The notes under the pieces: generated by a model
Database searches by the model: none
Told to the model about the DNA's origin: nothing
What the model saw: only the letters and a program-made list of their open reading frames with translations
Program-made: the position numbers and the translations under genes
DNA from: Bacteroidia bacterium
GTDB taxonomy: Bacteria > Bacteroidota > Bacteroidia > NS11-12g > UBA9320
Assembly: GCA_965216465.1 (NCBI GenBank)
Contig: CBDCFW010000003.1
Span: 318,323-382,322, forward strand
Direction of reading: 5' to 3'
Length of the DNA: 64,000 bases
Part shown: positions 1 to 64,000 of the stretch, piece after piece
How positions within the stretch are numbered: position 1 is the stretch's first letter
Layout: every line of letters starts with the position of its first letter

Positions 1-774
1 CTCTTAATGCTTGTGCTTTTACAGGCTGTGCTTGGTTTTGACAACCTATTATACATTTCACTCGAATCGAAACGTGCACCTGAAGAAAAGCAGAGCTATG
101 TACGTAAAATGGGTATTGCCATCGCAATCATCCTGAGAATAGTATTGCTCTTTGGGCTGATGCATCTTATAGCTTACGTACAAGACAGCCTCTTTTCTAT
201 TCATTGGGAAGGAAAAGTCGAGGGTGATTTCAACCTTCATAGCATTATAGTTTTGGTTGGTGGGGCTTTTATTCTGTACACTGCTGTTAAAGAAATTTGG
301 CACATGATGACTCCAATTCACGATGAAATTGAAGGAGAAAGAAAAACAAAATCAACACGATCGGTAATCATCTGGATTGTTCTAATGAATTTGGTCTTCT
401 CGTTTGATTCTATTCTAAGTGCAATGGCGTTGGCAAGCGATATAGAAGCCCCTAATGGGATGATAGTGATGGCTACGGCCATTATTATTGGAGGGATTCT
501 GATGATTTGGCTCGCAGATAAAGTATCAACATTTTTACAGAAAAATAGAATGTATGAGGTACTCGGACTGTTCATTTTGTTTATCGTTGGAATAATGCTT
601 ATCACAGAAGGTGGAGAGTTAGCACACCTGCATTTGGCAGGAAACCCAATTGAGAAAATGAGTAAAACAACCTTCTATTTTGTAATTGGTGTACTTATTG
701 TAACTGATATAGTACAAACACGCTATCAAAAGAAGCTTATTGCTCAAGAGGCGCAGCTTCATAAGAAGTCATGA
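1..774 (+). CDS. TerC family integral membrane protein (probably 5'-truncated by window edge)
   Basis: LGFDNLLYISL, NLVFSFDSILSA and multiple TM segments typical of TerC; frame is open from base 1. Confidence 0.85.
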   Translation, partial: LLMLVLLQAVLGFDNLLYISLESKRAPEEKQSYVRKMGIAIAIILRIVLLFGLMHLIAYVQDSLFSIHWEGKVEGDFNLHSIIVLVGGAFILYTAVKEIWHMMTPIHDEIEGERKTKSTRSVIIWIVLMNLVFSFDSILSAMALASDIEAPNGMIVMATAIIIGGILMIWLADKVSTFLQKNRMYEVLGLFILFIVGIMLITEGGELAHLHLAGNPIEKMSKTTFYFVIGVLIVTDIVQTRYQKKLIAQEAQLHKKS

Positions 775-1466
775 TATTAAGAACTTACATACCAATTCTG
801 GCACTTTGCATAATAGCAATTGGGTGTAAATCTTCAAAACTGGCTCAAAACAACAACAATTCATTTGTAGGAAAAATAGTCTACGATATCATCGTTGAAG
901 GGGATTCCCAAAATATAGAGGATATTCAAAGAGCAAAAGAGCTTTATGGTAATACTTTAGAACTCAGCATATTTGAAAACGGCGATATTTTGATGAACTA
1001 CAACGGCAGTCCAAAAGGCTACGATTTGAGCTACATCGACGTTAACGAGAATGAACTCACCGAGAAATTCAATTCGTCAGATACGCTCTACGTACGCCCT
1101 GCGTCAAAACAAAATGTTAAAAAGCTCACCGATATTCGTCAGAACGATAAAACTATTGATGTCCTGAACCACGAATGTAAGGCGGTATCACTTTCTGCAG
1201 AAGATCAAGAAAGCAAGCAATATCTAACCATAAAATACTGGTATAGTAATGACTACAAGGTGGATGCCACTCGGTATAGTTCTATAAATGAAGACCTTAT
1301 GGGCTACCTCTTTCAAAAAAGCAACGGTGGTATCTTTCTTCGCAAAGAGATCAGCTACTCAGGCTACAGCATAACCTTCGTTGCTAAAGAAATTAAAAGA
1401 ATAACAGCCGAAGACCTCGGAGATCAACACAAATACAAAACGTCTACAGTTATTTTGGAAGAGTAA
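771..1466 (+). CDS. Hypothetical lipoprotein (possibly DUF4412/GLPGLI-like)
   Basis: Signal peptide with lipobox IAIGC; 'VLNHECKAV...YWY' resembles GLPGLI/DUF4412 proteins. Confidence 0.6.
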   Translation: MILRTYIPILALCIIAIGCKSSKLAQNNNNSFVGKIVYDIIVEGDSQNIEDIQRAKELYGNTLELSIFENGDILMNYNGSPKGYDLSYIDVNENELTEKFNSSDTLYVRPASKQNVKKLTDIRQNDKTIDVLNHECKAVSLSAEDQESKQYLTIKYWYSNDYKVDATRYSSINEDLMGYLFQKSNGGIFLRKEISYSGYSITFVAKEIKRITAEDLGDQHKYKTSTVILEE

Positions 1467-1865
1467 CTATAGAACTGCAGCGTAGCTAACACCATCTGTT
1501 ATTTCACAGCCCGATTGAATCATATCGAAAAGTTCTGACTCACGTTCTTTTTTGTAAGATTTAGAGGCAACTTGTTTCACCATTTTATCTCCGTTTCTAA
1601 TAATTCGGATGAGGTGAATTTCTGTCTCATCACATTTGAAATAGTAAGCAATGCCTTCTTCTTTCTTTTCTAAATATTCAGTTTTGCGTAACACCCCTTC
1701 CCAAATTACATCACTAAATTGGTCAATAATAGCCTCAGAAGCTTCAGAATCTTCTTCTTTTAGCTTAACCCAATCGTCTGCTGTTATTCCATTAACTACC
1801 AAGAAATCAATGAATTCTTTCTCCAAATTATGCAGCTCTTCTTCCGGCAATCTTGAATATTTCAT
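1467..1865 (-). CDS. DUF6495 family protein
   Basis: MKYSRL..EEL..LEKEFIDFLVVNGITADDW is the characteristic N-terminus; ATG at 1865 follows a TAGCTTTG -7 element. Confidence 0.8.
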   Translation of the reverse strand: MKYSRLPEEELHNLEKEFIDFLVVNGITADDWVKLKEEDSEASEAIIDQFSDVIWEGVLRKTEYLEKKEEGIAYYFKCDETEIHLIRIIRNGDKMVKQVASKSYKKERESELFDMIQSGCEITDGVSYAAVL

Positions 1866-1904
1866 ATTTAAGAGCTGCAAAGCTAATTATCTCAATGGCA
1901 ATAT

Positions 1905-1912
1905 TACCTTTG
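1905..1912 (+). promoter_or_regulatory. Bacteroidota housekeeping promoter -7 element (TACCTTTG) for slyD
   Basis: Exact TAnnTTTG match 5 nt upstream of the ATG. Confidence 0.6.
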
Positions 1913-1917
1913 CGCCA

Positions 1918-2409
1918 ATGATAATCGAGAAAAACAAAGCGGTTGGGGTTCACTATCAACTAGAAGTAGATGGTGCAAAACTAGATGCATCTGGTGATCA
2001 ACCATTAATGTACTTACACGGTCATGGAATGATGATTCCAGGATTTGAAAGACAATTAGAAGGTCTTAAAGAAGGAGACAAGTACGATTTTAAGGTTGCA
2101 CCTAAAGAAGGGTATGGTGAATATAATCTTGAAGCCGTAGCTCCTCTAGATAAAAACATTTTTATGATTGACGGTAGCATGAGTCCTGATGTATTTGAAG
2201 GTGCTCAACTGAGACTTACTAACCAAGATGGTCATCCAATGATCGGTGTGGTTAAGTCAATTGAAGAAGATACAGTAACCATGGATTTCAATCACCAATT
2301 AGCTGGAAAAGAACTTCATTTCAGCGGTCACATTGCTAGCATTCGTGAAGCAACTGAAGAAGAAATCAGCCACGGTCATATTCATGGACCAGGTGGACAT
2401 CACCACTAA
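1918..2409 (+). CDS. slyD: FKBP-type peptidyl-prolyl isomerase SlyD
   Basis: YLHGHGMMIPGFE, P.EGYG, DFNHQLAGKELHF, His-rich tail; start reassigned to ATG 1918. Confidence 0.93.
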   Translation: MIIEKNKAVGVHYQLEVDGAKLDASGDQPLMYLHGHGMMIPGFERQLEGLKEGDKYDFKVAPKEGYGEYNLEAVAPLDKNIFMIDGSMSPDVFEGAQLRLTNQDGHPMIGVVKSIEEDTVTMDFNHQLAGKELHFSGHIASIREATEEEISHGHIHGPGGHHH

Positions 2410-2427
2410 GAAACACTGAAATTTATT

Positions 2428-2463
2428 AAAAAAAGACCGTCCTTTTGGTACGGTCTTTTTTTT
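2428..2463 (+). terminator. Intrinsic terminator (bidirectional-type)
   Basis: A7-GACCGT...ACGGTC-T8 after slyD. Confidence 0.8.
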
Positions 2464-2561
2464 ATGACTTTGCGAATCGGTGTACAAGTGAATTGTTGTT
2501 GATTGAACAATAAGCCTATTTTCGTCACCTTACTAAAACTGAAATATTAAATCTGTGCCTC

Positions 2562-3653
2562 ATGACACGCCCTACAATTAAGTTCAATAACACCACCAAT
2601 ATCGAGTTTATAAAAGCACTTCGAACCAATGTAAACAAGTACTTTGTTGACAACAATATCTCGCGATACGGAAATTTCAACCTATATTTTAAAACACTCT
2701 TCATGATTGCGGTGTACTTCGTTCCACTAGGTCTAATGCTTAGTGGTGTTATACAAAACACAGGTGTGATGTATCTTATGTGGGTCATTATGGGGTTTGG
2801 TATGGCCGGTATTGGGCTGACCATTATGCACGACGCTAACCATGGTTCATATTCGAAGAATAAAAAGGTTAATGAGGCGTTTGGGTTTATCCTTAATTTT
2901 TTAGGGGGATACCACATCAATTGGAAGATCCAACATAATGTTCTTCATCATTCCTTTACAAATATCCATGAACATGACGAAGACATTTCTAAACCTGTAA
3001 TGCGGTTTACACCAAACCAAGAGCACAAAAGCGTGTACAAATATCAAGCATTTTACGCTCCCCTATTCTATGGATTGCTTACGATATATTGGTTCTTGGC
3101 TAAAGACATTGTTCAACTCATAAATTATGGTAAAAGAAACTTGCTAAAAGCTCAAAAAAAGAGCTTTAGAGGCGCATTGATCGAGATCATATTTCATAAA
3201 ACCTGGTACGTCATCTTAACCTTGGTTCTTCCAATTTGGATAATGGATATTGGTTGGGGGCATGTGGTGGCAGGTTTCTTTATTATGATGTTCATTAGCG
3301 GACTCATTTTGGCACTCATTTTTCAATCGGCTCATGTTTTAGAAGAAACCCAGTTTTTTGAAGCAGGTGAAGGGGGCAGTATGGAGAACAATTGGGCTAT
3401 ACACCAACTGCTAACCACAGCAAATTTTGCGAATGGAAATAAGCTGCTTACTTGGTTAATTGGAGGCTTAAATTATCAGATTGAGCACCACCTTTTCCCA
3501 ACTGTTTGCCATGTGCATTATCCAAAAATTGCTGGTATTGTAAAAGAGACGGCATTGTCATACGGCATTCCCTATCATCAACACAAAACGTACTACGGTG
3601 CATTAAAAAGTCATTTTACCCTACTGAATGATTTAGGACGAAATCGAATTTAG
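2562..3653 (+). CDS. Membrane fatty acid (acyl-CoA) desaturase
   Basis: His boxes HDANH, HNVLHH, QIEHH. Confidence 0.92.
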   Translation: MTRPTIKFNNTTNIEFIKALRTNVNKYFVDNNISRYGNFNLYFKTLFMIAVYFVPLGLMLSGVIQNTGVMYLMWVIMGFGMAGIGLTIMHDANHGSYSKNKKVNEAFGFILNFLGGYHINWKIQHNVLHHSFTNIHEHDEDISKPVMRFTPNQEHKSVYKYQAFYAPLFYGLLTIYWFLAKDIVQLINYGKRNLLKAQKKSFRGALIEIIFHKTWYVILTLVLPIWIMDIGWGHVVAGFFIMMFISGLILALIFQSAHVLEETQFFEAGEGGSMENNWAIHQLLTTANFANGNKLLTWLIGGLNYQIEHHLFPTVCHVHYPKIAGIVKETALSYGIPYHQHKTYYGALKSHFTLLNDLGRNRI

Positions 3654-5192
3654 GGCTGCAATTGCTTTAATTACCCGCTGACCATCCATAGCTGCACTAA
3701 TAATTCCACCGGCATAGCCTGCACCTTCCCCACATGGGAATAAGTTTTTAACTTCTGGATGCTGCAGTTCTTTGGTTCGCGGTATACGTACAGGAGCACT
3801 AGTTCTGCTTTCTGGAGCTGTAACAATGGCATCCTTATGTGCAAATCCCTTCAGTTTATTAGTCATTTCTCTTAAGCCTTCACGCAATCTATAATTAACC
3901 TCTTCAGGATATAGCTCGTTTAAATTGCAAGCTGTCATTCCAGGATGGTAACTGCTTTTATTTAAAGCCTTAGTCTCTTCATTGTTTAGATAGTCAATCA
4001 AATTTTGAGCGGGAACTTTAAACTCCCCTCCTCCCATTTCAAAAGCCTTTTTCTCTATAAATTGTTGAAAACGTAAACCGGCTAGTGCTCCATATTGCCT
4101 AAAATCAGCCCATTCATCTTCTCCTATTTCTGTAACCCAGCCGCTGTTCGCAAATTCACCGTTTCGTTTACTCGGGCTCCATCCGTTAACCACCACTTCT
4201 TCAAATGATGTGGCCGCTGGAGCAATAATTCCTCCTGGACACATACAAAATGAAAAGGCTCCCTTGCCTCTTACTTGAGCCACGAGGCTATAACTCGCTG
4301 GAGGAAGTAATTTAGCATTCTGCTCATTGTGGTATTGAATTACATTAATCAACTCTTGAGGATGTTCAATCCTAAAGCCCATAGCAAAGGGTTTGGCCTC
4401 AATTGCAATATTGAGTTTATCGAACAGCTCATAGATATTACGGGCTGAATGTCCCGTTGCGAGTACCACTTGTTCACAAGTCTCATAATTGCCATTGATT
4501 TGTACTTCAGTTATTTGGTCGTTGTCAATTTTTAGTCCATCAAGTTTGCTTTCAAACCTCACTTCACCCCCATGATCAATGATAGTTTCTCGTAAACTTT
4601 CGATAATCTGAGGAAGTTTATTGGTACCGATATGAGGATGAGCTTCGTACAGAATGTTTTCATTTGCTCCATGAAGCACAAAGTATTCTAAAATCGACCT
4701 AATCTTTCCACGTTTATGTGATCGAGTATACAGCTTTCCGTCTGAAAATGTACCTGCCCCGCCTTCGCCAAAACAATAGTTCGACTCTTCGTTCATTTCC
4801 CCTTCTCGATTCAGTTTGGCTACATCACGACGGCGATCTTTAACCGCTTTTCCCCGTTCAATAACAATAGGCTTCAACCCCATTTCTAAACACTGCAAAG
4901 CAGCAAATATTCCAGCTGGCCCAAACCCTATTATATGCACAGTTCCACGCTGCGGTTTTTTAAATTCAGGGAGTTTTAAATCTTCAGGGAAATCGTTGTC
5001 GGTAAAAACCTCCAAACGCAAGTTGTATTTTATATTCTTCTTTCTGGCATCCAGCGACTTACGGAGAATGACAACATCATTAATCTCCGAGGCGTTTTTA
5101 CGCTTCAACCTACAGTAATAATCAACAGGTGATAATGCAAATTTTGAGTACTCTTTTAAGGCAATGCTAAGCTCTACAATCTCTCTGGCCAC
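3633..5192 (-). CDS. NAD(P)/FAD-dependent oxidoreductase
   Basis: IIGFGPAG, FGEGGAGTFSDGKL, SFCMCPGG, GEGAGYAGGI. Confidence 0.88.
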   Translation of the reverse strand: MAREIVELSIALKEYSKFALSPVDYYCRLKRKNASEINDVVILRKSLDARKKNIKYNLRLEVFTDNDFPEDLKLPEFKKPQRGTVHIIGFGPAGIFAALQCLEMGLKPIVIERGKAVKDRRRDVAKLNREGEMNEESNYCFGEGGAGTFSDGKLYTRSHKRGKIRSILEYFVLHGANENILYEAHPHIGTNKLPQIIESLRETIIDHGGEVRFESKLDGLKIDNDQITEVQINGNYETCEQVVLATGHSARNIYELFDKLNIAIEAKPFAMGFRIEHPQELINVIQYHNEQNAKLLPPASYSLVAQVRGKGAFSFCMCPGGIIAPAATSFEEVVVNGWSPSKRNGEFANSGWVTEIGEDEWADFRQYGALAGLRFQQFIEKKAFEMGGGEFKVPAQNLIDYLNNEETKALNKSSYHPGMTACNLNELYPEEVNYRLREGLREMTNKLKGFAHKDAIVTAPESRTSAPVRIPRTKELQHPEVKNLFPCGEGAGYAGGIISAAMDGQRVIKAIAALNSISS

Positions 5193-5265
5193 AATTTACT
5201 TTTCCAAGAAGTTTCCACAAATATTCGATAAAACCACGATATATTTCATCTTTGTTGACTTTATA

Positions 5266-6114
5266 ATGACAAAATCAATTCAAGAACTAGAAAAATATGT
5301 TTCTCAAACCCGCAGAGACATAGTGAGAATGGTACATGCAGTTCAATCAGGGCACCCTGGAGGTTCCTTAGGCTGTGCTGAATTTTTCACCGTTTTGTAT
5401 CAAAATGTTATGCGTCACAACGCAGATAATTTCAATATGAGTGGTAAAGACGAAGACGTTTTTGTTTTGTCAAACGGTCATATCTCTCCGGTGTTCTATA
5501 GTACGCTTGCTCGTGCAGGATATTTTCCAGTTGATGAATTAGCGACATTTAGAAAATTGGATAGTAGACTTCAAGGGCATCCAACCACACATGAAGGATT
5601 GCCAGGAGTTCGTATAGCATCAGGTTCTTTAGGACAAGGCTTATCAGTTGCAGCAGGACTTGCTCAAGCCAAGAAATTGGATGGCGAAGATAAGTTGGTA
5701 TATACGCTTATGGGTGACGGAGAGTTGCAAGAAGGTCAAATCTGGGAAGCTGTAATGTATGCAGCACACAACAACTGCGATAACTTAATTGCTACTGTCG
5801 ATGTAAACGGAAGACAAATTGATGGTGACACTAAAGACATTATGGGCTTTGAGGACCTTAGATCGAAATTCGAAGCATTTGGTTGGAATGTTATTACGAT
5901 GAACGGAAACGATGTTAACGATGTTCAAGATACATTATCGAAAGCAGCGGTATTGTCAGGTAATGGAAGTCCAATCTGTATACTAATGACTACAGAAATG
6001 GGCAATGGAGTCGATTTTATGATGGGTAGTCATGAATGGCACGGAATCGCACCAAACGACGAACAACTGGCTTCAGCACTAGAACAAAACCCTGAAACAC
6101 TAGGCGATTATTAA
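5266..6114 (+). CDS. Transketolase, N-terminal (ThDP-binding) subunit
   Basis: SGHPGGSLG, LSNGH, RLQGHP, GDGELQEGQ; start reassigned to ATG 5266. Confidence 0.93.
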   Translation: MTKSIQELEKYVSQTRRDIVRMVHAVQSGHPGGSLGCAEFFTVLYQNVMRHNADNFNMSGKDEDVFVLSNGHISPVFYSTLARAGYFPVDELATFRKLDSRLQGHPTTHEGLPGVRIASGSLGQGLSVAAGLAQAKKLDGEDKLVYTLMGDGELQEGQIWEAVMYAAHNNCDNLIATVDVNGRQIDGDTKDIMGFEDLRSKFEAFGWNVITMNGNDVNDVQDTLSKAAVLSGNGSPICILMTTEMGNGVDFMMGSHEWHGIAPNDEQLASALEQNPETLGDY

Positions 6115-6152
6115 TCCTTTCGCATACTTTTTGAGTTAAATAATACGTAATT

Positions 6153-7514
6153 ATGGCAATGGTAAAGAAAATATGGGTGTTAGCACTACTACTAATAAGT
6201 GCTTCCTCGTATGCACAGCAGCCAGAAACACGTATTCTTTTCGTTCTCGACGGTTCAGGAAGTATGTACGCCAAAATGGGCGTCGATAACAGAATCACGG
6301 TAGCAAAGCGTTTACTAACTCGTTTGGTAGATAGCCTTCGCTACGTTGAAGACGTTGAATTGGCTTTGAGAGTATACGGTCATCAATCACCTAAAACACA
6401 TCGAAATTGTAAAGATACCCGGTTAGAAGTTCCTTTTGAAAAGAATAATCATAGCCGGATAAAAGACGAGATTAAGCTCGTTAAACCAAAGGGTACCACA
6501 CTTATTGCATATTCTCTTCAAGAAGCGGCATATGATTTTCCTAAAACACCTGGGGTCAGAAACATTATCATTCTAATAACAGATGGTATTGAAGAGTGCG
6601 ACGGAGATCCCTGTGCAGTGTCTCAAGCCCTTCAAAAGCAAGGTGTTGTTCTTCGTCCATTTATTATTGGTCTGGGGTTAAATGCTGAGTTTAGAAGCCA
6701 ATTTGAATGTGTTGGTAGATTTTTTGAAGCTACAACTGAAGAGAACTTTAGAGAGGTGCTCGATGTAGTAATTAGCCAAGCAATAAATAATACTTCGGTT
6801 CAAGTAAATCTTCTTGACACCCAAGGTAAGCCAACTGAAACAGATGTAAACATGACCTTCAGTGACGCTAAAACGGGCAAAGAGATATATAACTATTACC
6901 ACACGATGGATTATCGCGGAAATCCAGATACCATGTACTTGGATCCCAGTTATACCTACAACTTAAAGGTGCATACCATCCCTCCTGTATATGTTGAGGG
7001 AATTACCCTAACCGCAGGAAAACATAATACTATTGTTGCAGACGCCCCACAAGGCTATTTGAACCTTGAAATCGAAGGAGTTACAAACTACAAGAATCTT
7101 CAGGCTGTGGTCATGGATAAAAAAACGGGTGAGATTATCAACATTCACAGTTTTAATGATGTTCAGAAATACATAGTTGATGATTATCATCTCGAGATAT
7201 TAACCCTACCCAGAATTACACAAGAATCGGTTGGGGTCGTTCAGAATAAAACAACAACGCTCAAAGTTCAACAGCCAGGAAAGCTCAACATTGTAACCCG
7301 AATGAAACTAGAAATTGGGATTTACAGGCATGTAAATGGAAAGCTTGAAAAAGTAAAAGAGCTGAATATTAAGGCTAATCAAGATGTTACAGTACTGCAA
7401 CCAGGAGATTATACCTTAATTTACCGAGAGACCGCTGTAAAGGAAACAACGAATACAAAGACCAAAAATTTTACCATAAAATCGGGTGAAATATCCCACA
7501 TAAACATTAATTAA
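6153..7514 (+). CDS. Secreted VWA-domain protein
   Basis: Signal peptide; MIDAS DGSGSM, GTT, ILITDG. Confidence 0.85.
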   Translation: MAMVKKIWVLALLLISASSYAQQPETRILFVLDGSGSMYAKMGVDNRITVAKRLLTRLVDSLRYVEDVELALRVYGHQSPKTHRNCKDTRLEVPFEKNNHSRIKDEIKLVKPKGTTLIAYSLQEAAYDFPKTPGVRNIIILITDGIEECDGDPCAVSQALQKQGVVLRPFIIGLGLNAEFRSQFECVGRFFEATTEENFREVLDVVISQAINNTSVQVNLLDTQGKPTETDVNMTFSDAKTGKEIYNYYHTMDYRGNPDTMYLDPSYTYNLKVHTIPPVYVEGITLTAGKHNTIVADAPQGYLNLEIEGVTNYKNLQAVVMDKKTGEIINIHSFNDVQKYIVDDYHLEILTLPRITQESVGVVQNKTTTLKVQQPGKLNIVTRMKLEIGIYRHVNGKLEKVKELNIKANQDVTVLQPGDYTLIYRETAVKETTNTKTKNFTIKSGEISHININ

Positions 7515-7520
7515 AACGAA

Positions 7521-8471
7521 ATGACAAACCTTACCTCAATGGAGAAAAAAGACACACGATCAGGATTTGGAGATGGCCTATACGAGATTGGCTTGCAAAA
7601 TGATGCTGTTGTAGGCTTATGTGCAGACCTTACAGGATCATTAAAAATGAATAAGTTTCAAAACGAATTTCCTGAGCGCTTTTTTCAAGTAGGAATCGCT
7701 GAGGCGAACATGATGGGTCTTGCAGCTGGTTTAGCTACTGCAGGCAAAATTCCTTTTACAGGAACCTTCGCAAACTTCAGCACAGGAAGGGTGTACGACC
7801 AAATTAGACAGTCAATAGCGTACTCGCACAAAAATGTAAAAATATGTGCATCTCACGCAGGTTTAACGCTTGGTGAAGATGGGGCCACGCACCAAATTCT
7901 CGAGGATATTGGTTTGATGAAAATGCTTCCAGGTATGACCGTAATTAATCCTTGTGATTACAACCAAACAAAGGCTGCGACCATGGCTATTGCCGAGCAC
8001 TACGGGCCAGTTTACCTTCGTTTTGGTAGACCAAAATGGCCTATTTTTACAGAAGCAGGTAAATTTGAGATTGGTAAGGCACTTCACATGCGTCCTGGTA
8101 AAGACGTAACCATATTTGCTACCGGTCATTTAGTTTGGAACTCGTTAGAGGCTGCAAAAGCCCTTGAAGCGGAAGGAATCTCAGCTGAAGTTATCAATAT
8201 TCACACCATTAAGCCATTGGATGATGAAGCAATTCTAGATGCCTTAGCAACTACCAAATGTGCTGTTACGGCAGAAGAGCACCAAATGAATGGTGGATTA
8301 GGTGATAGCATTTGTCAACTGTTGGCTAGAAAAAGCCCAATGCCGGTTGAAATGGTTGCTGTAAACGATAGCTTTGGTGAAAGCGGAAAACCAGAAGACT
8401 TATTAAATAAATATGGTCTAGGCGTTAATGACGTTGTAGCAGCTGCTAAAAGAGCAATCGCTAGAAGATAA
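7521..8471 (+). CDS. Transketolase, C-terminal subunit
   Basis: [28 protein letters not shown]. Confidence 0.93.
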
Positions 8472-8515
8472 TTCTTTCTGACCATCCATGATTATCATTA
8501 ATTTTGGATTGTTAA

Positions 8516-9361
8516 ATGAGTACGTTATTTGTATACAATAAAAAGGCTGGGAAGAACTTCCAGATTGGCATTGTAGAGCAAATCAAATCGCTGCTTCCTG
8601 CTGATTTTAAGCATCAATTTGTAGATATACGTGAGTTTGAAACTTACGACTCCTCACCTTTTGATACCCTAGTTGCCATAGGTGGAGACGGAACCGTAAA
8701 TACAGTTGCTGAAAAAGCCTATCGACAAAATAAAACCTTAGCCATAATTCCGAAAGGGTCTGGAGATGGACTTGCTCGATTTCTAAAAATTTCAAGAGTC
8801 ACTAAAGCTGCAGTTGAAACCTTATTGCAACAACACAAAATACCTGTGGATGTAGGCTTTGTATCCGAACAATTCTTTGTGAACGTTACCGGAGCTGGCT
8901 TTGAAGCTAAAGTCGCCCACAAATTTGGCAAGGAAGGCATCCGTGGTATTCGTGGATACATAAAGGCGATTGTTGAACTTTTTAAGACCCACCAAGAACG
9001 AGAGGTTAAGCTGAAAGTAGATGGAGATACCAAATTAGTTAAATATTTTAGTCTGAGCATTGCAAATGGTGCTCAGTGGGGTAATAATTTTGAAATAGCC
9101 AGTGAGGCTGATATTCAAGATGGCCTGCTGGATATTGCTATCATGCGCAAGCCACGTTTTGTTCAGATTCCGCAGTTGATTTCCTATTTAAGAAATCATA
9201 AGCAGCAGAGCAATAACCTCTTCACTTATTACAAAGCCTCTGAAATTGACATTAAGAAAAGTGGCAAAAAATGGCACATTGACGGTGAGCCAATAGTGCT
9301 TAGAAAGAAAAAAGAAGTTAGAATAGATTCTAAAAGTTTAAACGTAATTGTACCGAAATGA
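8516..9361 (+). CDS. Diacylglycerol kinase family lipid kinase (YegS/BmrU-like)
   Basis: GGDGTVN, IPKGSGD, DGLLD, HIDGE. Confidence 0.88.
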   Translation: MSTLFVYNKKAGKNFQIGIVEQIKSLLPADFKHQFVDIREFETYDSSPFDTLVAIGGDGTVNTVAEKAYRQNKTLAIIPKGSGDGLARFLKISRVTKAAVETLLQQHKIPVDVGFVSEQFFVNVTGAGFEAKVAHKFGKEGIRGIRGYIKAIVELFKTHQEREVKLKVDGDTKLVKYFSLSIANGAQWGNNFEIASEADIQDGLLDIAIMRKPRFVQIPQLISYLRNHKQQSNNLFTYYKASEIDIKKSGKKWHIDGEPIVLRKKKEVRIDSKSLNVIVPK

Positions 9362-9729
9362 GTAAGAAGAAAAAAATGCAAAAACTCGACTTGTCGAATT
9401 TCTTTATCCAATCTGATGAATCGGATGATTTTAAAGTGCTAACCGAATCTGACGGTACTGAAGAAGAAATAACTAACCTCCCCCCTAATGCTCAGAAACT
9501 TCAAGTTAGGAAAGAAAAGAAAGGACGAGGAGGTAAGGTTGTGACTATTGTAGACGGTTATAAGGGCAACCCACAAACGCTCGAAGAGCTCTGTAAAAAG
9601 ATAAAACAGAATTGTGGTGTAGGAGGCTCAGTAAAACAAAAAACCATAATAATTCAAGGAGATATTGCAGATAAAGTGGTCACTTTCCTCATAAAAAGTG
9701 GATATCATGCAAAAAAAACTACAATGTAG
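9358..9729 (+). CDS. yciH: SUI1/YciH family translation initiation factor
   Basis: KKGRGGKVVT, CGVGGSVK, IIQGD. Confidence 0.85.
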   Translation: MSKKKKMQKLDLSNFFIQSDESDDFKVLTESDGTEEEITNLPPNAQKLQVRKEKKGRGGKVVTIVDGYKGNPQTLEELCKKIKQNCGVGGSVKQKTIIIQGDIADKVVTFLIKSGYHAKKTTM

Positions 9730-9753
9730 ATTATGTAAGTTTTCGATGAATTT

Positions 9754-9761
9754 TACCTTTG
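9754..9761 (+). promoter_or_regulatory. -7 promoter element (TACCTTTG) for pckA
   Basis: TAnnTTTG match 14 nt upstream of the ATG. Confidence 0.55.
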
Positions 9762-9775
9762 CACCCTAATTTGTT

Positions 9776-11371
9776 ATGAAGTCAAACCCAATAACTGACA
9801 AGGTTTTTGATTTAGCCTCAAAGACCCACAAAAATCTCAGCTTAGAACAACTTCTTAAAGCTGCAACTGAAAGAAACGAAGGTAAGATAACAAGTACAGG
9901 AGCACTCGCTGCAGATACAGGTAGATTTACCGGCCGTTCACCTAAAGACAAATTCTCCGTAGAAGACGATACAACAAGAGATCAAGTATGGTGGGGAGAT
10001 ATTAACCAACCATTCTCACCAGAAAAATTTGATGCCTTACTAGAGCGTGTTATTCAACACTACGAAGGAAAAGAAATATTTGCAAGAGATGCTTATGCTT
10101 GTGCCGATCCAGAGTACAGACTAAAAGTTCGTGTTGTTACAGAAAGTGCATACCAAAATCTTTTTGTTAATCACATGTTCATCCGTCCTGATGAAAGTGA
10201 AATTAACAACATCGATCCAGACTGGGTTATCTTAGCTGCACCAAGTTTTATGGCTGTTCCTGACAGAGATGGAACACGTCAAGAAAACTTCTCAATCATT
10301 AACTTTACTAAGAAAATTTATATCATTGGTGGTAGTGGTTATACTGGGGAGATTAAGAAAGGAATCTTCACGGTACTAAACTTCACACTACCAGTTGAAC
10401 ACGATGTACTATCAATGCACTGTTCTGCGAACATTGGCAATGATGGAGATTCTGCAGTATTCTTTGGTTTATCAGGAACTGGTAAAACAACACTAAGTGC
10501 AGATCCAAACAGAAAGCTAATTGGTGATGATGAGCACGGATGGAGCAAAAACGGAATCTTCAACTTCGAAGGTGGATGTTACGCTAAAACTATCAACCTA
10601 TCTGAAGAAAATGAGCCTACAATCTGGAAAGCTATTACCAAAGGAGCCTTGGTTGAAAATGTACGTTTCTTCCCTGATTCTGATGTAGTTAATTACGACG
10701 ACGTTTCTGTTACTGAGAACACACGTTGTGCCTACCCTATCGATAATGTAGATAACATTGCTGAGCCATCTGTAGGTCCTCAGCCAAAAAATATTTTCTT
10801 CTTAACTGCCGATGCGTTTGGGGTATTACCTCCAATCTCAAAACTGACTCCAGGACAAGCGATGTATCACTTCATTAGTGGTTACACAGCTAAGGTTGCT
10901 GGAACTGAAGAAGGTGTTACTGAGCCACAAGCAACATTCTCAGCTTGCTTTGGTGCAGCGTTTATTCCTCTTCACCCAGGACGATATGCAGAAATGCTTG
11001 GTAAAAAAATGACCGAGAACAATGTAAACGTATGGTTAGTGAACACAGGATGGAGCGGTGGCCCTTACGGTATTGGAAGCAGAATGAAATTGAAATACAC
11101 ACGTGCTATGCTAAATGCCGCGTTAGACGGTAAGTTAGACAACGTGAACTTCGAAACACATCCTGTTTTCGGTGTACAAATGCCAACAGAATGTCCTGAG
11201 GTTCCTACTGAATTGTTAAGCCCACGTAACACTTGGGAAGATAAATCAGCTTACGACGATAAAGCAGCTCACCTTGCTAACTTGTTCAACCAAAACTTTG
11301 AGCAATTTGCTGCAGGAGTTAACCAAGAAACCTTGGATGCAGCTCCTAAAGCTCCAGCAAGCAACAGCTAG
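9776..11371 (+). CDS. pckA: Phosphoenolpyruvate carboxykinase (ATP)
   Basis: TGRSPKDK, FGLSGTGKTTLS, LIGDDEHGW, NFEGGCYAK. Confidence 0.97.
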   Translation: MKSNPITDKVFDLASKTHKNLSLEQLLKAATERNEGKITSTGALAADTGRFTGRSPKDKFSVEDDTTRDQVWWGDINQPFSPEKFDALLERVIQHYEGKEIFARDAYACADPEYRLKVRVVTESAYQNLFVNHMFIRPDESEINNIDPDWVILAAPSFMAVPDRDGTRQENFSIINFTKKIYIIGGSGYTGEIKKGIFTVLNFTLPVEHDVLSMHCSANIGNDGDSAVFFGLSGTGKTTLSADPNRKLIGDDEHGWSKNGIFNFEGGCYAKTINLSEENEPTIWKAITKGALVENVRFFPDSDVVNYDDVSVTENTRCAYPIDNVDNIAEPSVGPQPKNIFFLTADAFGVLPPISKLTPGQAMYHFISGYTAKVAGTEEGVTEPQATFSACFGAAFIPLHPGRYAEMLGKKMTENNVNVWLVNTGWSGGPYGIGSRMKLKYTRAMLNAALDGKLDNVNFETHPVFGVQMPTECPEVPTELLSPRNTWEDKSAYDDKAAHLANLFNQNFEQFAAGVNQETLDAAPKAPASNS

Positions 11372-11389
11372 CAGTTTAAGACTATATTT

Positions 11390-11422
11390 AAAGGGTAGTT
11401 TCTATGAAGCTACCCTTTTTTT
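11390..11422 (+). terminator. Intrinsic terminator
   Basis: AAAGGGTAG...CTACCCTTT followed by T-tract. Confidence 0.8.
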
Positions 11423-11472
11423 ATGCCCATTATTATGAAAATCTATGTGCTTGATTGATATTGCGGCTTTAT

Positions 11473-12513
11473 ATGTTTTCGTTCGCAGACACCAAGATAG
11501 AAAAGCTCGTATTGCATCATGTTGGAAACAAGTTCAATGAGGAGAATTTGGTCATAGGAAAAACTGAACTCAACTATACTGAAGAAGTAGAAAAAGACTT
11601 GTTGACCTACTTTTTATCTTCCTTCAAGCAGAATGAGTATTTCAATCTACATCATGAAACAGATTTAGGGCTCAATGAAGTATATAATTATGCCACTGCC
11701 ATATTTGATAGTCCAAATGAGCTTTATGATCAATCTGTGAACCTTGCGAAACACCTTTTTGAAAACAGTACGCATCCAAAAGTTAAGGGAGGGGAATTCT
11801 ATGTTGTATACCTCAAAGATTGCATATTAGAAGGAGAATTGCTTGATGCAGTAGGTTTGTTTAAAGCTGAAAATAAAGATACCTTTCTTAAAATCAGATC
11901 AGGTGAAAATGGCTTTGAAATTAACAGTCAGCAAGGCTTCAACATCAATAAGCTTGACAAAGGCTGCGTGATATTTAACTCTGAGAAGTCGTCAGGTTAT
12001 GTCGTTTCTGCCATCGACAATACCAATAAAGGAAGTGAAGCGAAATTTTGGTTTGATCACTTTTTACAGATTCAACAGCGACAAGACGAATACTTCCAAA
12101 CAGAGAACATCATTGCTTTTGCAAAAGATTTTATAACGAAAGAGCTTCCAGAACAGTTTGAAGCAACAAAGGCAGATCAAGCACATTTACTCAATCGAAG
12201 TGCACAATACTTCAAAGAACAAGAAGAATTTGACCTTAGCGAGTTTGCGAACACAGTTATTGAACAACCCGACATCATTGATAGCTTCAATGAATACCGT
12301 TCAACCTATGCCCGTGAGCAAGCCGTGCCCTTAGATGATGGGTTTCAAATCTCATCAACGGCGGTAAAAAAGAAATCGCGTGTATTTAAGAGTGTGATTA
12401 AGCTCGATAAGAACTTTCATATCTATGTACATGGCAATCGAGATTTAATTGAGCGTCATACGGATGAAAATGGAAAGAACTACTACAAGTTATACTTTGA
12501 CGAAGAACATTAA
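11473..12513 (+). CDS. Nucleoid-associated protein (NdpA/YejK-like, Bacteroidota type)
   Basis: LHHVGNK, HPKVKGGEFYV, GLFKAENK, KLDKGC, IKLDKNFHIYVHG. Confidence 0.85.
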   Translation: MFSFADTKIEKLVLHHVGNKFNEENLVIGKTELNYTEEVEKDLLTYFLSSFKQNEYFNLHHETDLGLNEVYNYATAIFDSPNELYDQSVNLAKHLFENSTHPKVKGGEFYVVYLKDCILEGELLDAVGLFKAENKDTFLKIRSGENGFEINSQQGFNINKLDKGCVIFNSEKSSGYVVSAIDNTNKGSEAKFWFDHFLQIQQRQDEYFQTENIIAFAKDFITKELPEQFEATKADQAHLLNRSAQYFKEQEEFDLSEFANTVIEQPDIIDSFNEYRSTYAREQAVPLDDGFQISSTAVKKKSRVFKSVIKLDKNFHIYVHGNRDLIERHTDENGKNYYKLYFDEEH

Positions 12514-12515
12514 TT

Positions 12516-13016
12516 ATGGTTGAATTTAAACTGCGATGGATTGAAGACTACGATCTTGATAATTTGGTTAAACATGCCAATAATAAAAAGATTGCGAGGT
12601 ATATGACCGGAAGATTCCCTCATCCTTATACCATTGAGGCTGGCAAACAGTTTATAGCGTTTTGCAAGGCTGAAAACAGCTCTTATATAAAAGCAATAAC
12701 TGTCGACAATCAATTTGTGGGAGCTGTCGGTATTCATCAACAAGACGACATTATGAAAAACAATGCAGAGCTCGGGTATTGGGTTGCAGAAGAATATTGG
12801 AACAAAGGCATTGTGACTCGAGCAGTTAAAGAAATGAATGATTGGGCATTTCAAGAGTTAGAAATTAACCGAATATTTGCACGACCCTATGGCTCAAACA
12901 AAGCTTCCCAACGAGTTCTCGATAAGCTTGGATTTGAAAAAGAGGCTCACATCAAACAAAACATTGAAAAATGGGGAGTGCTCGAAGATGAGCTTATCTA
13001 TGCCATCCGTAAATAG
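12516..13016 (+). CDS. GNAT family N-acetyltransferase (RimJ/RimL-like)
   Basis: ELGYW..EEYWNKGI, N.ASQRVLDKLGF. Confidence 0.88.
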   Translation: MVEFKLRWIEDYDLDNLVKHANNKKIARYMTGRFPHPYTIEAGKQFIAFCKAENSSYIKAITVDNQFVGAVGIHQQDDIMKNNAELGYWVAEEYWNKGIVTRAVKEMNDWAFQELEINRIFARPYGSNKASQRVLDKLGFEKEAHIKQNIEKWGVLEDELIYAIRK

Positions 13017-13019
13017 ATT

Positions 13020-15821
13020 CTATTGTGCTTTAGTAAGGCCAGGTAGTTTTTCCTTCAAATATTGACCCGTTACAGATTCTTTTACTTGAATTAGGTCTTC
13101 TGGTAAACCTGCAAATACCAAGTTTCCTCCTTTATCACCACCTTCAGGGCCTAAGTCAATGACCCAATCAGCACATTTAATTACATCTAAGTTGTGCTCA
13201 ATTACAACAATACTGTGTCCCTTATCGATGAGTGCATTAAATGACTTTAGCAATTTCTTAATATCATGAAAATGAAGTCCAGTGGTCGGCTCATCAAAAA
13301 TAAAAAGCACCTTATCCTTGCTTTGGGACTTAGCTAAGAAGGTTGCGAGTTTGATTCGTTGTGCTTCACCCCCACTTAAACTGTTGCTACTTTGTCCAAG
13401 TTTGACATAACCTAACCCGACCTCTTGTAGTGGCATCAGCTTGTTTACGATAGATTTCTGTCCTTTAAAGAAATCGATGGCCTCATCAACGGTAAGATTT
13501 AAAACGTCGTAAATGTTTTTCTTTCTAAACTCTACATCCAGCACCTCATCCTTAAACCGTCTGCCATTACATTCTTCACATTTTAAATGCAGGTCGGCCA
13601 TAAACTGCATTTCAACAACCTCTTCGCCTTCTCCTTGACAATTCTCGCATCTTCCTCCATCAACATTAAATGAGAAATGCTTGGTTTTGAATCCACGTTG
13701 TCTTGAAAGCGGCATGGTCGAAAACAATTCTCGAATTGCGTCATAGGCCTTAACATAGGTAACTGGGTTACTTCTACTCGACTTACCTATTGGGTTTTGA
13801 TCAACCATTTCGACAGTAGCAATTTCTGATATGTCACCTGTTACTGCTTTAACTGCACCAACCTTTTGTGTACTATACTGTTGAGTTTCTCTAAGCACTG
13901 CAGGATGTAGTATACCTTTAATCAGTGATGTTTTTCCACTACCACTCACTCCAGATACTACAGTGAAGGCATTGAGAGGTATATCAACTGTTATGCCTTT
14001 TAAATTATGCTGTGAGGCTTCAACAAGTGTTATTTTGTTGTTCCATTTTCGCCGCGAAGTTGGTACTTCAATTTTTTGAACTTCAGTTAAATATTCGGCC
14101 GTTAAGCTTCCAGCGTTTTGAATGCTTTCATAGTCTCCCGAAAAAACCACTTCTCCTCCTAAATGACCTGCTTCAGGGCCCATATCAATGAGGTGGTTTG
14201 CTTGATGCATCATGTCTTCATCATGTTCAACAACTATAACCGTATTGCCTCTTTCTTTTAAGTCATTCAATACAGATATAAGTCGTTCTGTGTCTTTCGA
14301 GTGGAGACCAATGCTTGGTTCATCTAGAATATAAGTACTCCCCACTAAGCTACTTCCTAGTGATGTTGCAAGATTGATTCGCTGACTTTCTCCACCCGAC
14401 AAAGTGTTGCTCATTCTGTTTAAGCTCAAATAAGTCAAGCCAACACGCATTAGATAATCTAAGCGATTGTTTATTTCGATGAGCACAGGTTTTGCAATTT
14501 CTTCCTCCTGGCTATCTAGCTTCAGTTGCTTAAAGTAGTGCTGGGCATCTTCTATATTGAGTAACAATATTTCTTGAAGCGATGCGAATTTTTCATCGTC
14601 TAAGAATGCAGGATTCTTTTCTTGATTAACCAGCTTCACATAAGAAGCATCTTTTCTTAAACGAGTTCCTGAACACGAGGGACATGTAGTTTTTCCTCTA
14701 TATTTCGCCAGCATAACCCGATATTGAATCTTATACGACTTTTCTTCCAGGTATTTGAAAAAGGAGTTGATTCCATTTACCTGCTTGTTGCCTTCCCACA
14801 ATAGCTTTAGTTCAGCTTTAGTCAAATCTTTAATAGCACGATGAATCGGGAATTTATACTTTGCACTGCTGTTAATGAAGTCATTCTTCCACTCGCTCAA
14901 GGTTTCACCTTTCCAGCATGCAACTGCATTTTCATATACTGAGAGCGATTTATTCGGAATCACTAAGTCTGGATCGATGCCAATGATAGAGCCAAATCCT
15001 TCACAAGTGCCGCATGCACCGTACGGATTATTGAAACTCAAGAAGTTAACCGATGGTTCTTCAAAGGTCATTCCATCCAACTCAAAACGGTTATTAAATT
15101 GAACTTCTTTATCCGTAATAATGGTTACTTCTCCTTTACCCTCCCAAAAAGCAGTTTCTACAGAATCTGATAGTCTGCTTCTATAGCTATCATCGGTTTC
15201 AGCAGTTTTTAATCGATCCACCAGAATATAGTAGTTTGAAAGCTGATCTTCGAGAACATCTTCTATTCGCAAGGTTTTTCCTTCGTGAAGAATACGATTG
15301 TATCCTTTTTGAAGTGCAATTTCAAGATAATTACGGTCACCATCATAGTGCGGGGTATAGCAGATATACAAGGGTGTGTCAAGTGGTAAAGCCTCAATAT
15401 AAGCTACAACATCAGAGGTGCTATGCTTTTTGACCTCATTTCCACTGATTGGTGAAATGGTCTTTCCAATTCTCGCCCACAGCAGTTTCAAGTAGTCGTA
15501 TAATTCTGTAGAAGTAGCTACCGTACTTCTAGGATTTCGGGTATTAACCTTTTGCTCAATAGAAATACAAGGAGTTAATCCTTTAATCGAATCGACTTGG
15601 GGTTTTTCAACCTTGCCTAAGAACTGACGAGCATAGCTACTTAAGCTTTCTACATAGCGTCGTTGCCCTTCTGCATAGAGGGTATTGAAAATAAGTGAAG
15701 ACTTTCCAGATCCGGAAACCCCCGTCACCACAGTAAACTTGTTTCGAGGTATCTTAACATCTACCCCTTTAAGGTTATGAAGATGCGCGTTGTTGATCTC
15801 GATGTATTTCTGTTTTGTCAT
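13020..15821 (-). CDS. uvrA: Excinuclease ABC subunit A
   Basis: Two ABC cassettes (GVSGSGKSS, GVSGSGKTS), LSGGE signatures, Zn fingers, AEGQRRYVES. Confidence 0.96.
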   Translation of the reverse strand: MTKQKYIEINNAHLHNLKGVDVKIPRNKFTVVTGVSGSGKSSLIFNTLYAEGQRRYVESLSSYARQFLGKVEKPQVDSIKGLTPCISIEQKVNTRNPRSTVATSTELYDYLKLLWARIGKTISPISGNEVKKHSTSDVVAYIEALPLDTPLYICYTPHYDGDRNYLEIALQKGYNRILHEGKTLRIEDVLEDQLSNYYILVDRLKTAETDDSYRSRLSDSVETAFWEGKGEVTIITDKEVQFNNRFELDGMTFEEPSVNFLSFNNPYGACGTCEGFGSIIGIDPDLVIPNKSLSVYENAVACWKGETLSEWKNDFINSSAKYKFPIHRAIKDLTKAELKLLWEGNKQVNGINSFFKYLEEKSYKIQYRVMLAKYRGKTTCPSCSGTRLRKDASYVKLVNQEKNPAFLDDEKFASLQEILLLNIEDAQHYFKQLKLDSQEEEIAKPVLIEINNRLDYLMRVGLTYLSLNRMSNTLSGGESQRINLATSLGSSLVGSTYILDEPSIGLHSKDTERLISVLNDLKERGNTVIVVEHDEDMMHQANHLIDMGPEAGHLGGEVVFSGDYESIQNAGSLTAEYLTEVQKIEVPTSRRKWNNKITLVEASQHNLKGITVDIPLNAFTVVSGVSGSGKTSLIKGILHPAVLRETQQYSTQKVGAVKAVTGDISEIATVEMVDQNPIGKSSRSNPVTYVKAYDAIRELFSTMPLSRQRGFKTKHFSFNVDGGRCENCQGEGEEVVEMQFMADLHLKCEECNGRRFKDEVLDVEFRKKNIYDVLNLTVDEAIDFFKGQKSIVNKLMPLQEVGLGYVKLGQSSNSLSGGEAQRIKLATFLAKSQSKDKVLFIFDEPTTGLHFHDIKKLLKSFNALIDKGHSIVVIEHNLDVIKCADWVIDLGPEGGDKGGNLVFAGLPEDLIQVKESVTGQYLKEKLPGLTKAQ

Positions 15822-16003
15822 GTATTTTCAATAAAAAATTGGAAGAGGCAAAATTGGCCATTTTCAAGCACAATAAATAAGAAATCTTTGGATGTTTGAA
15901 ATTATTTTCTTAATTTAGTAGGCAACTTTAAATTTTAAACACGCCTATAAGTAATACCTCTACTAGTAAAACATTTTTTTTAAACTAATTAATCGGAGGT
16001 ATT

Positions 16004-16582
16004 ATGCATTCTAACAAAATTTCAGATCAATTGCTTGTAAAGCAGTATGTTCAGGGCAACGAGGCATGTCTTGAAATGTTAATTTCTCGCCATAAAGAGC
16101 GAATTTTCACCACTATTCTTCTTATCGTTAAAGACACCTACATTGCTGAGGATCTTTTCCAAGAAACCTTTATTAAGATTATTAATAATCTGAGAAAAAA
16201 GAAGTACAATGAAGAGGGGAAATTCTTGCCTTGGGCGATTAGAATTGCAAGAAATATGGCGATTGATTATTTCCGAAAAACGAAAAGAATGCCAACGGTA
16301 ACAGACTCATCTGGCGATGATGTTTTTAGAAAGATTAAAATAAAAACAGAAAACATTGAAGAAAAGATCGTTCGTACCGAAAAAGAAAATCAAGTCAGAG
16401 TCCTGATCGACAAGCTGCCTCCTGAACAAAGACAGGTTCTGATTTTAAGACACTATGGTGATCTGAGCTTCAAAGAAATCGCCGAAATGACTGATGTAAG
16501 TATTAATACTGCTTTAGGTAGGATGAGATACGCTTTAAACAATATGCGTAGAATGATGGAGCATAGCCCCATCAAAGCATAA
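16004..16582 (+). CDS. RNA polymerase ECF-type sigma-70 factor
   Basis: AEDLFQETF, W..RIARN..ID, SFKEIAE...SINTALGRMRYA. Confidence 0.92.
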   Translation: MHSNKISDQLLVKQYVQGNEACLEMLISRHKERIFTTILLIVKDTYIAEDLFQETFIKIINNLRKKKYNEEGKFLPWAIRIARNMAIDYFRKTKRMPTVTDSSGDDVFRKIKIKTENIEEKIVRTEKENQVRVLIDKLPPEQRQVLILRHYGDLSFKEIAEMTDVSINTALGRMRYALNNMRRMMEHSPIKA

Positions 16583-16607
16583 ATAAGAACTACTATCATT
16601 AGCCTTT

Positions 16608-16631
16608 AGCCCTCTTCGGAGGGCTTTTTTT
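16608..16631 (+). terminator. Intrinsic terminator
   Basis: AGCCCTC-TTCG-GAGGGCT plus T-tract. Confidence 0.85.
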
Positions 16632-16793
16632 ATGGATTTTTTTCAAATTCTCCTCTTCCGAATACTGGCATAGACAAAATCTCTGATTTATCCACGTTGC
16701 TGTTTATAAAATTTAAAAGCGAAATAAGGCAAAAACGCTTGTGGGTACTACATTTGGGCGTTTAGCACAGGATCATAAAATTATCACGAATAA

Positions 16794-18695
16794 ATGGCAG
16801 GAAATCAATATAATGAAGACAGTATACGGTCGTTAGATTGGAAAGAGCACATTCGCCTGCGCCCAGGGATGTACATCGGTAAGCTAGGAAATGGTTCCTC
16901 GGCTGAAGATGGCATTTATATTCTCATGAAGGAAGTAATCGATAACTCAATCGATGAATTCATGATGGGCAACGGTAAGAAGATTGAAGTGAAACTCACT
17001 GAAAATGTGGTAAGTGTACGTGATTATGGCCGTGGAATTCCTCTAGGTAAAGTTGTAGATGTGGTGAGTAAGATCAACACAGGTGCTAAATACGACTCTG
17101 CTGTTTTTCAGAAATCTGTAGGTTTGAACGGAGTTGGTACCAAGGCGGTTAACGCCCTGTCCTCCTATTTCAAAGTAGTCAGTTATCGCGATGGCAAATC
17201 AAAGTCTGCTGAATTTGAACGTGGTGTGCTAACTTCAGAAAAAGGTGGAAAGTCAGAAGAAGCAAACGGAACATATGTAGAATACACCGCAGACACAGAA
17301 ATATTTAAGAAACACAAGTACATAACTGATTACATCGATAATCAAATGTGGAACTATGTATATCTGAATGCAGGTCTTAGCATCTTCTTTAATGGAAATA
17401 GATACTACTCAAAGAATGGTCTTCTCGACCTCTTAGAGCGTAAAACAAATGCGGAGGAAAATAAGTACCCCATCATCCATCTCAAAGAAGGAGATATAGA
17501 AGTTGCCATTACACATGACAATCACTACGGAGAAGAGTACTATTCATTCGTAAACGGTCAAAACACAACTCAAGGCGGAACACACGTTGCCGCGTTTAAA
17601 GAAGCCCTTGTTAGAACAGTTAGAGATTTCTTTGGAAAGAACTTTGATTCTACAGACATTAGAGCTTCGTTGGTGTCGGCTATTAGTGTAAGAATTCAAG
17701 AACCTGTTTTTGAATCTCAGACCAAGACCAAACTAGGAAGCACTGAAGTTGCTCCTAACGGCCCATCGCTAAAAGCAGAGATCAATCAGTTTATGAAGAA
17801 GTTAGACAACTATCTTCACAAAAACTCAGACACTGCCGAAGCACTGCTCAAAAAAATACAACTCTCAGAACGTGAACGAAAAGACATGGCTGGCGTTCGA
17901 AAAATTGCTAGAGAACGAGCTAAAAAAGCCAGTGTTCATAACAAAAAACTGAGAGATTGCAGGGTACATTTTACCGATGAAAAGAAAGAAAATCGCTTAG
18001 ACACTACCCTATTTATCACTGAGGGAGATTCTGCGAGTGGGTCGATAACCAAAGCAAGAGATGTACAAACTCAAGCAGTATTTAGTTTAAGAGGTAAACC
18101 CTTGAATTGCTTTGGATTAAAGAAGAAAATTGTATACGAAAACGAAGAATTTAACTTACTTCAACACGCTTTAAATATTGAAGAAAGTATCGAAGATTTG
18201 AGGTACAACAAAATCGTAATTGCAACGGATGCCGATGTTGACGGTATGCATATTCGCTTGCTTATATTAACCTTCTTCTTGCAATTCTTTCCTGACCTTG
18301 TTCGTCAAGGACATCTATACATTTTAGAAACTCCTCTATTTAGAGTTAGAAATAAAAAAGAAACGATTTACTGTTATTCCGAATCGGAGCGAATTGGGGC
18401 ACTTAAAAAATTGGGTAAAAATGCTGAAATTACCCGATTCAAAGGTCTTGGTGAGATTTCTCCTGATGAGTTTGGCGGATTTATTGGTGAAGATATTCGC
18501 CTTGAACCGGTATTGCTCACAGAAGACTCGTCTATCAACAAGATGTTGACTTATTATATGGGTAAAAACACACCAAGCAGACAGCAATTTATCATCGAAA
18601 ACCTACGTACTGAGATTGATGAGACCGAAGACAGTGAAGAAGCTGAGCCCAAAGAACTAGAACAACCTAAAGAAAAAATAGTAGAAGCTGCTTAA
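16794..18695 (+). CDS. parE: DNA topoisomerase IV subunit B
   Basis: [35 protein letters not shown]; Bacteroidota ParE-type sequence paired with parC. Confidence 0.92.
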
Positions 18696-18696
18696 T

Positions 18697-21510
18697 ATGG
18701 ACGAGAACGAAGAGTTAGAAGAGCAAAACAACCAGCCAGAAGAGAAGGAAACCTCCATAAATTTAGAAGACGGTCAGCGTGCGGTTAAAGGCATGTATGA
18801 AGACTGGTTTCTAGACTATGCCAGCTATGTTATTCTTGAGCGTGCTGTTCCTCATATCAATGATGGTCTAAAGCCCGTACAACGACGCTTTCTTCATTCT
18901 ATGAAAGAAATGGACGACGGTCGATACAACAAGGTTGCCAACATAATTGGGCAAACCATGCAATATCACCCCCATGGAGATGCAGCTATTGGTCAGGCCA
19001 TTATAAATATGGGGCAAAAAGACCTCTTGATAGATTGTCAAGGTAACTGGGGAGATATTCGAACCGGAGACGGTGCAGCTGCTCCGCGTTACATTGAAGC
19101 TCGGTTAAACAAGTTCGCGCTTGAAATTGCCTTCAACAAACAAACCACCGATTGGCAACGGTCTTATGATGGAAGAAAAAATGAGCCTATTACACTTCCT
19201 GTTAAGTTTCCATTGCTGCTCGCTCAAGGCGTTGATGGTATTGCTGTTGGTCTGAGTACCAAAATACTTCCACACAACTTTGTAGAGCTTATTCAGTCGA
19301 GCATAAAGATCTTAGAAGGTAAAAAACCGAAACTATTCCCTGATTTTTTAACGGGAGGAAAAATTGATGTTTCAGACTATCAAGATGGGCAACGAGGCGG
19401 CCGAATTAAAGTTCGAGCAACCATCATAGAAAAAGATAAGAAGACCCTACTCATAAAAGATGTGCCATATGGTGTCACCACTGGAGCTTTAATTGATTCC
19501 ATTCTTAAAGCAAATGACAAAGGGAAGATTAAGATCAAAAAAGTTGTAGACAATACAGCTAAAGATGTTGAAGTTGAAATTCAGCTTCCAAATAACATAT
19601 CTACCGATAAGACTATTGATGCACTGTATGCCTTCACCAATTGTGAAACATCACTTGCACCCAATGCCTGTGTTATTGTAGATGATAAGCCGCAATTTTT
19701 AGGTGTCACAGACATCTTAAAAATCAATACTGAGAATACAGTTGACCTGCTGAAGCAAGAATTGGAGATTAAACTTGGTGAGCTTGAAGAGAAGTGGCAC
19801 TTCAGCTCCTTAGAAAAGATTTTCATTGAAGAACGGATATATCGAGACATTGAAGAATGTGAGACTTGGGAAGAAGTCTTAACAGCTATAGACAAAGGGC
19901 TAGAGCCTTTTAAAAAGCTTTTAAAGAGAGAAGTAACTCAAGAGGATATTGTTAAGCTTACCGAAATTAAGATTAAGCGTATCTCTAAATTTGATTCGTT
20001 TAAAGCAGATGAATTGCTGAAAGGAATTGAAGATGATTTGGAGGAAGTAAATCATCACCTTAACAACCTGGTTGAATTTGCCATTGCCTACTACCAAAAT
20101 CTATTGGATAAATATGGAAAAGGCAAAGAAAGAAAGACTGAGATTAGCGACTTTGAAGAAATCAATACCAAAGTTGTAGCCGTTGCAAACGAAAAGCTTT
20201 ATGCGAACCTAAAAGAAGGATTTGTTGGAACAGGGCTGAAGAAAGAAACCTACATCTGCGACTGCTCTGATATTGACGACATTATCGTATTTAGGTCAGA
20301 TGGTAAGTATTCGATCAACAAAGTTTCAAGCAAAGCGTTCTTCGGTAAGAACATTATTCATGTTGCTGTATTCAGAAAGAACGACGATCGTATGACCTAT
20401 AATGCGGTGTATACGGACGGAAAGACCAAAAAGACTCTCGCTAAGCGATTCAATGTGACTAGCTTTACACGCGACAAGGAATACGATGTTACCAAAGCAA
20501 ATAAAGGTTCCAAACTTCATTATTTTACAGCCAATCCTAATGGAGAAGCTGAAGTGGTGAATGTATACCTTCATTCTGCTGCAAAAGCACGAAATAAACT
20601 CATCCATTATAACTTTGCTGATTTAGCGATTAAAGGACGAACCTCACAAGGTAACATGGTTACGAAACATCCTGTTCGTAAAGTTGACCTGAAAGAAAAA
20701 GGTAAATCGACCATTGGTGGCCGGGATATTTGGTATGAAAAGAATATTGGCCGACTTAACATCCATGAGCGTGGTGAATACCTCGGTAGCTTCCAAACAG
20801 ATGATCAGATTTTGGTTATCTACGAAAGCGGTGAATACGAGTTGACCAACCATGAATTAACTAATCGCTATGTTTCAAAAGAGATTGTACTCATAGAAAA
20901 ATACAATCCAGAAAAGATAATTACCGCAATTCATTACGACGGCAACTCTAAGAATTACTGTGTAAAACGATTCAACATCGAAACGTCTACCCAATCCAAA
21001 CGCTTTATGTTCATTACCGAAGCCCGTGGAAGTAAGTTGGTGTTAGCGACTACTCAGAAAGAACCGATTATTGAGCTATTCACTAAACCTAAGGGTAAGG
21101 ATAGAAGATCAGAAGACGTCAACCTAAATGAGTTTATTGATGTTAAAGGCTGGAAAAGTATTGGGAATAAGCTTTGTGGAAGAGAATTTTCACGTGCCAA
21201 ATTGTATCCTCCAAAACCAGGAGATGAAACAATTGAAACGCCAAGCAAAGAAAATGTCGAACCTGCAGTCACAGATGCTCCAGAAGACCCAGTTGCAGAG
21301 ACCTCAGTAGAGCAAACAACTAAAAAGGCGAAAAAGAAGACCGAAGAGCCTATAAAAGCTGAGAAGAAGGAAGCAAAGAAAGAAGAGAAAGCAGAACCGA
21401 CTAAACGCATCATTAAGAAGAAAACCCCTCGAACCCCCCCGAAGTTGAAGTCTGAAGAAGACAAAGACAATCAGACATTTACAACAGGTGACCAAATAAG
21501 CTTGCTATAA
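18697..21510 (+). CDS. parC: DNA topoisomerase IV subunit A
   Basis: DGLKPVQRR, YHPHGD, AAPRYIE; low-complexity charged C-terminal tail. Confidence 0.92.
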   Translation: MDENEELEEQNNQPEEKETSINLEDGQRAVKGMYEDWFLDYASYVILERAVPHINDGLKPVQRRFLHSMKEMDDGRYNKVANIIGQTMQYHPHGDAAIGQAIINMGQKDLLIDCQGNWGDIRTGDGAAAPRYIEARLNKFALEIAFNKQTTDWQRSYDGRKNEPITLPVKFPLLLAQGVDGIAVGLSTKILPHNFVELIQSSIKILEGKKPKLFPDFLTGGKIDVSDYQDGQRGGRIKVRATIIEKDKKTLLIKDVPYGVTTGALIDSILKANDKGKIKIKKVVDNTAKDVEVEIQLPNNISTDKTIDALYAFTNCETSLAPNACVIVDDKPQFLGVTDILKINTENTVDLLKQELEIKLGELEEKWHFSSLEKIFIEERIYRDIEECETWEEVLTAIDKGLEPFKKLLKREVTQEDIVKLTEIKIKRISKFDSFKADELLKGIEDDLEEVNHHLNNLVEFAIAYYQNLLDKYGKGKERKTEISDFEEINTKVVAVANEKLYANLKEGFVGTGLKKETYICDCSDIDDIIVFRSDGKYSINKVSSKAFFGKNIIHVAVFRKNDDRMTYNAVYTDGKTKKTLAKRFNVTSFTRDKEYDVTKANKGSKLHYFTANPNGEAEVVNVYLHSAAKARNKLIHYNFADLAIKGRTSQGNMVTKHPVRKVDLKEKGKSTIGGRDIWYEKNIGRLNIHERGEYLGSFQTDDQILVIYESGEYELTNHELTNRYVSKEIVLIEKYNPEKIITAIHYDGNSKNYCVKRFNIETSTQSKRFMFITEARGSKLVLATTQKEPIIELFTKPKGKDRRSEDVNLNEFIDVKGWKSIGNKLCGREFSRAKLYPPKPGDETIETPSKENVEPAVTDAPEDPVAETSVEQTTKKAKKKTEEPIKAEKKEAKKEEKAEPTKRIIKKKTPRTPPKLKSEEDKDNQTFTTGDQISLL

Positions 21511-21511
21511 C

Positions 21512-21967
21512 ATGTTAAACAAAGAATTCAAAAAACTCACCACCATTCACTTAGCCATATGTTTGTTTTTGGCGATTCTTATAATCGTGATGTACTTTGT
21601 TTTTCCTGATATATCACAGGCATCAGAAGAAACTGGACTAACCCTAGAAATGATCATTCCATTATTTGCAGTAACGTCAATAGCTGCAGGGTTCATGGTT
21701 TCAAGACAACGTTTAAATAGCATCGCTGACGATGCCACAGGAATGGAAAAAATGGCGATCTATCGAGCGGTCATGATAATTCGATGGGCTACTGCCGAAG
21801 GTGCTGCCCTATTCGCATGTGTAGGTTACTTACTAACCCAACGGATGAATCTGATACTCTATGCCACAATGATTGGAGTATATATGATTTATTTGCGTCC
21901 AATCAAACACAAGGTGATTCAAGACCTTAAACTCACAGACGATGAGGCAGAAGAATTAAGATCGTAA
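21512..21967 (+). CDS. Hypothetical membrane protein
   Basis: About 4 TM segments; IIRWATAEG motif; 1-nt gap after parC. Confidence 0.7.
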   Translation: MLNKEFKKLTTIHLAICLFLAILIIVMYFVFPDISQASEETGLTLEMIIPLFAVTSIAAGFMVSRQRLNSIADDATGMEKMAIYRAVMIIRWATAEGAALFACVGYLLTQRMNLILYATMIGVYMIYLRPIKHKVIQDLKLTDDEAEELRS

Positions 21968-21968
21968 A

Positions 21969-22463
21969 ATGACACCTCAGGCATTTCGCAAAAAGGTCAA
22001 CTCTCCCCTCTTCAAATTATTCTTGTTGCAGAAGCTTCCTATGGCATTTCCTGCTGGTATTTCAGTTCAAAGTTTTACAACGAAGCAATGCACAACTTCC
22101 ATGCGATTTAAATGGCTGAATAAGAATCCATTTCGATCTCTGTATTTTGCAGCATTAGAGATGGCAGCCGAATTAAGCACTGGTCTGCAACTATTCCAAT
22201 ACATAAGTCCAGACAACAAGTTCTCTATGCTTTTAATTGCCAATCAAGCACATTATCATAAAAAAGCCATTGGCAAAATTCAGTTTGTTTGCGAAGAAGG
22301 TGAACGAGTAAATCAATTCGTAGACGACTTAGCTAAGTCACCAGATGGAGCTATAATCGACATGAAAGTGAAGGCGTATGCCAAAGATGAAATGGTTGCG
22401 GAATTTACTTTTACCTGGTCGTGTAAAAAAAAGCAAGGCCCAGAGGTAAATTCTAGGCCTTAA
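21969..22463 (+). CDS. DUF4442 / hotdog-fold thioesterase-like protein
   Basis: KLPMAF..G, NKNPFRSLYFAA..MAAELSTG. Confidence 0.8.
   Translation: MTPQAFRKKVNSPLFKLFLLQKLPMAFPAGISVQSFTTKQCTTSMRFKWLNKNPFRSLYFAALEMAAELSTGLQLFQYISPDNKFSMLLIANQAHYHKKAIGKIQFVCEEGERVNQFVDDLAKSPDGAIIDMKVKAYAKDEMVAEFTFTWSCKKKQGPEVNSRP
22425..22461 (-). terminator. Minus-strand intrinsic terminator with no minus-strand CDS upstream
   Basis: Minus strand AAGGCCTAGA-N7-TCTGGGCCTT-GC-T8. Confidence 0.6.
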
Positions 22464-22589
22464 GCTAAGGTTTGGTTAATTAATCCCAGACTTTCTCACT
22501 GTCTGAAATGAGGTTTACATTGTAAAAGTAGCAAAAAAGCAGAAATAAACAATTCTAAAAGGGTATTAATTAAGGAATAATACAGAGTA

Positions 22590-23465
22590 TTGCACTCGAA
22601 ATTGAGCAATACAAAAACATTCAATCCTTTTTTATACCTCATCATTCTTGCTGTATTTTGGGGCAGTTCATTCATCTTAATGAAGATTGGATTGGTGTCG
22701 TACAATAGCAATGAAGTTGCGGCTCTTCGACTGGCTGTTGCTGGAATAGTTCTCATTCCTTTTATACGCTGGAAACAGGTAAAAATAAGAAAAGGAGATT
22801 TTAAGTACTTTGTATTTTCTGGTGTTTTTGGAAGTGCAATCCCAGCATTTCTATTCACTGCTGCCCAAACCACAATTTCGAGTTCACTGGCAGGAGCCTT
22901 GAATGGATTAACTCCTCTCTTTGCTCTACTCATAGGAGTCTTATTTCTCAATGTTAAATTCAGCAAGTTCAAGTTATTAGGCGTCTGTGTTGGATTGATT
23001 GGAGCATTTGCGTTGATGATGTCTACAGATTTTAAATTTGAGTTCTCAGGTACATTCCTTATTGTGTTGGCCACTGTTTTATACGGAACCAACGTAAACA
23101 TAATAAAACACAAGCTTGGTGATTACCCTCCTCTGCTGGTGGCAGTTCTACCCTTAGCACTTATTTCTCTCATAGGTATAGCCGTTCTGTTACAACAAGA
23201 AATTGCTATTGATCTTTCTTCGTCGGATGAAATAAAGTCGCTTATAGCTATCTTAATCTTAGCAATAGTTGGAACGGGAATTAGTTTGATTTTATTTAAT
23301 CAATTAATCCAAAAAACCAATGCTGTCTTTGCATCTTCGGTTACATATCTTATCCCAATTGTTGCCTTATTTTGGGGCATCTTAGATGGTGAGATCATCG
23401 GCTTGAATCATATCGCTGGATTAGGTTTGATATTACTTGCTATTTGGCTCATCAGAAAAGACTAA
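22590..23465 (+). CDS. DMT/EamA family transporter
   Basis: WGSSFILMK, about 10 TM segments, VTYLIP.VA..WG; TTG start. Confidence 0.9.
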   Translation: MHSKLSNTKTFNPFLYLIILAVFWGSSFILMKIGLVSYNSNEVAALRLAVAGIVLIPFIRWKQVKIRKGDFKYFVFSGVFGSAIPAFLFTAAQTTISSSLAGALNGLTPLFALLIGVLFLNVKFSKFKLLGVCVGLIGAFALMMSTDFKFEFSGTFLIVLATVLYGTNVNIIKHKLGDYPPLLVAVLPLALISLIGIAVLLQQEIAIDLSSSDEIKSLIAILILAIVGTGISLILFNQLIQKTNAVFASSVTYLIPIVALFWGILDGEIIGLNHIAGLGLILLAIWLIRKD

Positions 23466-23500
23466 GTAAGTTTTTTAACACCAAATCGTATTTGTATATA

Positions 23501-24106
23501 ATGAAATTTAAACATTCATTGGAAGACAGAAATGTGTTTTCGTATGAGGCATACAGAAAACATGTAGATTACCTATTCGACCACAATCGAACCACAGGTA
23601 GCAATCATTCAGAAAACATGGTAGCGTATACCCAATTGAACATTGCCCGAATGAATCGATTGGATAAACGAGCTACCATAGATGCTCAGTTGCAAAACGC
23701 TATTAAAAGTCTTGAGCCACAGACGTGGTTAGTTATATCTGAAGCCTGGTGTGGTGATGCAGCACAAAATCTTCCCTACATTCAGAAAATGGCAGAGCAA
23801 AATAGCAACATAGACCTTAAGATTATACTCCGCGACGAAAATTTGGATATTATAGACGATTTTCTTACCAACGGTGGAAGAGCCATACCTAAACTCAGTG
23901 CATTAGATTGCCACCAGAACGTGCTATTTACCTGGGGTGCTCGACCATATGATATTCAGCGTGAGTTTCTTGAACTTAGAGATGCAGGTTTGCCAAAATC
24001 TGAGATTTCGAAGACCATCCAAATGCTTTATACAAAGGATAAAGGACAAGGCATTCAGAATGATTTTCTAGAGATTATCAGCAAATTGGAAATGGTATTC
24101 TGTTAA
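23501..24106 (+). CDS. Thioredoxin-like protein (WCGD type)
   Basis: ISEAWCGDAAQNLP, LRDEN, LTNGGRAIPKL; start reassigned to ATG 23501. Confidence 0.85.
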   Translation: MKFKHSLEDRNVFSYEAYRKHVDYLFDHNRTTGSNHSENMVAYTQLNIARMNRLDKRATIDAQLQNAIKSLEPQTWLVISEAWCGDAAQNLPYIQKMAEQNSNIDLKIILRDENLDIIDDFLTNGGRAIPKLSALDCHQNVLFTWGARPYDIQREFLELRDAGLPKSEISKTIQMLYTKDKGQGIQNDFLEIISKLEMVFC

Positions 24107-24210
24107 ATGGGTAAAAGTCGATAAATAATATTGATAAGTTTTGAAAATAAAACTTGTTTAAACTCAAAAATTAGAAGTTTATTTGACGTTTTAAATTATT
24201 TAGACTGAGA

Positions 24211-25335
24211 ATGAAATTTATTGTAAATACTGATCAACTGTTAAACAAGCTTCAAGACGTTAGCGGTACCATTGTTTCAAAACCTGTAATTCCTATTTTA
24301 GACCACTTTTTGTTTGATATTAGTAACGGAAAACTAACCATTACTGCTACAGATTTGGAAACTTCAATGAGTACTTCAATTGATGTACAAGCAGATGAAG
24401 ATGTAAAAATTGCTGTACCTTCTAAGATGTGTCTTGACACGTTAAAAGCATTGCCAAATCAGCCAGTGACATTTACAATCAATTCCGATAAGAACAGCAT
24501 TGAACTAAAATCTGAGTTTGGTCGATATAAATTAATCGGTCAAAACGCTGATGATTTCCCGCGTATTCCAGATGTGTCTGCCGACAATGGATTCAAAATG
24601 GAAAGTGGCGTATTATCAAGCAGCATTGCACAGTCAATTTTTGCATCTGGTAACGATGAACTACGATTGAGTTTAACAGGTGTTTATGTTCAGCTTTATA
24701 ACGACAACGCAGTATTTGTTGCTACCGATGCCAACCGCTTAGTGAAAGTTGAGCGTAGCGATGTGAATCCTGGAGTTGAAACAAACTTTATTTTACCTAA
24801 GAAGGCTCTTAACTTATTAAAGTCTCATCTTCCTCACGACTCATCAGAAGTACAGGTAAATTTTAACGACTCGAATGCATTTTTCTCTTTTGGAGATATT
24901 AGCTTAATCTGTCGTTTGATTGACGAAAGATACCCTGATTATAAAGCAGTAATTCCTGCCGACAATCCAAACAAGCTTTCAATCTCTCGTCAAGATTTCC
25001 TGAACTCCGTTAAACGTATTAGCATCTTTGGAAATAAGACAACCAATCAAATTAACATTAAAATTACAGGCAGCGAATTAACTATCTCTGCTGAAGATAT
25101 TGACCTGAGCAATGAAGCGGTAGAACGCCTAGGTTGCGACTATGCAGGTGAAGACATGGAGATCGGATTCAACTCAAAGTTGCTGATCGAAATGCTACAA
25201 AATATCAACACTCCAGATATAACAATTGAACTATCTACTCCTAACCGAGCAGGTATAATTTTACCATCTGAGAATGTTGAAAACGAAGACTTATTAATGC
25301 TCATTATGCCAATGATGATTGCAGGGGCTAGCTAG
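24211..25335 (+). CDS. dnaN: DNA polymerase III beta sliding clamp
   Basis: PILDHFL, ATDLE, VATDANRL, RLIDERYPDY, IGFN, LIMPM. Confidence 0.96.
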   Translation: MKFIVNTDQLLNKLQDVSGTIVSKPVIPILDHFLFDISNGKLTITATDLETSMSTSIDVQADEDVKIAVPSKMCLDTLKALPNQPVTFTINSDKNSIELKSEFGRYKLIGQNADDFPRIPDVSADNGFKMESGVLSSSIAQSIFASGNDELRLSLTGVYVQLYNDNAVFVATDANRLVKVERSDVNPGVETNFILPKKALNLLKSHLPHDSSEVQVNFNDSNAFFSFGDISLICRLIDERYPDYKAVIPADNPNKLSISRQDFLNSVKRISIFGNKTTNQINIKITGSELTISAEDIDLSNEAVERLGCDYAGEDMEIGFNSKLLIEMLQNINTPDITIELSTPNRAGIILPSENVENEDLLMLIMPMMIAGAS

Positions 25336-25440
25336 TTATTGTAAGTTTATTGTCACTTATGTGTCAGACCAAAAATTAGTTCTTTCTCAATTCAACTTTG
25401 GTTGTATATTTGAGTGACTTAATAGTCAGAAAGCCAATCT

Positions 25441-25470
25441 AAAGCCTCAGTACAAGGTGCTGGGGCTTTT
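25441..25470 (+). terminator. Intrinsic terminator
   Basis: AAAGCCTCAGTAC-AAG-GTGCTGGGGCTTTT. Confidence 0.65.
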
Positions 25471-25490
25471 ACATTTTTAAAAATCTCGAT

Positions 25491-26129
25491 TTGCTTAATC
25501 ACTATAACTTCATAGCCAAAATCTACTCACCTATTTCTCGCTTGGTTTTTGGCCAACGACTTAAACGTATTCAGGCTGAGCTTATTAGCGAATTACCACA
25601 AGAAGGGAGCTTGGTAATTTTAGGCGGCGGAGACGGATTTATTCTTCCTCTAATCTATCAACATGCCCCTCATTTAAGGATTGAATTTGTTGAAGCTTCA
25701 AGTGAGATGATAAAACTCGCTAAAGCAAAGACAAATGCAAATCAAAATGTGAGCTTTACCCATTCCGACAGCTTTTCATTTCAGTCATCTGATCACAACT
25801 TAATTTATGCTGCTTTTTTCCTTGATCTATTTGAGCAAGATAAAATTGGAGAAGTCATTGGCACAATAGAATCTAAACTTAAAGACCAAAAAAATCTCAA
25901 ATGGTATGTTGCAGATTTTGAATTGTCTAAAAGCACAAAACGACTTGTTTTTAGAAGATTTTTAATAAAACTGACCATTTTATTCTTCAAGATTTTCACC
26001 AAGCATCGCGTGGATTACCTGCCAGATGTGTTTAACTCATTTGACCAACGGAAATACAAACTTCTGAACACTAAGACTTTAGGTGGAAACTTCATCAAAT
26101 ATCAAGTATTGGTAAATTCTTCATACTAA
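25491..26129 (+). CDS. Class I SAM-dependent methyltransferase-like protein
   Basis: ILGGGDG motif I, VEAS.EMI, FFLDLF, VADF. Confidence 0.75.
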   Translation: MLNHYNFIAKIYSPISRLVFGQRLKRIQAELISELPQEGSLVILGGGDGFILPLIYQHAPHLRIEFVEASSEMIKLAKAKTNANQNVSFTHSDSFSFQSSDHNLIYAAFFLDLFEQDKIGEVIGTIESKLKDQKNLKWYVADFELSKSTKRLVFRRFLIKLTILFFKIFTKHRVDYLPDVFNSFDQRKYKLLNTKTLGGNFIKYQVLVNSSY

Positions 26130-26165
26130 GTGGCATATCTTTTGAGTTATACTTAAAAGACACCA

Positions 26166-27326
26166 GTGATGAAGATTAGGAGGTTTATACTAATTGTTGG
26201 TTTGGTCTTAACAATCGCCAACATAAACGCGGGAAGTTCTATAGGAACCGCGGTAGACTTCTATGGCCACAACCTGCATATCTCTTACGACCAACAGGTG
26301 TCGAACTTAAGCCTACAAAATTTGAGTCAGTCTGAAATCACAAGCAAACTTGCTCTGCTCAGAAACGACAACCTCAGCAAATCAACCTATTACATTAAAA
26401 AGCACATTGATTTCTACGAACTCGACGGTACTGCTACTACCCTATTGGTCGACAAGTACGCTGAGACAATAACTAAGAACATCAATCAGAAAAATTTCAT
26501 CAAGTATCTTACCCTTAAAGATCTTGGATACGATGTAATACTGACTCGTACAGGAACAAAGCTGAATTGTTTAGGAAACCTTTCCTACAAGCCTGGAAGA
26601 TACATCTACATCCGCTATGCAAATAAGATTTACAAAGATCTTGATTTTAAGAATAGAACAAATTATAGCAAACACTTGATCTATATGGACTCGAAAAAGA
26701 CCTATAGAACAATCGAGCGAAACGTTTTACGAGTTCCCAAAATCAATGCTAAGATCATATCTAAGGAATTGAATTTTGCTTACCGGGCTCAAGACCATGA
26801 ATTACGTGCTCGAAGTAATCAGTCTATTACTGAGTTTTTGGGAGATCTTCCATTGTTTGATGTGGGCAGAGAGTTTACCTATCTCAATATGTCGCGTGAA
26901 ATGAACGCTACAGTTATGAGTTACTTGAGAAATGAAGTAAGAGAAATGAACAAGGTTGAAGGAGTTCGATTTCTACTAAATTTTGTTCAGCAAGTAGTAC
27001 CATATGGAAGTGATTTTGACAAGTACGGAGAAGAGAGATTCTACTATCCTGAGGAAACCATCATGGCGGTTAATGCAGACTGCGAGGACAAAGCAATTCT
27101 TCTGTCTTACCTCTCTAAGCGTTTATTAAGCGTTAATAGCATAGGTCTATTCTTTGAGAACGATGAACACTTGAGCCTTGCTTTAGAAATACCTGACTAC
27201 GCTCCTGCCGGTTCATTCAACTATAAAGGTAAGACTTATATTCCTGTTGAGCCCACGGCAAAATACCCGAGATTAGGTCAATCTCAGTTTTCGCTCAACC
27301 GGGTAACAGAGGTTATTCCGCTTTAA
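26166..27326 (+). CDS. Secreted hypothetical protein with transglutaminase-like cysteine protease C-terminal domain
   Basis: Signal peptide; PEET...ADCEDKAILL, EHLSLAL, YIPVEPT. Confidence 0.6.
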   Translation: MMKIRRFILIVGLVLTIANINAGSSIGTAVDFYGHNLHISYDQQVSNLSLQNLSQSEITSKLALLRNDNLSKSTYYIKKHIDFYELDGTATTLLVDKYAETITKNINQKNFIKYLTLKDLGYDVILTRTGTKLNCLGNLSYKPGRYIYIRYANKIYKDLDFKNRTNYSKHLIYMDSKKTYRTIERNVLRVPKINAKIISKELNFAYRAQDHELRARSNQSITEFLGDLPLFDVGREFTYLNMSREMNATVMSYLRNEVREMNKVEGVRFLLNFVQQVVPYGSDFDKYGEERFYYPEETIMAVNADCEDKAILLSYLSKRLLSVNSIGLFFENDEHLSLALEIPDYAPAGSFNYKGKTYIPVEPTAKYPRLGQSQFSLNRVTEVIPL

Positions 27327-28030
27327 GCTTTTTTCTTTCTTGGCCCCCTTGGTTGTAAGGGTCTGACTTCAAGATTTACTTGATGAAAATTATCAGGGGT
27401 CTCGGTAGCGTGAACAATCATTTGAGCTACATCTTCAGGCATTAACATATAGTCATGTGCATCGATTGAAGCTGAATTGTCAAAGAAATCAGTTTTAACC
27501 GATCCAGGATACACGCAAGTCACCTTAATTTTAAAATCACGTAGTTCTTTGTATAAGCTCTCAGAAATTCCTTTTACAGCAAACTTAGAACCGCAATAGA
27601 CTGATACCTGTTGATAGGCCTCTATTCCTGCAATGGATGCAATATTCACGATATGCCCATATTCTTGTTCCTTCATAATTGGAGCTACCAGCTTGCAGGT
27701 ATACAAAGTTCCATACACGTTGGTTTCGTATACTTGGTGAATCTGCTCTAGCGAATAGTCTTCAATGTATCCGAAGTAACCCAGTCCTGCATTATTCACT
27801 AAAACATGAACAGTTCCTTGCTTTTCTACGAATGACTGAATCGAACGTTCAACTTCCTCAAATTTCCGAACATTTGTAGTGTAGAAGGAAAAGTTTTCAT
27901 GATTAATCTGTGGGTCACGAAGCCCCATCCCTCCTACTATTGCTCCTTTTTCTAGAAATTGTTTAACTAGAGCATTACCGATACCTCGGCTAACTCCGGT
28001 TACCAGTACTCCTTTACCTTTTAAATCCAT
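27323..28030 (-). CDS. SDR family oxidoreductase
   Basis: TGVSRGIG, NNAG, YCGSK. Confidence 0.92.
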   Translation of the reverse strand: MDLKGKGVLVTGVSRGIGNALVKQFLEKGAIVGGMGLRDPQINHENFSFYTTNVRKFEEVERSIQSFVEKQGTVHVLVNNAGLGYFGYIEDYSLEQIHQVYETNVYGTLYTCKLVAPIMKEQEYGHIVNIASIAGIEAYQQVSVYCGSKFAVKGISESLYKELRDFKIKVTCVYPGSVKTDFFDNSASIDAHDYMLMPEDVAQMIVHATETPDNFHQVNLEVRPLQPRGPRKKKA

Positions 28031-28032
28031 GC

Positions 28033-30951
28033 TTAGTATCCGAACAACTCTTCTAGGCTAATGGTTTTAACATTTCCATATGCTGCAAGTGCTTCAAGGT
28101 CGATGTTCTCTTTTGAGGCAACCAGTGCATATTGATAGGTGCCGTTAATTTTTTCTTTGTGAAACTTAACGACATCATCCATAGTAATCTCATTCAGTCG
28201 TTGGGCCTTAGATATTCTCGGATCTTCAGTGTACCCTAGCTTCATTGCATTATCATAGTTGAAAAGCACCGACGTTTTAAGTACTCTACTTGTAGCCGCC
28301 TTTTGCTCTAAAGCACTCTTACCGTTATTAAACTTGCCTTCATCAACAGGCATTGTTGTGAGTAACTCAGTCATTGCAGCCATACCATCCATTAATTTAT
28401 CCGCCTGTGTTCCTACATATGCCATTACAACATTGTTGTCGCCAAGTTTTGAAGCTTGAGCATAGTAGCCATATGTTGAATAGGCCAAGGCTTTAGATTC
28501 TCTAATTTCTTGGAATACAATGCTGCTCATTCCTCCTCCAAAATACTCATTAAACATCGACACATCCGCTGATTCTTTAGTATTGAGCTCATTTGATTTC
28601 ATTAACCACATAATTTCAGCCTGAACCATATCGTAGTGAGCAAAGTACACTGTACTTTCACTTGGATCTTGCATCTCAAATGTCTTCAACTTAGGTGTTT
28701 CAATAAATGTTTTTGGATTAGGATGATATTGCTTTAAGCACTTATTCAACGTTTTAACGCTCAAAGGCCCGCTGTACCAGATTTTGTGCTGGTAGAAGTT
28801 TAAATTGTGAATATAATCAGTAAGCGTTGATGCTTGAATGCTTGATAACTCATCATTTGACAATATATAGTTTGATGGATTATTTGGCCCATACAATGCA
28901 TAAGTACGCAGCTTATTCATAATTCTCCCTTTGCTAAGCTTAGCATCTTCGCGAGATTTTAGCTTCTTGGCAATCATCTGGTCTAGCTTAGCTTGATCAG
29001 GTTTTGCATTCGCCAAAAGGTGTTCGAATAACTTCAATGCGTCCTCAAAACTGCTTGCTAGCCCATTGAGGTAAACATAGCTTTGCTCTCGGTTGGTAGA
29101 AACACCAAAATTGCAAGCGAGCTTATAAAACTCTTTTGATATCTCATCAGGGCTGTATTCATCAGTTCCTAGATATTTAAGATACTCTACCGCTAATGCC
29201 AGTTTTTGATCATGGAAAGATCCAATGTCTAAAACATAATAGAGTGAGAACAGCTGCTCGTCTCCTTCTACAACCTTCCAAATTGGAATGTTTTTACCAT
29301 AAGAACCGAACTCAATATCGTTGCTGTAATCAAGATATTGAGGCGTCATTGTTGTAGTTTCACGTGTTAAGATATCGTCAACAAAAGGTGATATCTTACC
29401 TCGGTTCACCTCAACTTTTGTTATCTCAGGCTTTTCAATTTTCACACTTTCTTCTTTGTCTCCTTTACGTTTGTATACCACTATGTTGCCTGGTGTATAG
29501 TACCTGTTAGCAAAGTACATGATGTCTTTCTTACTATAAGTGAGCATGTTATCCAGCGACTTAAGATGATCCGACCAATCAGTGGTCATGATAAATGCAT
29601 CCATAAGTGCATATGCAGTTCCTTGATACGACTCATATTGTCTAATCTCGCTTACTTTCTGATTGAGTACAATGCTTTGCACAAGATTCATATCAAAATC
29701 ACCCGTCTTAATCATTTCAATCTGCTCATAAAAGAGCTTTTCGAGATCTTCAAGGCTTTGCCCCTCAAGTGGACTTCCTCCAAAATAGTGTAAGCCTCTC
29801 TCTTTCAGTAACATTGGTGAACTATAAGCTCGTATACACTTTTGAGCTTTTACCATATTCAAATCAATTAAACCTGCTTTTGAATTGGAGAAAATCAAAT
29901 CAACCAGGTATACCAAATCTGCATCTTTGTCTAATGCGTCAGGAACGCGATATCCCATAACAATTGATTCGGCACTCGGTCCTACCACTTCAATTTTATG
30001 CGAGGATAAGATTGCAGGATCCTCTTCAAAAGTTTGAACAGGAACTTCTTTTCGCTTCATGTAAGCAAACTTTTCTTTGATCCAAGCAAAAGTTTGAGTT
30101 GGATCAATATCTCCTGCCAAAATAATGGCCATGTTGTTTGGAACATAGTACGTGTTATAGTATTCTCTAATCTTATTCAGACTTGGGTTTTTCAGATGTT
30201 CGATTGTTCCAATCGTGGTCTGTCTTCCGTAGTTATGATTAGGGAAGCTTGCTTCAAATAGCGACTCATATACCTTAGAGTTGTCATTGTCTAACGAGCG
30301 ATTTTTTTCTTCATACACAGCTTCTAACTCGGTATGAAATAAGCGAAGTATTGGGTTTCTAAAACGCTCAGCTTCAATGTCTAACCACGTATTAATTTGG
30401 TTTGCTGGCACATCGTTAACATATACCGTACGCTCAAAACTGGTAAAGGCATTGGTTCCTTGTGCACCTATACCTTGTAACATTCTGTCGTATTCGTTGG
30501 CAATAGCAAACTTTGCTGCTTCCCCTGAAACGCTATCGATTAAATGATAAATATGCTTACGTTCTGCTTCATCTTTGGTAGAGTTATATTGTTCGTACAG
30601 TTCATCAACCTGCTTTAAAAGAACCTTCTCTTTCTCATAGTCTAAAGCTCCATATTTATCTGTTCCCTTGAACAGCATATGCTCTAAGTAATGTGCTAGT
30701 CCGGTATTTGAAGATGGATCACTACTGCTTCCCGCTTTCGTTGCAATGAGGGTCTGAACGCGCGGTTTGGTATGATTTGGTGCCAAAATTACGGTCAGGC
30801 CATTTTCCATGGTGTACCAACGTGAATTGGTGGGATCATTTGAATACGCTGTGTATTCATTTCCATTTTCATCTTTTTTTACTTCGGGAACTTGAGCAAA
30901 CGCAGCAACACTGCATACGAAAGCCAATAAAATAATAAGTGATCTTTTCAA
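28033..30951 (-). CDS. M16 family (insulinase-like) zinc metallopeptidase, secreted
   Basis: Signal peptide; GLAHYLEHMLFKGT, NAFTS, IRESKALAY. Confidence 0.93.
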   Translation of the reverse strand: MKRSLIILLAFVCSVAAFAQVPEVKKDENGNEYTAYSNDPTNSRWYTMENGLTVILAPNHTKPRVQTLIATKAGSSSDPSSNTGLAHYLEHMLFKGTDKYGALDYEKEKVLLKQVDELYEQYNSTKDEAERKHIYHLIDSVSGEAAKFAIANEYDRMLQGIGAQGTNAFTSFERTVYVNDVPANQINTWLDIEAERFRNPILRLFHTELEAVYEEKNRSLDNDNSKVYESLFEASFPNHNYGRQTTIGTIEHLKNPSLNKIREYYNTYYVPNNMAIILAGDIDPTQTFAWIKEKFAYMKRKEVPVQTFEEDPAILSSHKIEVVGPSAESIVMGYRVPDALDKDADLVYLVDLIFSNSKAGLIDLNMVKAQKCIRAYSSPMLLKERGLHYFGGSPLEGQSLEDLEKLFYEQIEMIKTGDFDMNLVQSIVLNQKVSEIRQYESYQGTAYALMDAFIMTTDWSDHLKSLDNMLTYSKKDIMYFANRYYTPGNIVVYKRKGDKEESVKIEKPEITKVEVNRGKISPFVDDILTRETTTMTPQYLDYSNDIEFGSYGKNIPIWKVVEGDEQLFSLYYVLDIGSFHDQKLALAVEYLKYLGTDEYSPDEISKEFYKLACNFGVSTNREQSYVYLNGLASSFEDALKLFEHLLANAKPDQAKLDQMIAKKLKSREDAKLSKGRIMNKLRTYALYGPNNPSNYILSNDELSSIQASTLTDYIHNLNFYQHKIWYSGPLSVKTLNKCLKQYHPNPKTFIETPKLKTFEMQDPSESTVYFAHYDMVQAEIMWLMKSNELNTKESADVSMFNEYFGGGMSSIVFQEIRESKALAYSTYGYYAQASKLGDNNVVMAYVGTQADKLMDGMAAMTELLTTMPVDEGKFNNGKSALEQKAATSRVLKTSVLFNYDNAMKLGYTEDPRISKAQRLNEITMDDVVKFHKEKINGTYQYALVASKENIDLEALAAYGNVKTISLEELFGY

Positions 30952-31077
30952 AATAATTTCAATTTAGAGGCATCGAATATAGAAATATCTTCAGCTTTTA
31001 CCTTCAATCTTAAAATATAGTTTAAAACTTAGCTAAAACTTTGGGTAAAAATCACGAAATTTGCAGCCCTAAAAGTT

Positions 31078-32400
31078 ATGGCAGAATACAAATTGATCAT
31101 GCCCAAAATGGGTGAAAGTATAGCAGAAGCAACGATTATCTCTTGGTTGAAGAACGAAGGTGATGCAATTGAAATTGACGAAGCTGTACTCGAGATTGCT
31201 ACAGATAAGGTTGATAGTGAGGTTCCGAGTATGGAAGCCGGTGTTTTAACCAAAAAACTGTTTAATGAAGGAGATGTAGTTAAGGTCGGTGAGCCAGTTG
31301 CTTTGATTAGCACAGAAGGTGACGCACCAGTAGCTACTGAAGCTCCAGCAGCCGTTGAAGCTCCTCAAGAATCTCCTGTTGCTGCCGTAGAATCTACTAT
31401 TTCTGCTGCTAAAGAAGTAGTAAGCACTCCACTTCCTACCAATGGAAGTTCTGACCGATTCTATTCTCCACTTGTGATGAATATTGCCAGAACGGAAGGT
31501 ATTCCAATGGCAGAATTAGAAGCAATTCCTGGAACAGGTAAAGATGGTCGAGTTACCAAAAGAGATATTCTTTCTTACCTAGAAAATGGAAGAACACAAA
31601 CTGCAGCGGCTCCTCAACCTCAGGTAGAAGCTAAGCCAGTTGCTAAACCAACTCCAGCACCAGCTGCTAGTCCAAGCGTTGATCTTAATCCAGGCGATGA
31701 GATCATTGAAATGGATCGTATGCGTAAGCTTATTGCCGATCACATGGTAATGAGTAAGCAAACTTCTCCTCACGTTACTTCATTTGTTGAAGCAGATGTA
31801 ACTAACTTAGTAAACTGGAGAAATAAGATTAAAGGTGAATTTAAAGCTAGAGAGGGCGAAAACTTTACCTTCACTCCTATTTTTATTGAAGCTATTGTAA
31901 AAGCGATTAAAGACTTCCCGTTAATCAACGTTTCGGTTAGTGGAGATAAAATTATCAAGCATAAAGGCATAAATATTGGAATGGCTGCTGCTTTACCAAG
32001 CGGAAACCTAATTGTTCCTGTAATTAAAAACGCCGACTTTATGAACCTAACCGGTCTTGCAAAAACCGTTAACGACCTAGCTAACAGAGCACGAGCTAAC
32101 CAATTGAAGCCAGATGAAATTCAAGGTGGAACGTATACTGTTACTAATGTAGGTACATTTGGAAACGTTTTAGGTACCCCTATCATTAACCAACCTCAAG
32201 TTGCAATTATGGCTATGGGTGCTATCGTTAAGAAGCCTGCAGTGATTGAAACTGAACACGGTGATATGATTGGTATTCGTCATAAAATGTTCTTATCGCA
32301 CTCTTACGACCATAGAGTTGTTGATGGTGCTTTAGGAGGAATGTTTGTTCGTCGTGTTGCTGATTACCTTGAGCAATGGGATGTTAACCGCGAAGTTTAG
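31078..32400 (+). CDS. 2-oxoacid dehydrogenase E2 (dihydrolipoamide acyltransferase)
   Basis: Lipoyl domain ATDKVDSE, PSBD GTGKDGRVTK, SYDHRVVDG. Confidence 0.93.
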   Translation: MAEYKLIMPKMGESIAEATIISWLKNEGDAIEIDEAVLEIATDKVDSEVPSMEAGVLTKKLFNEGDVVKVGEPVALISTEGDAPVATEAPAAVEAPQESPVAAVESTISAAKEVVSTPLPTNGSSDRFYSPLVMNIARTEGIPMAELEAIPGTGKDGRVTKRDILSYLENGRTQTAAAPQPQVEAKPVAKPTPAPAASPSVDLNPGDEIIEMDRMRKLIADHMVMSKQTSPHVTSFVEADVTNLVNWRNKIKGEFKAREGENFTFTPIFIEAIVKAIKDFPLINVSVSGDKIIKHKGINIGMAAALPSGNLIVPVIKNADFMNLTGLAKTVNDLANRARANQLKPDEIQGGTYTVTNVGTFGNVLGTPIINQPQVAIMAMGAIVKKPAVIETEHGDMIGIRHKMFLSHSYDHRVVDGALGGMFVRRVADYLEQWDVNREV

Positions 32401-32402
32401 GG

Positions 32403-32429
32403 GGGTTAAGAGGGTTAAGAGGGTTAAGG
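32403..32429 (+). repeat. Three tandem 9-bp units (GGGTTAAGA)
   Basis: GGGTTAAGA GGGTTAAGA GGGTTAAGG right after the E2 stop codon. Confidence 0.8.
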
Positions 32430-32454
32430 AGTTCCTTGATATTTTTTTGAAACC

Positions 32455-33204
32455 ATGAAATCTGTTATTTTCATTCCAGCTCGACTTGAGTCTACTCGAT
32501 TTCCAAACAAACCTTTGGCATTGATTAATGGCAAGCCTATGATTCAGTGGGTATACGAAGCCTGCGAAAAGAGTCAAGCCACTGAAGTATTTATTGTTAC
32601 CGATAGCCAAGAAATAATTGATAAGGTCGAAGAATTTGACGGTCAGGCTATTCTAACCTCGGTAAATCCACAGAATGGAACAGAACGTTGTCAAGAAGCT
32701 ATGGACATTCTTGAGTCTGAAGGCCAAGAATACGATGTAATTATTAACGTTCAAGGAGACGAACCGTTGGTATCTCCTCGCGATATAGATATCATTTTAG
32801 ACCTCTTTGGTGAAGATGACATTGATGTGGCTACTTTGTTGAAGCCTATCACATCAGAAGAAGAATATCGCAATCCAAACGTTGTAAAAGCCGTTCCAAC
32901 GAGTTTCGAAGATGGATTCTGTGATGTGTGCTATTTCAGCAGATCTCCTATTCCACATATGGACAGTTTCATCCCGGAAATGGCATTTAAACACATCGGA
33001 ATCTACGGCTTTACAGCTACTGCGTTTGAAGAAATCAGAAATATGCCCCCTACCAACTTAGAAGATGTAGAACGTTTGGAGCAGTTGAGATGGTTACAAA
33101 ATCACATCGTTATTTCGGCAGCAGTCACTGAAACAAATCTTATTGGGGTTGATACACCAGAAGATTTGAAGCTTGTTGAAAATATCTTGAAATCGAAATC
33201 TTAA
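32455..33204 (+). CDS. kdsB: 3-deoxy-manno-octulosonate cytidylyltransferase
   Basis: IPARLESTRFPNKPL, NVQGDEP, YFSRSPIP, ERLEQLRWL. Confidence 0.95.
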   Translation: MKSVIFIPARLESTRFPNKPLALINGKPMIQWVYEACEKSQATEVFIVTDSQEIIDKVEEFDGQAILTSVNPQNGTERCQEAMDILESEGQEYDVIINVQGDEPLVSPRDIDIILDLFGEDDIDVATLLKPITSEEEYRNPNVVKAVPTSFEDGFCDVCYFSRSPIPHMDSFIPEMAFKHIGIYGFTATAFEEIRNMPPTNLEDVERLEQLRWLQNHIVISAAVTETNLIGVDTPEDLKLVENILKSKS

Positions 33205-33320
33205 GAAGACTTCGCATACATTAAAAATTGGAGTACATTTGTATCCCGTACAGATACGGAAGGTCTTGGCTCGATTGGCTTAATTCTTTTCCCTTTTTTA
33301 CACTTTTTTAAAACAAATTT

Positions 33321-34925
33321 ATGGACACAAAATACGTTTTCGTAACCGGCGGAGTTACATCATCATTGGGAAAGGGAATCATCTCAGCATCGCTGGCTAA
33401 GCTACTGCAAACCAGAGGTTACCGTGTTACAATTCAAAAATTCGACCCCTATTTGAACGTCGATCCGGGAACGATGAATCCGTACGAACACGGAGAGTGT
33501 TACGTTACCGACGATGGAGCTGAAACCGACTTAGATCTTGGTCATTACGAACGTTTCTTAAATGTTCCTACTTCTCAAGCAAATAACGTTACTACAGGAA
33601 GAGTTTATTCTACTGTAATCAACAACGAGCGAGAAGGCAAATACCTAGGTAAAACGGTACAGATTATACCTCATGTAACTGATGAAATTCAACGTAGAAT
33701 GAAGATTCTAGGTGAAAGTGGTGATTACGATATTGTTATTACGGAGCTTGGAGGAACTGTTGGTGATATTGAATCGCTACCATATGTTGAATCTGTACGT
33801 CAACTAAAAAGAAAATTGGGAAGTGATGATTCTGTTGTGATTCACTTAACTCTAATCCCCTACCTATCGGCTGCTGGTGAGTTAAAAACCAAACCAACAC
33901 AGCACTCGGTACAAAAACTATTGGAAGCTGGGGTTCAACCAGACATTTTAGTTTGCCGTACCGAGCATAAATTGAATTCTGACATTAGAAGAAAGATTTC
34001 CTTGTTCTGTAACGTAAATCAGAATGCCGTAATTGAAAGTATTGATGTTGATACGATTTACGACGTTCCGTTGATGATGGAAAAAGAGAAGCTTGATCGT
34101 GTTGTATTGGCTAAGCTTCGACTTCCAACCAATAAAGATGCGGAATTGGACAAATGGAAAGATTTCCTTTTCAAGCTAAAACACCCGAAAGCTGAAGTAA
34201 ACATAGCAATCGTGGGTAAATATGTTGAGTTGCCAGATGCGTATAAATCAATAAACGAGGCATTTATTCACGCTGGTGCTGAAAATGAATGTAAGGTTCA
34301 TTTAAGCCACATCCATTCCGAAAACATTAATGATGATAATGTAAAGGAAAGACTAAAAGGACTAGATGGTGTATTGGTTGCTCCTGGATTTGGTGATCGT
34401 GGAATTGAAGGTAAAATTCAAACCATCAAGTACTTAAGAGAGAACAAGATTCCATTTTTTGGGATTTGCCTAGGAATGCAATGTGCAGTAATTGAGTACG
34501 GTAGAAATGTTCTTGGATTGAAAGACGCTCACAGTACCGAAATGAAGAAATCTAAGCATCCAGTGATTGATATCATGGAAGCACAGAAATCGGTAAGTAA
34601 AAAGGGTGGTACAATGAGACTTGGTGCCTATAAATGTAAATTAGAGAAAGGCTCTAAGTCATACCAAGCCTATGGAAAACAGCTCATCTCAGAGCGACAC
34701 AGACATCGTTATGAGTTCAACAATAAATACCTCGAAGATTACGAAAAAGCTGGAATGAAGGCGGTTGGAATCAACCCAAACAATCATTTAGTTGAAGTTG
34801 TAGAGGTAGAAGATCATCCGTGGTTTGTTGGCGTACAATATCATCCAGAGCTAAAAAGCACAGTAGATGAACCTCATCCACTATTTGTACGCTTTGTGAA
34901 GGCGGCACTTGACAACAAGAAATAG
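33321..34925 (+). CDS. pyrG: CTP synthase
   Basis: [29 protein letters not shown]. Confidence 0.97.
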
Positions 34926-35038
34926 TCTTGTTGTAGACATCTGATTAGCTTATGATTAAGATGATTCGTCTTTATGAACTTAATCATAATTCTTAACATT
35001 ACATCACAGTGATTATGCTCTATATTTGTTAGCAACAA

Positions 35039-35884
35039 ATGTTTACAGCACAAGACCTAGAAGGTGCTTCTCGGCGAAAAGACCTCATCGCAATCGCAAA
35101 TGAGAAGGACTTTAATATTCAAAAAATTTTAGACCGTCTGCGGTATGAGCAAGAGTTAAAATGGCTCCAAGCAGAATTGGTAAATCTTCAAAACTATGTA
35201 ACCAAGAAGAACCTCAGAGTTGCGGTGATCTTCGAAGGAAGAGACGCCTCGGGTAAAGGAGGTGCGATTAAGCGCTTTACAGAGCATTTAAATCCCCGTT
35301 CTACACGTGTTGTAGCGCTCAACAAGCCTACTGAGATTGAACAAGGACAATGGTACTTTAGAAGGTATATTAAAGAGCTTCCCAACAAAGGTGAGATTGT
35401 ATTCTTTGACAGAAGCTGGTATAATCGAGCAGTAGTTGAACCTGTAATGGGATTCTGTACTAAAAAGCAGTACGACGTTTTTATGTCTCAGGTAACCGAG
35501 TTTGAGCATATGCTTTACGAAGCGGGAATCGTCATCATCAAATTCTGGTTCTCCGTTTCAAAAGAAGAACAAAAGAAACGCTTTGACTCACGCCTTGACA
35601 ATCCTTTAAAAGTGTGGAAGTTCAGCCCAGTTGATATGAAGGGTCAACAATTATGGAACAAGTATACCAAGTATAAAGAGCTGATGTTTGCAAAAACGCA
35701 TACCACTTTTAGTCCTTGGATTATTGTTAAAACCAACAATAAAAAAGTGGCCCGTATTGAATCGATTAGACACGTGCTATCGCGGTTCAACTATACCGGA
35801 AAGGCAAATGCAAAAACTACTGTCCTTCCCGACCCCAATGTTATTATAAGATATCACAGACACGTAGAGCAAATTGACATATAA
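35039..35884 (+). CDS. ppk2: Polyphosphate kinase 2
   Basis: FEGRDASGKGG, FDRSWYNRA. Confidence 0.93.
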   Translation: MFTAQDLEGASRRKDLIAIANEKDFNIQKILDRLRYEQELKWLQAELVNLQNYVTKKNLRVAVIFEGRDASGKGGAIKRFTEHLNPRSTRVVALNKPTEIEQGQWYFRRYIKELPNKGEIVFFDRSWYNRAVVEPVMGFCTKKQYDVFMSQVTEFEHMLYEAGIVIIKFWFSVSKEEQKKRFDSRLDNPLKVWKFSPVDMKGQQLWNKYTKYKELMFAKTHTTFSPWIIVKTNNKKVARIESIRHVLSRFNYTGKANAKTTVLPDPNVIIRYHRHVEQIDI

Positions 35885-36666
35885 TGAATACTAAATCACA
35901 ACAACAACTATCAGAAGAAGATGTAAAACTTCTCAATTCAAAGATCGGATTGCGGTATTTATTTGCCGATAAAAACACAGATATTCAAAAGGCATTACGC
36001 ATGACGCGTTATGAAGTTGAACTTCGTGAATTGCAGGCTGAATTGGTTCTCGCCCAAGATTGGATTATCAAAAATGATAAAAAAGTAGTGGTGATTTTTG
36101 AAGGACGTGATGCTGCCGGAAAAGGTGGTGCCATTCGTAGAATCACGGCACACATCAACCCGCGTCATTTTAGAATAGTGGCTTTACCTAAACCTTCGCA
36201 TGAAGAACGCGGACAATGGTATTTTCAACGCTATGTGAATCAGCTTCCAAAACCAGGCGAAATGGTGTTATTTGACCGTTCGTGGTATAACAGAGCAGTA
36301 GTAGAGCCAGTAAATAATTTCTGTACTCCAGACGAGTATCAAACCTTTATGGGTCAAGTAAATGATTTTGAGCGTATGATTACCGAATCGGGTACGTATC
36401 TTTTTAAGTTCTACTATTCGATAACAAAAGAAGAACAGGCACGTAGATTTGAAGACATCCGAAACAGTCCGCTCAAGCGATGGAAAATGAGTCCGCTTGA
36501 TGAGAAAGCACAGGATCTATGGGATCACTACACCGACTACAAAGTCAAAATGTTTGAGCAGACCAATACAGATGCGGCTCCATGGGTAATCATTGAAGCT
36601 GATAGAAAGACAAAGGCCAGAATTGCTGCTTTAAAGCACATTCTTGACCATATACCGTACAAGTAA
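35884..36666 (+). CDS. ppk2: Polyphosphate kinase 2 (tandem paralog)
   Basis: FEGRDAAGKGG, FDRSWYNRA; TAATG stop/start overlap with the first copy. Confidence 0.93.
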   Translation: MNTKSQQQLSEEDVKLLNSKIGLRYLFADKNTDIQKALRMTRYEVELRELQAELVLAQDWIIKNDKKVVVIFEGRDAAGKGGAIRRITAHINPRHFRIVALPKPSHEERGQWYFQRYVNQLPKPGEMVLFDRSWYNRAVVEPVNNFCTPDEYQTFMGQVNDFERMITESGTYLFKFYYSITKEEQARRFEDIRNSPLKRWKMSPLDEKAQDLWDHYTDYKVKMFEQTNTDAAPWVIIEADRKTKARIAALKHILDHIPYK

Positions 36667-37182
36667 TTACTTGATTCTCAAATTTCGGGTAACCCCTACC
36701 CCTATTGCTTGAAGATCGTCGATGCCTTCTTCAGTAGAAATGTAATCGAAGTACGCAAAGAAATTCCAGTTGTCGGTATGAATACCTGCATGTGGTCTTG
36801 CAAAGATTCCATTCTCAACTAAAGGCATGTTGTTCACCAAGGCATAACCCACTTCAAGACCAGCAAAGAAACCTGTAGACTCGGGATAATAACGATACAG
36901 CACAGCGAGCGGCATAACGCCAATGTCGTCAGCATTGTCTTTTCCGAAGTAATTCAAGTACCCTACCTTTAATCCAATTCCTGAAGCTTTAGTTTCTAAG
37001 AATTGAACGCTAAGATCACCCCCTAAAGCAAAACTAGAACTGTTTCCAAAGCTTCCAATAGGAACACCGGCATTAACCCCTAATTTAAACCACGTGTTTG
37101 ATTTACTCACTTTAGAAAGATCTACTTGAGCAAATCCAAAGTTAAAAGCGAATAAAAAAAGAATAAGAAATAGTTTTTTCAT
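36667..37182 (-). CDS. Small outer-membrane beta-barrel protein
   Basis: Signal peptide MKKLFLILFLFAFNFGFA; alternating amphipathic strands; start reassigned to 37182. Confidence 0.7.
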   Translation of the reverse strand: MKKLFLILFLFAFNFGFAQVDLSKVSKSNTWFKLGVNAGVPIGSFGNSSSFALGGDLSVQFLETKASGIGLKVGYLNYFGKDNADDIGVMPLAVLYRYYPESTGFFAGLEVGYALVNNMPLVENGIFARPHAGIHTDNWNFFAYFDYISTEEGIDDLQAIGVGVTRNLRIK

Positions 37183-37360
37183 GATTGTTTGATTTTTATC
37201 AAATATAGATGATAGCACCCTAGTTCAGGACGCTTCGTTGTCATAATTTTTCTACAAGATGGGGTTTGTAATGGTTTTAGGTTTGCCGCATTGAACAAAT
37301 TCCGAGTAGTATTCAAATTGAATATTACTTCTTAAGAACTGTAATTTTCGGTTTACTAGA

Positions 37361-37398
37361 TCATAACAGTGTCCCGCCGATAGCGGGACACGTTATGG
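37361..37398. repeat. Short inverted repeat with AAC/GTT ends
   Basis: CATAAC-A-GTGTCCCGC-CGATA-GCGGGACAC-GTTATG. Confidence 0.75.
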
Positions 37399-37893
37399 TT
37401 ATCTTTTGGTTGCTTTTTTGAACAAGGTGCTATTAGGATGTTTATTCTGCGGTACCAATTCGAATTCGGCTTTTTCAAAAATCTTGAGCGAGGCAATATT
37501 TTCATTCATGCACCAAGCGATTAGATGTGAAACATCCTTGTTTGACCGCAGCGCTTGTTCGACCATGTAAACCGTTTCTTGGCCATATCCTCTGCCCCAG
37601 AAGTTCTTACCAAAGGAGAAGCCTATTTCTAGTTCATCTCGAAACTGGGTAAGCAATAATGTTCCAATTAGCTGATTGTCAGACTTTCGGCGAACACCGA
37701 GTCTAAGCTTATTAGACTCTGCATCAGCTTTGCTGATCATATCGAACGCATCTTCCATTGAATTTAGAGGCTTATTGCGCCGGTATTGCATTGCCACCTT
37801 ATCGGAATAGAATACGAACAAAGTGCGTGCATCACTTTCTGTTAATGCCGAAGCAAATATGCGATGGCTATTCAGTGGGAGTTGGTTCAACAT
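37399..37893 (-). CDS. GNAT family N-acetyltransferase
   Basis: EIGF.....FWGRGYG.E, NIASLKIFEK. Confidence 0.85.
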   Translation of the reverse strand: MLNQLPLNSHRIFASALTESDARTLFVFYSDKVAMQYRRNKPLNSMEDAFDMISKADAESNKLRLGVRRKSDNQLIGTLLLTQFRDELEIGFSFGKNFWGRGYGQETVYMVEQALRSNKDVSHLIAWCMNENIASLKIFEKAEFELVPQNKHPNSTLFKKATKR

Positions 37894-37913
37894 GGTAACT
37901 AAAATGGTGAGGA

Positions 37914-38597
37914 TTAAGACTCCGAGTTATCTCCTTTCTTTTGGTCGGATTTTTTGACTTTGTCTTCTGCACTCTTAATCTTTTTCTCTGCCTTTTTCAT
38001 ATTCTCGTTGGCTTCGTTTATACGGTCTTCAGCTTTTTTAATCTGCTCTTGCTTGGCTTCATATTCTTCTTCTGAAATTTCTCCGTCTTCTCTTTGTTGC
38101 TCTACTCTTGCCTTCGCTTCTTCCACTTTTTCGCGAGCTTGAGCTTGTTTTTCTTCAGACTTTTCTTTCTTCACTTTGGCTTCTTCAACCTTGTTTTTAG
38201 CCTTGTTTCGTGCCTCTTCTGCAGTTGCTTGACCAAAGTCTCGGCCTTCAAGATCTCCTTTGTTCTGGCCACGGTGTTTGCCTTTGTCACCATCTTTTTC
38301 TTTGTTCTTTCCTTTCGCCTTGCCTTTTCCGTCTCCGTCATCATCCGCATCGTCTCGGTCTGCCTCCTCCCGATCATCGTTGTCTTCACGTTCATCTTCA
38401 TCGCGGTCGTCGTTTTCCCTTTCTGCATCTTCGCGATCTTCGTGTGAGTTCACATCTTTATCTGATATTTCAACGGCTCTTTCGTTTCTTTCGGCTGCTT
38501 TTTCTTCTTTTTTAGCCTGACCTTTTCCTTTATTGTTTTGTGCATCTGCTTGAAATCCGATCAAGAACAGTGCAACTAAAAATAGTATTACTTTCAT
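37914..38597 (-). CDS. Secreted, highly charged low-complexity/coiled-coil protein
   Basis: Signal peptide; D/E/R-rich tract followed by K/E/A heptads. Confidence 0.75.
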   Translation of the reverse strand: MKVILFLVALFLIGFQADAQNNKGKGQAKKEEKAAERNERAVEISDKDVNSHEDREDAERENDDRDEDEREDNDDREEADRDDADDDGDGKGKAKGKNKEKDGDKGKHRGQNKGDLEGRDFGQATAEEARNKAKNKVEEAKVKKEKSEEKQAQAREKVEEAKARVEQQREDGEISEEEYEAKQEQIKKAEDRINEANENMKKAEKKIKSAEDKVKKSDQKKGDNSES

Positions 38598-38608
38598 TTT
38601 GTTTGCTT

Positions 38609-38806
38609 TTAAATTCCTTCTAATAAACTGTCTACATCGTGTTCCATATCACTTGCCTCTTGTTCTAAGGCCTCCATGGCTTCGGCCGCTTCTTGTTCTG
38701 CGGCTTCCATTTCAATAGTTTCTTCTTTGTACTCTTCGTTCTGTTCTTGGTTGCATGCCACTAATGCTACCCCGAGCAATGCACATGCGTAAATAAATTT
38801 TTTCAT
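38609..38806 (-). CDS. Small acidic lipoprotein
   Basis: MKKFIYACALLGVALVAC lipobox; E/A-rich helix. Confidence 0.7.
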   Translation of the reverse strand: MKKFIYACALLGVALVACNQEQNEEYKEETIEMEAAEQEAAEAMEALEQEASDMEHDVDSLLEGI

Positions 38807-38893
38807 AATAATTTCTCTTTTGAAGCTTGACCAAAGTTAGGTAAAAAGGGTGAAAAGTGCTATTTAGACTTTATAAAAAAGGATCATTGCAAC

Positions 38894-39826
38894 CTAGTAA
38901 TAAGTAATTTCTCGTAATTGTCCAGAAACTAGATTACCATTGATAAACACAAGAATAGTTGTCCAATTATCGTGCTCGTCATAGACATACTCAAAAGAAG
39001 TTATCGACTTTTCTCCTTTTATATTACAACTTTCAAAAGAAAGCCAATCGCCGATCTGGTTGTACGTAAAATTAAACCGAGTAGAAGTAAATTCACCGTT
39101 AATAAATGATGAATCTAAGAATAGTTTGTCTTCTTTATAATAATTGATTTTTTTCTGTCGAAAACTCTTTCTTCGAATTTCATGACCAACATCAGAAGTA
39201 ATACTCTTAAATAAATCTTGATTTAAGTCATAGAAGAATATAGTTTCATTATATGATGATGTATCACTGCCATATATCGTGTACAACCTAAAATGTGATT
39301 CTACCTTCCCCTCAAAGTTGTATTGGTAATATTCAGACATTCTTGGAAAAAGACCCAAATAATTCGCACCATTAAAATAATCAATAGATTTTGGTTTTTT
39401 GGGAAAGTGGGTGGGCTTAATTGAATCTAATCTTTTCGTCCAGGCGACACGAGAGTAGTAGTATATGTGACTGGAGCTATCGACAATATTCTTTTGGTAT
39501 ATATCAAAATAGCTCATCCTTTTTCCTATCAGCAATCTATTTTTATATAAATAATCTTCGTTAAGTCTATAATCTTCTCCACTTGTATAAACACGAGTAA
39601 TTTGTCCATGTCTGTTGTAGGAATAAAGTGTGTAAATAGAATCTATCCCATACTTACCCGTATCTAACGAAAAATTAGATGTATCGGCAATAACTAATCC
39701 TCCATAGTCTGCAATTTTGATAGTCTTCACCCGACCTTTTAATTCATAGTCTCTGTAAGTCTGTACAGTACATCCTGACAAGTAAATGATACCAAATGCA
39801 AATACAAATGAATAGACAGATTTCAC
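38894..39826 (-). CDS. Hypothetical lipoprotein with YD/RHS-like repeats
   Basis: LSGC lipobox; LKGRVKTI, YSYNRHGQ, YNFEGK, YVYDEHDNWT. Confidence 0.6.
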   Translation of the reverse strand: MKSVYSFVFAFGIIYLSGCTVQTYRDYELKGRVKTIKIADYGGLVIADTSNFSLDTGKYGIDSIYTLYSYNRHGQITRVYTSGEDYRLNEDYLYKNRLLIGKRMSYFDIYQKNIVDSSSHIYYYSRVAWTKRLDSIKPTHFPKKPKSIDYFNGANYLGLFPRMSEYYQYNFEGKVESHFRLYTIYGSDTSSYNETIFFYDLNQDLFKSITSDVGHEIRRKSFRQKKINYYKEDKLFLDSSFINGEFTSTRFNFTYNQIGDWLSFESCNIKGEKSITSFEYVYDEHDNWTTILVFINGNLVSGQLREITYY

Positions 39827-39876
39827 GCTTGCAAAGTAGTAAATTAGAGGGTGTCATTTAAATTTGAAGAGAAAAA

Positions 39877-40218
39877 ATGTCTATGTACACCAACGATTTC
39901 TGTCTATTCTTAGAATTTCATTTAAGTAAATGCTTGTTCGAAGAGACCGACCCTGAAATTAAGGGATTCTGGTGTGATGGCGTAGACTATAATGGAGAAA
40001 CTGATCAGCAGGTTATAGGGTTAAAACGCGTTAAGACGATTGCTTATCTGGGTAAATCAGGACAAGAACCTTACACCATGATAATCAACTTTGGAAACCG
40101 GTCAATTGATGCATTGAAGAATCGCACTCCCCTTGAACATTGTGTTCCCGAAGAAGGCAGAACTGACTGGTATGTAATTGATTTGGATGAAAAGGAGATT
40201 GAGTTGTTTTTGAGGTAG
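39877..40218 (+). CDS. Hypothetical protein
   Basis: 113-aa ORF with ATG start; GFWCDGV and GKSGQ..Y motifs look conserved. Confidence 0.65.
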   Translation: MSMYTNDFCLFLEFHLSKCLFEETDPEIKGFWCDGVDYNGETDQQVIGLKRVKTIAYLGKSGQEPYTMIINFGNRSIDALKNRTPLEHCVPEEGRTDWYVIDLDEKEIELFLR

Positions 40219-40265
40219 GACTAAAACAAGGAAGGAATTATACATTTTAATCCATTAAGATAGTT

Positions 40266-41054
40266 CTACTCACAGCAAGCGTCTAAGTTATACAATTCCG
40301 AAACTTCGGACTTTGATAAAGCTCTATCATAAATTATTACATCGTCAATTTTTCCTGTAAAGTACTTACCAATAAACAAGTCGCCTAAATCTTGAGCTGC
40401 ATACATTTCAGAACAATCTGCAGCACCTACAGTTGTATCATCTAGGTTTCCGTTAAAGTATAGTTGATAAGTATCCCCTTTTTTTACGGCAACTACATGA
40501 TGCCAACTACCAGTAACCGCATATACTTCTCCTTGGCAACCATTCGAAAAGCCAGTGAGTGTTTTTGCCCATACTGAGTTGTTGTGCCCAAACACAGCCC
40601 TTCTGCAGTCGAAAAGTCCAATTGACCACTCTCCACTTCGATCAGGACAACGTCTGCCATCATCACCCCTTCCAAGTAAAACTTCAAACTGGTCTCCTGC
40701 TCTTGAGCTGTCAAGAGGCAGATACCAGAGAGATATTGAAATGTCATTCAAGCCATTAAGAAAGTTTGAGTTTGAGGTGCTTAGATACTCCTCTGTTGTT
40801 TGTGAATTATCAAATAAAAAAGCACAGTTTAGATTTCCATTTCTATCTGATGTTGATTTTGCTAATGTTGAATTGGTTAAATCATTCGAATTTGCCGATC
40901 CATCTTCAATACTACCACCATTAAAAGGATAAAATGCAATTACTCCATCCTTTAGATTGGAAGGAAGACAGTCAATTTTAAATTCTGGGATGTCTTTGCA
41001 ACTTATAGCAAAAAATGGCAATAGTAAAATAATTAGCTTTTTATAGTTCCGCAT
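40266..41054 (-). CDS. LamG/concanavalin A-like domain lipoprotein
   Basis: AISC lipobox; AFYPFNG, DRNG, WHHVVAV, LYFNG, FTGKIDDVIIYDRALS. Confidence 0.85.
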   Translation of the reverse strand: MRNYKKLIILLLPFFAISCKDIPEFKIDCLPSNLKDGVIAFYPFNGGSIEDGSANSNDLTNSTLAKSTSDRNGNLNCAFLFDNSQTTEEYLSTSNSNFLNGLNDISISLWYLPLDSSRAGDQFEVLLGRGDDGRRCPDRSGEWSIGLFDCRRAVFGHNNSVWAKTLTGFSNGCQGEVYAVTGSWHHVVAVKKGDTYQLYFNGNLDDTTVGAADCSEMYAAQDLGDLFIGKYFTGKIDDVIIYDRALSKSEVSELYNLDACCE

Positions 41055-41169
41055 AAATGTCTAGATAGTAACGAACCTGAATCTTATTAAATTGTAACAT
41101 TAGCTTAATTCCAACTTTTGAGCGCTTGACTCAAATGCTTCATTACTTCAATTTATTTCAATATTCTCA

Positions 41170-41712
41170 TTAATTGCTAAATTGAACATACTCCGCTTCT
41201 GAATTATTAAACCACATGATCCAAAGCCTTTCCTTCTTGCTGTGATGGTCTCCCCACGCTTTGATTGCAAATTTGATGTAAAGATCAGGCTGCTTAGGAC
41301 CAGCTAATTTAGCAATTTGATAGGTGTTATAGCCCCTTATTCCTCGTGTTGGGACAATTGATTTGAGTTTATATTGATCCGAAACGCTTAAATCAATGGA
41401 ATCAAAATTAGGATGAGTTTTGAGCTTACTTATTAACGTATCAGCGTTAACCAATTTCGAAAACACAGTATCTCGCTCGTCGTGTAGTGTAATTCTAACT
41501 GTAAATCGTCGAGATGCTGAATCAACATATGGCTCTACATTTAAATTGTAATAATCGTTATTGTACCTCAGTCGTTGATTCCTAACCGTTAGATCGTGTG
41601 CTTCAGTTGAATCAAAACTTTGTTCTTCAACTACTGGTGCTTCAGTTTGCTCAACGGGTTGATTGCAACTTACGAAGCAAATTAGGATAGATGTGTAGAC
41701 GATAAATTTCAT
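41170..41712 (-). CDS. Hypothetical lipoprotein
   Basis: FVSC lipobox. Confidence 0.65.
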   Translation of the reverse strand: MKFIVYTSILICFVSCNQPVEQTEAPVVEEQSFDSTEAHDLTVRNQRLRYNNDYYNLNVEPYVDSASRRFTVRITLHDERDTVFSKLVNADTLISKLKTHPNFDSIDLSVSDQYKLKSIVPTRGIRGYNTYQIAKLAGPKQPDLYIKFAIKAWGDHHSKKERLWIMWFNNSEAEYVQFSN

Positions 41713-41789
41713 GAGTTCGGCGGCAATATAGTAACGGAGTGAAGAATGAATTATTCTAGAAAGACATTCATCTCTTCATTAAATAGTGA

Positions 41790-42587
41790 TTATACATAGC
41801 CATAATGCGTGTGCTGAAATTCCTGTGCTAGCCTCAAGTAATAAATGTCTGTAATTAGCGAATCAAGGCGACTTACTATATCCATTTGTTCGTTTATTCT
41901 TCTAGTCTTATCCTCACCTAATGTATTAAAGTCAATTTCATTTTCATCTTTTACAAGCTGCCTAAGCGACTGAATATAAAGACTCTTTTGTTTTTCAATA
42001 TTATAGGTCTTTTCATACTCTTTTTTGCTTTTGGGGTAGCTATAAATGGAATACTCCACATAACCTAAAATTCTCCAACGTTGGTGTCCAAAGTAAGTGC
42101 CTCCGTATTGGAATTGACTATAGAGGTCATTGATTAAGTTATATATTTCAATCAGTTTGTTTCTTGTCTCTATAAATTGCCCTACCCCATTTTGTCCTTT
42201 CAGAAAATAGGCATAGAGTGCATAGTACTCATCTCTTCCCACCTCACTTTGAAATCTGTCTTTATCCTTACCATTTAAGTATAAAACATCTGGATTCATG
42301 GTGATTTCTGAGGTAAATTCAGGGTGATTGTCAATAATCTCAGTGAATTCAGCCTTTGTATAAGTAAGCGTTTCTCCAATTTCTGTATGAATCCAAACCG
42401 AGTCGTCTTGTTTAAAGTATTGGGAGTTGCCTCCTATAACGTCATCTTTTACTTTCGGACTTGATTCATCAATAGTATTCCTAAGCTTTACTTTTGGTGA
42501 AGAATCAGCTGCGTTATTTGATTCTTCACTGCTATTTGAGCAAGAAACAATGCCGAGTACAAATAAGAGAAACATCAAATTTTTCAT
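41790..42587 (-). CDS. Hypothetical lipoprotein
   Basis: MKNLMFLLFVLGIVSC lipobox; start reassigned to 42587. Confidence 0.7.
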   Translation of the reverse strand: MKNLMFLLFVLGIVSCSNSSEESNNAADSSPKVKLRNTIDESSPKVKDDVIGGNSQYFKQDDSVWIHTEIGETLTYTKAEFTEIIDNHPEFTSEITMNPDVLYLNGKDKDRFQSEVGRDEYYALYAYFLKGQNGVGQFIETRNKLIEIYNLINDLYSQFQYGGTYFGHQRWRILGYVEYSIYSYPKSKKEYEKTYNIEKQKSLYIQSLRQLVKDENEIDFNTLGEDKTRRINEQMDIVSRLDSLITDIYYLRLAQEFQHTHYGYV

Positions 42588-42621
42588 AGTTTTTGCAAGG
42601 TAATTAAATAGAGAAAGCAAC

Positions 42622-43093
42622 TCATACTAAAATAACATTTGCGTTATACCAGCCTAGGTCATCAATTAGAATTAGAACACCTTTAAAGAACTCAACCTCT
42701 ATCCTATTTCCACCGAATTCAAATTGTTCTGTTTGACTAGTTTTCAAATCAGCAAGAGTCTTAAGAGTTAAACTTCTATCCTTAGACTCTTCTTTTAACC
42801 AGACATCTAGGCTAATAGCTACTTGATTTTTGAAATCTGGTTTAACCGATATGTTTTCCCTGTTAAACATCTGTAATATACAGTCGTAGAGATGACTTTC
42901 TGAAATGTGATATTCTACGGTTTCATCTGGAAAATTGACTAAAAGGACGATGCCCATATTTGTCCTCTTGCCAGATTTTAAGTTCATTAATACCATTGGT
43001 CAACACAATTGAATTGCCTACGTAATCTTGGGTATGCTTAAAGCGCTCTGCTAGGAGTTTAATCTTGTGTTTGAGTTTGTGGTTTAGATTCAT
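42622..43093 (-). pseudogene. Hypothetical gene, probably split by one +1 frameshift near 42953-42955
   Basis: 56-aa ORF from ATG 43093 overlaps ORF 42622-42996; removing one base of GGG joins them (...WQEDKYGIVLLVNFP...). Confidence 0.45.
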
Positions 43094-43129
43094 TGCAGAT
43101 TTCTGATCTAAAGAGAGAAGGCGTTTTGT

Positions 43130-43567
43130 CTAATCGTCTATCCTGCTTCTGTCTGCGGCAACAACAAACTTATTCAATAGATTCAGGTCTGAAAAGATTG
43201 GACAAAGAATTTCTAAGAATTTTCTTCTGCTTTCCTCAGAATCTGCATAAGCGTAAAATCCGCCAGCTTCAGGATCAAAGTTAATGTGAGATAAGAGAGA
43301 TGAGTCCTTCTTCTCAAGAATTTGAATGATGTGGCCTTCCCAACAATATCCGTTGCCGGAGTAGCCATGCTTTTCAAAGAAATCAAAATACGTAGGATAT
43401 AATTCTCCCTCTATTTCTGCCGAAATCACAAAATTGTCAGTGTCATAAATTTTAAAAGGATAATGTTCGTCTTGTGGTTCAGTCATTGGTAAATTAATAT
43501 AAGGTGAAGGATTAAATCCATATATGATTGCAAAAGACAATGTGAATATATAGAGTTTTAAGTGCAT
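43130..43567 (-). CDS. Imm51-like immunity protein
   Basis: YPFK, G.SGNGYCWE, I.FDPEAGGFYAY match my recollection of the Imm51 motif set. Confidence 0.7.
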   Translation of the reverse strand: MHLKLYIFTLSFAIIYGFNPSPYINLPMTEPQDEHYPFKIYDTDNFVISAEIEGELYPTYFDFFEKHGYSGNGYCWEGHIIQILEKKDSSLLSHINFDPEAGGFYAYADSEESRRKFLEILCPIFSDLNLLNKFVVAADRSRIDD

Positions 43568-43706
43568 AAATAATTACTTCATCAAAATTAGCATATTAAA
43601 GTTTTTGATTTGCAATTCGCAAACTACGAATCGCAATTTAAGGATTATTAATCTGCAGTCAGCTTAAAAGCTACTCTACCTCTGGACTCTCCCTACAAAC
43701 CACATT

Positions 43707-43968
43707 TCAACCTCCCACTTGCCTTTCGCACTGAGGACAAGGCTCGCCATAAATCTCAATAGCATGATGCATTATAGCGTTTGTTCGGTTTCTTTAAATC
43801 CAGTGAGTTGCTCGTAGTAATTGAGAAGGTCACCAAACCGTTCTTCTCTGGATACCCAGGTTTAACCGGTCTAAAACCTTGGCGGTATAACGTCTGGGCA
43901 TGAGCAAATTCTTCCTTATCTAACATCGGAACTTCCATTCTACATCGCCAACACCACAATTGTTTCAT
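43707..43968 (-). pseudogene. Frameshifted small Cys-rich (zinc-ribbon-like) hypothetical gene
   Basis: MKQLWCWRC.MEVPMLD; shifted frames give SREERFGDLLNYYEQLTGFKETE and NAIMHHAIEIYGEPCPQC. Confidence 0.6.
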
Positions 43969-44064
43969 ATGCAATTGTCTAGAAATATCAGCAGAGATAG
44001 AAAGGTTATGGGATTTAGTTGAAGTAACACCGGGTGGAAATTCATAACTTTGAGACAACGTCCT

Positions 44065-44679
44065 ATGAACTGCAGACTTTTCAATATTGCTATGCTAATT
44101 TTCATCTCCACTAGTGGTTATGGACAGCTTTCTTATTCTAGTTTGCGGACAAATACCTTGAAACCAGCAGAATCTGTGCAATCAATTGATGTGTTTGTGC
44201 CGGCTAATCAAGCCAGAAGAACTGTTTGGGACAATATGTTTGGAACGGGAGGAATTGGAATAGGCCAGGAATATTGGTATGGAGTTCAAGGATCGGTGGT
44301 GATGCAATTTCGATTATCCAAGAAAGATTACTTCAAACGCTATTATGGCTTTTATCCTGTGGCTGCCTATACCAGCATTGACTTAAATTGTATGGGGTTG
44401 TTTGCCGTTTGGGGAGGCGTCGGAATCAATGGAGGAATTGCTCTTGGTCATTTTACCCTAGATAATTCCTTGTCTAGATGGGGAATATTAGGTCCAGATG
44501 GACAAGACTTTGGCCAGACGCTGTACAATCCTAAAATTGGTGTTCATATAGGTCGAGTATGGATTAAAGCTGGCCCGTCTATCCTACTCAGCGAGGAGCG
44601 CTGGAAAGAAGATCAGCTGAAGTTAGGAGAAATGAATATGAATATCAGCATAAGCTACATTGGCGATCGAGTTTTGTAG
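44065..44679 (+). CDS. Secreted hypothetical protein, possible beta-barrel
   Basis: Signal-like N-terminus, Gly/aromatic-rich strands; TAACTTTG -7 element at 44045-44052. Confidence 0.6.
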   Translation: MNCRLFNIAMLIFISTSGYGQLSYSSLRTNTLKPAESVQSIDVFVPANQARRTVWDNMFGTGGIGIGQEYWYGVQGSVVMQFRLSKKDYFKRYYGFYPVAAYTSIDLNCMGLFAVWGGVGINGGIALGHFTLDNSLSRWGILGPDGQDFGQTLYNPKIGVHIGRVWIKAGPSILLSEERWKEDQLKLGEMNMNISISYIGDRVL

Positions 44680-44729
44680 GTGTCAATTAAGACTTCGAAT
44701 CTCAGTATATATCACATCTCAACCTCGTT

Positions 44730-45158
44730 TTAATTAGGTCTTTCTACTTCAAGCTTAACTACAATCTCTTCACCTTTCTCGCTTATATGGAAGTTGTAAT
44801 CATAAGTATACCAATTGTTCTTTTTGAAATGTTCGACTTGAGCAATTTCTTTTCCGTCATAGAATACTACAAATGTTTGCCTTCCATAAGCTTGGCCTAT
44901 CCTATTGTGTTGTTGGCCATCTTTAAATACCACTTTGTTATCCTTCCTTATTTCGACATTTGATAAGTTTAAATTTGAATCGAGTTTTACTTCGATACGA
45001 CTCAATTCGTGAATTCTACACCCAAGCTTGTTGATAAAGCTATCTGTGTTTCTGTGCTGCATAAAGAAGGGTTTAGAGAAATAAAGGAATCCAATGCTTA
45101 TTGCTAAGCTGATTAATAACCACTTTGAGATTTGTCCGAATTTACGTTTGGTTATCAC
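44730..45158 (-). CDS. Hypothetical membrane-anchored protein
   Basis: One N-terminal TM segment; GTG start at 45158 chosen to avoid overlap. Confidence 0.55.
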   Translation of the reverse strand: MITKRKFGQISKWLLISLAISIGFLYFSKPFFMQHRNTDSFINKLGCRIHELSRIEVKLDSNLNLSNVEIRKDNKVVFKDGQQHNRIGQAYGRQTFVVFYDGKEIAQVEHFKKNNWYTYDYNFHISEKGEEIVVKLEVERPN

Positions 45159-45183
45159 AGGCCTATCAATTTTAAAACAAAAA

Positions 45184-46122
45184 TTAGCTTCGAGATGCAA
45201 TATATACAGCAACTTGCTTTTCAATACGACTTGAAACTTTGGGTGTTACAATAAAATTAGAAAGGATGTCAGCTTGAGTCTCAGAATGTGCTTTAGTATT
45301 ATACCATTTGTGCAACTTGGCTTCTCCATAATCCTGTAGCCAGGTGACGGGATTAACCCCCTCAAGGTCTTCCCATGTTACATGGTTGAAGGTATTGTCG
45401 ACCCTTACTTTAATTTGAACTGGTTTTGAGTTTGAATCTCTAAACACCGGCACAAACTCTGACCAACTGTGATTACCCGAAGCAACTACTTTCCCTTCAA
45501 CACCAAGCAGTTTAAGGAGGCAAACGAACGACATTTCACGTTCACTGCACCAACCGAATGTGTAGAATGTATCGCATGACGACGAGAAATACTTTGGCTC
45601 TTCAGACATCAAATCGGTCATATAAATTTGTGGTGTTCGGTCAACATCTGCATAAGACTGGTACTTCGCAAAATCTTTTGGCGGTTTATTTTCAGTTAGT
45701 AAACTGCCATCTTTGACAAACCGTAGCTTATGTCGCGGGTTTGGAGACACCCAATGCCATTGATATGGAATTTTAACGACATCACCATAAGAACAGTTAA
45801 ATGCAGATTTACTTGTGAATATATCATGTAACAAGTGAATAGTAACGTAAGTATTTAAGTTCGATTCATTGCTGCTATCGATTCCAAATCTAGAACAAAA
45901 CTGAGCATAATTCATGGCTCTATCTTGGTGCACATAAGCCTTTCTGTGATTTAAAACTAACTCAATAAAAAAGGATGGAATGTTCATGGAATCATAAGTG
46001 TGTATATCTAACGATGCAGGAGATTGAACATGATTTCTAGCATTTTCAGACTGAGAACATGAGGCTGAAAGTAAAAGTACAATCAAACATATCCAAGGTT
46101 TAAAGTTTGAGGTAGAAATCAT
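45184..46122 (-). CDS. Hypothetical lipoprotein with possible transglutaminase-like Cys-His-Asp triad
   Basis: SASC lipobox; GWCSEREMSF, GNHSWSEF, RVDNTF. Confidence 0.6.
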   Translation of the reverse strand: MISTSNFKPWICLIVLLLSASCSQSENARNHVQSPASLDIHTYDSMNIPSFFIELVLNHRKAYVHQDRAMNYAQFCSRFGIDSSNESNLNTYVTIHLLHDIFTSKSAFNCSYGDVVKIPYQWHWVSPNPRHKLRFVKDGSLLTENKPPKDFAKYQSYADVDRTPQIYMTDLMSEEPKYFSSSCDTFYTFGWCSEREMSFVCLLKLLGVEGKVVASGNHSWSEFVPVFRDSNSKPVQIKVRVDNTFNHVTWEDLEGVNPVTWLQDYGEAKLHKWYNTKAHSETQADILSNFIVTPKVSSRIEKQVAVYIASRS

Positions 46123-46188
46123 AGATTGTTAACGTATTTTTAGGTTTGGAATTGCTTTTCTGAAGGAATTTGAGGATTGTTTTTGGCG

Positions 46189-46546
46189 TTAAGCTCAAGC
46201 GACATAGGATTGCCTCCTTGCAGTCGGCTTTCCTTATGGGGGTGAATCAACCTAAGCCCAGAAGCTAACGCTTCGAAGGTCTTTTTTAAGGCTTTAAGCT
46301 CAAGCGAGCTTGGAAAGGAAAAGGATTGCCTCCCTTCGGTCGGCTTTCCTTGTGGGGGTGAATCAACCTAAGCTCAGAAGCTAACGCTTCGAAGGTCTTT
46401 TTTATGGCCTTAAGCTCAAGCGAGCTTGGAAAGGAAAAGGATTGCCTCCCTTCGGTCGGCTTTCCTTAGGGGGAGTCGATCAACATAAGCCCAGAAGCTA
46501 GCGCTTCGATGGTCTTTTTTATGGCTTTAAGCTCAAGCGAGCTTGG
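46189..46546. repeat. Tandem array of about 3.2 copies of a ~116-bp palindrome-rich unit
   Basis: TTAAGCTCAAGCGA starts at 46189, 46294, 46410 and 46527; units nearly identical. Confidence 0.92.
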
Positions 46547-46557
46547 CTAAAAGCCAT

Positions 46558-46588
46558 AAAAAAAGCCCAGCACTTTCGTACTGGGCTT
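46558..46588 (-). terminator. Terminator of the tRNA cluster
   Basis: Minus strand AAGCCCAGTAC-GAAA-GTGCTGGGC-T7. Confidence 0.8.
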
Positions 46589-46594
46589 AGGTTG

Positions 46595-46669
46595 TCGGGG
46601 TGGCAGGATTCGAACCTGCGACCTCCTGCTCCCAAAGCAGGCGCGATAACCGGGCTACGCTACACCCCG
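46595..46669 (-). tRNA. tRNA-Pro(TGG)
   Basis: CGGGGTG acceptor, anticodon arm CCTGC-TTTGGGA-GCAGG, GTTCGAATCC. Confidence 0.96.
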
Positions 46670-46706
46670 AACTCGAGCGTTTCCGCTAAAGTCTTTGATG
46701 GCCCTG

Positions 46707-46780
46707 TGATCCCACCAGGACTCGAACCTGGAACCTACAGATTAGAAATCTGTTGCTCTATCCAGTTGAGCTATGGAACC
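46707..46780 (-). tRNA. tRNA-Arg(TCT)
   Basis: Anticodon arm ACAGA-TTTCTAA-TCTGT, GTTCGAGTCC. Confidence 0.96.
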
Positions 46781-46817
46781 ATCTATTCTATAAAGAACAA
46801 TCCTCCTTAAGAATTTG

Positions 46818-46905
46818 CGGTGAGGGCGGGATTCGAACCCGCGGTACCCTTGAGAGGTACGGCAGTTTAGCAAACTACTGGTTTAAGCCACTCACCCACC
46901 TCACC
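46818..46905 (-). tRNA. tRNA-Ser(GCT)
   Basis: Anticodon arm GTAGT-TTGCTAA-ACTGC, long variable arm, G discriminator. Confidence 0.96.
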
Positions 46906-47039
46906 TTTTCCTAAAAAGGAGTGCAAAAATAATCTTTTTCTTGAATTTACAATCCAAATTTTAGAGATATTTTTTTTAAATTTTTTTGACCTGTTTTTTT
47001 ACCCGTTTTTCAAGTTTTATATGTAACGTTGAACTCCTA

Positions 47040-49652
47040 ATGGCCAGCAAGCAAAATACAGACTATATCTTTAGAAATATGAAGGTTTACGGCTCCACTG
47101 AATGGTTAGCCGATAACAAGAAAAAGTACCGAACTGTATTTGATAAGAACGAATCCTCTTACATCTACACCGAGTTTTCTTTCTTTAACCTTAATTTTAA
47201 AAAGAAAGACTGGGATCTTAAACTCAGTCTTATCTGCGTTGACCAAAATAACATCGAAATCTGTAACCTGAATTGCGACCGAACTATCTCGCAAAATCAT
47301 AACCTCCTTTATATTCGAGAAGGTTGGGGAACCCATAACATAGGCGCTTATTGGAAACCCGGTACATACAAGTGGCTTGCCATGATCGATGATCAACTCG
47401 TAGCCGAGAAGAATTTTTACATTCAAGACGTTGGTCGTGTAACCGCCACCGAAAATCCATACTTCGATATTAAGTCGATTAAGTTTTATGAAGGGCCTTT
47501 TGATAACGTCAAAGAAGCTGATCGCAAATACTTTCAACAGTTCAGCGAACAAGAATCACGATACATCTGGGCAGAAATTACAGCCACCAACAAGGTTAAA
47601 GAACTCAACTTCTGGAGTTGTGAATTCGTTTTCAATTTCCTAACAGAAGGTAACTTACTCAAAGGAAGCATTTCTAAACTTCTCTTTGTTTATGAGCAAG
47701 ATGAGGAGTTTAAAATTACTGTTGGCTGGGGAGCCGACAAACCAGGAAGCTGGAACAAAGGCACCTACTTCCTCGATATCATCTTCATGGATCAACTCAT
47801 TATTCAAGAAGATTTTAAAATAGGCGACGACTTTGTAGAATATACCATTGAAGAAGCTGCATTTGATGCTCCTAAAAAAGCACTCAAGCCTAAGAAACAA
47901 GTTCCAGACCAACAAAACGTTGAAAAGGACACTGGGAGAACTCGATGATTTGATTGGTTTAACCTCTGTAAAAAGATCGAATCAAAGAATACGCCCATTA
48001 TCTTGAGTTTATCTCCATTCGGAAAGACAAAGGGCTAACCGAAGAAGAGCAGATTAACTTAAACTGCGTATTCAAGGGAAATCCAGGTACCGGTAAAACC
48101 ACGGTTGCTCGTAAACTTGGAAAGATATACAAACAACTAGGCCTGCTCAGCAAAGGACATGTTCATTGAAGTAGACCGATCAGATTTGGTTGCTGAATTT
48201 ATAGGTCAAACCGCACCGAAAACTAAAGCAGCAATTAAAAAGGCCGCAGGAGGTATCTTGTTTATTGATGAGGCCTATTCTCTTGCTCGAAAAGACGACG
48301 ATAGTAAGGACTTTGGTAAGGAAGCTATTGAAATATTATTGAAGGAACTGTCTGACGGTGAAGACATTGCAATTATTGCAGCGGGCTACCCTGATGAAAT
48401 GGACACCTTTGTGAATTCTAATCCAGGTTTGAAATCACGGTTCAGAATGGTGTACGATTTTCCAGATTACACCCCACAAGAACTGCTTCAAATAGCCCAC
48501 AAGCATGCTGAAAAGAAAGGCGTTCACTTTGCACAAGATGCAGAAGACCTTTTCTACAAAAAAGTAGTTGATGCCTACCGAAACAGAGACCGTTTCTTTG
48601 GCAACGCTCGATTAATAGTCTCACTTATTGAAGAATGTAAGCTCAACTTAGGTATTCGCGTGATGAGCGTTGAATCTCCATCTGATTTAACTATCGATCA
48701 ATTGTCAATGGTTCAACTTGAAGATGTTGAGAAATTGGCCATCACCCCGAAAAGCATTATCCCTGATATACCAATCGATGAAGAGTTACTCGAACAGTCG
48801 CTTCAAAAACTTGATGGACTTATTGGTATTCAGTCAGTTAAGGATGAAATTAAAAACTTAATCAAGCTAGTTCGATACTACAAAGAGACGGATCAGGATG
48901 TCCAAAATAATTTCAGTCTACACTCCGTATTCACTGGAAATCCAGGTACAGGTAAAACAACTGTAGCTCGTATTCTGGCCCAGATTTATAAGGCGTTAGG
49001 TATCTTAGAAAAAGGAAACCTCATTGAATGTGATCGCCAAAGTTTAATTGGTGGCTATGTTGGTCAAACCGCAATTAAAACCGGTGAGATCATTGATAAG
49101 GCCATGGGTGGAGTTCTATTTATTGATGAAGCCTACTCGCTTACCGAAGGTGGAAATTCTGATTATGGAAAAGAAGCCATTGAAATTATTCTTAAGCGGA
49201 TGGAAGACTTTAGAGGTCAGTTTATAGTCATCGCTGCTGGATACACCGATAATATGAAACGCTTTATTGAGTCTAATCCAGGATTAAAGTCTCGCTTCGA
49301 TAAGGTGTTTGAGTTCGAAGATTTCGACGAAGAATTGCTTGTACAAATCGCACACAACCAGTTTTCAGACTCTGGATTTGAGCTGAACAAGAAAGCTGAA
49401 ACAGCTCTTAATAAGCTGATTAGCAGCATGTACACTGAAAGAGATAAGTATTTTGGGAATGGCCGAAGCATCCGAAAAATTGTCGAAGAGGCGATTCGAA
49501 ACCAGCACTTGAGAATGAGTGACCTCGATGCCACCAAAAGAACTCCTAAGCAGATGAAGACGATTACTGATAAGGATTTAGAAACTATAGAATACAAAGA
49601 CAAGTCGAAACCTGACATTTTGCCAACACTGGGCTTCAGAAGAAGCAATTAA
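47040..49652 (+). pseudogene. Double AAA+ ATPase (CbxX/SpoVK-like) with duplicated N-terminal domain, interrupted by three +1 frameshifts (possibly assembly errors)
   Basis: ELDDLIGL and GNPGTGKTT (48077-48100) lie in shifted frames between ORFs 46986-47948 and 48159-49652; two LFIDEAYSL and NPGLKSRF motifs. Confidence 0.8.
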
Positions 49653-49672
49653 ATTAGATTTGCACAAGTCTA

Positions 49673-50791
49673 ATGTTTGAATTTACACCCGAACAACTCG
49701 TACTACTATCCTTAATTGCCCTTTGCCTGGTTATTCTGGTAATTTACTATCTCGCTTTTTTCATCAAATTGCGCAAGGTAAAACCCGTGTCAAGTGGCAC
49801 TTCAATTCCTGTTTCTGTAATCATTTCTGCGCGTAACGAACGTGAGAATCTCGAGAAGAATCTTCCACTCATTTTTGAACAGCAATACCCTGAATTTGAA
49901 GTGGTTGTAATAAATGACACCAGCTTTGATGGTACAAAAGATCTGCTTAAAAAGTTTGAGCAACAGTATAGCAATTGCAAGGTTGTTACAGTTGAATTAG
50001 ATGAACGCTTTCAACGCGGAAAGAAGTTCGCCTTAACCATGGGGATCAAGGCTGCTAAACACGACCAGTTGTTGTTTACGGATGCCGATTGTAAACCCGC
50101 TTCTCCCCTATGGATTCAATCTATGATGGATGCCAAAGGCGACAAGCCAATCATCTTAGGTAACGCACCATTAAATACACGAAAGACTCCTCTTGGAGCT
50201 TTGATTAAATACGAAACATTTCATACCGCTCTTCAATATCTAACCTATTCTTTGAGTAAGAAGACTTACATGGGAGTCGGACGAAACATGTCATACACCA
50301 AAGACATCTTTTTTAAGAACAAAGGTTTTGCTACTTACCAGCATATTATGTCGGGTGACGATGACTTGTTTATTCAAGAAGTAGCAACTAAAAATAATGT
50401 ATCAGTTTGTGTGGCTCCAGATAGCTTTATGTTCTCTGATGCCCCTAAAGGTTTAGGTGCTTGGATTACCCAAAAGCGACGCCATTTATCTACATCAAAC
50501 CTCTACTTGCCTAAATTTAAGCGTTTATTGGGAGCTTATTCGGTCGCCCAACTATTATTCTACATTACCCTAATCCTGTTTGTTTCGATATTTACTAGTG
50601 TATGGTATTATGGTGTTGCACTTCTGCTTTTAAAGTGGATTATTCAAACAGCAGTTATGCTAAAACCAAGCAAAATGTTAGGAGCTAAACCGGTTGGATT
50701 TATCATTCCTTTTTACGACTTGCTCTATACAGGCTACCTTTTCGTTTTTGCCTTTATAAAACAATTCTCTAAGCCCAAGAAATGGAAGTAA
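49673..50791 (+). CDS. Glycosyltransferase family 2, membrane-bound
   Basis: SVIISARNE, GKKFAL, FTDADC, SGDDDL, QKRRH. Confidence 0.9.
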   Translation: MFEFTPEQLVLLSLIALCLVILVIYYLAFFIKLRKVKPVSSGTSIPVSVIISARNERENLEKNLPLIFEQQYPEFEVVVINDTSFDGTKDLLKKFEQQYSNCKVVTVELDERFQRGKKFALTMGIKAAKHDQLLFTDADCKPASPLWIQSMMDAKGDKPIILGNAPLNTRKTPLGALIKYETFHTALQYLTYSLSKKTYMGVGRNMSYTKDIFFKNKGFATYQHIMSGDDDLFIQEVATKNNVSVCVAPDSFMFSDAPKGLGAWITQKRRHLSTSNLYLPKFKRLLGAYSVAQLLFYITLILFVSIFTSVWYYGVALLLLKWIIQTAVMLKPSKMLGAKPVGFIIPFYDLLYTGYLFVFAFIKQFSKPKKWK

Positions 50792-51405
50792 TCAAGAAGT
50801 ATTTTGATTTAACTAAAGAGCAAGAAGCGAAACTTACTGAGCTTTTGCCCTTATATACAGATTGGAATGCTAAGATTAATGTGATTAGCCGCAAGGATAT
50901 GGATCAGTTTTACACAAATCATGTGTTGCACGCCCTATCTATTGTAAAGCTTCACGACTTATCGCCGTACCAATCTGTAATGGATATTGGAACTGGTGGT
51001 GGTTTTCCGGGTATTCCGCTTGCTATAATGTACCCTGACATTGAGTTTATGTTAGTAGACTCGATTCAAAAGAAGACCAAGGTGGTATACAATGTCGCAG
51101 AAAACCTAGATCTAGAGAATGTTACTGTGGTTAATGACCGTTTTGAGAACATTCGTGAAAAGCATGATGCTATCGTTTCTCGAGCAGTGGCACCGGCAAT
51201 AAAACTCATCAAATTGACACAAAAGAGCCTTAAAAAAGATGGTGTGCATGTATTTCTTAAAGGCGGAGATTTAACTGATGAGCAATCAGAGGTTACTAAT
51301 CGTTATAAGAATGCACTATGGAACGAGACGTCGCTTAGCGATATTTATGAAGAAGACTTTTTCGAAACGAAGAAGTTAATTTCTCTTTCAGGACTTAAGG
51401 CTTAA
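50782..51405 (+). CDS. rsmG: 16S rRNA (guanine(527)-N7)-methyltransferase
   Basis: WNAKINVISR, DIGTGGGFPGIPLAI, VSRAVA, LKGG. Confidence 0.95.
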   Translation: MEVIKKYFDLTKEQEAKLTELLPLYTDWNAKINVISRKDMDQFYTNHVLHALSIVKLHDLSPYQSVMDIGTGGGFPGIPLAIMYPDIEFMLVDSIQKKTKVVYNVAENLDLENVTVVNDRFENIREKHDAIVSRAVAPAIKLIKLTQKSLKKDGVHVFLKGGDLTDEQSEVTNRYKNALWNETSLSDIYEEDFFETKKLISLSGLKA

Positions 51406-52027
51406 TAATCAGCTTTTTAGTTCCTTCTGTTGTTTCAATATTCAGGATTGTTTCGTACTTTATAAAAGATACGTCAAAGCATAAGTCAGTGGTTATGTAG
51501 GCTTCGCACATTTGCGGTTCATATTCCAAAACACATGCTCTTTGTGGTGGCAGTGATTTCATTTCTGCACTAGAAACCATAAGCACCTGATCTAGATTAT
51601 CTCCACATCCGGAAAAGCTAATGTTCATCTTTAAGATTCCTTTCTCCACTGAATAGTTGTTTAGTTTAAAAGGCGGCTTCTTAGCCTTTTGGAGCTCATC
51701 ACCTTTAACCACTTTTACAGGACGGCATTCGTTGGTAATTACCTCTAAGCACGTAATTTTTACAAGCTCTCCGGTCATGCAGATGCTAGCTCCATCAAAC
51801 TTCTCGTAGCTAAATGTAATAATATCACCGTTTTTAATGGTTTTCCCTTCAGGCAGTTCAGCGGGTTCAAATCGATCACCATCTGATTCTATAATTAAAC
51901 CACATCCATCTAGGCCCGTATAATCTTTAACTATTCCTTTTCGATCGCATTTATTCATATCTTCCTTTTCGCATGTTGTTGCCAGTAATGTGAGCATACC
52001 AACACAGATTAATACTAGTTTTTTCAT
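51395..52027 (-). CDS. Hypothetical Cys-rich lipoprotein
   Basis: LATTC lipobox; DYTGLDGCG, SICMTG, SGCG, SLPPQ. Confidence 0.7.
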   Translation of the reverse strand: MKKLVLICVGMLTLLATTCEKEDMNKCDRKGIVKDYTGLDGCGLIIESDGDRFEPAELPEGKTIKNGDIITFSYEKFDGASICMTGELVKITCLEVITNECRPVKVVKGDELQKAKKPPFKLNNYSVEKGILKMNISFSGCGDNLDQVLMVSSAEMKSLPPQRACVLEYEPQMCEAYITTDLCFDVSFIKYETILNIETTEGTKKLIIKP

Positions 52028-52533
52028 TTTAAGGGTTCGTTAAGTCTATAAATGGAGTCCATATTTAGGTTGAATTGATGCCGTGCAATGCTATCTTCCA
52101 GCAGGTAGTCATTTCTAATGCTATCAATTTTAGATTGGTTATTTCCATCATTCACTAGCTGGTTTATAATATTAAGATCTTGAGTAATAGCCTTAAAGTA
52201 GTTGGCATAGAGTCGATTTCCTAACGCAATGGCCAGGCTATCTTCACGAGTTTGCATACTATCAAGTGAATAAGCAATTGAAATGGAATCGACAGTAATC
52301 ATAAGCTTGTACATTTTCTCTTGGTAGGCCGAATCGGTTAAGTTTTGAGCATCTTGGCTCATATCCCTTACTATTTCACGAACTAGCAGGTGATTTTCTA
52401 CAATTTGCTCTGTGTAAGAGTTGTATTCTACGCCTTTCTTTTCAGGCTCTTTCTTGGTTGGATTTAATGTACAGGCAACTGTACTAGCGCAATAAATTAA
52501 TAGTGCCAGTTTTGGTATAAATTTTATTTTCAA
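52024..52533 (-). CDS. Hypothetical lipoprotein
   Basis: TTG start, TVAC lipobox; overlaps upstream gene by 50 nt. Confidence 0.6.
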   Translation of the reverse strand: MKIKFIPKLALLIYCASTVACTLNPTKKEPEKKGVEYNSYTEQIVENHLLVREIVRDMSQDAQNLTDSAYQEKMYKLMITVDSISIAYSLDSMQTREDSLAIALGNRLYANYFKAITQDLNIINQLVNDGNNQSKIDSIRNDYLLEDSIARHQFNLNMDSIYRLNEPLK

Positions 52534-55500
52534 AATCGGTGTATGTTATCAAGTAAATATAGGTTCCCATCATAACATCTTTGCCTTGATATACAGGATA
52601 CCATTTCTCATCGATGTTTTCAGATTCGTAAAGCTTTTCTCCCCACCTGTTGTAGATCTGAATCTTATACTCATTGATTGCTATACCTTTCACACCGAAA
52701 CCATCATTCAGGTTGTTATTGTCAGCAGTAAATGCGTTGGGAACAAATACTTCTGGAGAGAAATAGAAACAGATTTCATTACTCCATGAATTGGTTTGTT
52801 CGCCTCTATATTCTTCTGCAAAAACTCGGTAACATTTCTTGTATTGATCGGGTGAGTTTTGAAGTACAGTAGTCTGATTTGGGTTCATTCCTACTGATTT
52901 AAGCATATATGGCCCGTTGTTCACACTTTCGTATATCATGTAATCCTCTACCCCATTCATCCATCCAAAATAGTCAGTGAAGCTTACATTGATATTAAAG
53001 TCCTCATCTTGAAATCCTTTGAGATTGATGTTGGTATGTGGTTCAGAGTAGATTGTGGTTCCACACTTGTTTACTGCAGAAATTCGGTATTCGAATGTAT
53101 TATCATCCGTATTGATTCCCGTTTCTAGGTGATTAAAAATATAGCCAGGTTCGGTGCCAATGACAGTCCAAGCACCACCATTCACGTTGCGCTTTTCAAT
53201 GGTAAACTCATTTGTATTAGCCGCGAATACCAACTCCCAAGAAATATGCATTCGATCGTCTGGTGTACCCACGCTTACGTATCTTAGGTCAATCTCTAAG
53301 CGGTCAATTTCAACGTTTAATTTCTGCGTGTCACCAACACACCCTTTATCTGAAACCTCAACAACTTCCATTCTTACGAAAGGAATGGTTGGCTCCCAAT
53401 CGACAACAATGGATGGAGTTCCATTGCCTGATATCACATTTGCACCAAATACACTCCAATTAAAGACTGAAGTGTTGCTACCTGTTACGGAATACACTTG
53501 ACCTAATGTGTTTTCAGGACAAATAATGTCGTTACCCGATATTGGTGTTGTTGTTGGCTTTGGATTTACTGTAATAACCGTATCCACTAGAAGTCCTAAA
53601 CATCCGGCATCTGAAATTTCTTGCACTGAAAGGGTAAACGTTCCAAAATTATCCCAAGTAATATCAACGGTATTGGTTCCTTGTCCTGTAATGTTCGAGC
53701 TATCTCCATCTATTCTCCATACATAGGTTGAATTGGCAAATCCAGCTATTGTGTACGTTGCAGGCACATATTGACAAAGCTCTTCCGGGCCACTTATTTC
53801 ATCTGCCGTTGGAGTTGGATGAATGGTTACATTCAAGCTTACTGGATTACTCAAACAAGCTCGATTGTTCACCAAATCAAATGCTCTTTCTCGCATGGTA
53901 ACTATACCAGCTCCAGTTGCTCCCCAATCTACATAAACCGTATGCGACGAATCACCTCCTACTTGAGTCCCTCCTGCCACAGTCCAATCGTGTACACTGC
54001 CTGAAACTTCAAGTGTTTTATATTCTACTCCTAAATCAAACTCGCAAACATCTGTAGGTCCTTCAATTGGGTTTGCTATTAATGTATAGGTTTTGTCGAT
54101 GACGAGAGTAACTAGTGGACTCACACAACCGTGTCTATTCGTTTCAAAAACATCGACCTGACCAAATCCTTGATTGCCCCAGTCAACTGTTATTTCACTC
54201 GTCCCAAGGCCTGAGGTTATTGTTCCTCCAGTAACACCCCACGTATATACGGATCCCGCATTATCAACGGTGTTGTATTTTATTCCAACCGCGTTCGGAC
54301 AAACGGTTTGAGGTCCGGTAATTTGCGGATCTGGCTCACTTACATATACTTCTTTGATGGCAGTATCGCTAGGACAACCGAAACTGTTAAGTTCAACCAC
54401 TTTAATGGTGAAAGTTGGCGTGCCATAAGATCCTATCGTAACGTTGTTTGCCACCTGGCTACTAAAGTTACCATTTGTTATACTCCAATTGTATGTGTTT
54501 CCAGCTGTAAGTCCAACAGTATAGTTAAGTCCAACTTCATTCAGACAAACCGTATCTTTACCCGTAATTATTGGCAGAGGTGGACTTTCTTCAATGTTTA
54601 CATCAAGTTGAGTCCATTGACCTGGACAACCGTGCTCTGATATTTCACGCATTCGGATATATCCTTGGCCTGTTCCATCCCAATCGACTAAAACTTGTTC
54701 AGATGAGGTATTTCCTGATAGGTTTCCTTGATCTACTTCCCATTCGTATGTAGAATTGGGTTGGCCTCCTATAGCCGTATACACATAAGCGTTATAACGA
54801 CAGACGTCTGTTGGCCCGCTTATTTGATCAGTTCCGACAAACGAGTCGACATAAATCTCAACGCTGATATAATTAAACTTGGGAGGACAACCGTCGTCTT
54901 CAACTTGGAAGCTGACGATATATGGTTCTTCTCTGTGCTGATCGCAATCAATTTCCCAACAAAATTCAGAGGTAACATCTCCTGCTGCAGCCTTATTTTC
55001 AAAAGTGGCTGTAGTACCAGAAAAACCGTTTGTACTATCCAATGCTGGGCCACTTCCTGAAAGTTTAACCACGTCTCCATCTTCATCTGAAGCTGACACA
55101 TCAAAGCATAAAGTGCTTCCTGCTTCTACGCGAATCGTCTCTGCTGCACTCGTTGAAATTGTGGGTCTATTGTTTGGTGGACAATCCAAAACAAGAATCT
55201 GAAGGTCCATTCGAATCGTACTGAGAACAACACCATTTCTACTTTCGGTTACCTCTACACAGACCACATAACTTCCAACAGTAGGGGCAAAAAAAGTAGT
55301 TAAACCTGTATTTGGATTTATTGTCGTGACGCTTCCGTTATTTACACCAAATGGCAAAGCAGAATTGTATCCTGGATTATAAATCACAGGGTCAATTGGT
55401 AGGTCTAAGTTTGGTGGAGGGTCTGGTAATGCACCATTAGTGGTTGGTGAGCCTCCTTGAAATGGTCTTACAATTTTATATGAAAGTTCATCTCCATCTG

Positions 55501-56074
55501 GATCAAACGCATTGAATAAGAAAGTAGTTGTATCGTTTGCACACATGTACGGACTTGGAACCCCCGAAAATACAGGAGAACTGTTATTATACGTGGTGTT
55601 TGGGATGTAACAGTAATATGTTTGGCCTTGAAATGGAGACCCTGACTGATTGGGAAGATTGTTTTGAATATTTCTACAGCACCGAACAAATGTAAGGTGG
55701 TATCCTCCGTTGTAAGTAGCCAACTCAATTACACCTTCGTAAAAACCATACTCAATACAAACGTTCTTTGCGTAGTAATCGCAATCAACAGAACCCGGCG
55801 GTTGAACCTTAAATTTTGTGACCAGTCTAAAGGTATAAACTCGGTATCTATCTTTATCTGTATTGTTAAGGTATACCCCTAGCTTGATTTCATCGTCTAG
55901 AGCGACATCCGATTGGTGACAATCTCGATAAACATTTAGGGTGATTTTGTACCTAGAATTTCCATTACTGGCTTTACCTAAATACTCATAATTCATGTAC
56001 CCCCCGATAAGGTGGGTTGCTTTGAGTGGCAAGAATCCCAGAATTAGGAGCGATATGAGTAGTAATTTTTTAAT
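52484..56074 (-). CDS. T9SS cargo with PKD/Ig-like repeats and type-B (gliding motility-associated) C-terminal domain
   Basis: THLIGG..YE N-terminus; repeated I.GP..VC...YTW motifs; VPNAFT...NDGF...IYNRWGE...GTINLLR; signal peptide extends to ATT at 56074. Confidence 0.88.
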   Translation of the reverse strand: MKKLLLISLLILGFLPLKATHLIGGYMNYEYLGKASNGNSRYKITLNVYRDCHQSDVALDDEIKLGVYLNNTDKDRYRVYTFRLVTKFKVQPPGSVDCDYYAKNVCIEYGFYEGVIELATYNGGYHLTFVRCCRNIQNNLPNQSGSPFQGQTYYCYIPNTTYNNSSPVFSGVPSPYMCANDTTTFLFNAFDPDGDELSYKIVRPFQGGSPTTNGALPDPPPNLDLPIDPVIYNPGYNSALPFGVNNGSVTTINPNTGLTTFFAPTVGSYVVCVEVTESRNGVVLSTIRMDLQILVLDCPPNNRPTISTSAAETIRVEAGSTLCFDVSASDEDGDVVKLSGSGPALDSTNGFSGTTATFENKAAAGDVTSEFCWEIDCDQHREEPYIVSFQVEDDGCPPKFNYISVEIYVDSFVGTDQISGPTDVCRYNAYVYTAIGGQPNSTYEWEVDQGNLSGNTSSEQVLVDWDGTGQGYIRMREISEHGCPGQWTQLDVNIEESPPLPIITGKDTVCLNEVGLNYTVGLTAGNTYNWSITNGNFSSQVANNVTIGSYGTPTFTIKVVELNSFGCPSDTAIKEVYVSEPDPQITGPQTVCPNAVGIKYNTVDNAGSVYTWGVTGGTITSGLGTSEITVDWGNQGFGQVDVFETNRHGCVSPLVTLVIDKTYTLIANPIEGPTDVCEFDLGVEYKTLEVSGSVHDWTVAGGTQVGGDSSHTVYVDWGATGAGIVTMRERAFDLVNNRACLSNPVSLNVTIHPTPTADEISGPEELCQYVPATYTIAGFANSTYVWRIDGDSSNITGQGTNTVDITWDNFGTFTLSVQEISDAGCLGLLVDTVITVNPKPTTTPISGNDIICPENTLGQVYSVTGSNTSVFNWSVFGANVISGNGTPSIVVDWEPTIPFVRMEVVEVSDKGCVGDTQKLNVEIDRLEIDLRYVSVGTPDDRMHISWELVFAANTNEFTIEKRNVNGGAWTVIGTEPGYIFNHLETGINTDDNTFEYRISAVNKCGTTIYSEPHTNINLKGFQDEDFNINVSFTDYFGWMNGVEDYMIYESVNNGPYMLKSVGMNPNQTTVLQNSPDQYKKCYRVFAEEYRGEQTNSWSNEICFYFSPEVFVPNAFTADNNNLNDGFGVKGIAINEYKIQIYNRWGEKLYESENIDEKWYPVYQGKDVMMGTYIYLITYTDFENKIYTKTGTINLLR

Positions 56075-56165
56075 GGTTTAACCCTTGATGAACTGTATAC
56101 AAAAATATAACACTTTTATAGTACAAACGCATAAAAGCGGGTAATAGTTGTATCAAAATGTAGAC

Positions 56166-56684
56166 TTAAGATAAGCTTAACACAAAGTCGAGAAGTGAAT
56201 CAAACTGAAAGTCTTGATTATCGAATTGAAATTGAGGGTTAGTTATTCGTACTTTTAAAGCTCCAACACTGTCGGCTAATTCCATGTCTCCTGGAGAGTC
56301 ACCTACCATAATCGATTGACCAAAATCAATATCATCAAAATATGCCTTAGCCTTAATAAACATGCCGTTCTTCGGCTTTCTCCATTCATGTTTTGCACTA
56401 CGTAAATAAGGAGCAAACATGGCTAGATCAAAGTAGGATATGTTGCTTGCTTTTAGCGCATTATACATCTTTAAATGAACATCTTCTAGATCTTGTTCTG
56501 ACATCAACTCGCGATGGATTCCTTGTTGGTTTGTAACCAGAACAATACGACCAAAGATTGCACTTAATTGACCTAAGGCTTCTATTGCACCTTCACAAAA
56601 CTCAAAATCTTCTGGTTTTTTGGCGTAGTCATCTACTATGGGTTGATTGATAACACCATCACGATCGATGAATAAGGTCATCAT
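56166..56684 (-). CDS. gmhB: D-glycero-D-manno-heptose 1,7-bisphosphate phosphatase (HAD IIIA)
   Basis: FIDRDGVIN, VTNQQGI, RKP..GM, MVGD; cluster context. Confidence 0.85.
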   Translation of the reverse strand: MMTLFIDRDGVINQPIVDDYAKKPEDFEFCEGAIEALGQLSAIFGRIVLVTNQQGIHRELMSEQDLEDVHLKMYNALKASNISYFDLAMFAPYLRSAKHEWRKPKNGMFIKAKAYFDDIDFGQSIMVGDSPGDMELADSVGALKVRITNPQFQFDNQDFQFDSLLDFVLSLS

Positions 56685-56697
56685 CTTACAGTCGGCT

Positions 56698-57393
56698 TTA
56701 CTCGGCAAAGATGGTTTGTGCACGTACATAATCTTGTGGTATTCCAATATCTATAAATAAAGCGTTGTCAATGTAGCCACCCATTTGCACATTCTTGACT
56801 TTTGCCTCGAGAAATTCAGTCTCAAATGAGAACTTAGGAGTCAGAGGCATTTCGTTCAACATGCTTGTTCTAATCCAGTAAAGTCCTCCGTTAATTAGAC
56901 CAGACTTTAGTCCAACTTGTTTCTCCGAAAATTTAACTATGCGACTTCCATCTAATAACACGGTTCCATATCGATCAGGCTGTTCTATATTTTTTAAGGC
57001 GAGTGTTACTTCATTTTGTTTCTGCGAATGAACCTGCCAGAATTGTTCGAAATCAACATCAAACAAGGTATCGCCATTTACAATTAGGCAGTGCTCCTCG
57101 TGTGCTTTTTCAAGTGCAAGTTTTATTCCACCACCGGTTCCAAGCGGCTCATCTTCAACAGAATAAACTAAATCTACACCCTTGTATTCACTGCCATAAT
57201 GAGCTTTTATTACTTCGTGTTTGTATCCTACTGAAAGAATGATAGAGTTGATGTTAGCCAACGGCAGTTTCATTAAAATTTGATCTAAGAATGGTCTTCC
57301 AGCGACTGGAGCCATGGGCTTAGGTACATCAGAAACTACAGACTTTAAGCGAGTTCCTAGTCCACCTGCCAATATGATTACATCAAATTTCAT
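56698..57393 (-). CDS. hddC: Heptose 1-phosphate guanylyltransferase-like nucleotidyltransferase
   Basis: LAGGLGTRL, PKPMAPV.GRPFL, EPLGTGG, NGDT, FIDIGIP.DY; next to hddA. Confidence 0.8.
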   Translation of the reverse strand: MKFDVIILAGGLGTRLKSVVSDVPKPMAPVAGRPFLDQILMKLPLANINSIILSVGYKHEVIKAHYGSEYKGVDLVYSVEDEPLGTGGGIKLALEKAHEEHCLIVNGDTLFDVDFEQFWQVHSQKQNEVTLALKNIEQPDRYGTVLLDGSRIVKFSEKQVGLKSGLINGGLYWIRTSMLNEMPLTPKFSFETEFLEAKVKNVQMGGYIDNALFIDIGIPQDYVRAQTIFAE

Positions 57394-58418
57394 TCGTTTA
57401 TGGTGTAGGTGTACAAACCTTGATTGGTGAAGTGGTAGTTGTATTCTTTCACATTGAATTTTTGAAGCGAGCGAATCAATTGATGGCGATTTACTTCTGG
57501 ACAATAGAAAAAGAAGAAACCTCCTCCTCCTGCCCCACTGATCTTGCCTCCAGAAGCTCCATTGGCTATAGCTGTTGCATAAATTTCATCTATTTCAGGA
57601 TTGCTTATTCCTTCTGCCATTTTCTTTTTTGATTCCCAGCCGTAGTGCAGAACGCTGCCGATTGAATCAATTTCTCCAACGAGAATAGCTTCCTTCATTT
57701 TTACGCTTTGTTCTTTTAAGCGATGAGTAGCTTGAAGAGCTTGCTCGTCGTTTCCGGTAATATTCGATGTTTGTTTTTCGATAATTTTAGCAGACTCTCT
57801 ACTTGTTCCCATGTAAAACAACACCAGGTTATGTTCAAGCTCAGCCGCATATTTACGTTTTATCCGTAATGGGTTTACTATAACCTTGTCGTCTTTATAG
57901 AACTCCATGAAATTAAATCCACCAAATGTAGCTGCGTACTGGTCTTGTTTTCCTCCTGCGAGGTTGAGATCTTTTCTTTCAATCTCATAAGCGAGATTGG
58001 CAATATCATATTCACCTAGTGGAATCTTACACCATTCTACAAAAGCACCTAAAATACTGACTACTAAAGTGCTTGAGCTGCCAAGTCCTGATCCTGGAGG
58101 GGCATCTACAGCTGTATACATTTTAAAAGAAAGTGGCTTTTTAACGTAGTCTTTTACAATGCGATTGTATACACCTTTTAGCAGGGCTAGCTTTCCAGAA
58201 GGATCTAGAAATTCGGATGATGCAAGCGTTTCACTTTCTTGCATGTCTAAAGCTTCGAGATGAATTTCGTTGTTATCGGTTGGAATAATCGTGGTATGTG
58301 CAAACATGTTAATGGTTGCATTCAATATAGAACCGCCGTATATATCTGAATAAGGGCTTACATCGGTTCCTCCTCCAGCAAGGCCTAGGCGGAGTGGAGC
58401 TTTACTTCTGATTATCAT
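57390..58418 (-). CDS. hddA: D-glycero-D-manno-heptose 7-phosphate kinase (GHMP)
   Basis: APLRLGLAGGGTD, PPGSGLGSSS, GGKQDQY, KISGAGGGG. Confidence 0.9.
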   Translation of the reverse strand: MIIRSKAPLRLGLAGGGTDVSPYSDIYGGSILNATINMFAHTTIIPTDNNEIHLEALDMQESETLASSEFLDPSGKLALLKGVYNRIVKDYVKKPLSFKMYTAVDAPPGSGLGSSSTLVVSILGAFVEWCKIPLGEYDIANLAYEIERKDLNLAGGKQDQYAATFGGFNFMEFYKDDKVIVNPLRIKRKYAAELEHNLVLFYMGTSRESAKIIEKQTSNITGNDEQALQATHRLKEQSVKMKEAILVGEIDSIGSVLHYGWESKKKMAEGISNPEIDEIYATAIANGASGGKISGAGGGGFFFFYCPEVNRHQLIRSLQKFNVKEYNYHFTNQGLYTYTINE

Positions 58419-58494
58419 TGGCACAAAAATAAAAGCTTAGCTAGTGAATTAAGCACACCTGGATGTTATTCATCCATTTTTTTCGACTATTTAA

Positions 58495-58902
58495 TTATTG
58501 GTAAGCTTGAAGGCGTTCGGTCAGTGTTTCGACCGAATGGCCTTTTCCTTTAAAGCGTTCTTTCTCTTCACCATCTTTAAAGATGAGGATTTGCGGGAAG
58601 CCTGGAACACCATAATGCTCTGAAATGTCTTCATTCTCTTCATACTCTACTTCGTAAAATTTAACAAAAGAGAGGTTAGCATCTTCTGAAGCTGTTTCAA
58701 CTGCAGGACGTTGTTCTTCGCATATCTTGCACCATGAAGCATGAAAAAATACAAGAGAAACTCCTGAAGAAACATTCGTTTGAAGGTCAGACAGACTGTT
58801 GACATCTGTAATTTCATTTAGACTGGTATCTACCAATTCTTTTTTGCAAGAAGTAAGGGTTAATGCGGTTAGAGCTAGGCTTAAAATGAATAATTTTCTC
58901 AT
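58495..58902 (-). CDS. Thioredoxin-family lipoprotein
   Basis: LTSC lipobox; FHASWCKIC, GFP. Confidence 0.85.
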   Translation of the reverse strand: MRKLFILSLALTALTLTSCKKELVDTSLNEITDVNSLSDLQTNVSSGVSLVFFHASWCKICEEQRPAVETASEDANLSFVKFYEVEYEENEDISEHYGVPGFPQILIFKDGEEKERFKGKGHSVETLTERLQAYQ

Positions 58903-58993
58903 GATGAATTATAGCGAAGATGGTAAAAAAAGCTGACGATTAAAATGAAAATCAAAAAGATGATAATTATATGTTATAATTTAATGAAAAATG

Positions 58994-59001
58994 TAAATTT
59001 G
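58994..59001 (+). promoter_or_regulatory. -7 promoter element (TAAATTTG) for tRNA(CAT)
   Basis: TAnnTTTG match 12 nt upstream of the tRNA. Confidence 0.6.
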
Positions 59002-59013
59002 CACCCTCATTAT

Positions 59014-59087
59014 GGCGGGGTAGCTCAGATGGTTAGAGCGTCGGATTCATAACCCGGAGGTCGGCAGTTCGATTCTGCTCCCCGCTA
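59014..59087 (+). tRNA. tRNA with CAT anticodon (elongator Met; Ile2 not excluded)
   Basis: GGCGGGG/CCCCGCT acceptor, TTCATAA loop, GTTCGATTC T-loop; CCA not encoded. Confidence 0.92.
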
Positions 59088-59092
59088 CTAGA

Positions 59093-59128
59093 AAAGAGCT
59101 TTCACCTTTTGGTGAAGGCTCTTTTTTT
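59093..59128 (+). terminator. tRNA terminator
   Basis: AAAGAGCTTTCACC-TTTT-GGTGAAGGCTC-T7. Confidence 0.85.
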
Positions 59129-59131
59129 ATT

Positions 59132-59199
59132 TTAGAGCGGGACATAATCGAGGCTTATCCGCCGGAATAAAATGGAGGCGGGATTCTGCTCCTTGCTAC
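59132..59199 (+). pseudogene. Decayed partial copy of the adjacent tRNA(CAT)
   Basis: TTAGAGCG, GGA, CATAA, AGG and GATTCTGCTCC..GCTAC are collinear with the tRNA. Confidence 0.7.
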
Positions 59200-59228
59200 A
59201 AAGCTGTTCATCCGTGGACAGCTTTTTT
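59200..59228 (+). terminator. Second terminator after the decayed tRNA copy
   Basis: AAAGCTGTTCA-TCCG-TGGACAGC-T6. Confidence 0.75.
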
Positions 59229-59261
59229 CATTTGTCAAATTGAAGGAATGTAATTATTCAG

Positions 59262-59391
59262 TTGTAACGGTTTGAATATGGTGCCTTTGGCATTTTAACA
59301 CTTGATTTTTCATATTACTATTATAATTCTTAAGTACTATTATCTTCAACTTTAACACCATCTGTCAAATGCATAATATTCTTTGTTAGGC
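59262..59391 (-). other. attC-like recombination site (130 bp)
   Basis: Minus strand GCCTAAC (contains the stop codon of the upstream gene) ... GTTACAA; 19-bp imperfect inner stem. Confidence 0.6.
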
Positions 59392-60129
59392 TCCGTACAT
59401 TTCTTTCTTGCGTCTCTCTTGATATTTCTTCTCATATTTAAAGTTTCTATTCAGATATTCATCAATTTGACTGATTAATAAGAAGTATTCGGCTAATCTT
59501 CTAGGAATTCGTCCGTCTCTTGCATTTACAAATTCTTGTTTTTGTGGAATTATTTCTCTTCCTGCCGCATTAAACAATTCTGAATCCTTAATGGAATTAA
59601 GAATTTTGACAAGCTCAATGTCCAAATGCGGTAAAATAATGAATACTTCATTAATGTATTCTTCAGCTTCCTTTACTACTATATATTTCAAATATTCAAA
59701 CCAATTGTAGTTTCTTTTCATTAGACTAGTTGAGCAATGAGAATCAACAGGATCAAGTTTATTGAAAATCCTTAATAGTTCTTCCTCATCTAGTGGAAAA
59801 GTCAAGTTCTCAACTTTTGAGTTGATTATTAATCCTCTTGATGCTCTTGCTGCTCCTATGCATATATACGACAATCTTCTTTGTAAGTATTCAGCTGTGT
59901 TTTCTTTTGCTTTTTGTCGGGGGATAAAAACAACAATAAAATTAAAAATATAACTTACAACATAACCAATGGCAAGGCTACTTGAGATAATTCCAAATTC
60001 GTATCCAAACCATACTTTTTCTTCCCATTTCATTAAAATTAGCCAAGACAAAATAATAGACATTGAGATAAATAGGCCTCTCAACAGCCATTTTTCATTC
60101 TTAACATATAGTTTCAGATATTTAAACAT
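59386..60129 (-). CDS. Hypothetical membrane protein (two N-terminal TM segments), cassette-like
   Basis: 247-aa AT-rich ORF bounded by two attC-like sites. Confidence 0.75.
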   Translation of the reverse strand: MFKYLKLYVKNEKWLLRGLFISMSIILSWLILMKWEEKVWFGYEFGIISSSLAIGYVVSYIFNFIVVFIPRQKAKENTAEYLQRRLSYICIGAARASRGLIINSKVENLTFPLDEEELLRIFNKLDPVDSHCSTSLMKRNYNWFEYLKYIVVKEAEEYINEVFIILPHLDIELVKILNSIKDSELFNAAGREIIPQKQEFVNARDGRIPRRLAEYFLLISQIDEYLNRNFKYEKKYQERRKKEMYGA

Positions 60130-60155
60130 CGGCGCTCTATTTTATTCATTATTGT

Positions 60156-60215
60156 GGCTAACGTCTCCGCTATGAAACGTGTCCTGAAGGGCATGTTTTA
60201 TAGCGATTGTTGGCA
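60156..60215 (-). other. attC-like recombination site (60 bp)
   Basis: Minus strand TGCCAAC ... GTTAGCC; 17-bp inner stem fully paired on the + strand with three G:T pairs. Confidence 0.65.
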
Positions 60216-60229
60216 GTTCGTGTTTTCAT

Positions 60230-63200
60230 TTATTCCTTGTATTTGTTGTGAATCTCAATGAGAAATTCATGTCCTTGCTTTGCCATCTTGTTGCAGAATT
60301 CATCAGCAATTTGTTTTTGACCATTCTCATAAAGATATTCTACTAAGCTAATAATGTGTTTGTTATCAATGGAGGAAAAGTAAGGAGCAAACTGTATTGA
60401 GTTCAAAATAACTCCTACATGTTTAGCAGACTCATTTGGATTACCTCGGTCTTTAAGTTTGATAAGATTTTGGATGAGATAGTGAGAATGAAAATGTTTA
60501 TCAGTAATACCACTTGACTTCAAAACCAAATCTGTACAAGTGTCGTTTAGCTCAGGAACAAAAACAAGAAGATTTGAAAGTGCTGCTAAAACTTCTTGTT
60601 CTTCTTTGCCAGTTGCCTTGTCGTACTTCTTAGCTAGGTAGTTCCACAAATTGTAAATTAATCCTTCAAAGTTCTTTGCCTCAGCCAGATTCAAACTTTT
60701 TAAATAACTTTCTTGCCGCCAAACAAAATTTACAACTTCAAGAATACTTGCGTGATTGCCCTTATTGAAAAGCATTGTTAGCAAGCCTTTCGTCTGCAAA
60801 TCTTCAAAACCCCAAAAGTAAAAAGCAACAATGTGTCTAATAATTCCGTGGTCGTGAAAACTTTTTATCTGAATATTATTCTTGATTGCTTTTTCATAGT
60901 GCGGGTAAAACAACTGATAAATGTCTTTATTAAATGGTGGATTGCCGAAGGCAAATCCACTCATAAAAGCAAGCCAGTATTTATCTTCAATTTTGTAATA
61001 CTCTTTTACTTTACTAGTTATCCAATCTTTATCTAAGAAATAGAATTGTTGGAAATACCAACCAGTGAGAATGTAACCATCAATTATTCCCTTCTTAAAA
61101 GTTTCTTCCAACAAATCTTTAATCTCTTTTTCCCACTTGGGTAAATTATCTTCTGCTTTTAAGTTTCTTGCTCTCCTAAGTGAATAGTCAAGCAGAGTTC
61201 TGAGTGTTTTACCGGCAGTGGAATTCAGCGAATAGGTTGGATAGTCCATATTTGTTTGTTTGAAATCATCTACTGGCTTTAACCTTGGAACAATAATTTC
61301 AAGAATATCCTTTGCTACTGGAAGAAGCGATAAATCAAATGCGTTACTATCTGACTGCATTCCATCAGTCAAAAGATCTCCAACTGAACCTGTAACCCAA
61401 TCCGCTGTCGCTCCCCAACCATCATTTTCCAAACGAAATTGTCCTGATGTAAATTTTTCGTTTGTGATATACTCCTTGTAGAAATTCAAGACCTTTTCCC
61501 AATTGAATGACTTTTTATTTTTCCATGCTTCTCTAAAACCTTTGGCAATATGGTATGTATAGATGTAGGGAACATCCTTATAAAGTTCAATCTCATCAGA
61601 AAATTTCTGAGGCTCGTTTTGGACGGCTGCACTTAATGAGTTTGAAAGTCCGTCAATGGTTGGTTCTTCCCAACGGTCTTTTGGTTTGAAGTTATTAATG
61701 AACTTGACAATTTCCTGATTGCTTTTTTGAAGTATTTCTTCTACGCTGAAAGGAGAAACCGAACCAACTCGTGTTTTTATCACACCCAAATTTTCATAGT
61801 GTTCATTAGTCAGGTTTTCCGCTTGTGAAAGTTTTTCGTAACTGTCTTTGAACGGAGAAATATTTCTTAACGCAGAATACCAACGTAACTGCCAATAATT
61901 CTTATAATTTGAGTCTTTATCTTCTGTTTTATCCTGAGGACCTAAATCAATTATTTTTTGAAGTGATGAGATTTCTTCCTGACTCAACAAATTTTGGTTC
62001 TTATTGAGCATTTCATAAAGGTCTTTATTAAAACTGTGGTCTGAAAAAAGCAGCATTGGGTCATGCTTTTTTACAATTTCCCAGAACAAACTTTTACATT
62101 CTTCCCAATTCTCTCCAATTACATACAGGACAACTCTTCGGAAAAATGGTAGTCGGTATTTGTTCTCGGTGGCAAAAGATTTTAGTAGTGAAACTCCTTC
62201 CTCTTTTTTTTGCTTAACCTTGTCATTAAGAAGGTTTCTAAAGATTAAAGAAAAAACCTCAACAGCTTTGTCTCCGTGATGGTGGTGGTCATTTAGTTTG
62301 CTTATAGTATCGTCTGAGAAGGAATAATATGAGCCATTTGATAAAGCGTTTAACAGTATTTCAACATCGAATTCGTTGTCTTTGTGTCCTTCATATTCTA
62401 ACCCTAACTCTTTTAGAAAAGCAAGGAAGAAATTTTTTACTTGCTCGTCAGTTAGACTTTCAAACTTCTCAATTGTTTTAGTTCCAATGGATTTTTGACC
62501 ATTCTCCTTTTCTGAAATTTGTATGTTCAAGTTTTCGGTTTCAATCTCAGCTTTACAGTGGTAGCTCTTGTCTTTTATCTTGAGTGAAAAGTTAATTCCT
62601 TTTGGGAAATCAAATCTCAGCGTTTTAATTTTTTCTGCTAAGTCGATAATGATATTATCCGAACAATAAGCTGCAATTTTTGAAGTTAGGTTTTTATCAA
62701 TTAAAGCATCCTTTAAATAGTGCATGTAAATTCTAGAACTGTAGCTTTCCACATCAATCCCTAATTTATCTTCTTTTTTAACTTCAACTTTTTCAATAGT
62801 CAAAAGATATTTTAAGATCAATTCGGCTTTTTGGATGTCATCTGCTGTTGGGTTTTTAGATAGAAATTTTGGAAGTAGATTCTCACATATCTCTGAACTC
62901 TGAAGCATTGTATCAAAACTCCCTTTGAGCCAAGTAGGAATGAATTTTAATGTTTCTAATGGAATTTTTTCTTTAGGAAGGTTGGTCAATATCTTTATGA
63001 ACAAATACCAAGTTCTGTAATTGTCAACTGGATTTTGAGAAGCGTTGTTGATGATTAAAATTATTTCATCAATAAGTTCAAGAGATTTTCCATTCTTGAT
63101 TCGGAGTGAAAGTTTTTCAAGGTAAATAAGTGGCTCCCAAAAAGGAATTTGAAACCCTTCTTTTACTTGAATTGGGGAAGGATTGTGTGATGGATTAAAG

Positions 63201-64000
63201 ACTCCTCTTTCTTTTAATATTTTGAACCAAACACTGCTCTCAACTTTTTTGAAAAAATATTGCTTGTAGCTTTCATCTGAATCAACAAGTCCTAATGCAA
63301 AAAGAACTTGCTCCTTTGTTGGACTTGTGGTTTTGAAAATGAGGTCTAAATGGTTAATATTTTCAATGTAAGAATCTCTTAGTCCTTTTAAGTTCTCCAG
63401 CGATTGAGGATTTAAAACTGCACTTGCAAGTTTTTTATCTTCTTCTTTAAGAGCTTTCAGCTTTTTGTATTGAGAAGCATCTGGAAGATGAGATGAGTTC
63501 TCATGAAAAAATCGTTTGAGGTCAATGTAATATCCGATTTGCAGTTTAGTGAATTCAGATTCTAAGTCAGGATGAATTTTACTTGAATCATCTCTATGGC
63601 TGAAATCTGTGTAATTGTTGGTTACAAAAACACAATTGGAAAGATTGTTAGATGAAATGTAGTCGGTGATGCTTAGGAAAATGTAAGCATCTCCAATGCT
63701 ATTCTTTTTTCCAAAAGGTGCTTTCTTCTGTTCAGCTAATTCTATTGCCTTTAATTTGTAATCGTTGGTGATAGGAATTTTGACAGCGTAGTTATCAAAA
63801 ATTGCCTCAACTCTTTTTAGTTGCTCTTCAACTCTGTCATTTAGGTTATCAGGTGTCATTAAAACACTTACCACATCAGTTGAGAAAACCTTCTTGGCTC
63901 TATTGAAAAACGATTTCCAATCGTTTACTAGAGTTTGTTTTTTGTTGTCTCGGTTTCTTTTCCACTCGTCAATAACATTTTCAGGGAGTAATATTTTGAC
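60230..64000 (-). CDS. Large PIN-domain (DUF4935-like) protein with long helical C-terminal region; 5' end outside window
   Basis: Frame is open to 64000 (VKILLPENVIDEWKRN); KKAPF...SIGDAYIF, FVTNNYTDFS...IHPDL. Confidence 0.75.
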   Translation of the reverse strand, partial: VKILLPENVIDEWKRNRDNKKQTLVNDWKSFFNRAKKVFSTDVVSVLMTPDNLNDRVEEQLKRVEAIFDNYAVKIPITNDYKLKAIELAEQKKAPFGKKNSIGDAYIFLSITDYISSNNLSNCVFVTNNYTDFSHRDDSSKIHPDLESEFTKLQIGYYIDLKRFFHENSSHLPDASQYKKLKALKEEDKKLASAVLNPQSLENLKGLRDSYIENINHLDLIFKTTSPTKEQVLFALGLVDSDESYKQYFFKKVESSVWFKILKERGVFNPSHNPSPIQVKEGFQIPFWEPLIYLEKLSLRIKNGKSLELIDEIILIINNASQNPVDNYRTWYLFIKILTNLPKEKIPLETLKFIPTWLKGSFDTMLQSSEICENLLPKFLSKNPTADDIQKAELILKYLLTIEKVEVKKEDKLGIDVESYSSRIYMHYLKDALIDKNLTSKIAAYCSDNIIIDLAEKIKTLRFDFPKGINFSLKIKDKSYHCKAEIETENLNIQISEKENGQKSIGTKTIEKFESLTDEQVKNFFLAFLKELGLEYEGHKDNEFDVEILLNALSNGSYYSFSDDTISKLNDHHHHGDKAVEVFSLIFRNLLNDKVKQKKEEGVSLLKSFATENKYRLPFFRRVVLYVIGENWEECKSLFWEIVKKHDPMLLFSDHSFNKDLYEMLNKNQNLLSQEEISSLQKIIDLGPQDKTEDKDSNYKNYWQLRWYSALRNISPFKDSYEKLSQAENLTNEHYENLGVIKTRVGSVSPFSVEEILQKSNQEIVKFINNFKPKDRWEEPTIDGLSNSLSAAVQNEPQKFSDEIELYKDVPYIYTYHIAKGFREAWKNKKSFNWEKVLNFYKEYITNEKFTSGQFRLENDGWGATADWVTGSVGDLLTDGMQSDSNAFDLSLLPVAKDILEIIVPRLKPVDDFKQTNMDYPTYSLNSTAGKTLRTLLDYSLRRARNLKAEDNLPKWEKEIKDLLEETFKKGIIDGYILTGWYFQQFYFLDKDWITSKVKEYYKIEDKYWLAFMSGFAFGNPPFNKDIYQLFYPHYEKAIKNNIQIKSFHDHGIIRHIVAFYFWGFEDLQTKGLLTMLFNKGNHASILEVVNFVWRQESYLKSLNLAEAKNFEGLIYNLWNYLAKKYDKATGKEEQEVLAALSNLLVFVPELNDTCTDLVLKSSGITDKHFHSHYLIQNLIKLKDRGNPNESAKHVGVILNSIQFAPYFSSIDNKHIISLVEYLYENGQKQIADEFCNKMAKQGHEFLIEIHNKYKE

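Follow-up and report, generated by a model that had tools for sequence, protein, structure and literature searches.

The window, by which we mean the whole 64,000-nt stretch of DNA analysed here, ends in two minus-strand genes that lie beside a tRNA-Met gene and are each followed by a foldback element. The initial annotation took this region for an integron-like cassette system with non-canonical sites. Sites were scored with R1, a covariance model built from seven sites, all of other genomes and with the window sites excluded, and the features at this end of the window are as follows.

59014..59088, + strand: tRNA-Met (CAT), found by ARAGORN and Rfam tRNA (62.7 bits)
59180-59200: tRNA-3'-like remnant, after tRNA-Met and a terminator hairpin, conserved in relatives
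59201-59228: second terminator, 3' of the tRNA-3'-like remnant, conserved in relatives
59262-59391, - strand: site C, a degenerate long-type attC-like site that closes the 247-aa cassette (R1, 17.5 bits)
59268-60161, - strand: cassette 2 unit, 894 nt, starting at the TT of GTTAGCC and ending with the G of GTTACAA
59386-60129, - strand: cargo of cassette 2, an open reading frame for a 247-aa protein
60156-60215, - strand: site B, a short-type attC-like site that closes the large cassette (R1, 29.6 bits, E 3.6e-6)
60230..64000 in the window, - strand: cassette 1 cargo, the large gene, for a defence-type protein of 1293 aa in total

The first terminator hairpin lies 3' of tRNA-Met and is likewise kept in relatives; in two of these (G008 and G014), the match to the window ends at 59201/59228 and then gives way to divergent sequence. 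The tRNA-Met gene, the terminators, and the tRNA-3'-like remnant are the fixed flank of the array, and positions 59262-64000 are the tRNA-Met-proximal end of a two-cassette array. Because it occupies a conserved chromosomal place beside tRNA-Met, the array is not an obvious recent insertion. Arrays convergent with tRNA-Met were also found in G036, G026, and G025, and the one in G026 carries a remnant of a recombinase C-terminus.

The end of the window is the end of its contig, the last 204 nt of which are identical to positions 1-204 of the next contig (C1); the large gene continues past the window, its first 37 codons and 5' core, GTTGGCGGTC, being in C1:205-353. The initial annotation had predicted a GTTGGCA-like core before the large gene, and C1:347-353, about 35 nt before the start codon, indeed has CGCCAAC (GTTGGCG when read along the gene). 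A hairpin upstream of the large gene (C1:356-388) was tried as a further family site and rejected (8.2 bits, E 0.16; fold z -0.3 and -1.0, with the better fold on the opposite strand), and a recombinase remnant looked for in the same part of C1 was not found. The initial annotation had suggested looking beyond 64 kb for more sites and a recombinase; the R1 search of the window's genome gave no site other than the two in the window, and no array-type recombinase was found in that genome. The statement that the window holds no intI proved correct and extends to the whole genome, in which no protein matched TIGR02249 over its cut-off.

Since the genome has no such recombinase, no canonical IntI, and no further site, this copy of the array is an orphan that resembles a CALIN. 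The latter is described as a cluster of attC sites lacking an integron integrase, with at least two attC within 4 kb, called with the attC model of IntegronFinder (Cury 2016, PMC4889954); here, two sites lie within 1 kb with no integrase nearby or in the genome, and they are defined by R1. The window's copy is probably static and would move only with a recombinase supplied in trans. In public contigs of four runs, which cannot reveal rare forms, no recombination joint was seen over 58400-64000.

Cassette 1 would comprise the PIN/Dsr1-like defence gene followed by the short site B, and cassette 2 the gene for a putative membrane protein of 247 aa followed by the degenerate long site C. The defence-type cargo proposed earlier is supported for the large gene by profile matches. 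Dsr1 (defence-associated sirtuin 1) is an anti-phage protein, and the C-terminal ~700 residues of the large protein resemble it, matching the PADLOC Dsr1 profile at 3.2e-122 (residues 566-1255, profile positions 552-1225). Unlike Dsr1, the large protein has an N-terminal effector of the PIN_12 nuclease type (1.2e-18, measured on L030, an 89% identical full-length homologue) rather than SIR2, for which profile searches of the protein were negative; no solved structure related to it by sequence was found. The N-terminal stretch of the 247-aa protein looks hydrophobic when its translation alone is judged by eye. Searches of Pfam, PADLOC, and NCBIfam assigned this protein to no family, and its Atlas neighbours are all annotated 'hypothetical protein'; a homologue of 82% identity lies within a cassette array of MEOH01000023.1.

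Cassette boundaries and foldback sites

We compared both genes with their homologues, since the initial annotation had asked whether these are bounded by such sites. For the large gene, 12 homologous loci were available; in seven of them (L027-L033), similarity to the window is confined to the segment that begins with GTT(A/G)GCGGTCATG and ends with ACGAACCGCYAAC or something close to it, and the flanks are unrelated. Cassette 2 is homologous to L002 only from about GTTAG to GCCTAAYAA, so that for both genes the shared unit runs from GTT... to ...AAC. The foldbacks behind the large-gene homologues differ: L030 (89% identical protein) is followed by a long site, and L029 (75%) by the same hairpin as site B. 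In a simple integron model, gene and site move together, and different foldbacks behind homologous genes are not predicted.

The ends of the units are complementary across the gene. As the initial annotation noted, the stop codon of the 247-aa gene lies inside GCCTAAC, which agrees at 6/7 positions with the reverse complement of the upstream core GTTAGCC and at 4/7 with that of GTTACAA. Counted over the variable positions, as read from the sequence, cassette 2 has 4/7 complementary to its own start versus 1/7 to the adjacent core, and the large cassette 5/7 versus 2/7.

Site B is 60 nt long, is laid out as TGCCAAC-AAT-17-bp stem-TTCA-stem-GAGAC-GTTAGCC, and aligns to R1 positions 1-131 apart from a deleted centre; compared with a long-type site, it lacks the central ~70 nt. 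The foldback claimed at 60156-60215 is real: as DNA, the + (bottom) strand has a folding energy of -12.8 kcal/mol (z -3.9, with 0/200 shuffles as good), compared with -7.5 kcal/mol (z -1.55) for the - strand. The stem is paired at 17/17 positions with three wobbles and no bulge, in agreement with the earlier observations that the three non-Watson-Crick positions are all G:T on the + strand and that extrahelical bases are not obvious. The A:C/G:T signature of the family, described below, is present as well.

Site C (130 nt, GC 0.28) matches R1 positions 1-131 from end to end at its exact coordinates, with E 0.0015 in a 1.2-kb search and 0.32 over 260 kb. Its R'' is GCCTAAC (59385-59391, containing the stop codon), and its R' is GTTACAA (59262-59268). 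The 17-19-bp stem proposed for this 130-bp element did not hold up, as the fold is no better than that of shuffled sequences (z -0.41 on the + strand and -1.09 on the - strand), and we read site C as an AT-rich, decayed family member. The motifs TAACG-N7-TATG and ATA-N5-TGTTRG, reported for the + strand, are present in both sites. Given that R1, made from the sites of other genomes, matches both at their exact coordinates, both belong to the family; site B is intact and site C decayed, and the window holds a decayed two-cassette remnant.

The hairpins might instead be terminators, MITE-like repeats, or chance palindromes, with the genes being ordinary island genes at a tRNA integration hotspot. 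Consistent with this, the island is flanked by tRNA-3'-like remnants and terminator hairpins, a BLAST search of the window's genome with the two window hairpins revealed no further copy, and neither site C nor the upstream hairpin is a significant fold. However, no run of T follows either foldback on the gene strand, where site B continues into GAGACGTTAGCC and site C into GTTACAACTG, while the nearby tRNA terminators do have such runs; sites B and C do not have the make-up of an intrinsic terminator, which speaks against the possibility, raised by the initial annotation, that the stems are only terminators. An inserted repeat would pair its own two ends, whereas here the complementarity is between the AAC and GTT ends on either side of the gene, and a MITE or REP-type repeat was rejected for this reason and for the lack of a second copy of either hairpin. 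In eight genomes, the gene units are homologous precisely as far as GTT and AAC and no further, and the R1 matches to the window sites are significant. We therefore give this explanation hardly any credence.

A site family across Bacteroidota

The covariance model was run over Bacteroidota, as the initial annotation had suggested, and R1 sites were detected in 79/151 sampled genomes and in 32/40 relatives. AAC...GTT is present in 86/93 family sites, the length is 121-127 nt in 83 of these 86, and the wider core consensus is NGCYAAC / GTTRKS. In an alignment of 21 sites that is fitted to the model, 13/14 stem pairs show compensatory change (reached by 0/500 shuffles), and 92.4% of cells are paired versus 60% when shuffled. 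One stem position, likewise in an alignment fitted to the model, is A:C on the top strand (G:T on the bottom strand) in 93/95 sites, and a second position shows A:C in 29 cases and G:T in one, which gives 122 A:C cells versus 1 G:T cell for the two positions. The asymmetry in folding is modest, with the bottom strand folding better in 15/21 sites (mean -1.1 kcal/mol, Wilcoxon p 0.03). A fixed extrahelical base is absent from the family, and bulges are sporadic. A search of Rfam gave no family matching the sites; a home-made scanner for AAC/GTT plus a stem was dropped, as it missed known sites and matched coding DNA.

The argument for a circular cassette that the initial annotation drew from 6/7 versus 4/7 matching ends generalises to 58 cassettes of other genomes. 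In these, the 10-mer ending in AAC is complementary at 4.95/7 positions to the 10-mer, starting with GTT, that opens the same cassette at its 5' end, compared with 2.81/7 for the adjacent core and 2.62/7 for random pairs; the own end is better in 39 cassettes, worse in 6, and tied in 13 (p 5.6e-6). Such complementarity between the two ends of one cassette follows the logic of a circle. The cargo across cassettes includes defence, toxin-antitoxin, and unknown genes.

The array-linked recombinase

The initial annotation had surmised that a different recombinase may be used, and the enzyme encoded beside such arrays is indeed not a canonical IntI. It scores 220.6 bits against TIGR02249, below the cut-off of 265. 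Its best solved relative is VchIntIA (2a3v), against which it has 29 residues where IntI4 has 71, that is, it lacks about 40 residues at the IntI4 insertion; to XerC-like 4a8e and XerA 5hxy it aligns without gaps. Recombinases without the additional domain 'are not IntI' in the wording of Cury 2016 (PMC4889954). The gene lies mostly upstream of the array and on the same strand as the cassettes. A co-oriented site occurs within 2 kb downstream of 7/9 recombinase homologues or C-terminal remnants (five genomes), and in G169 14 co-oriented sites extend over ~32 kb downstream. R1 sites were found in 41/50 genomes with the recombinase versus 38/101 without it, uncorrected for relatedness. In G041, sites lie on one side of the recombinase gene and are absent from the other, divergent one, and in G042 no R1 site was found in the 38 kb around the homologue. 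The recombinase query gave eight related loci, most of which end at a contig end just downstream of the gene. By association only, the array enzyme is an IntI-related recombinase without the IntI-specific insertion.

The cassettes may be real and yet be ordinary integron cassettes served by canonical IntI, in which case the R1 sites would be another attC family, the window a plain CALIN, and the insertion-less recombinase a passenger or an enzyme with another role. The site layout is attC-like in its AAC/GTT cores, unpaired spacer, foldback, and size, attC sites ranging from 57 to 141 nt. Moreover, a canonical IntI, exceeding the TIGR02249 cut-off with scores of up to 497 bits and for the most part full-length, is encoded in 50/151 sampled Bacteroidota genomes and could act on R1 sites, and in G062 a canonical IntI is encoded 4 kb from four of them. 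However, the cassettes of G062 are directed towards intI and not away from it, and R1 sites are hardly commoner in genomes with canonical IntI (29/50) than in those without (50/101), again uncorrected for relatedness. Among five complete genomes, none had canonical IntI and a significant R1 site less than 10 kb apart; the sole match at E up to 10 (12.7 bits, E 1.6) was in G154, whose array divergent from IntI carries sites of a different family, which end in ...AAACGC(A/C)GGGTCGTTATA. The window's genome has no IntI at all, and we consider this explanation unlikely.

The absence of the insertion bears on a further alternative, namely that the cassettes are real but their sites are recombined as double-stranded DNA in a Xer-like manner, with two strand exchanges at the AAC/GTT cores and an incidental or regulatory foldback. 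The gap-free alignment to 4a8e and 5hxy is in line with it, and so are the enzyme's lack of the IntI segment that, in the VchIntIA structure paper, is said to contact extrahelical bases and the lack of a fixed extrahelical base in the sites. Exchange at either core would also give homologous genes with different foldbacks. Against this, the covariation of 13/14 stem pairs while the sequence drifts points to selection on the fold, the excess of A:C over G:T at two stem positions means that only one strand folds well, and the site length is held at 121-127 nt. We regard double-strand recombination as improbable, and we infer folding of a single strand because of this conserved strand asymmetry.

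At the level of the family, each cassette opens with GTT plus seven variable bases and closes with their complement plus AAC; behind this lie a foldback of ~124 nt (60 nt in one case here) and the GTT that opens the following unit. In the integron-like reading that we prefer, the bottom strand would fold and a tyrosine recombinase would cut it at G|TT or beside it, and the cassette plus its site would leave as a circle and reinsert, as in integrons. Collectively, these results support the initial reading of an integron-like cassette system with non-canonical sites. Positions 59262-64000 together with C1:1-353 are likely the distal end of a chromosomal integron-like array of two cassettes, fixed beside tRNA-Met.

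Relation to integrons

Like class 1 and Vibrio integrons, the arrays are made up of short genes in one orientation, and behind each gene comes an imperfect foldback that has ...AAC and GTT... cores and a spacer left unpaired. The two ends of a cassette complement each other, as they should if a circle is cut at G|TT, and the sequence of the sites drifts while the fold is kept, as in attC. The cargo of defence, toxin-antitoxin, and unknown genes is integron-like too, as is the kinship of the recombinase with VchIntIA. The differences are that the R1 cores read NGCYAAC / GTTRKS rather than the canonical RYYYAAC / GTTRRRY, that an invariant A:C (top) / G:T (bottom) position takes the place of a fixed extrahelical base, and that the site length is nearly constant at 124 nt. 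In addition, the linked recombinase, below the TIGR02249 cut-off and without the IntI insertion, is encoded mostly upstream on the cassette strand, and the adjacent intI by which an integron is recognised is present neither in the window's genome nor in the form of the array-linked enzyme. The 'inverted-integrase' integrons of Treponema and others similarly have the recombinase gene and cassettes in the same orientation; however, their integrases keep the IntI insertion, which the array-linked enzyme lacks.

Integrons are the textbook device for gene capture and shuffling and are regarded as rare in, or absent from, Bacteroidetes. One survey reports only In0 and one complete integron in complete Bacteroidetes genomes (PMC9024848), and a 2024 preprint places Bacteroidota among the clades previously found without integrons (10.1101/2024.07.02.601686). 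Judging from the few Bacteroidetes integrons reported for complete genomes, R1-type sites are probably missed by the attC model of IntegronFinder. A full-text literature search, with subscription journals and supplements outside its scope, found no description of these Bacteroidota arrays.

We consider it evenly balanced whether these arrays represent a second, so far undescribed integron lineage in Bacteroidota, in which an insertion-less IntI-related recombinase would head co-oriented arrays with ~124-nt sites whose strand is marked by an invariant G:T wobble and not by extrahelical bases. Such a lineage would be present in about half of the sampled species, stock defence genes, and escape the standard detection tool, and the window would be an orphan end of it at tRNA-Met. 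What is at stake is a cassette system with integron logic in 79/151 Bacteroidota genomes, tied to a recombinase without the domain thought necessary for attC recombination. If this is true, integron detection tools need a further site model, and the arrays offer a natural test of single-stranded site recognition without the IntI insertion and without extrahelical bases. They would then also hold a large unexplored pool of cassettes, including defence genes, in a phylum that is abundant in the environment and the gut.

The locus and its cargo

We followed the locus past the end of contig C3 into contig C1 (L001). The window (C3:318323-382322) ends where C3 ends, and the last 204 nt of C3 (window 63797-64000) are identical to C1:1-204 (L001 1-204), so the contigs meet within the large gene; no repeat is visible at this assembly break.

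Features of the locus (window coordinates unless C1 is named)
58495-58902, - strand: thioredoxin-like gene, left end of the listed locus
59014-59088, + strand: tRNA-Met
up to 59228: terminator, tRNA-3'-like remnant and second terminator, common to relatives G008 and G014, with divergence beyond
59262-59391: site C, the attC-like site after the 247-aa gene
59386-60129, - strand: 247-aa ORF
60156-60215: site B, the foldback after the large gene
60230 to C1:315, - strand: large ORF, 1293 aa

The C-terminal ~700 residues of the large protein match PADLOC Dsr1 (3.2e-122). In its full-length, 89% identical homologue, the N-terminal domain is PIN_12 (1.2e-18), and SIR2 was not found there. Compared with SIR2-bearing Dsr1, the large protein (window 60230-64000, L027-L038) has its effector swapped, PIN_12 being joined to a Dsr1-type C-terminal region; this arrangement is conserved at 54-89% identity in several Bacteroidota orders. 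Sequence comparison gave no solved relative of the large protein, and the 247-aa protein matched no family in Pfam, PADLOC, NCBIfam or the Atlas.

Repeated modules lie downstream of tRNA-Met (window 59126-59228, L001 600-760, L005 340-430), each pairing a terminator hairpin with either a tRNA-3'-like remnant (GGATTCTGCTCC...) or a GACATAAKSR... box. In both the window's genome and relative G014 these modules stand on either side of the variable region, and they resemble a stack of attachment-site remnants from an island that carried an integrase.

A family of attC-like foldback sites

An alignment (A2) was made of seven long sites, taken from five other genomes. RNAalifold predicted 14 pairs in it, nine of them with compensatory changes, and the covariance model R1 was made from it. 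Across 21 sites, in an alignment fitted to the model, 92.4% of cells were paired compared with 60% after shuffling, 13 of the 14 pairs showed changes on both sides, and no slid register came close. The larger set holds 95 sites from 30 loci, 93 of them with flanks. AAC...GTT delimits 86 of these 93, with a length of 121-127 nt in 83 of the 86 (median 124), and the family cores read NGCYAAC-A and AAAMC-GTTRKS. At one stem position, 93/95 sites have A opposite C on the top strand and hence a G:T wobble on the bottom; at a second, 29 sites have A:C and one has G:T. The bottom strand was the better fold in 15 of the 21 sites (mean 1.1 kcal/mol, p 0.03).

We then searched window 59100-60300 with R1, filters off, the training set being free of window sequence. 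The model matched site B end to end with the centre deleted (29.6 bits, E 3.6e-6) and also matched site C (17.5 bits, E 0.0015), in each case on the gene strand and precisely at the coordinates of the initial annotation. Site B carries both A:C stem positions, and its three non-Watson-Crick positions are all G:T on the + strand, as had been claimed. It folds as a strong DNA hairpin on that strand (-12.8 kcal/mol, z -3.9 against shuffles) and as a weak one on the - strand (-7.5 kcal/mol, z -1.55). The motif strings described for both sites are present, the stop codon does lie inside GCCTAAC, and the core comparison (6/7 vs 4/7) agrees with the sequence. The stem proposed for site C is not a significant hairpin, since the site folds no better than shuffles. 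The window's genome has no second copy of either hairpin and no further R1 match at E up to 1, and the hairpin that precedes the large gene does not belong to the family.

Among public sequencing runs, a contig of another organism in X1 (record 8) matches only the site-B hairpin (window 60160-60215, 6 differences), and X3 contigs of other organisms match only the outer end of site C (window 59265-59295) at high summed depth; short-type sites thus recur elsewhere too. No excision or insertion at the locus was seen in the public-run contigs, which are blind to rare forms.

Cassette boundaries and probable exchange at GTT

An 82% identical homologue of the 247-aa gene was found in MEOH01000023.1 (Bacteroidetes bacterium GWF2_38_335, L002), within a co-oriented row of AAA_21+RloB, the homologue, NTase-HEPN, an unknown gene, OmdA, methyltransferase and MazG. 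DNA similarity to the window is confined to the span between ~GTTAG, ~30 nt ahead of the start codon, and GCCTAAYAA, at the stop; the foldbacks on both sides of the gene are unrelated. Directly upstream of the row in L002, a 21-nt unit (AAGCAAACGTCGCTCATGTCA-like) is repeated ~16 times in tandem (2885-3241), and an 8-nt tandem repeat comes after it (3514-3569). A 42-nt element (GGAWTRAAAAGCGYAAGTTTGTG...ATTCWAGTTGGC) precedes two different cassettes there (3702-3743 and 7909-7950, copies 83% alike) with GTTGGC at its end; it may carry a promoter or be attI-like.

Homologues of the large gene occur at 12 loci (54-89% identity), spread over Algoriphagus marincola DSM 16067 and MAGs with the labels Bacteroidia, Bacteroidales, Saprospiraceae, Chitinophagales, Segetibacter and Bacteroidota. 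In the window and seven of the 12 (L027-L033), shared sequence begins exactly at GTT(A/G)GCGGTCATG and stops at ACGAACCGCYAAC or something very similar (...ACGCGTAAC in L031, ...CCGCTAATC in L032); each end is the inverted repeat of the other, and the flanks are unrelated. At our locus, on contig C1, GTTGGCGGTCATGCTG precedes the large ORF in gene orientation, where a GTTGGCA-like core had been foretold. After the AAC, L029 has the window's 60-nt hairpin, and L028, L030 and L033 have a ~125-nt foldback with different stems. For homologous genes to carry different foldbacks, either the site must be replaced or exchange must take place at both cores.

Under the integron model, the 3' 10-mer of a cassette ending in AAC should pair with the cassette's own 5' GTT 10-mer and not with the GTT after the foldback. 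In 58 cassettes, each taken as the stretch between two consecutive detected sites, the own end matched at 4.95 of 7 variable positions, often 7/7, compared with 2.81 for the adjacent end and 2.62 for random pairs; 39 cassettes favoured the own end over the adjacent one, 6 favoured the adjacent end, and 13 were ties (Wilcoxon p 5.6e-6). The window follows the same rule (large cassette 5 vs 2, small cassette 4 vs 1). Own-end pairing of this kind puts the point of exchange at GTT or next to it, and it excludes inserted repeats and terminators as the identity of the sites. In L077, L078 (G125) and L079 (G090), many successive sites of one array are followed by identical GTT 10-mers (GTTAGAGCGC; GTTGAAGAAG), a pattern suggestive of identical cassette starts being repeated or of a unit that spreads.

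Distribution and the associated recombinase

R1 matches occurred in 32 of 40 relatives, including 18/24 of the same genus, and in 79 of 151 genomes sampled across the phylum (50/89 genera), where each matching genome has 1-20 sites that mostly form co-oriented clusters. The tRNA-Met flank also bears arrays in G036, G026 (headed by a remnant of the recombinase C-terminus) and G025, each convergent with the tRNA like that of the window, so that the window's array stands at an old, conserved place.

Among complete Bacteroidetes genomes, IntegronFinder 2 reports nothing but In0 and a single complete integron, that of Salinibacter (PMC9024848), two Bacteroidota genome papers report no integron by IntegronFinder (PMC13700133, PMC11523902), and a 2024 preprint places Bacteroidota among clades previously found without integrons (10.1101/2024.07.02.601686); Bacteroidota are also listed among integron-bearing phyla (Ghaly 2021, 2022; PMC8618304, PMC9668308). 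No description of the R1 family was found in openly accessible full-text articles. R1-type sites are probably missed by IntegronFinder.

The tyrosine recombinases of the window's genome are Xer-like only. In G041, G043 and G044, a 374-376-aa protein or its remnant adjoins the arrays, upstream and on the same strand. With 220.6 bits, the G041 protein stays below the cut-off (265) of TIGR02249, the integron integrase profile. Its best solved relative is VchIntIA, aligned in two pieces only; it has 29 residues in place of IntI4's 71 and aligns unbroken to XerC-like and XerA chains. A co-oriented site lies within 2 kb downstream of 7/9 homologues or C-terminal remnants in five complete or nearly complete genomes, and G169 has 14 sites over ~32 kb. 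A ~40% identical subgroup (280-320 aa) is divergent from the arrays (G114, G090, G102, G103). Recombinase 3' remnants (G144:C1:1138602-1138781 and 2492109-2492255, G062:C1:1077216-1077368, G125:C2:133051-133254, L092 2211-2297) comprise the last 30-70 codons only, repeatedly at array heads; the 3' end of the gene seems to be part of the conserved platform, unless deletions from the 5' side have happened repeatedly.

With TIGR02249 above its cut-off in 50/151 genomes, integron integrases in themselves are common in the phylum. Beside the canonical intI of G154 is a divergent array with another site family: in L090 (G154:C1:3489000-3508999), a divergent row of small ORFs (1050-4640) adjoins the gene (TIGR02249 424 bits), and the sites, ~110 nt where one is readable whole, end in ...TTAAACGC(A/C)GGGTCGTTATA. 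Such Bacteroidota arrays would count as In0 in published surveys. Canonical IntI tracks R1 sites weakly (29/50 genomes with IntI vs 50/101 without), and in five complete genomes no significant R1 site lies within 10 kb of intI, the sole match there at E up to 10 scoring 12.7 bits (E 1.6). The insertion-less recombinase is likewise present in 50/151 genomes, and R1 sites occur in 41/50 genomes with it vs 38/101 without, in a tally that ignores relatedness. On these grounds we favour the enzyme without the insertion as partner of the R1-type sites, by association only.
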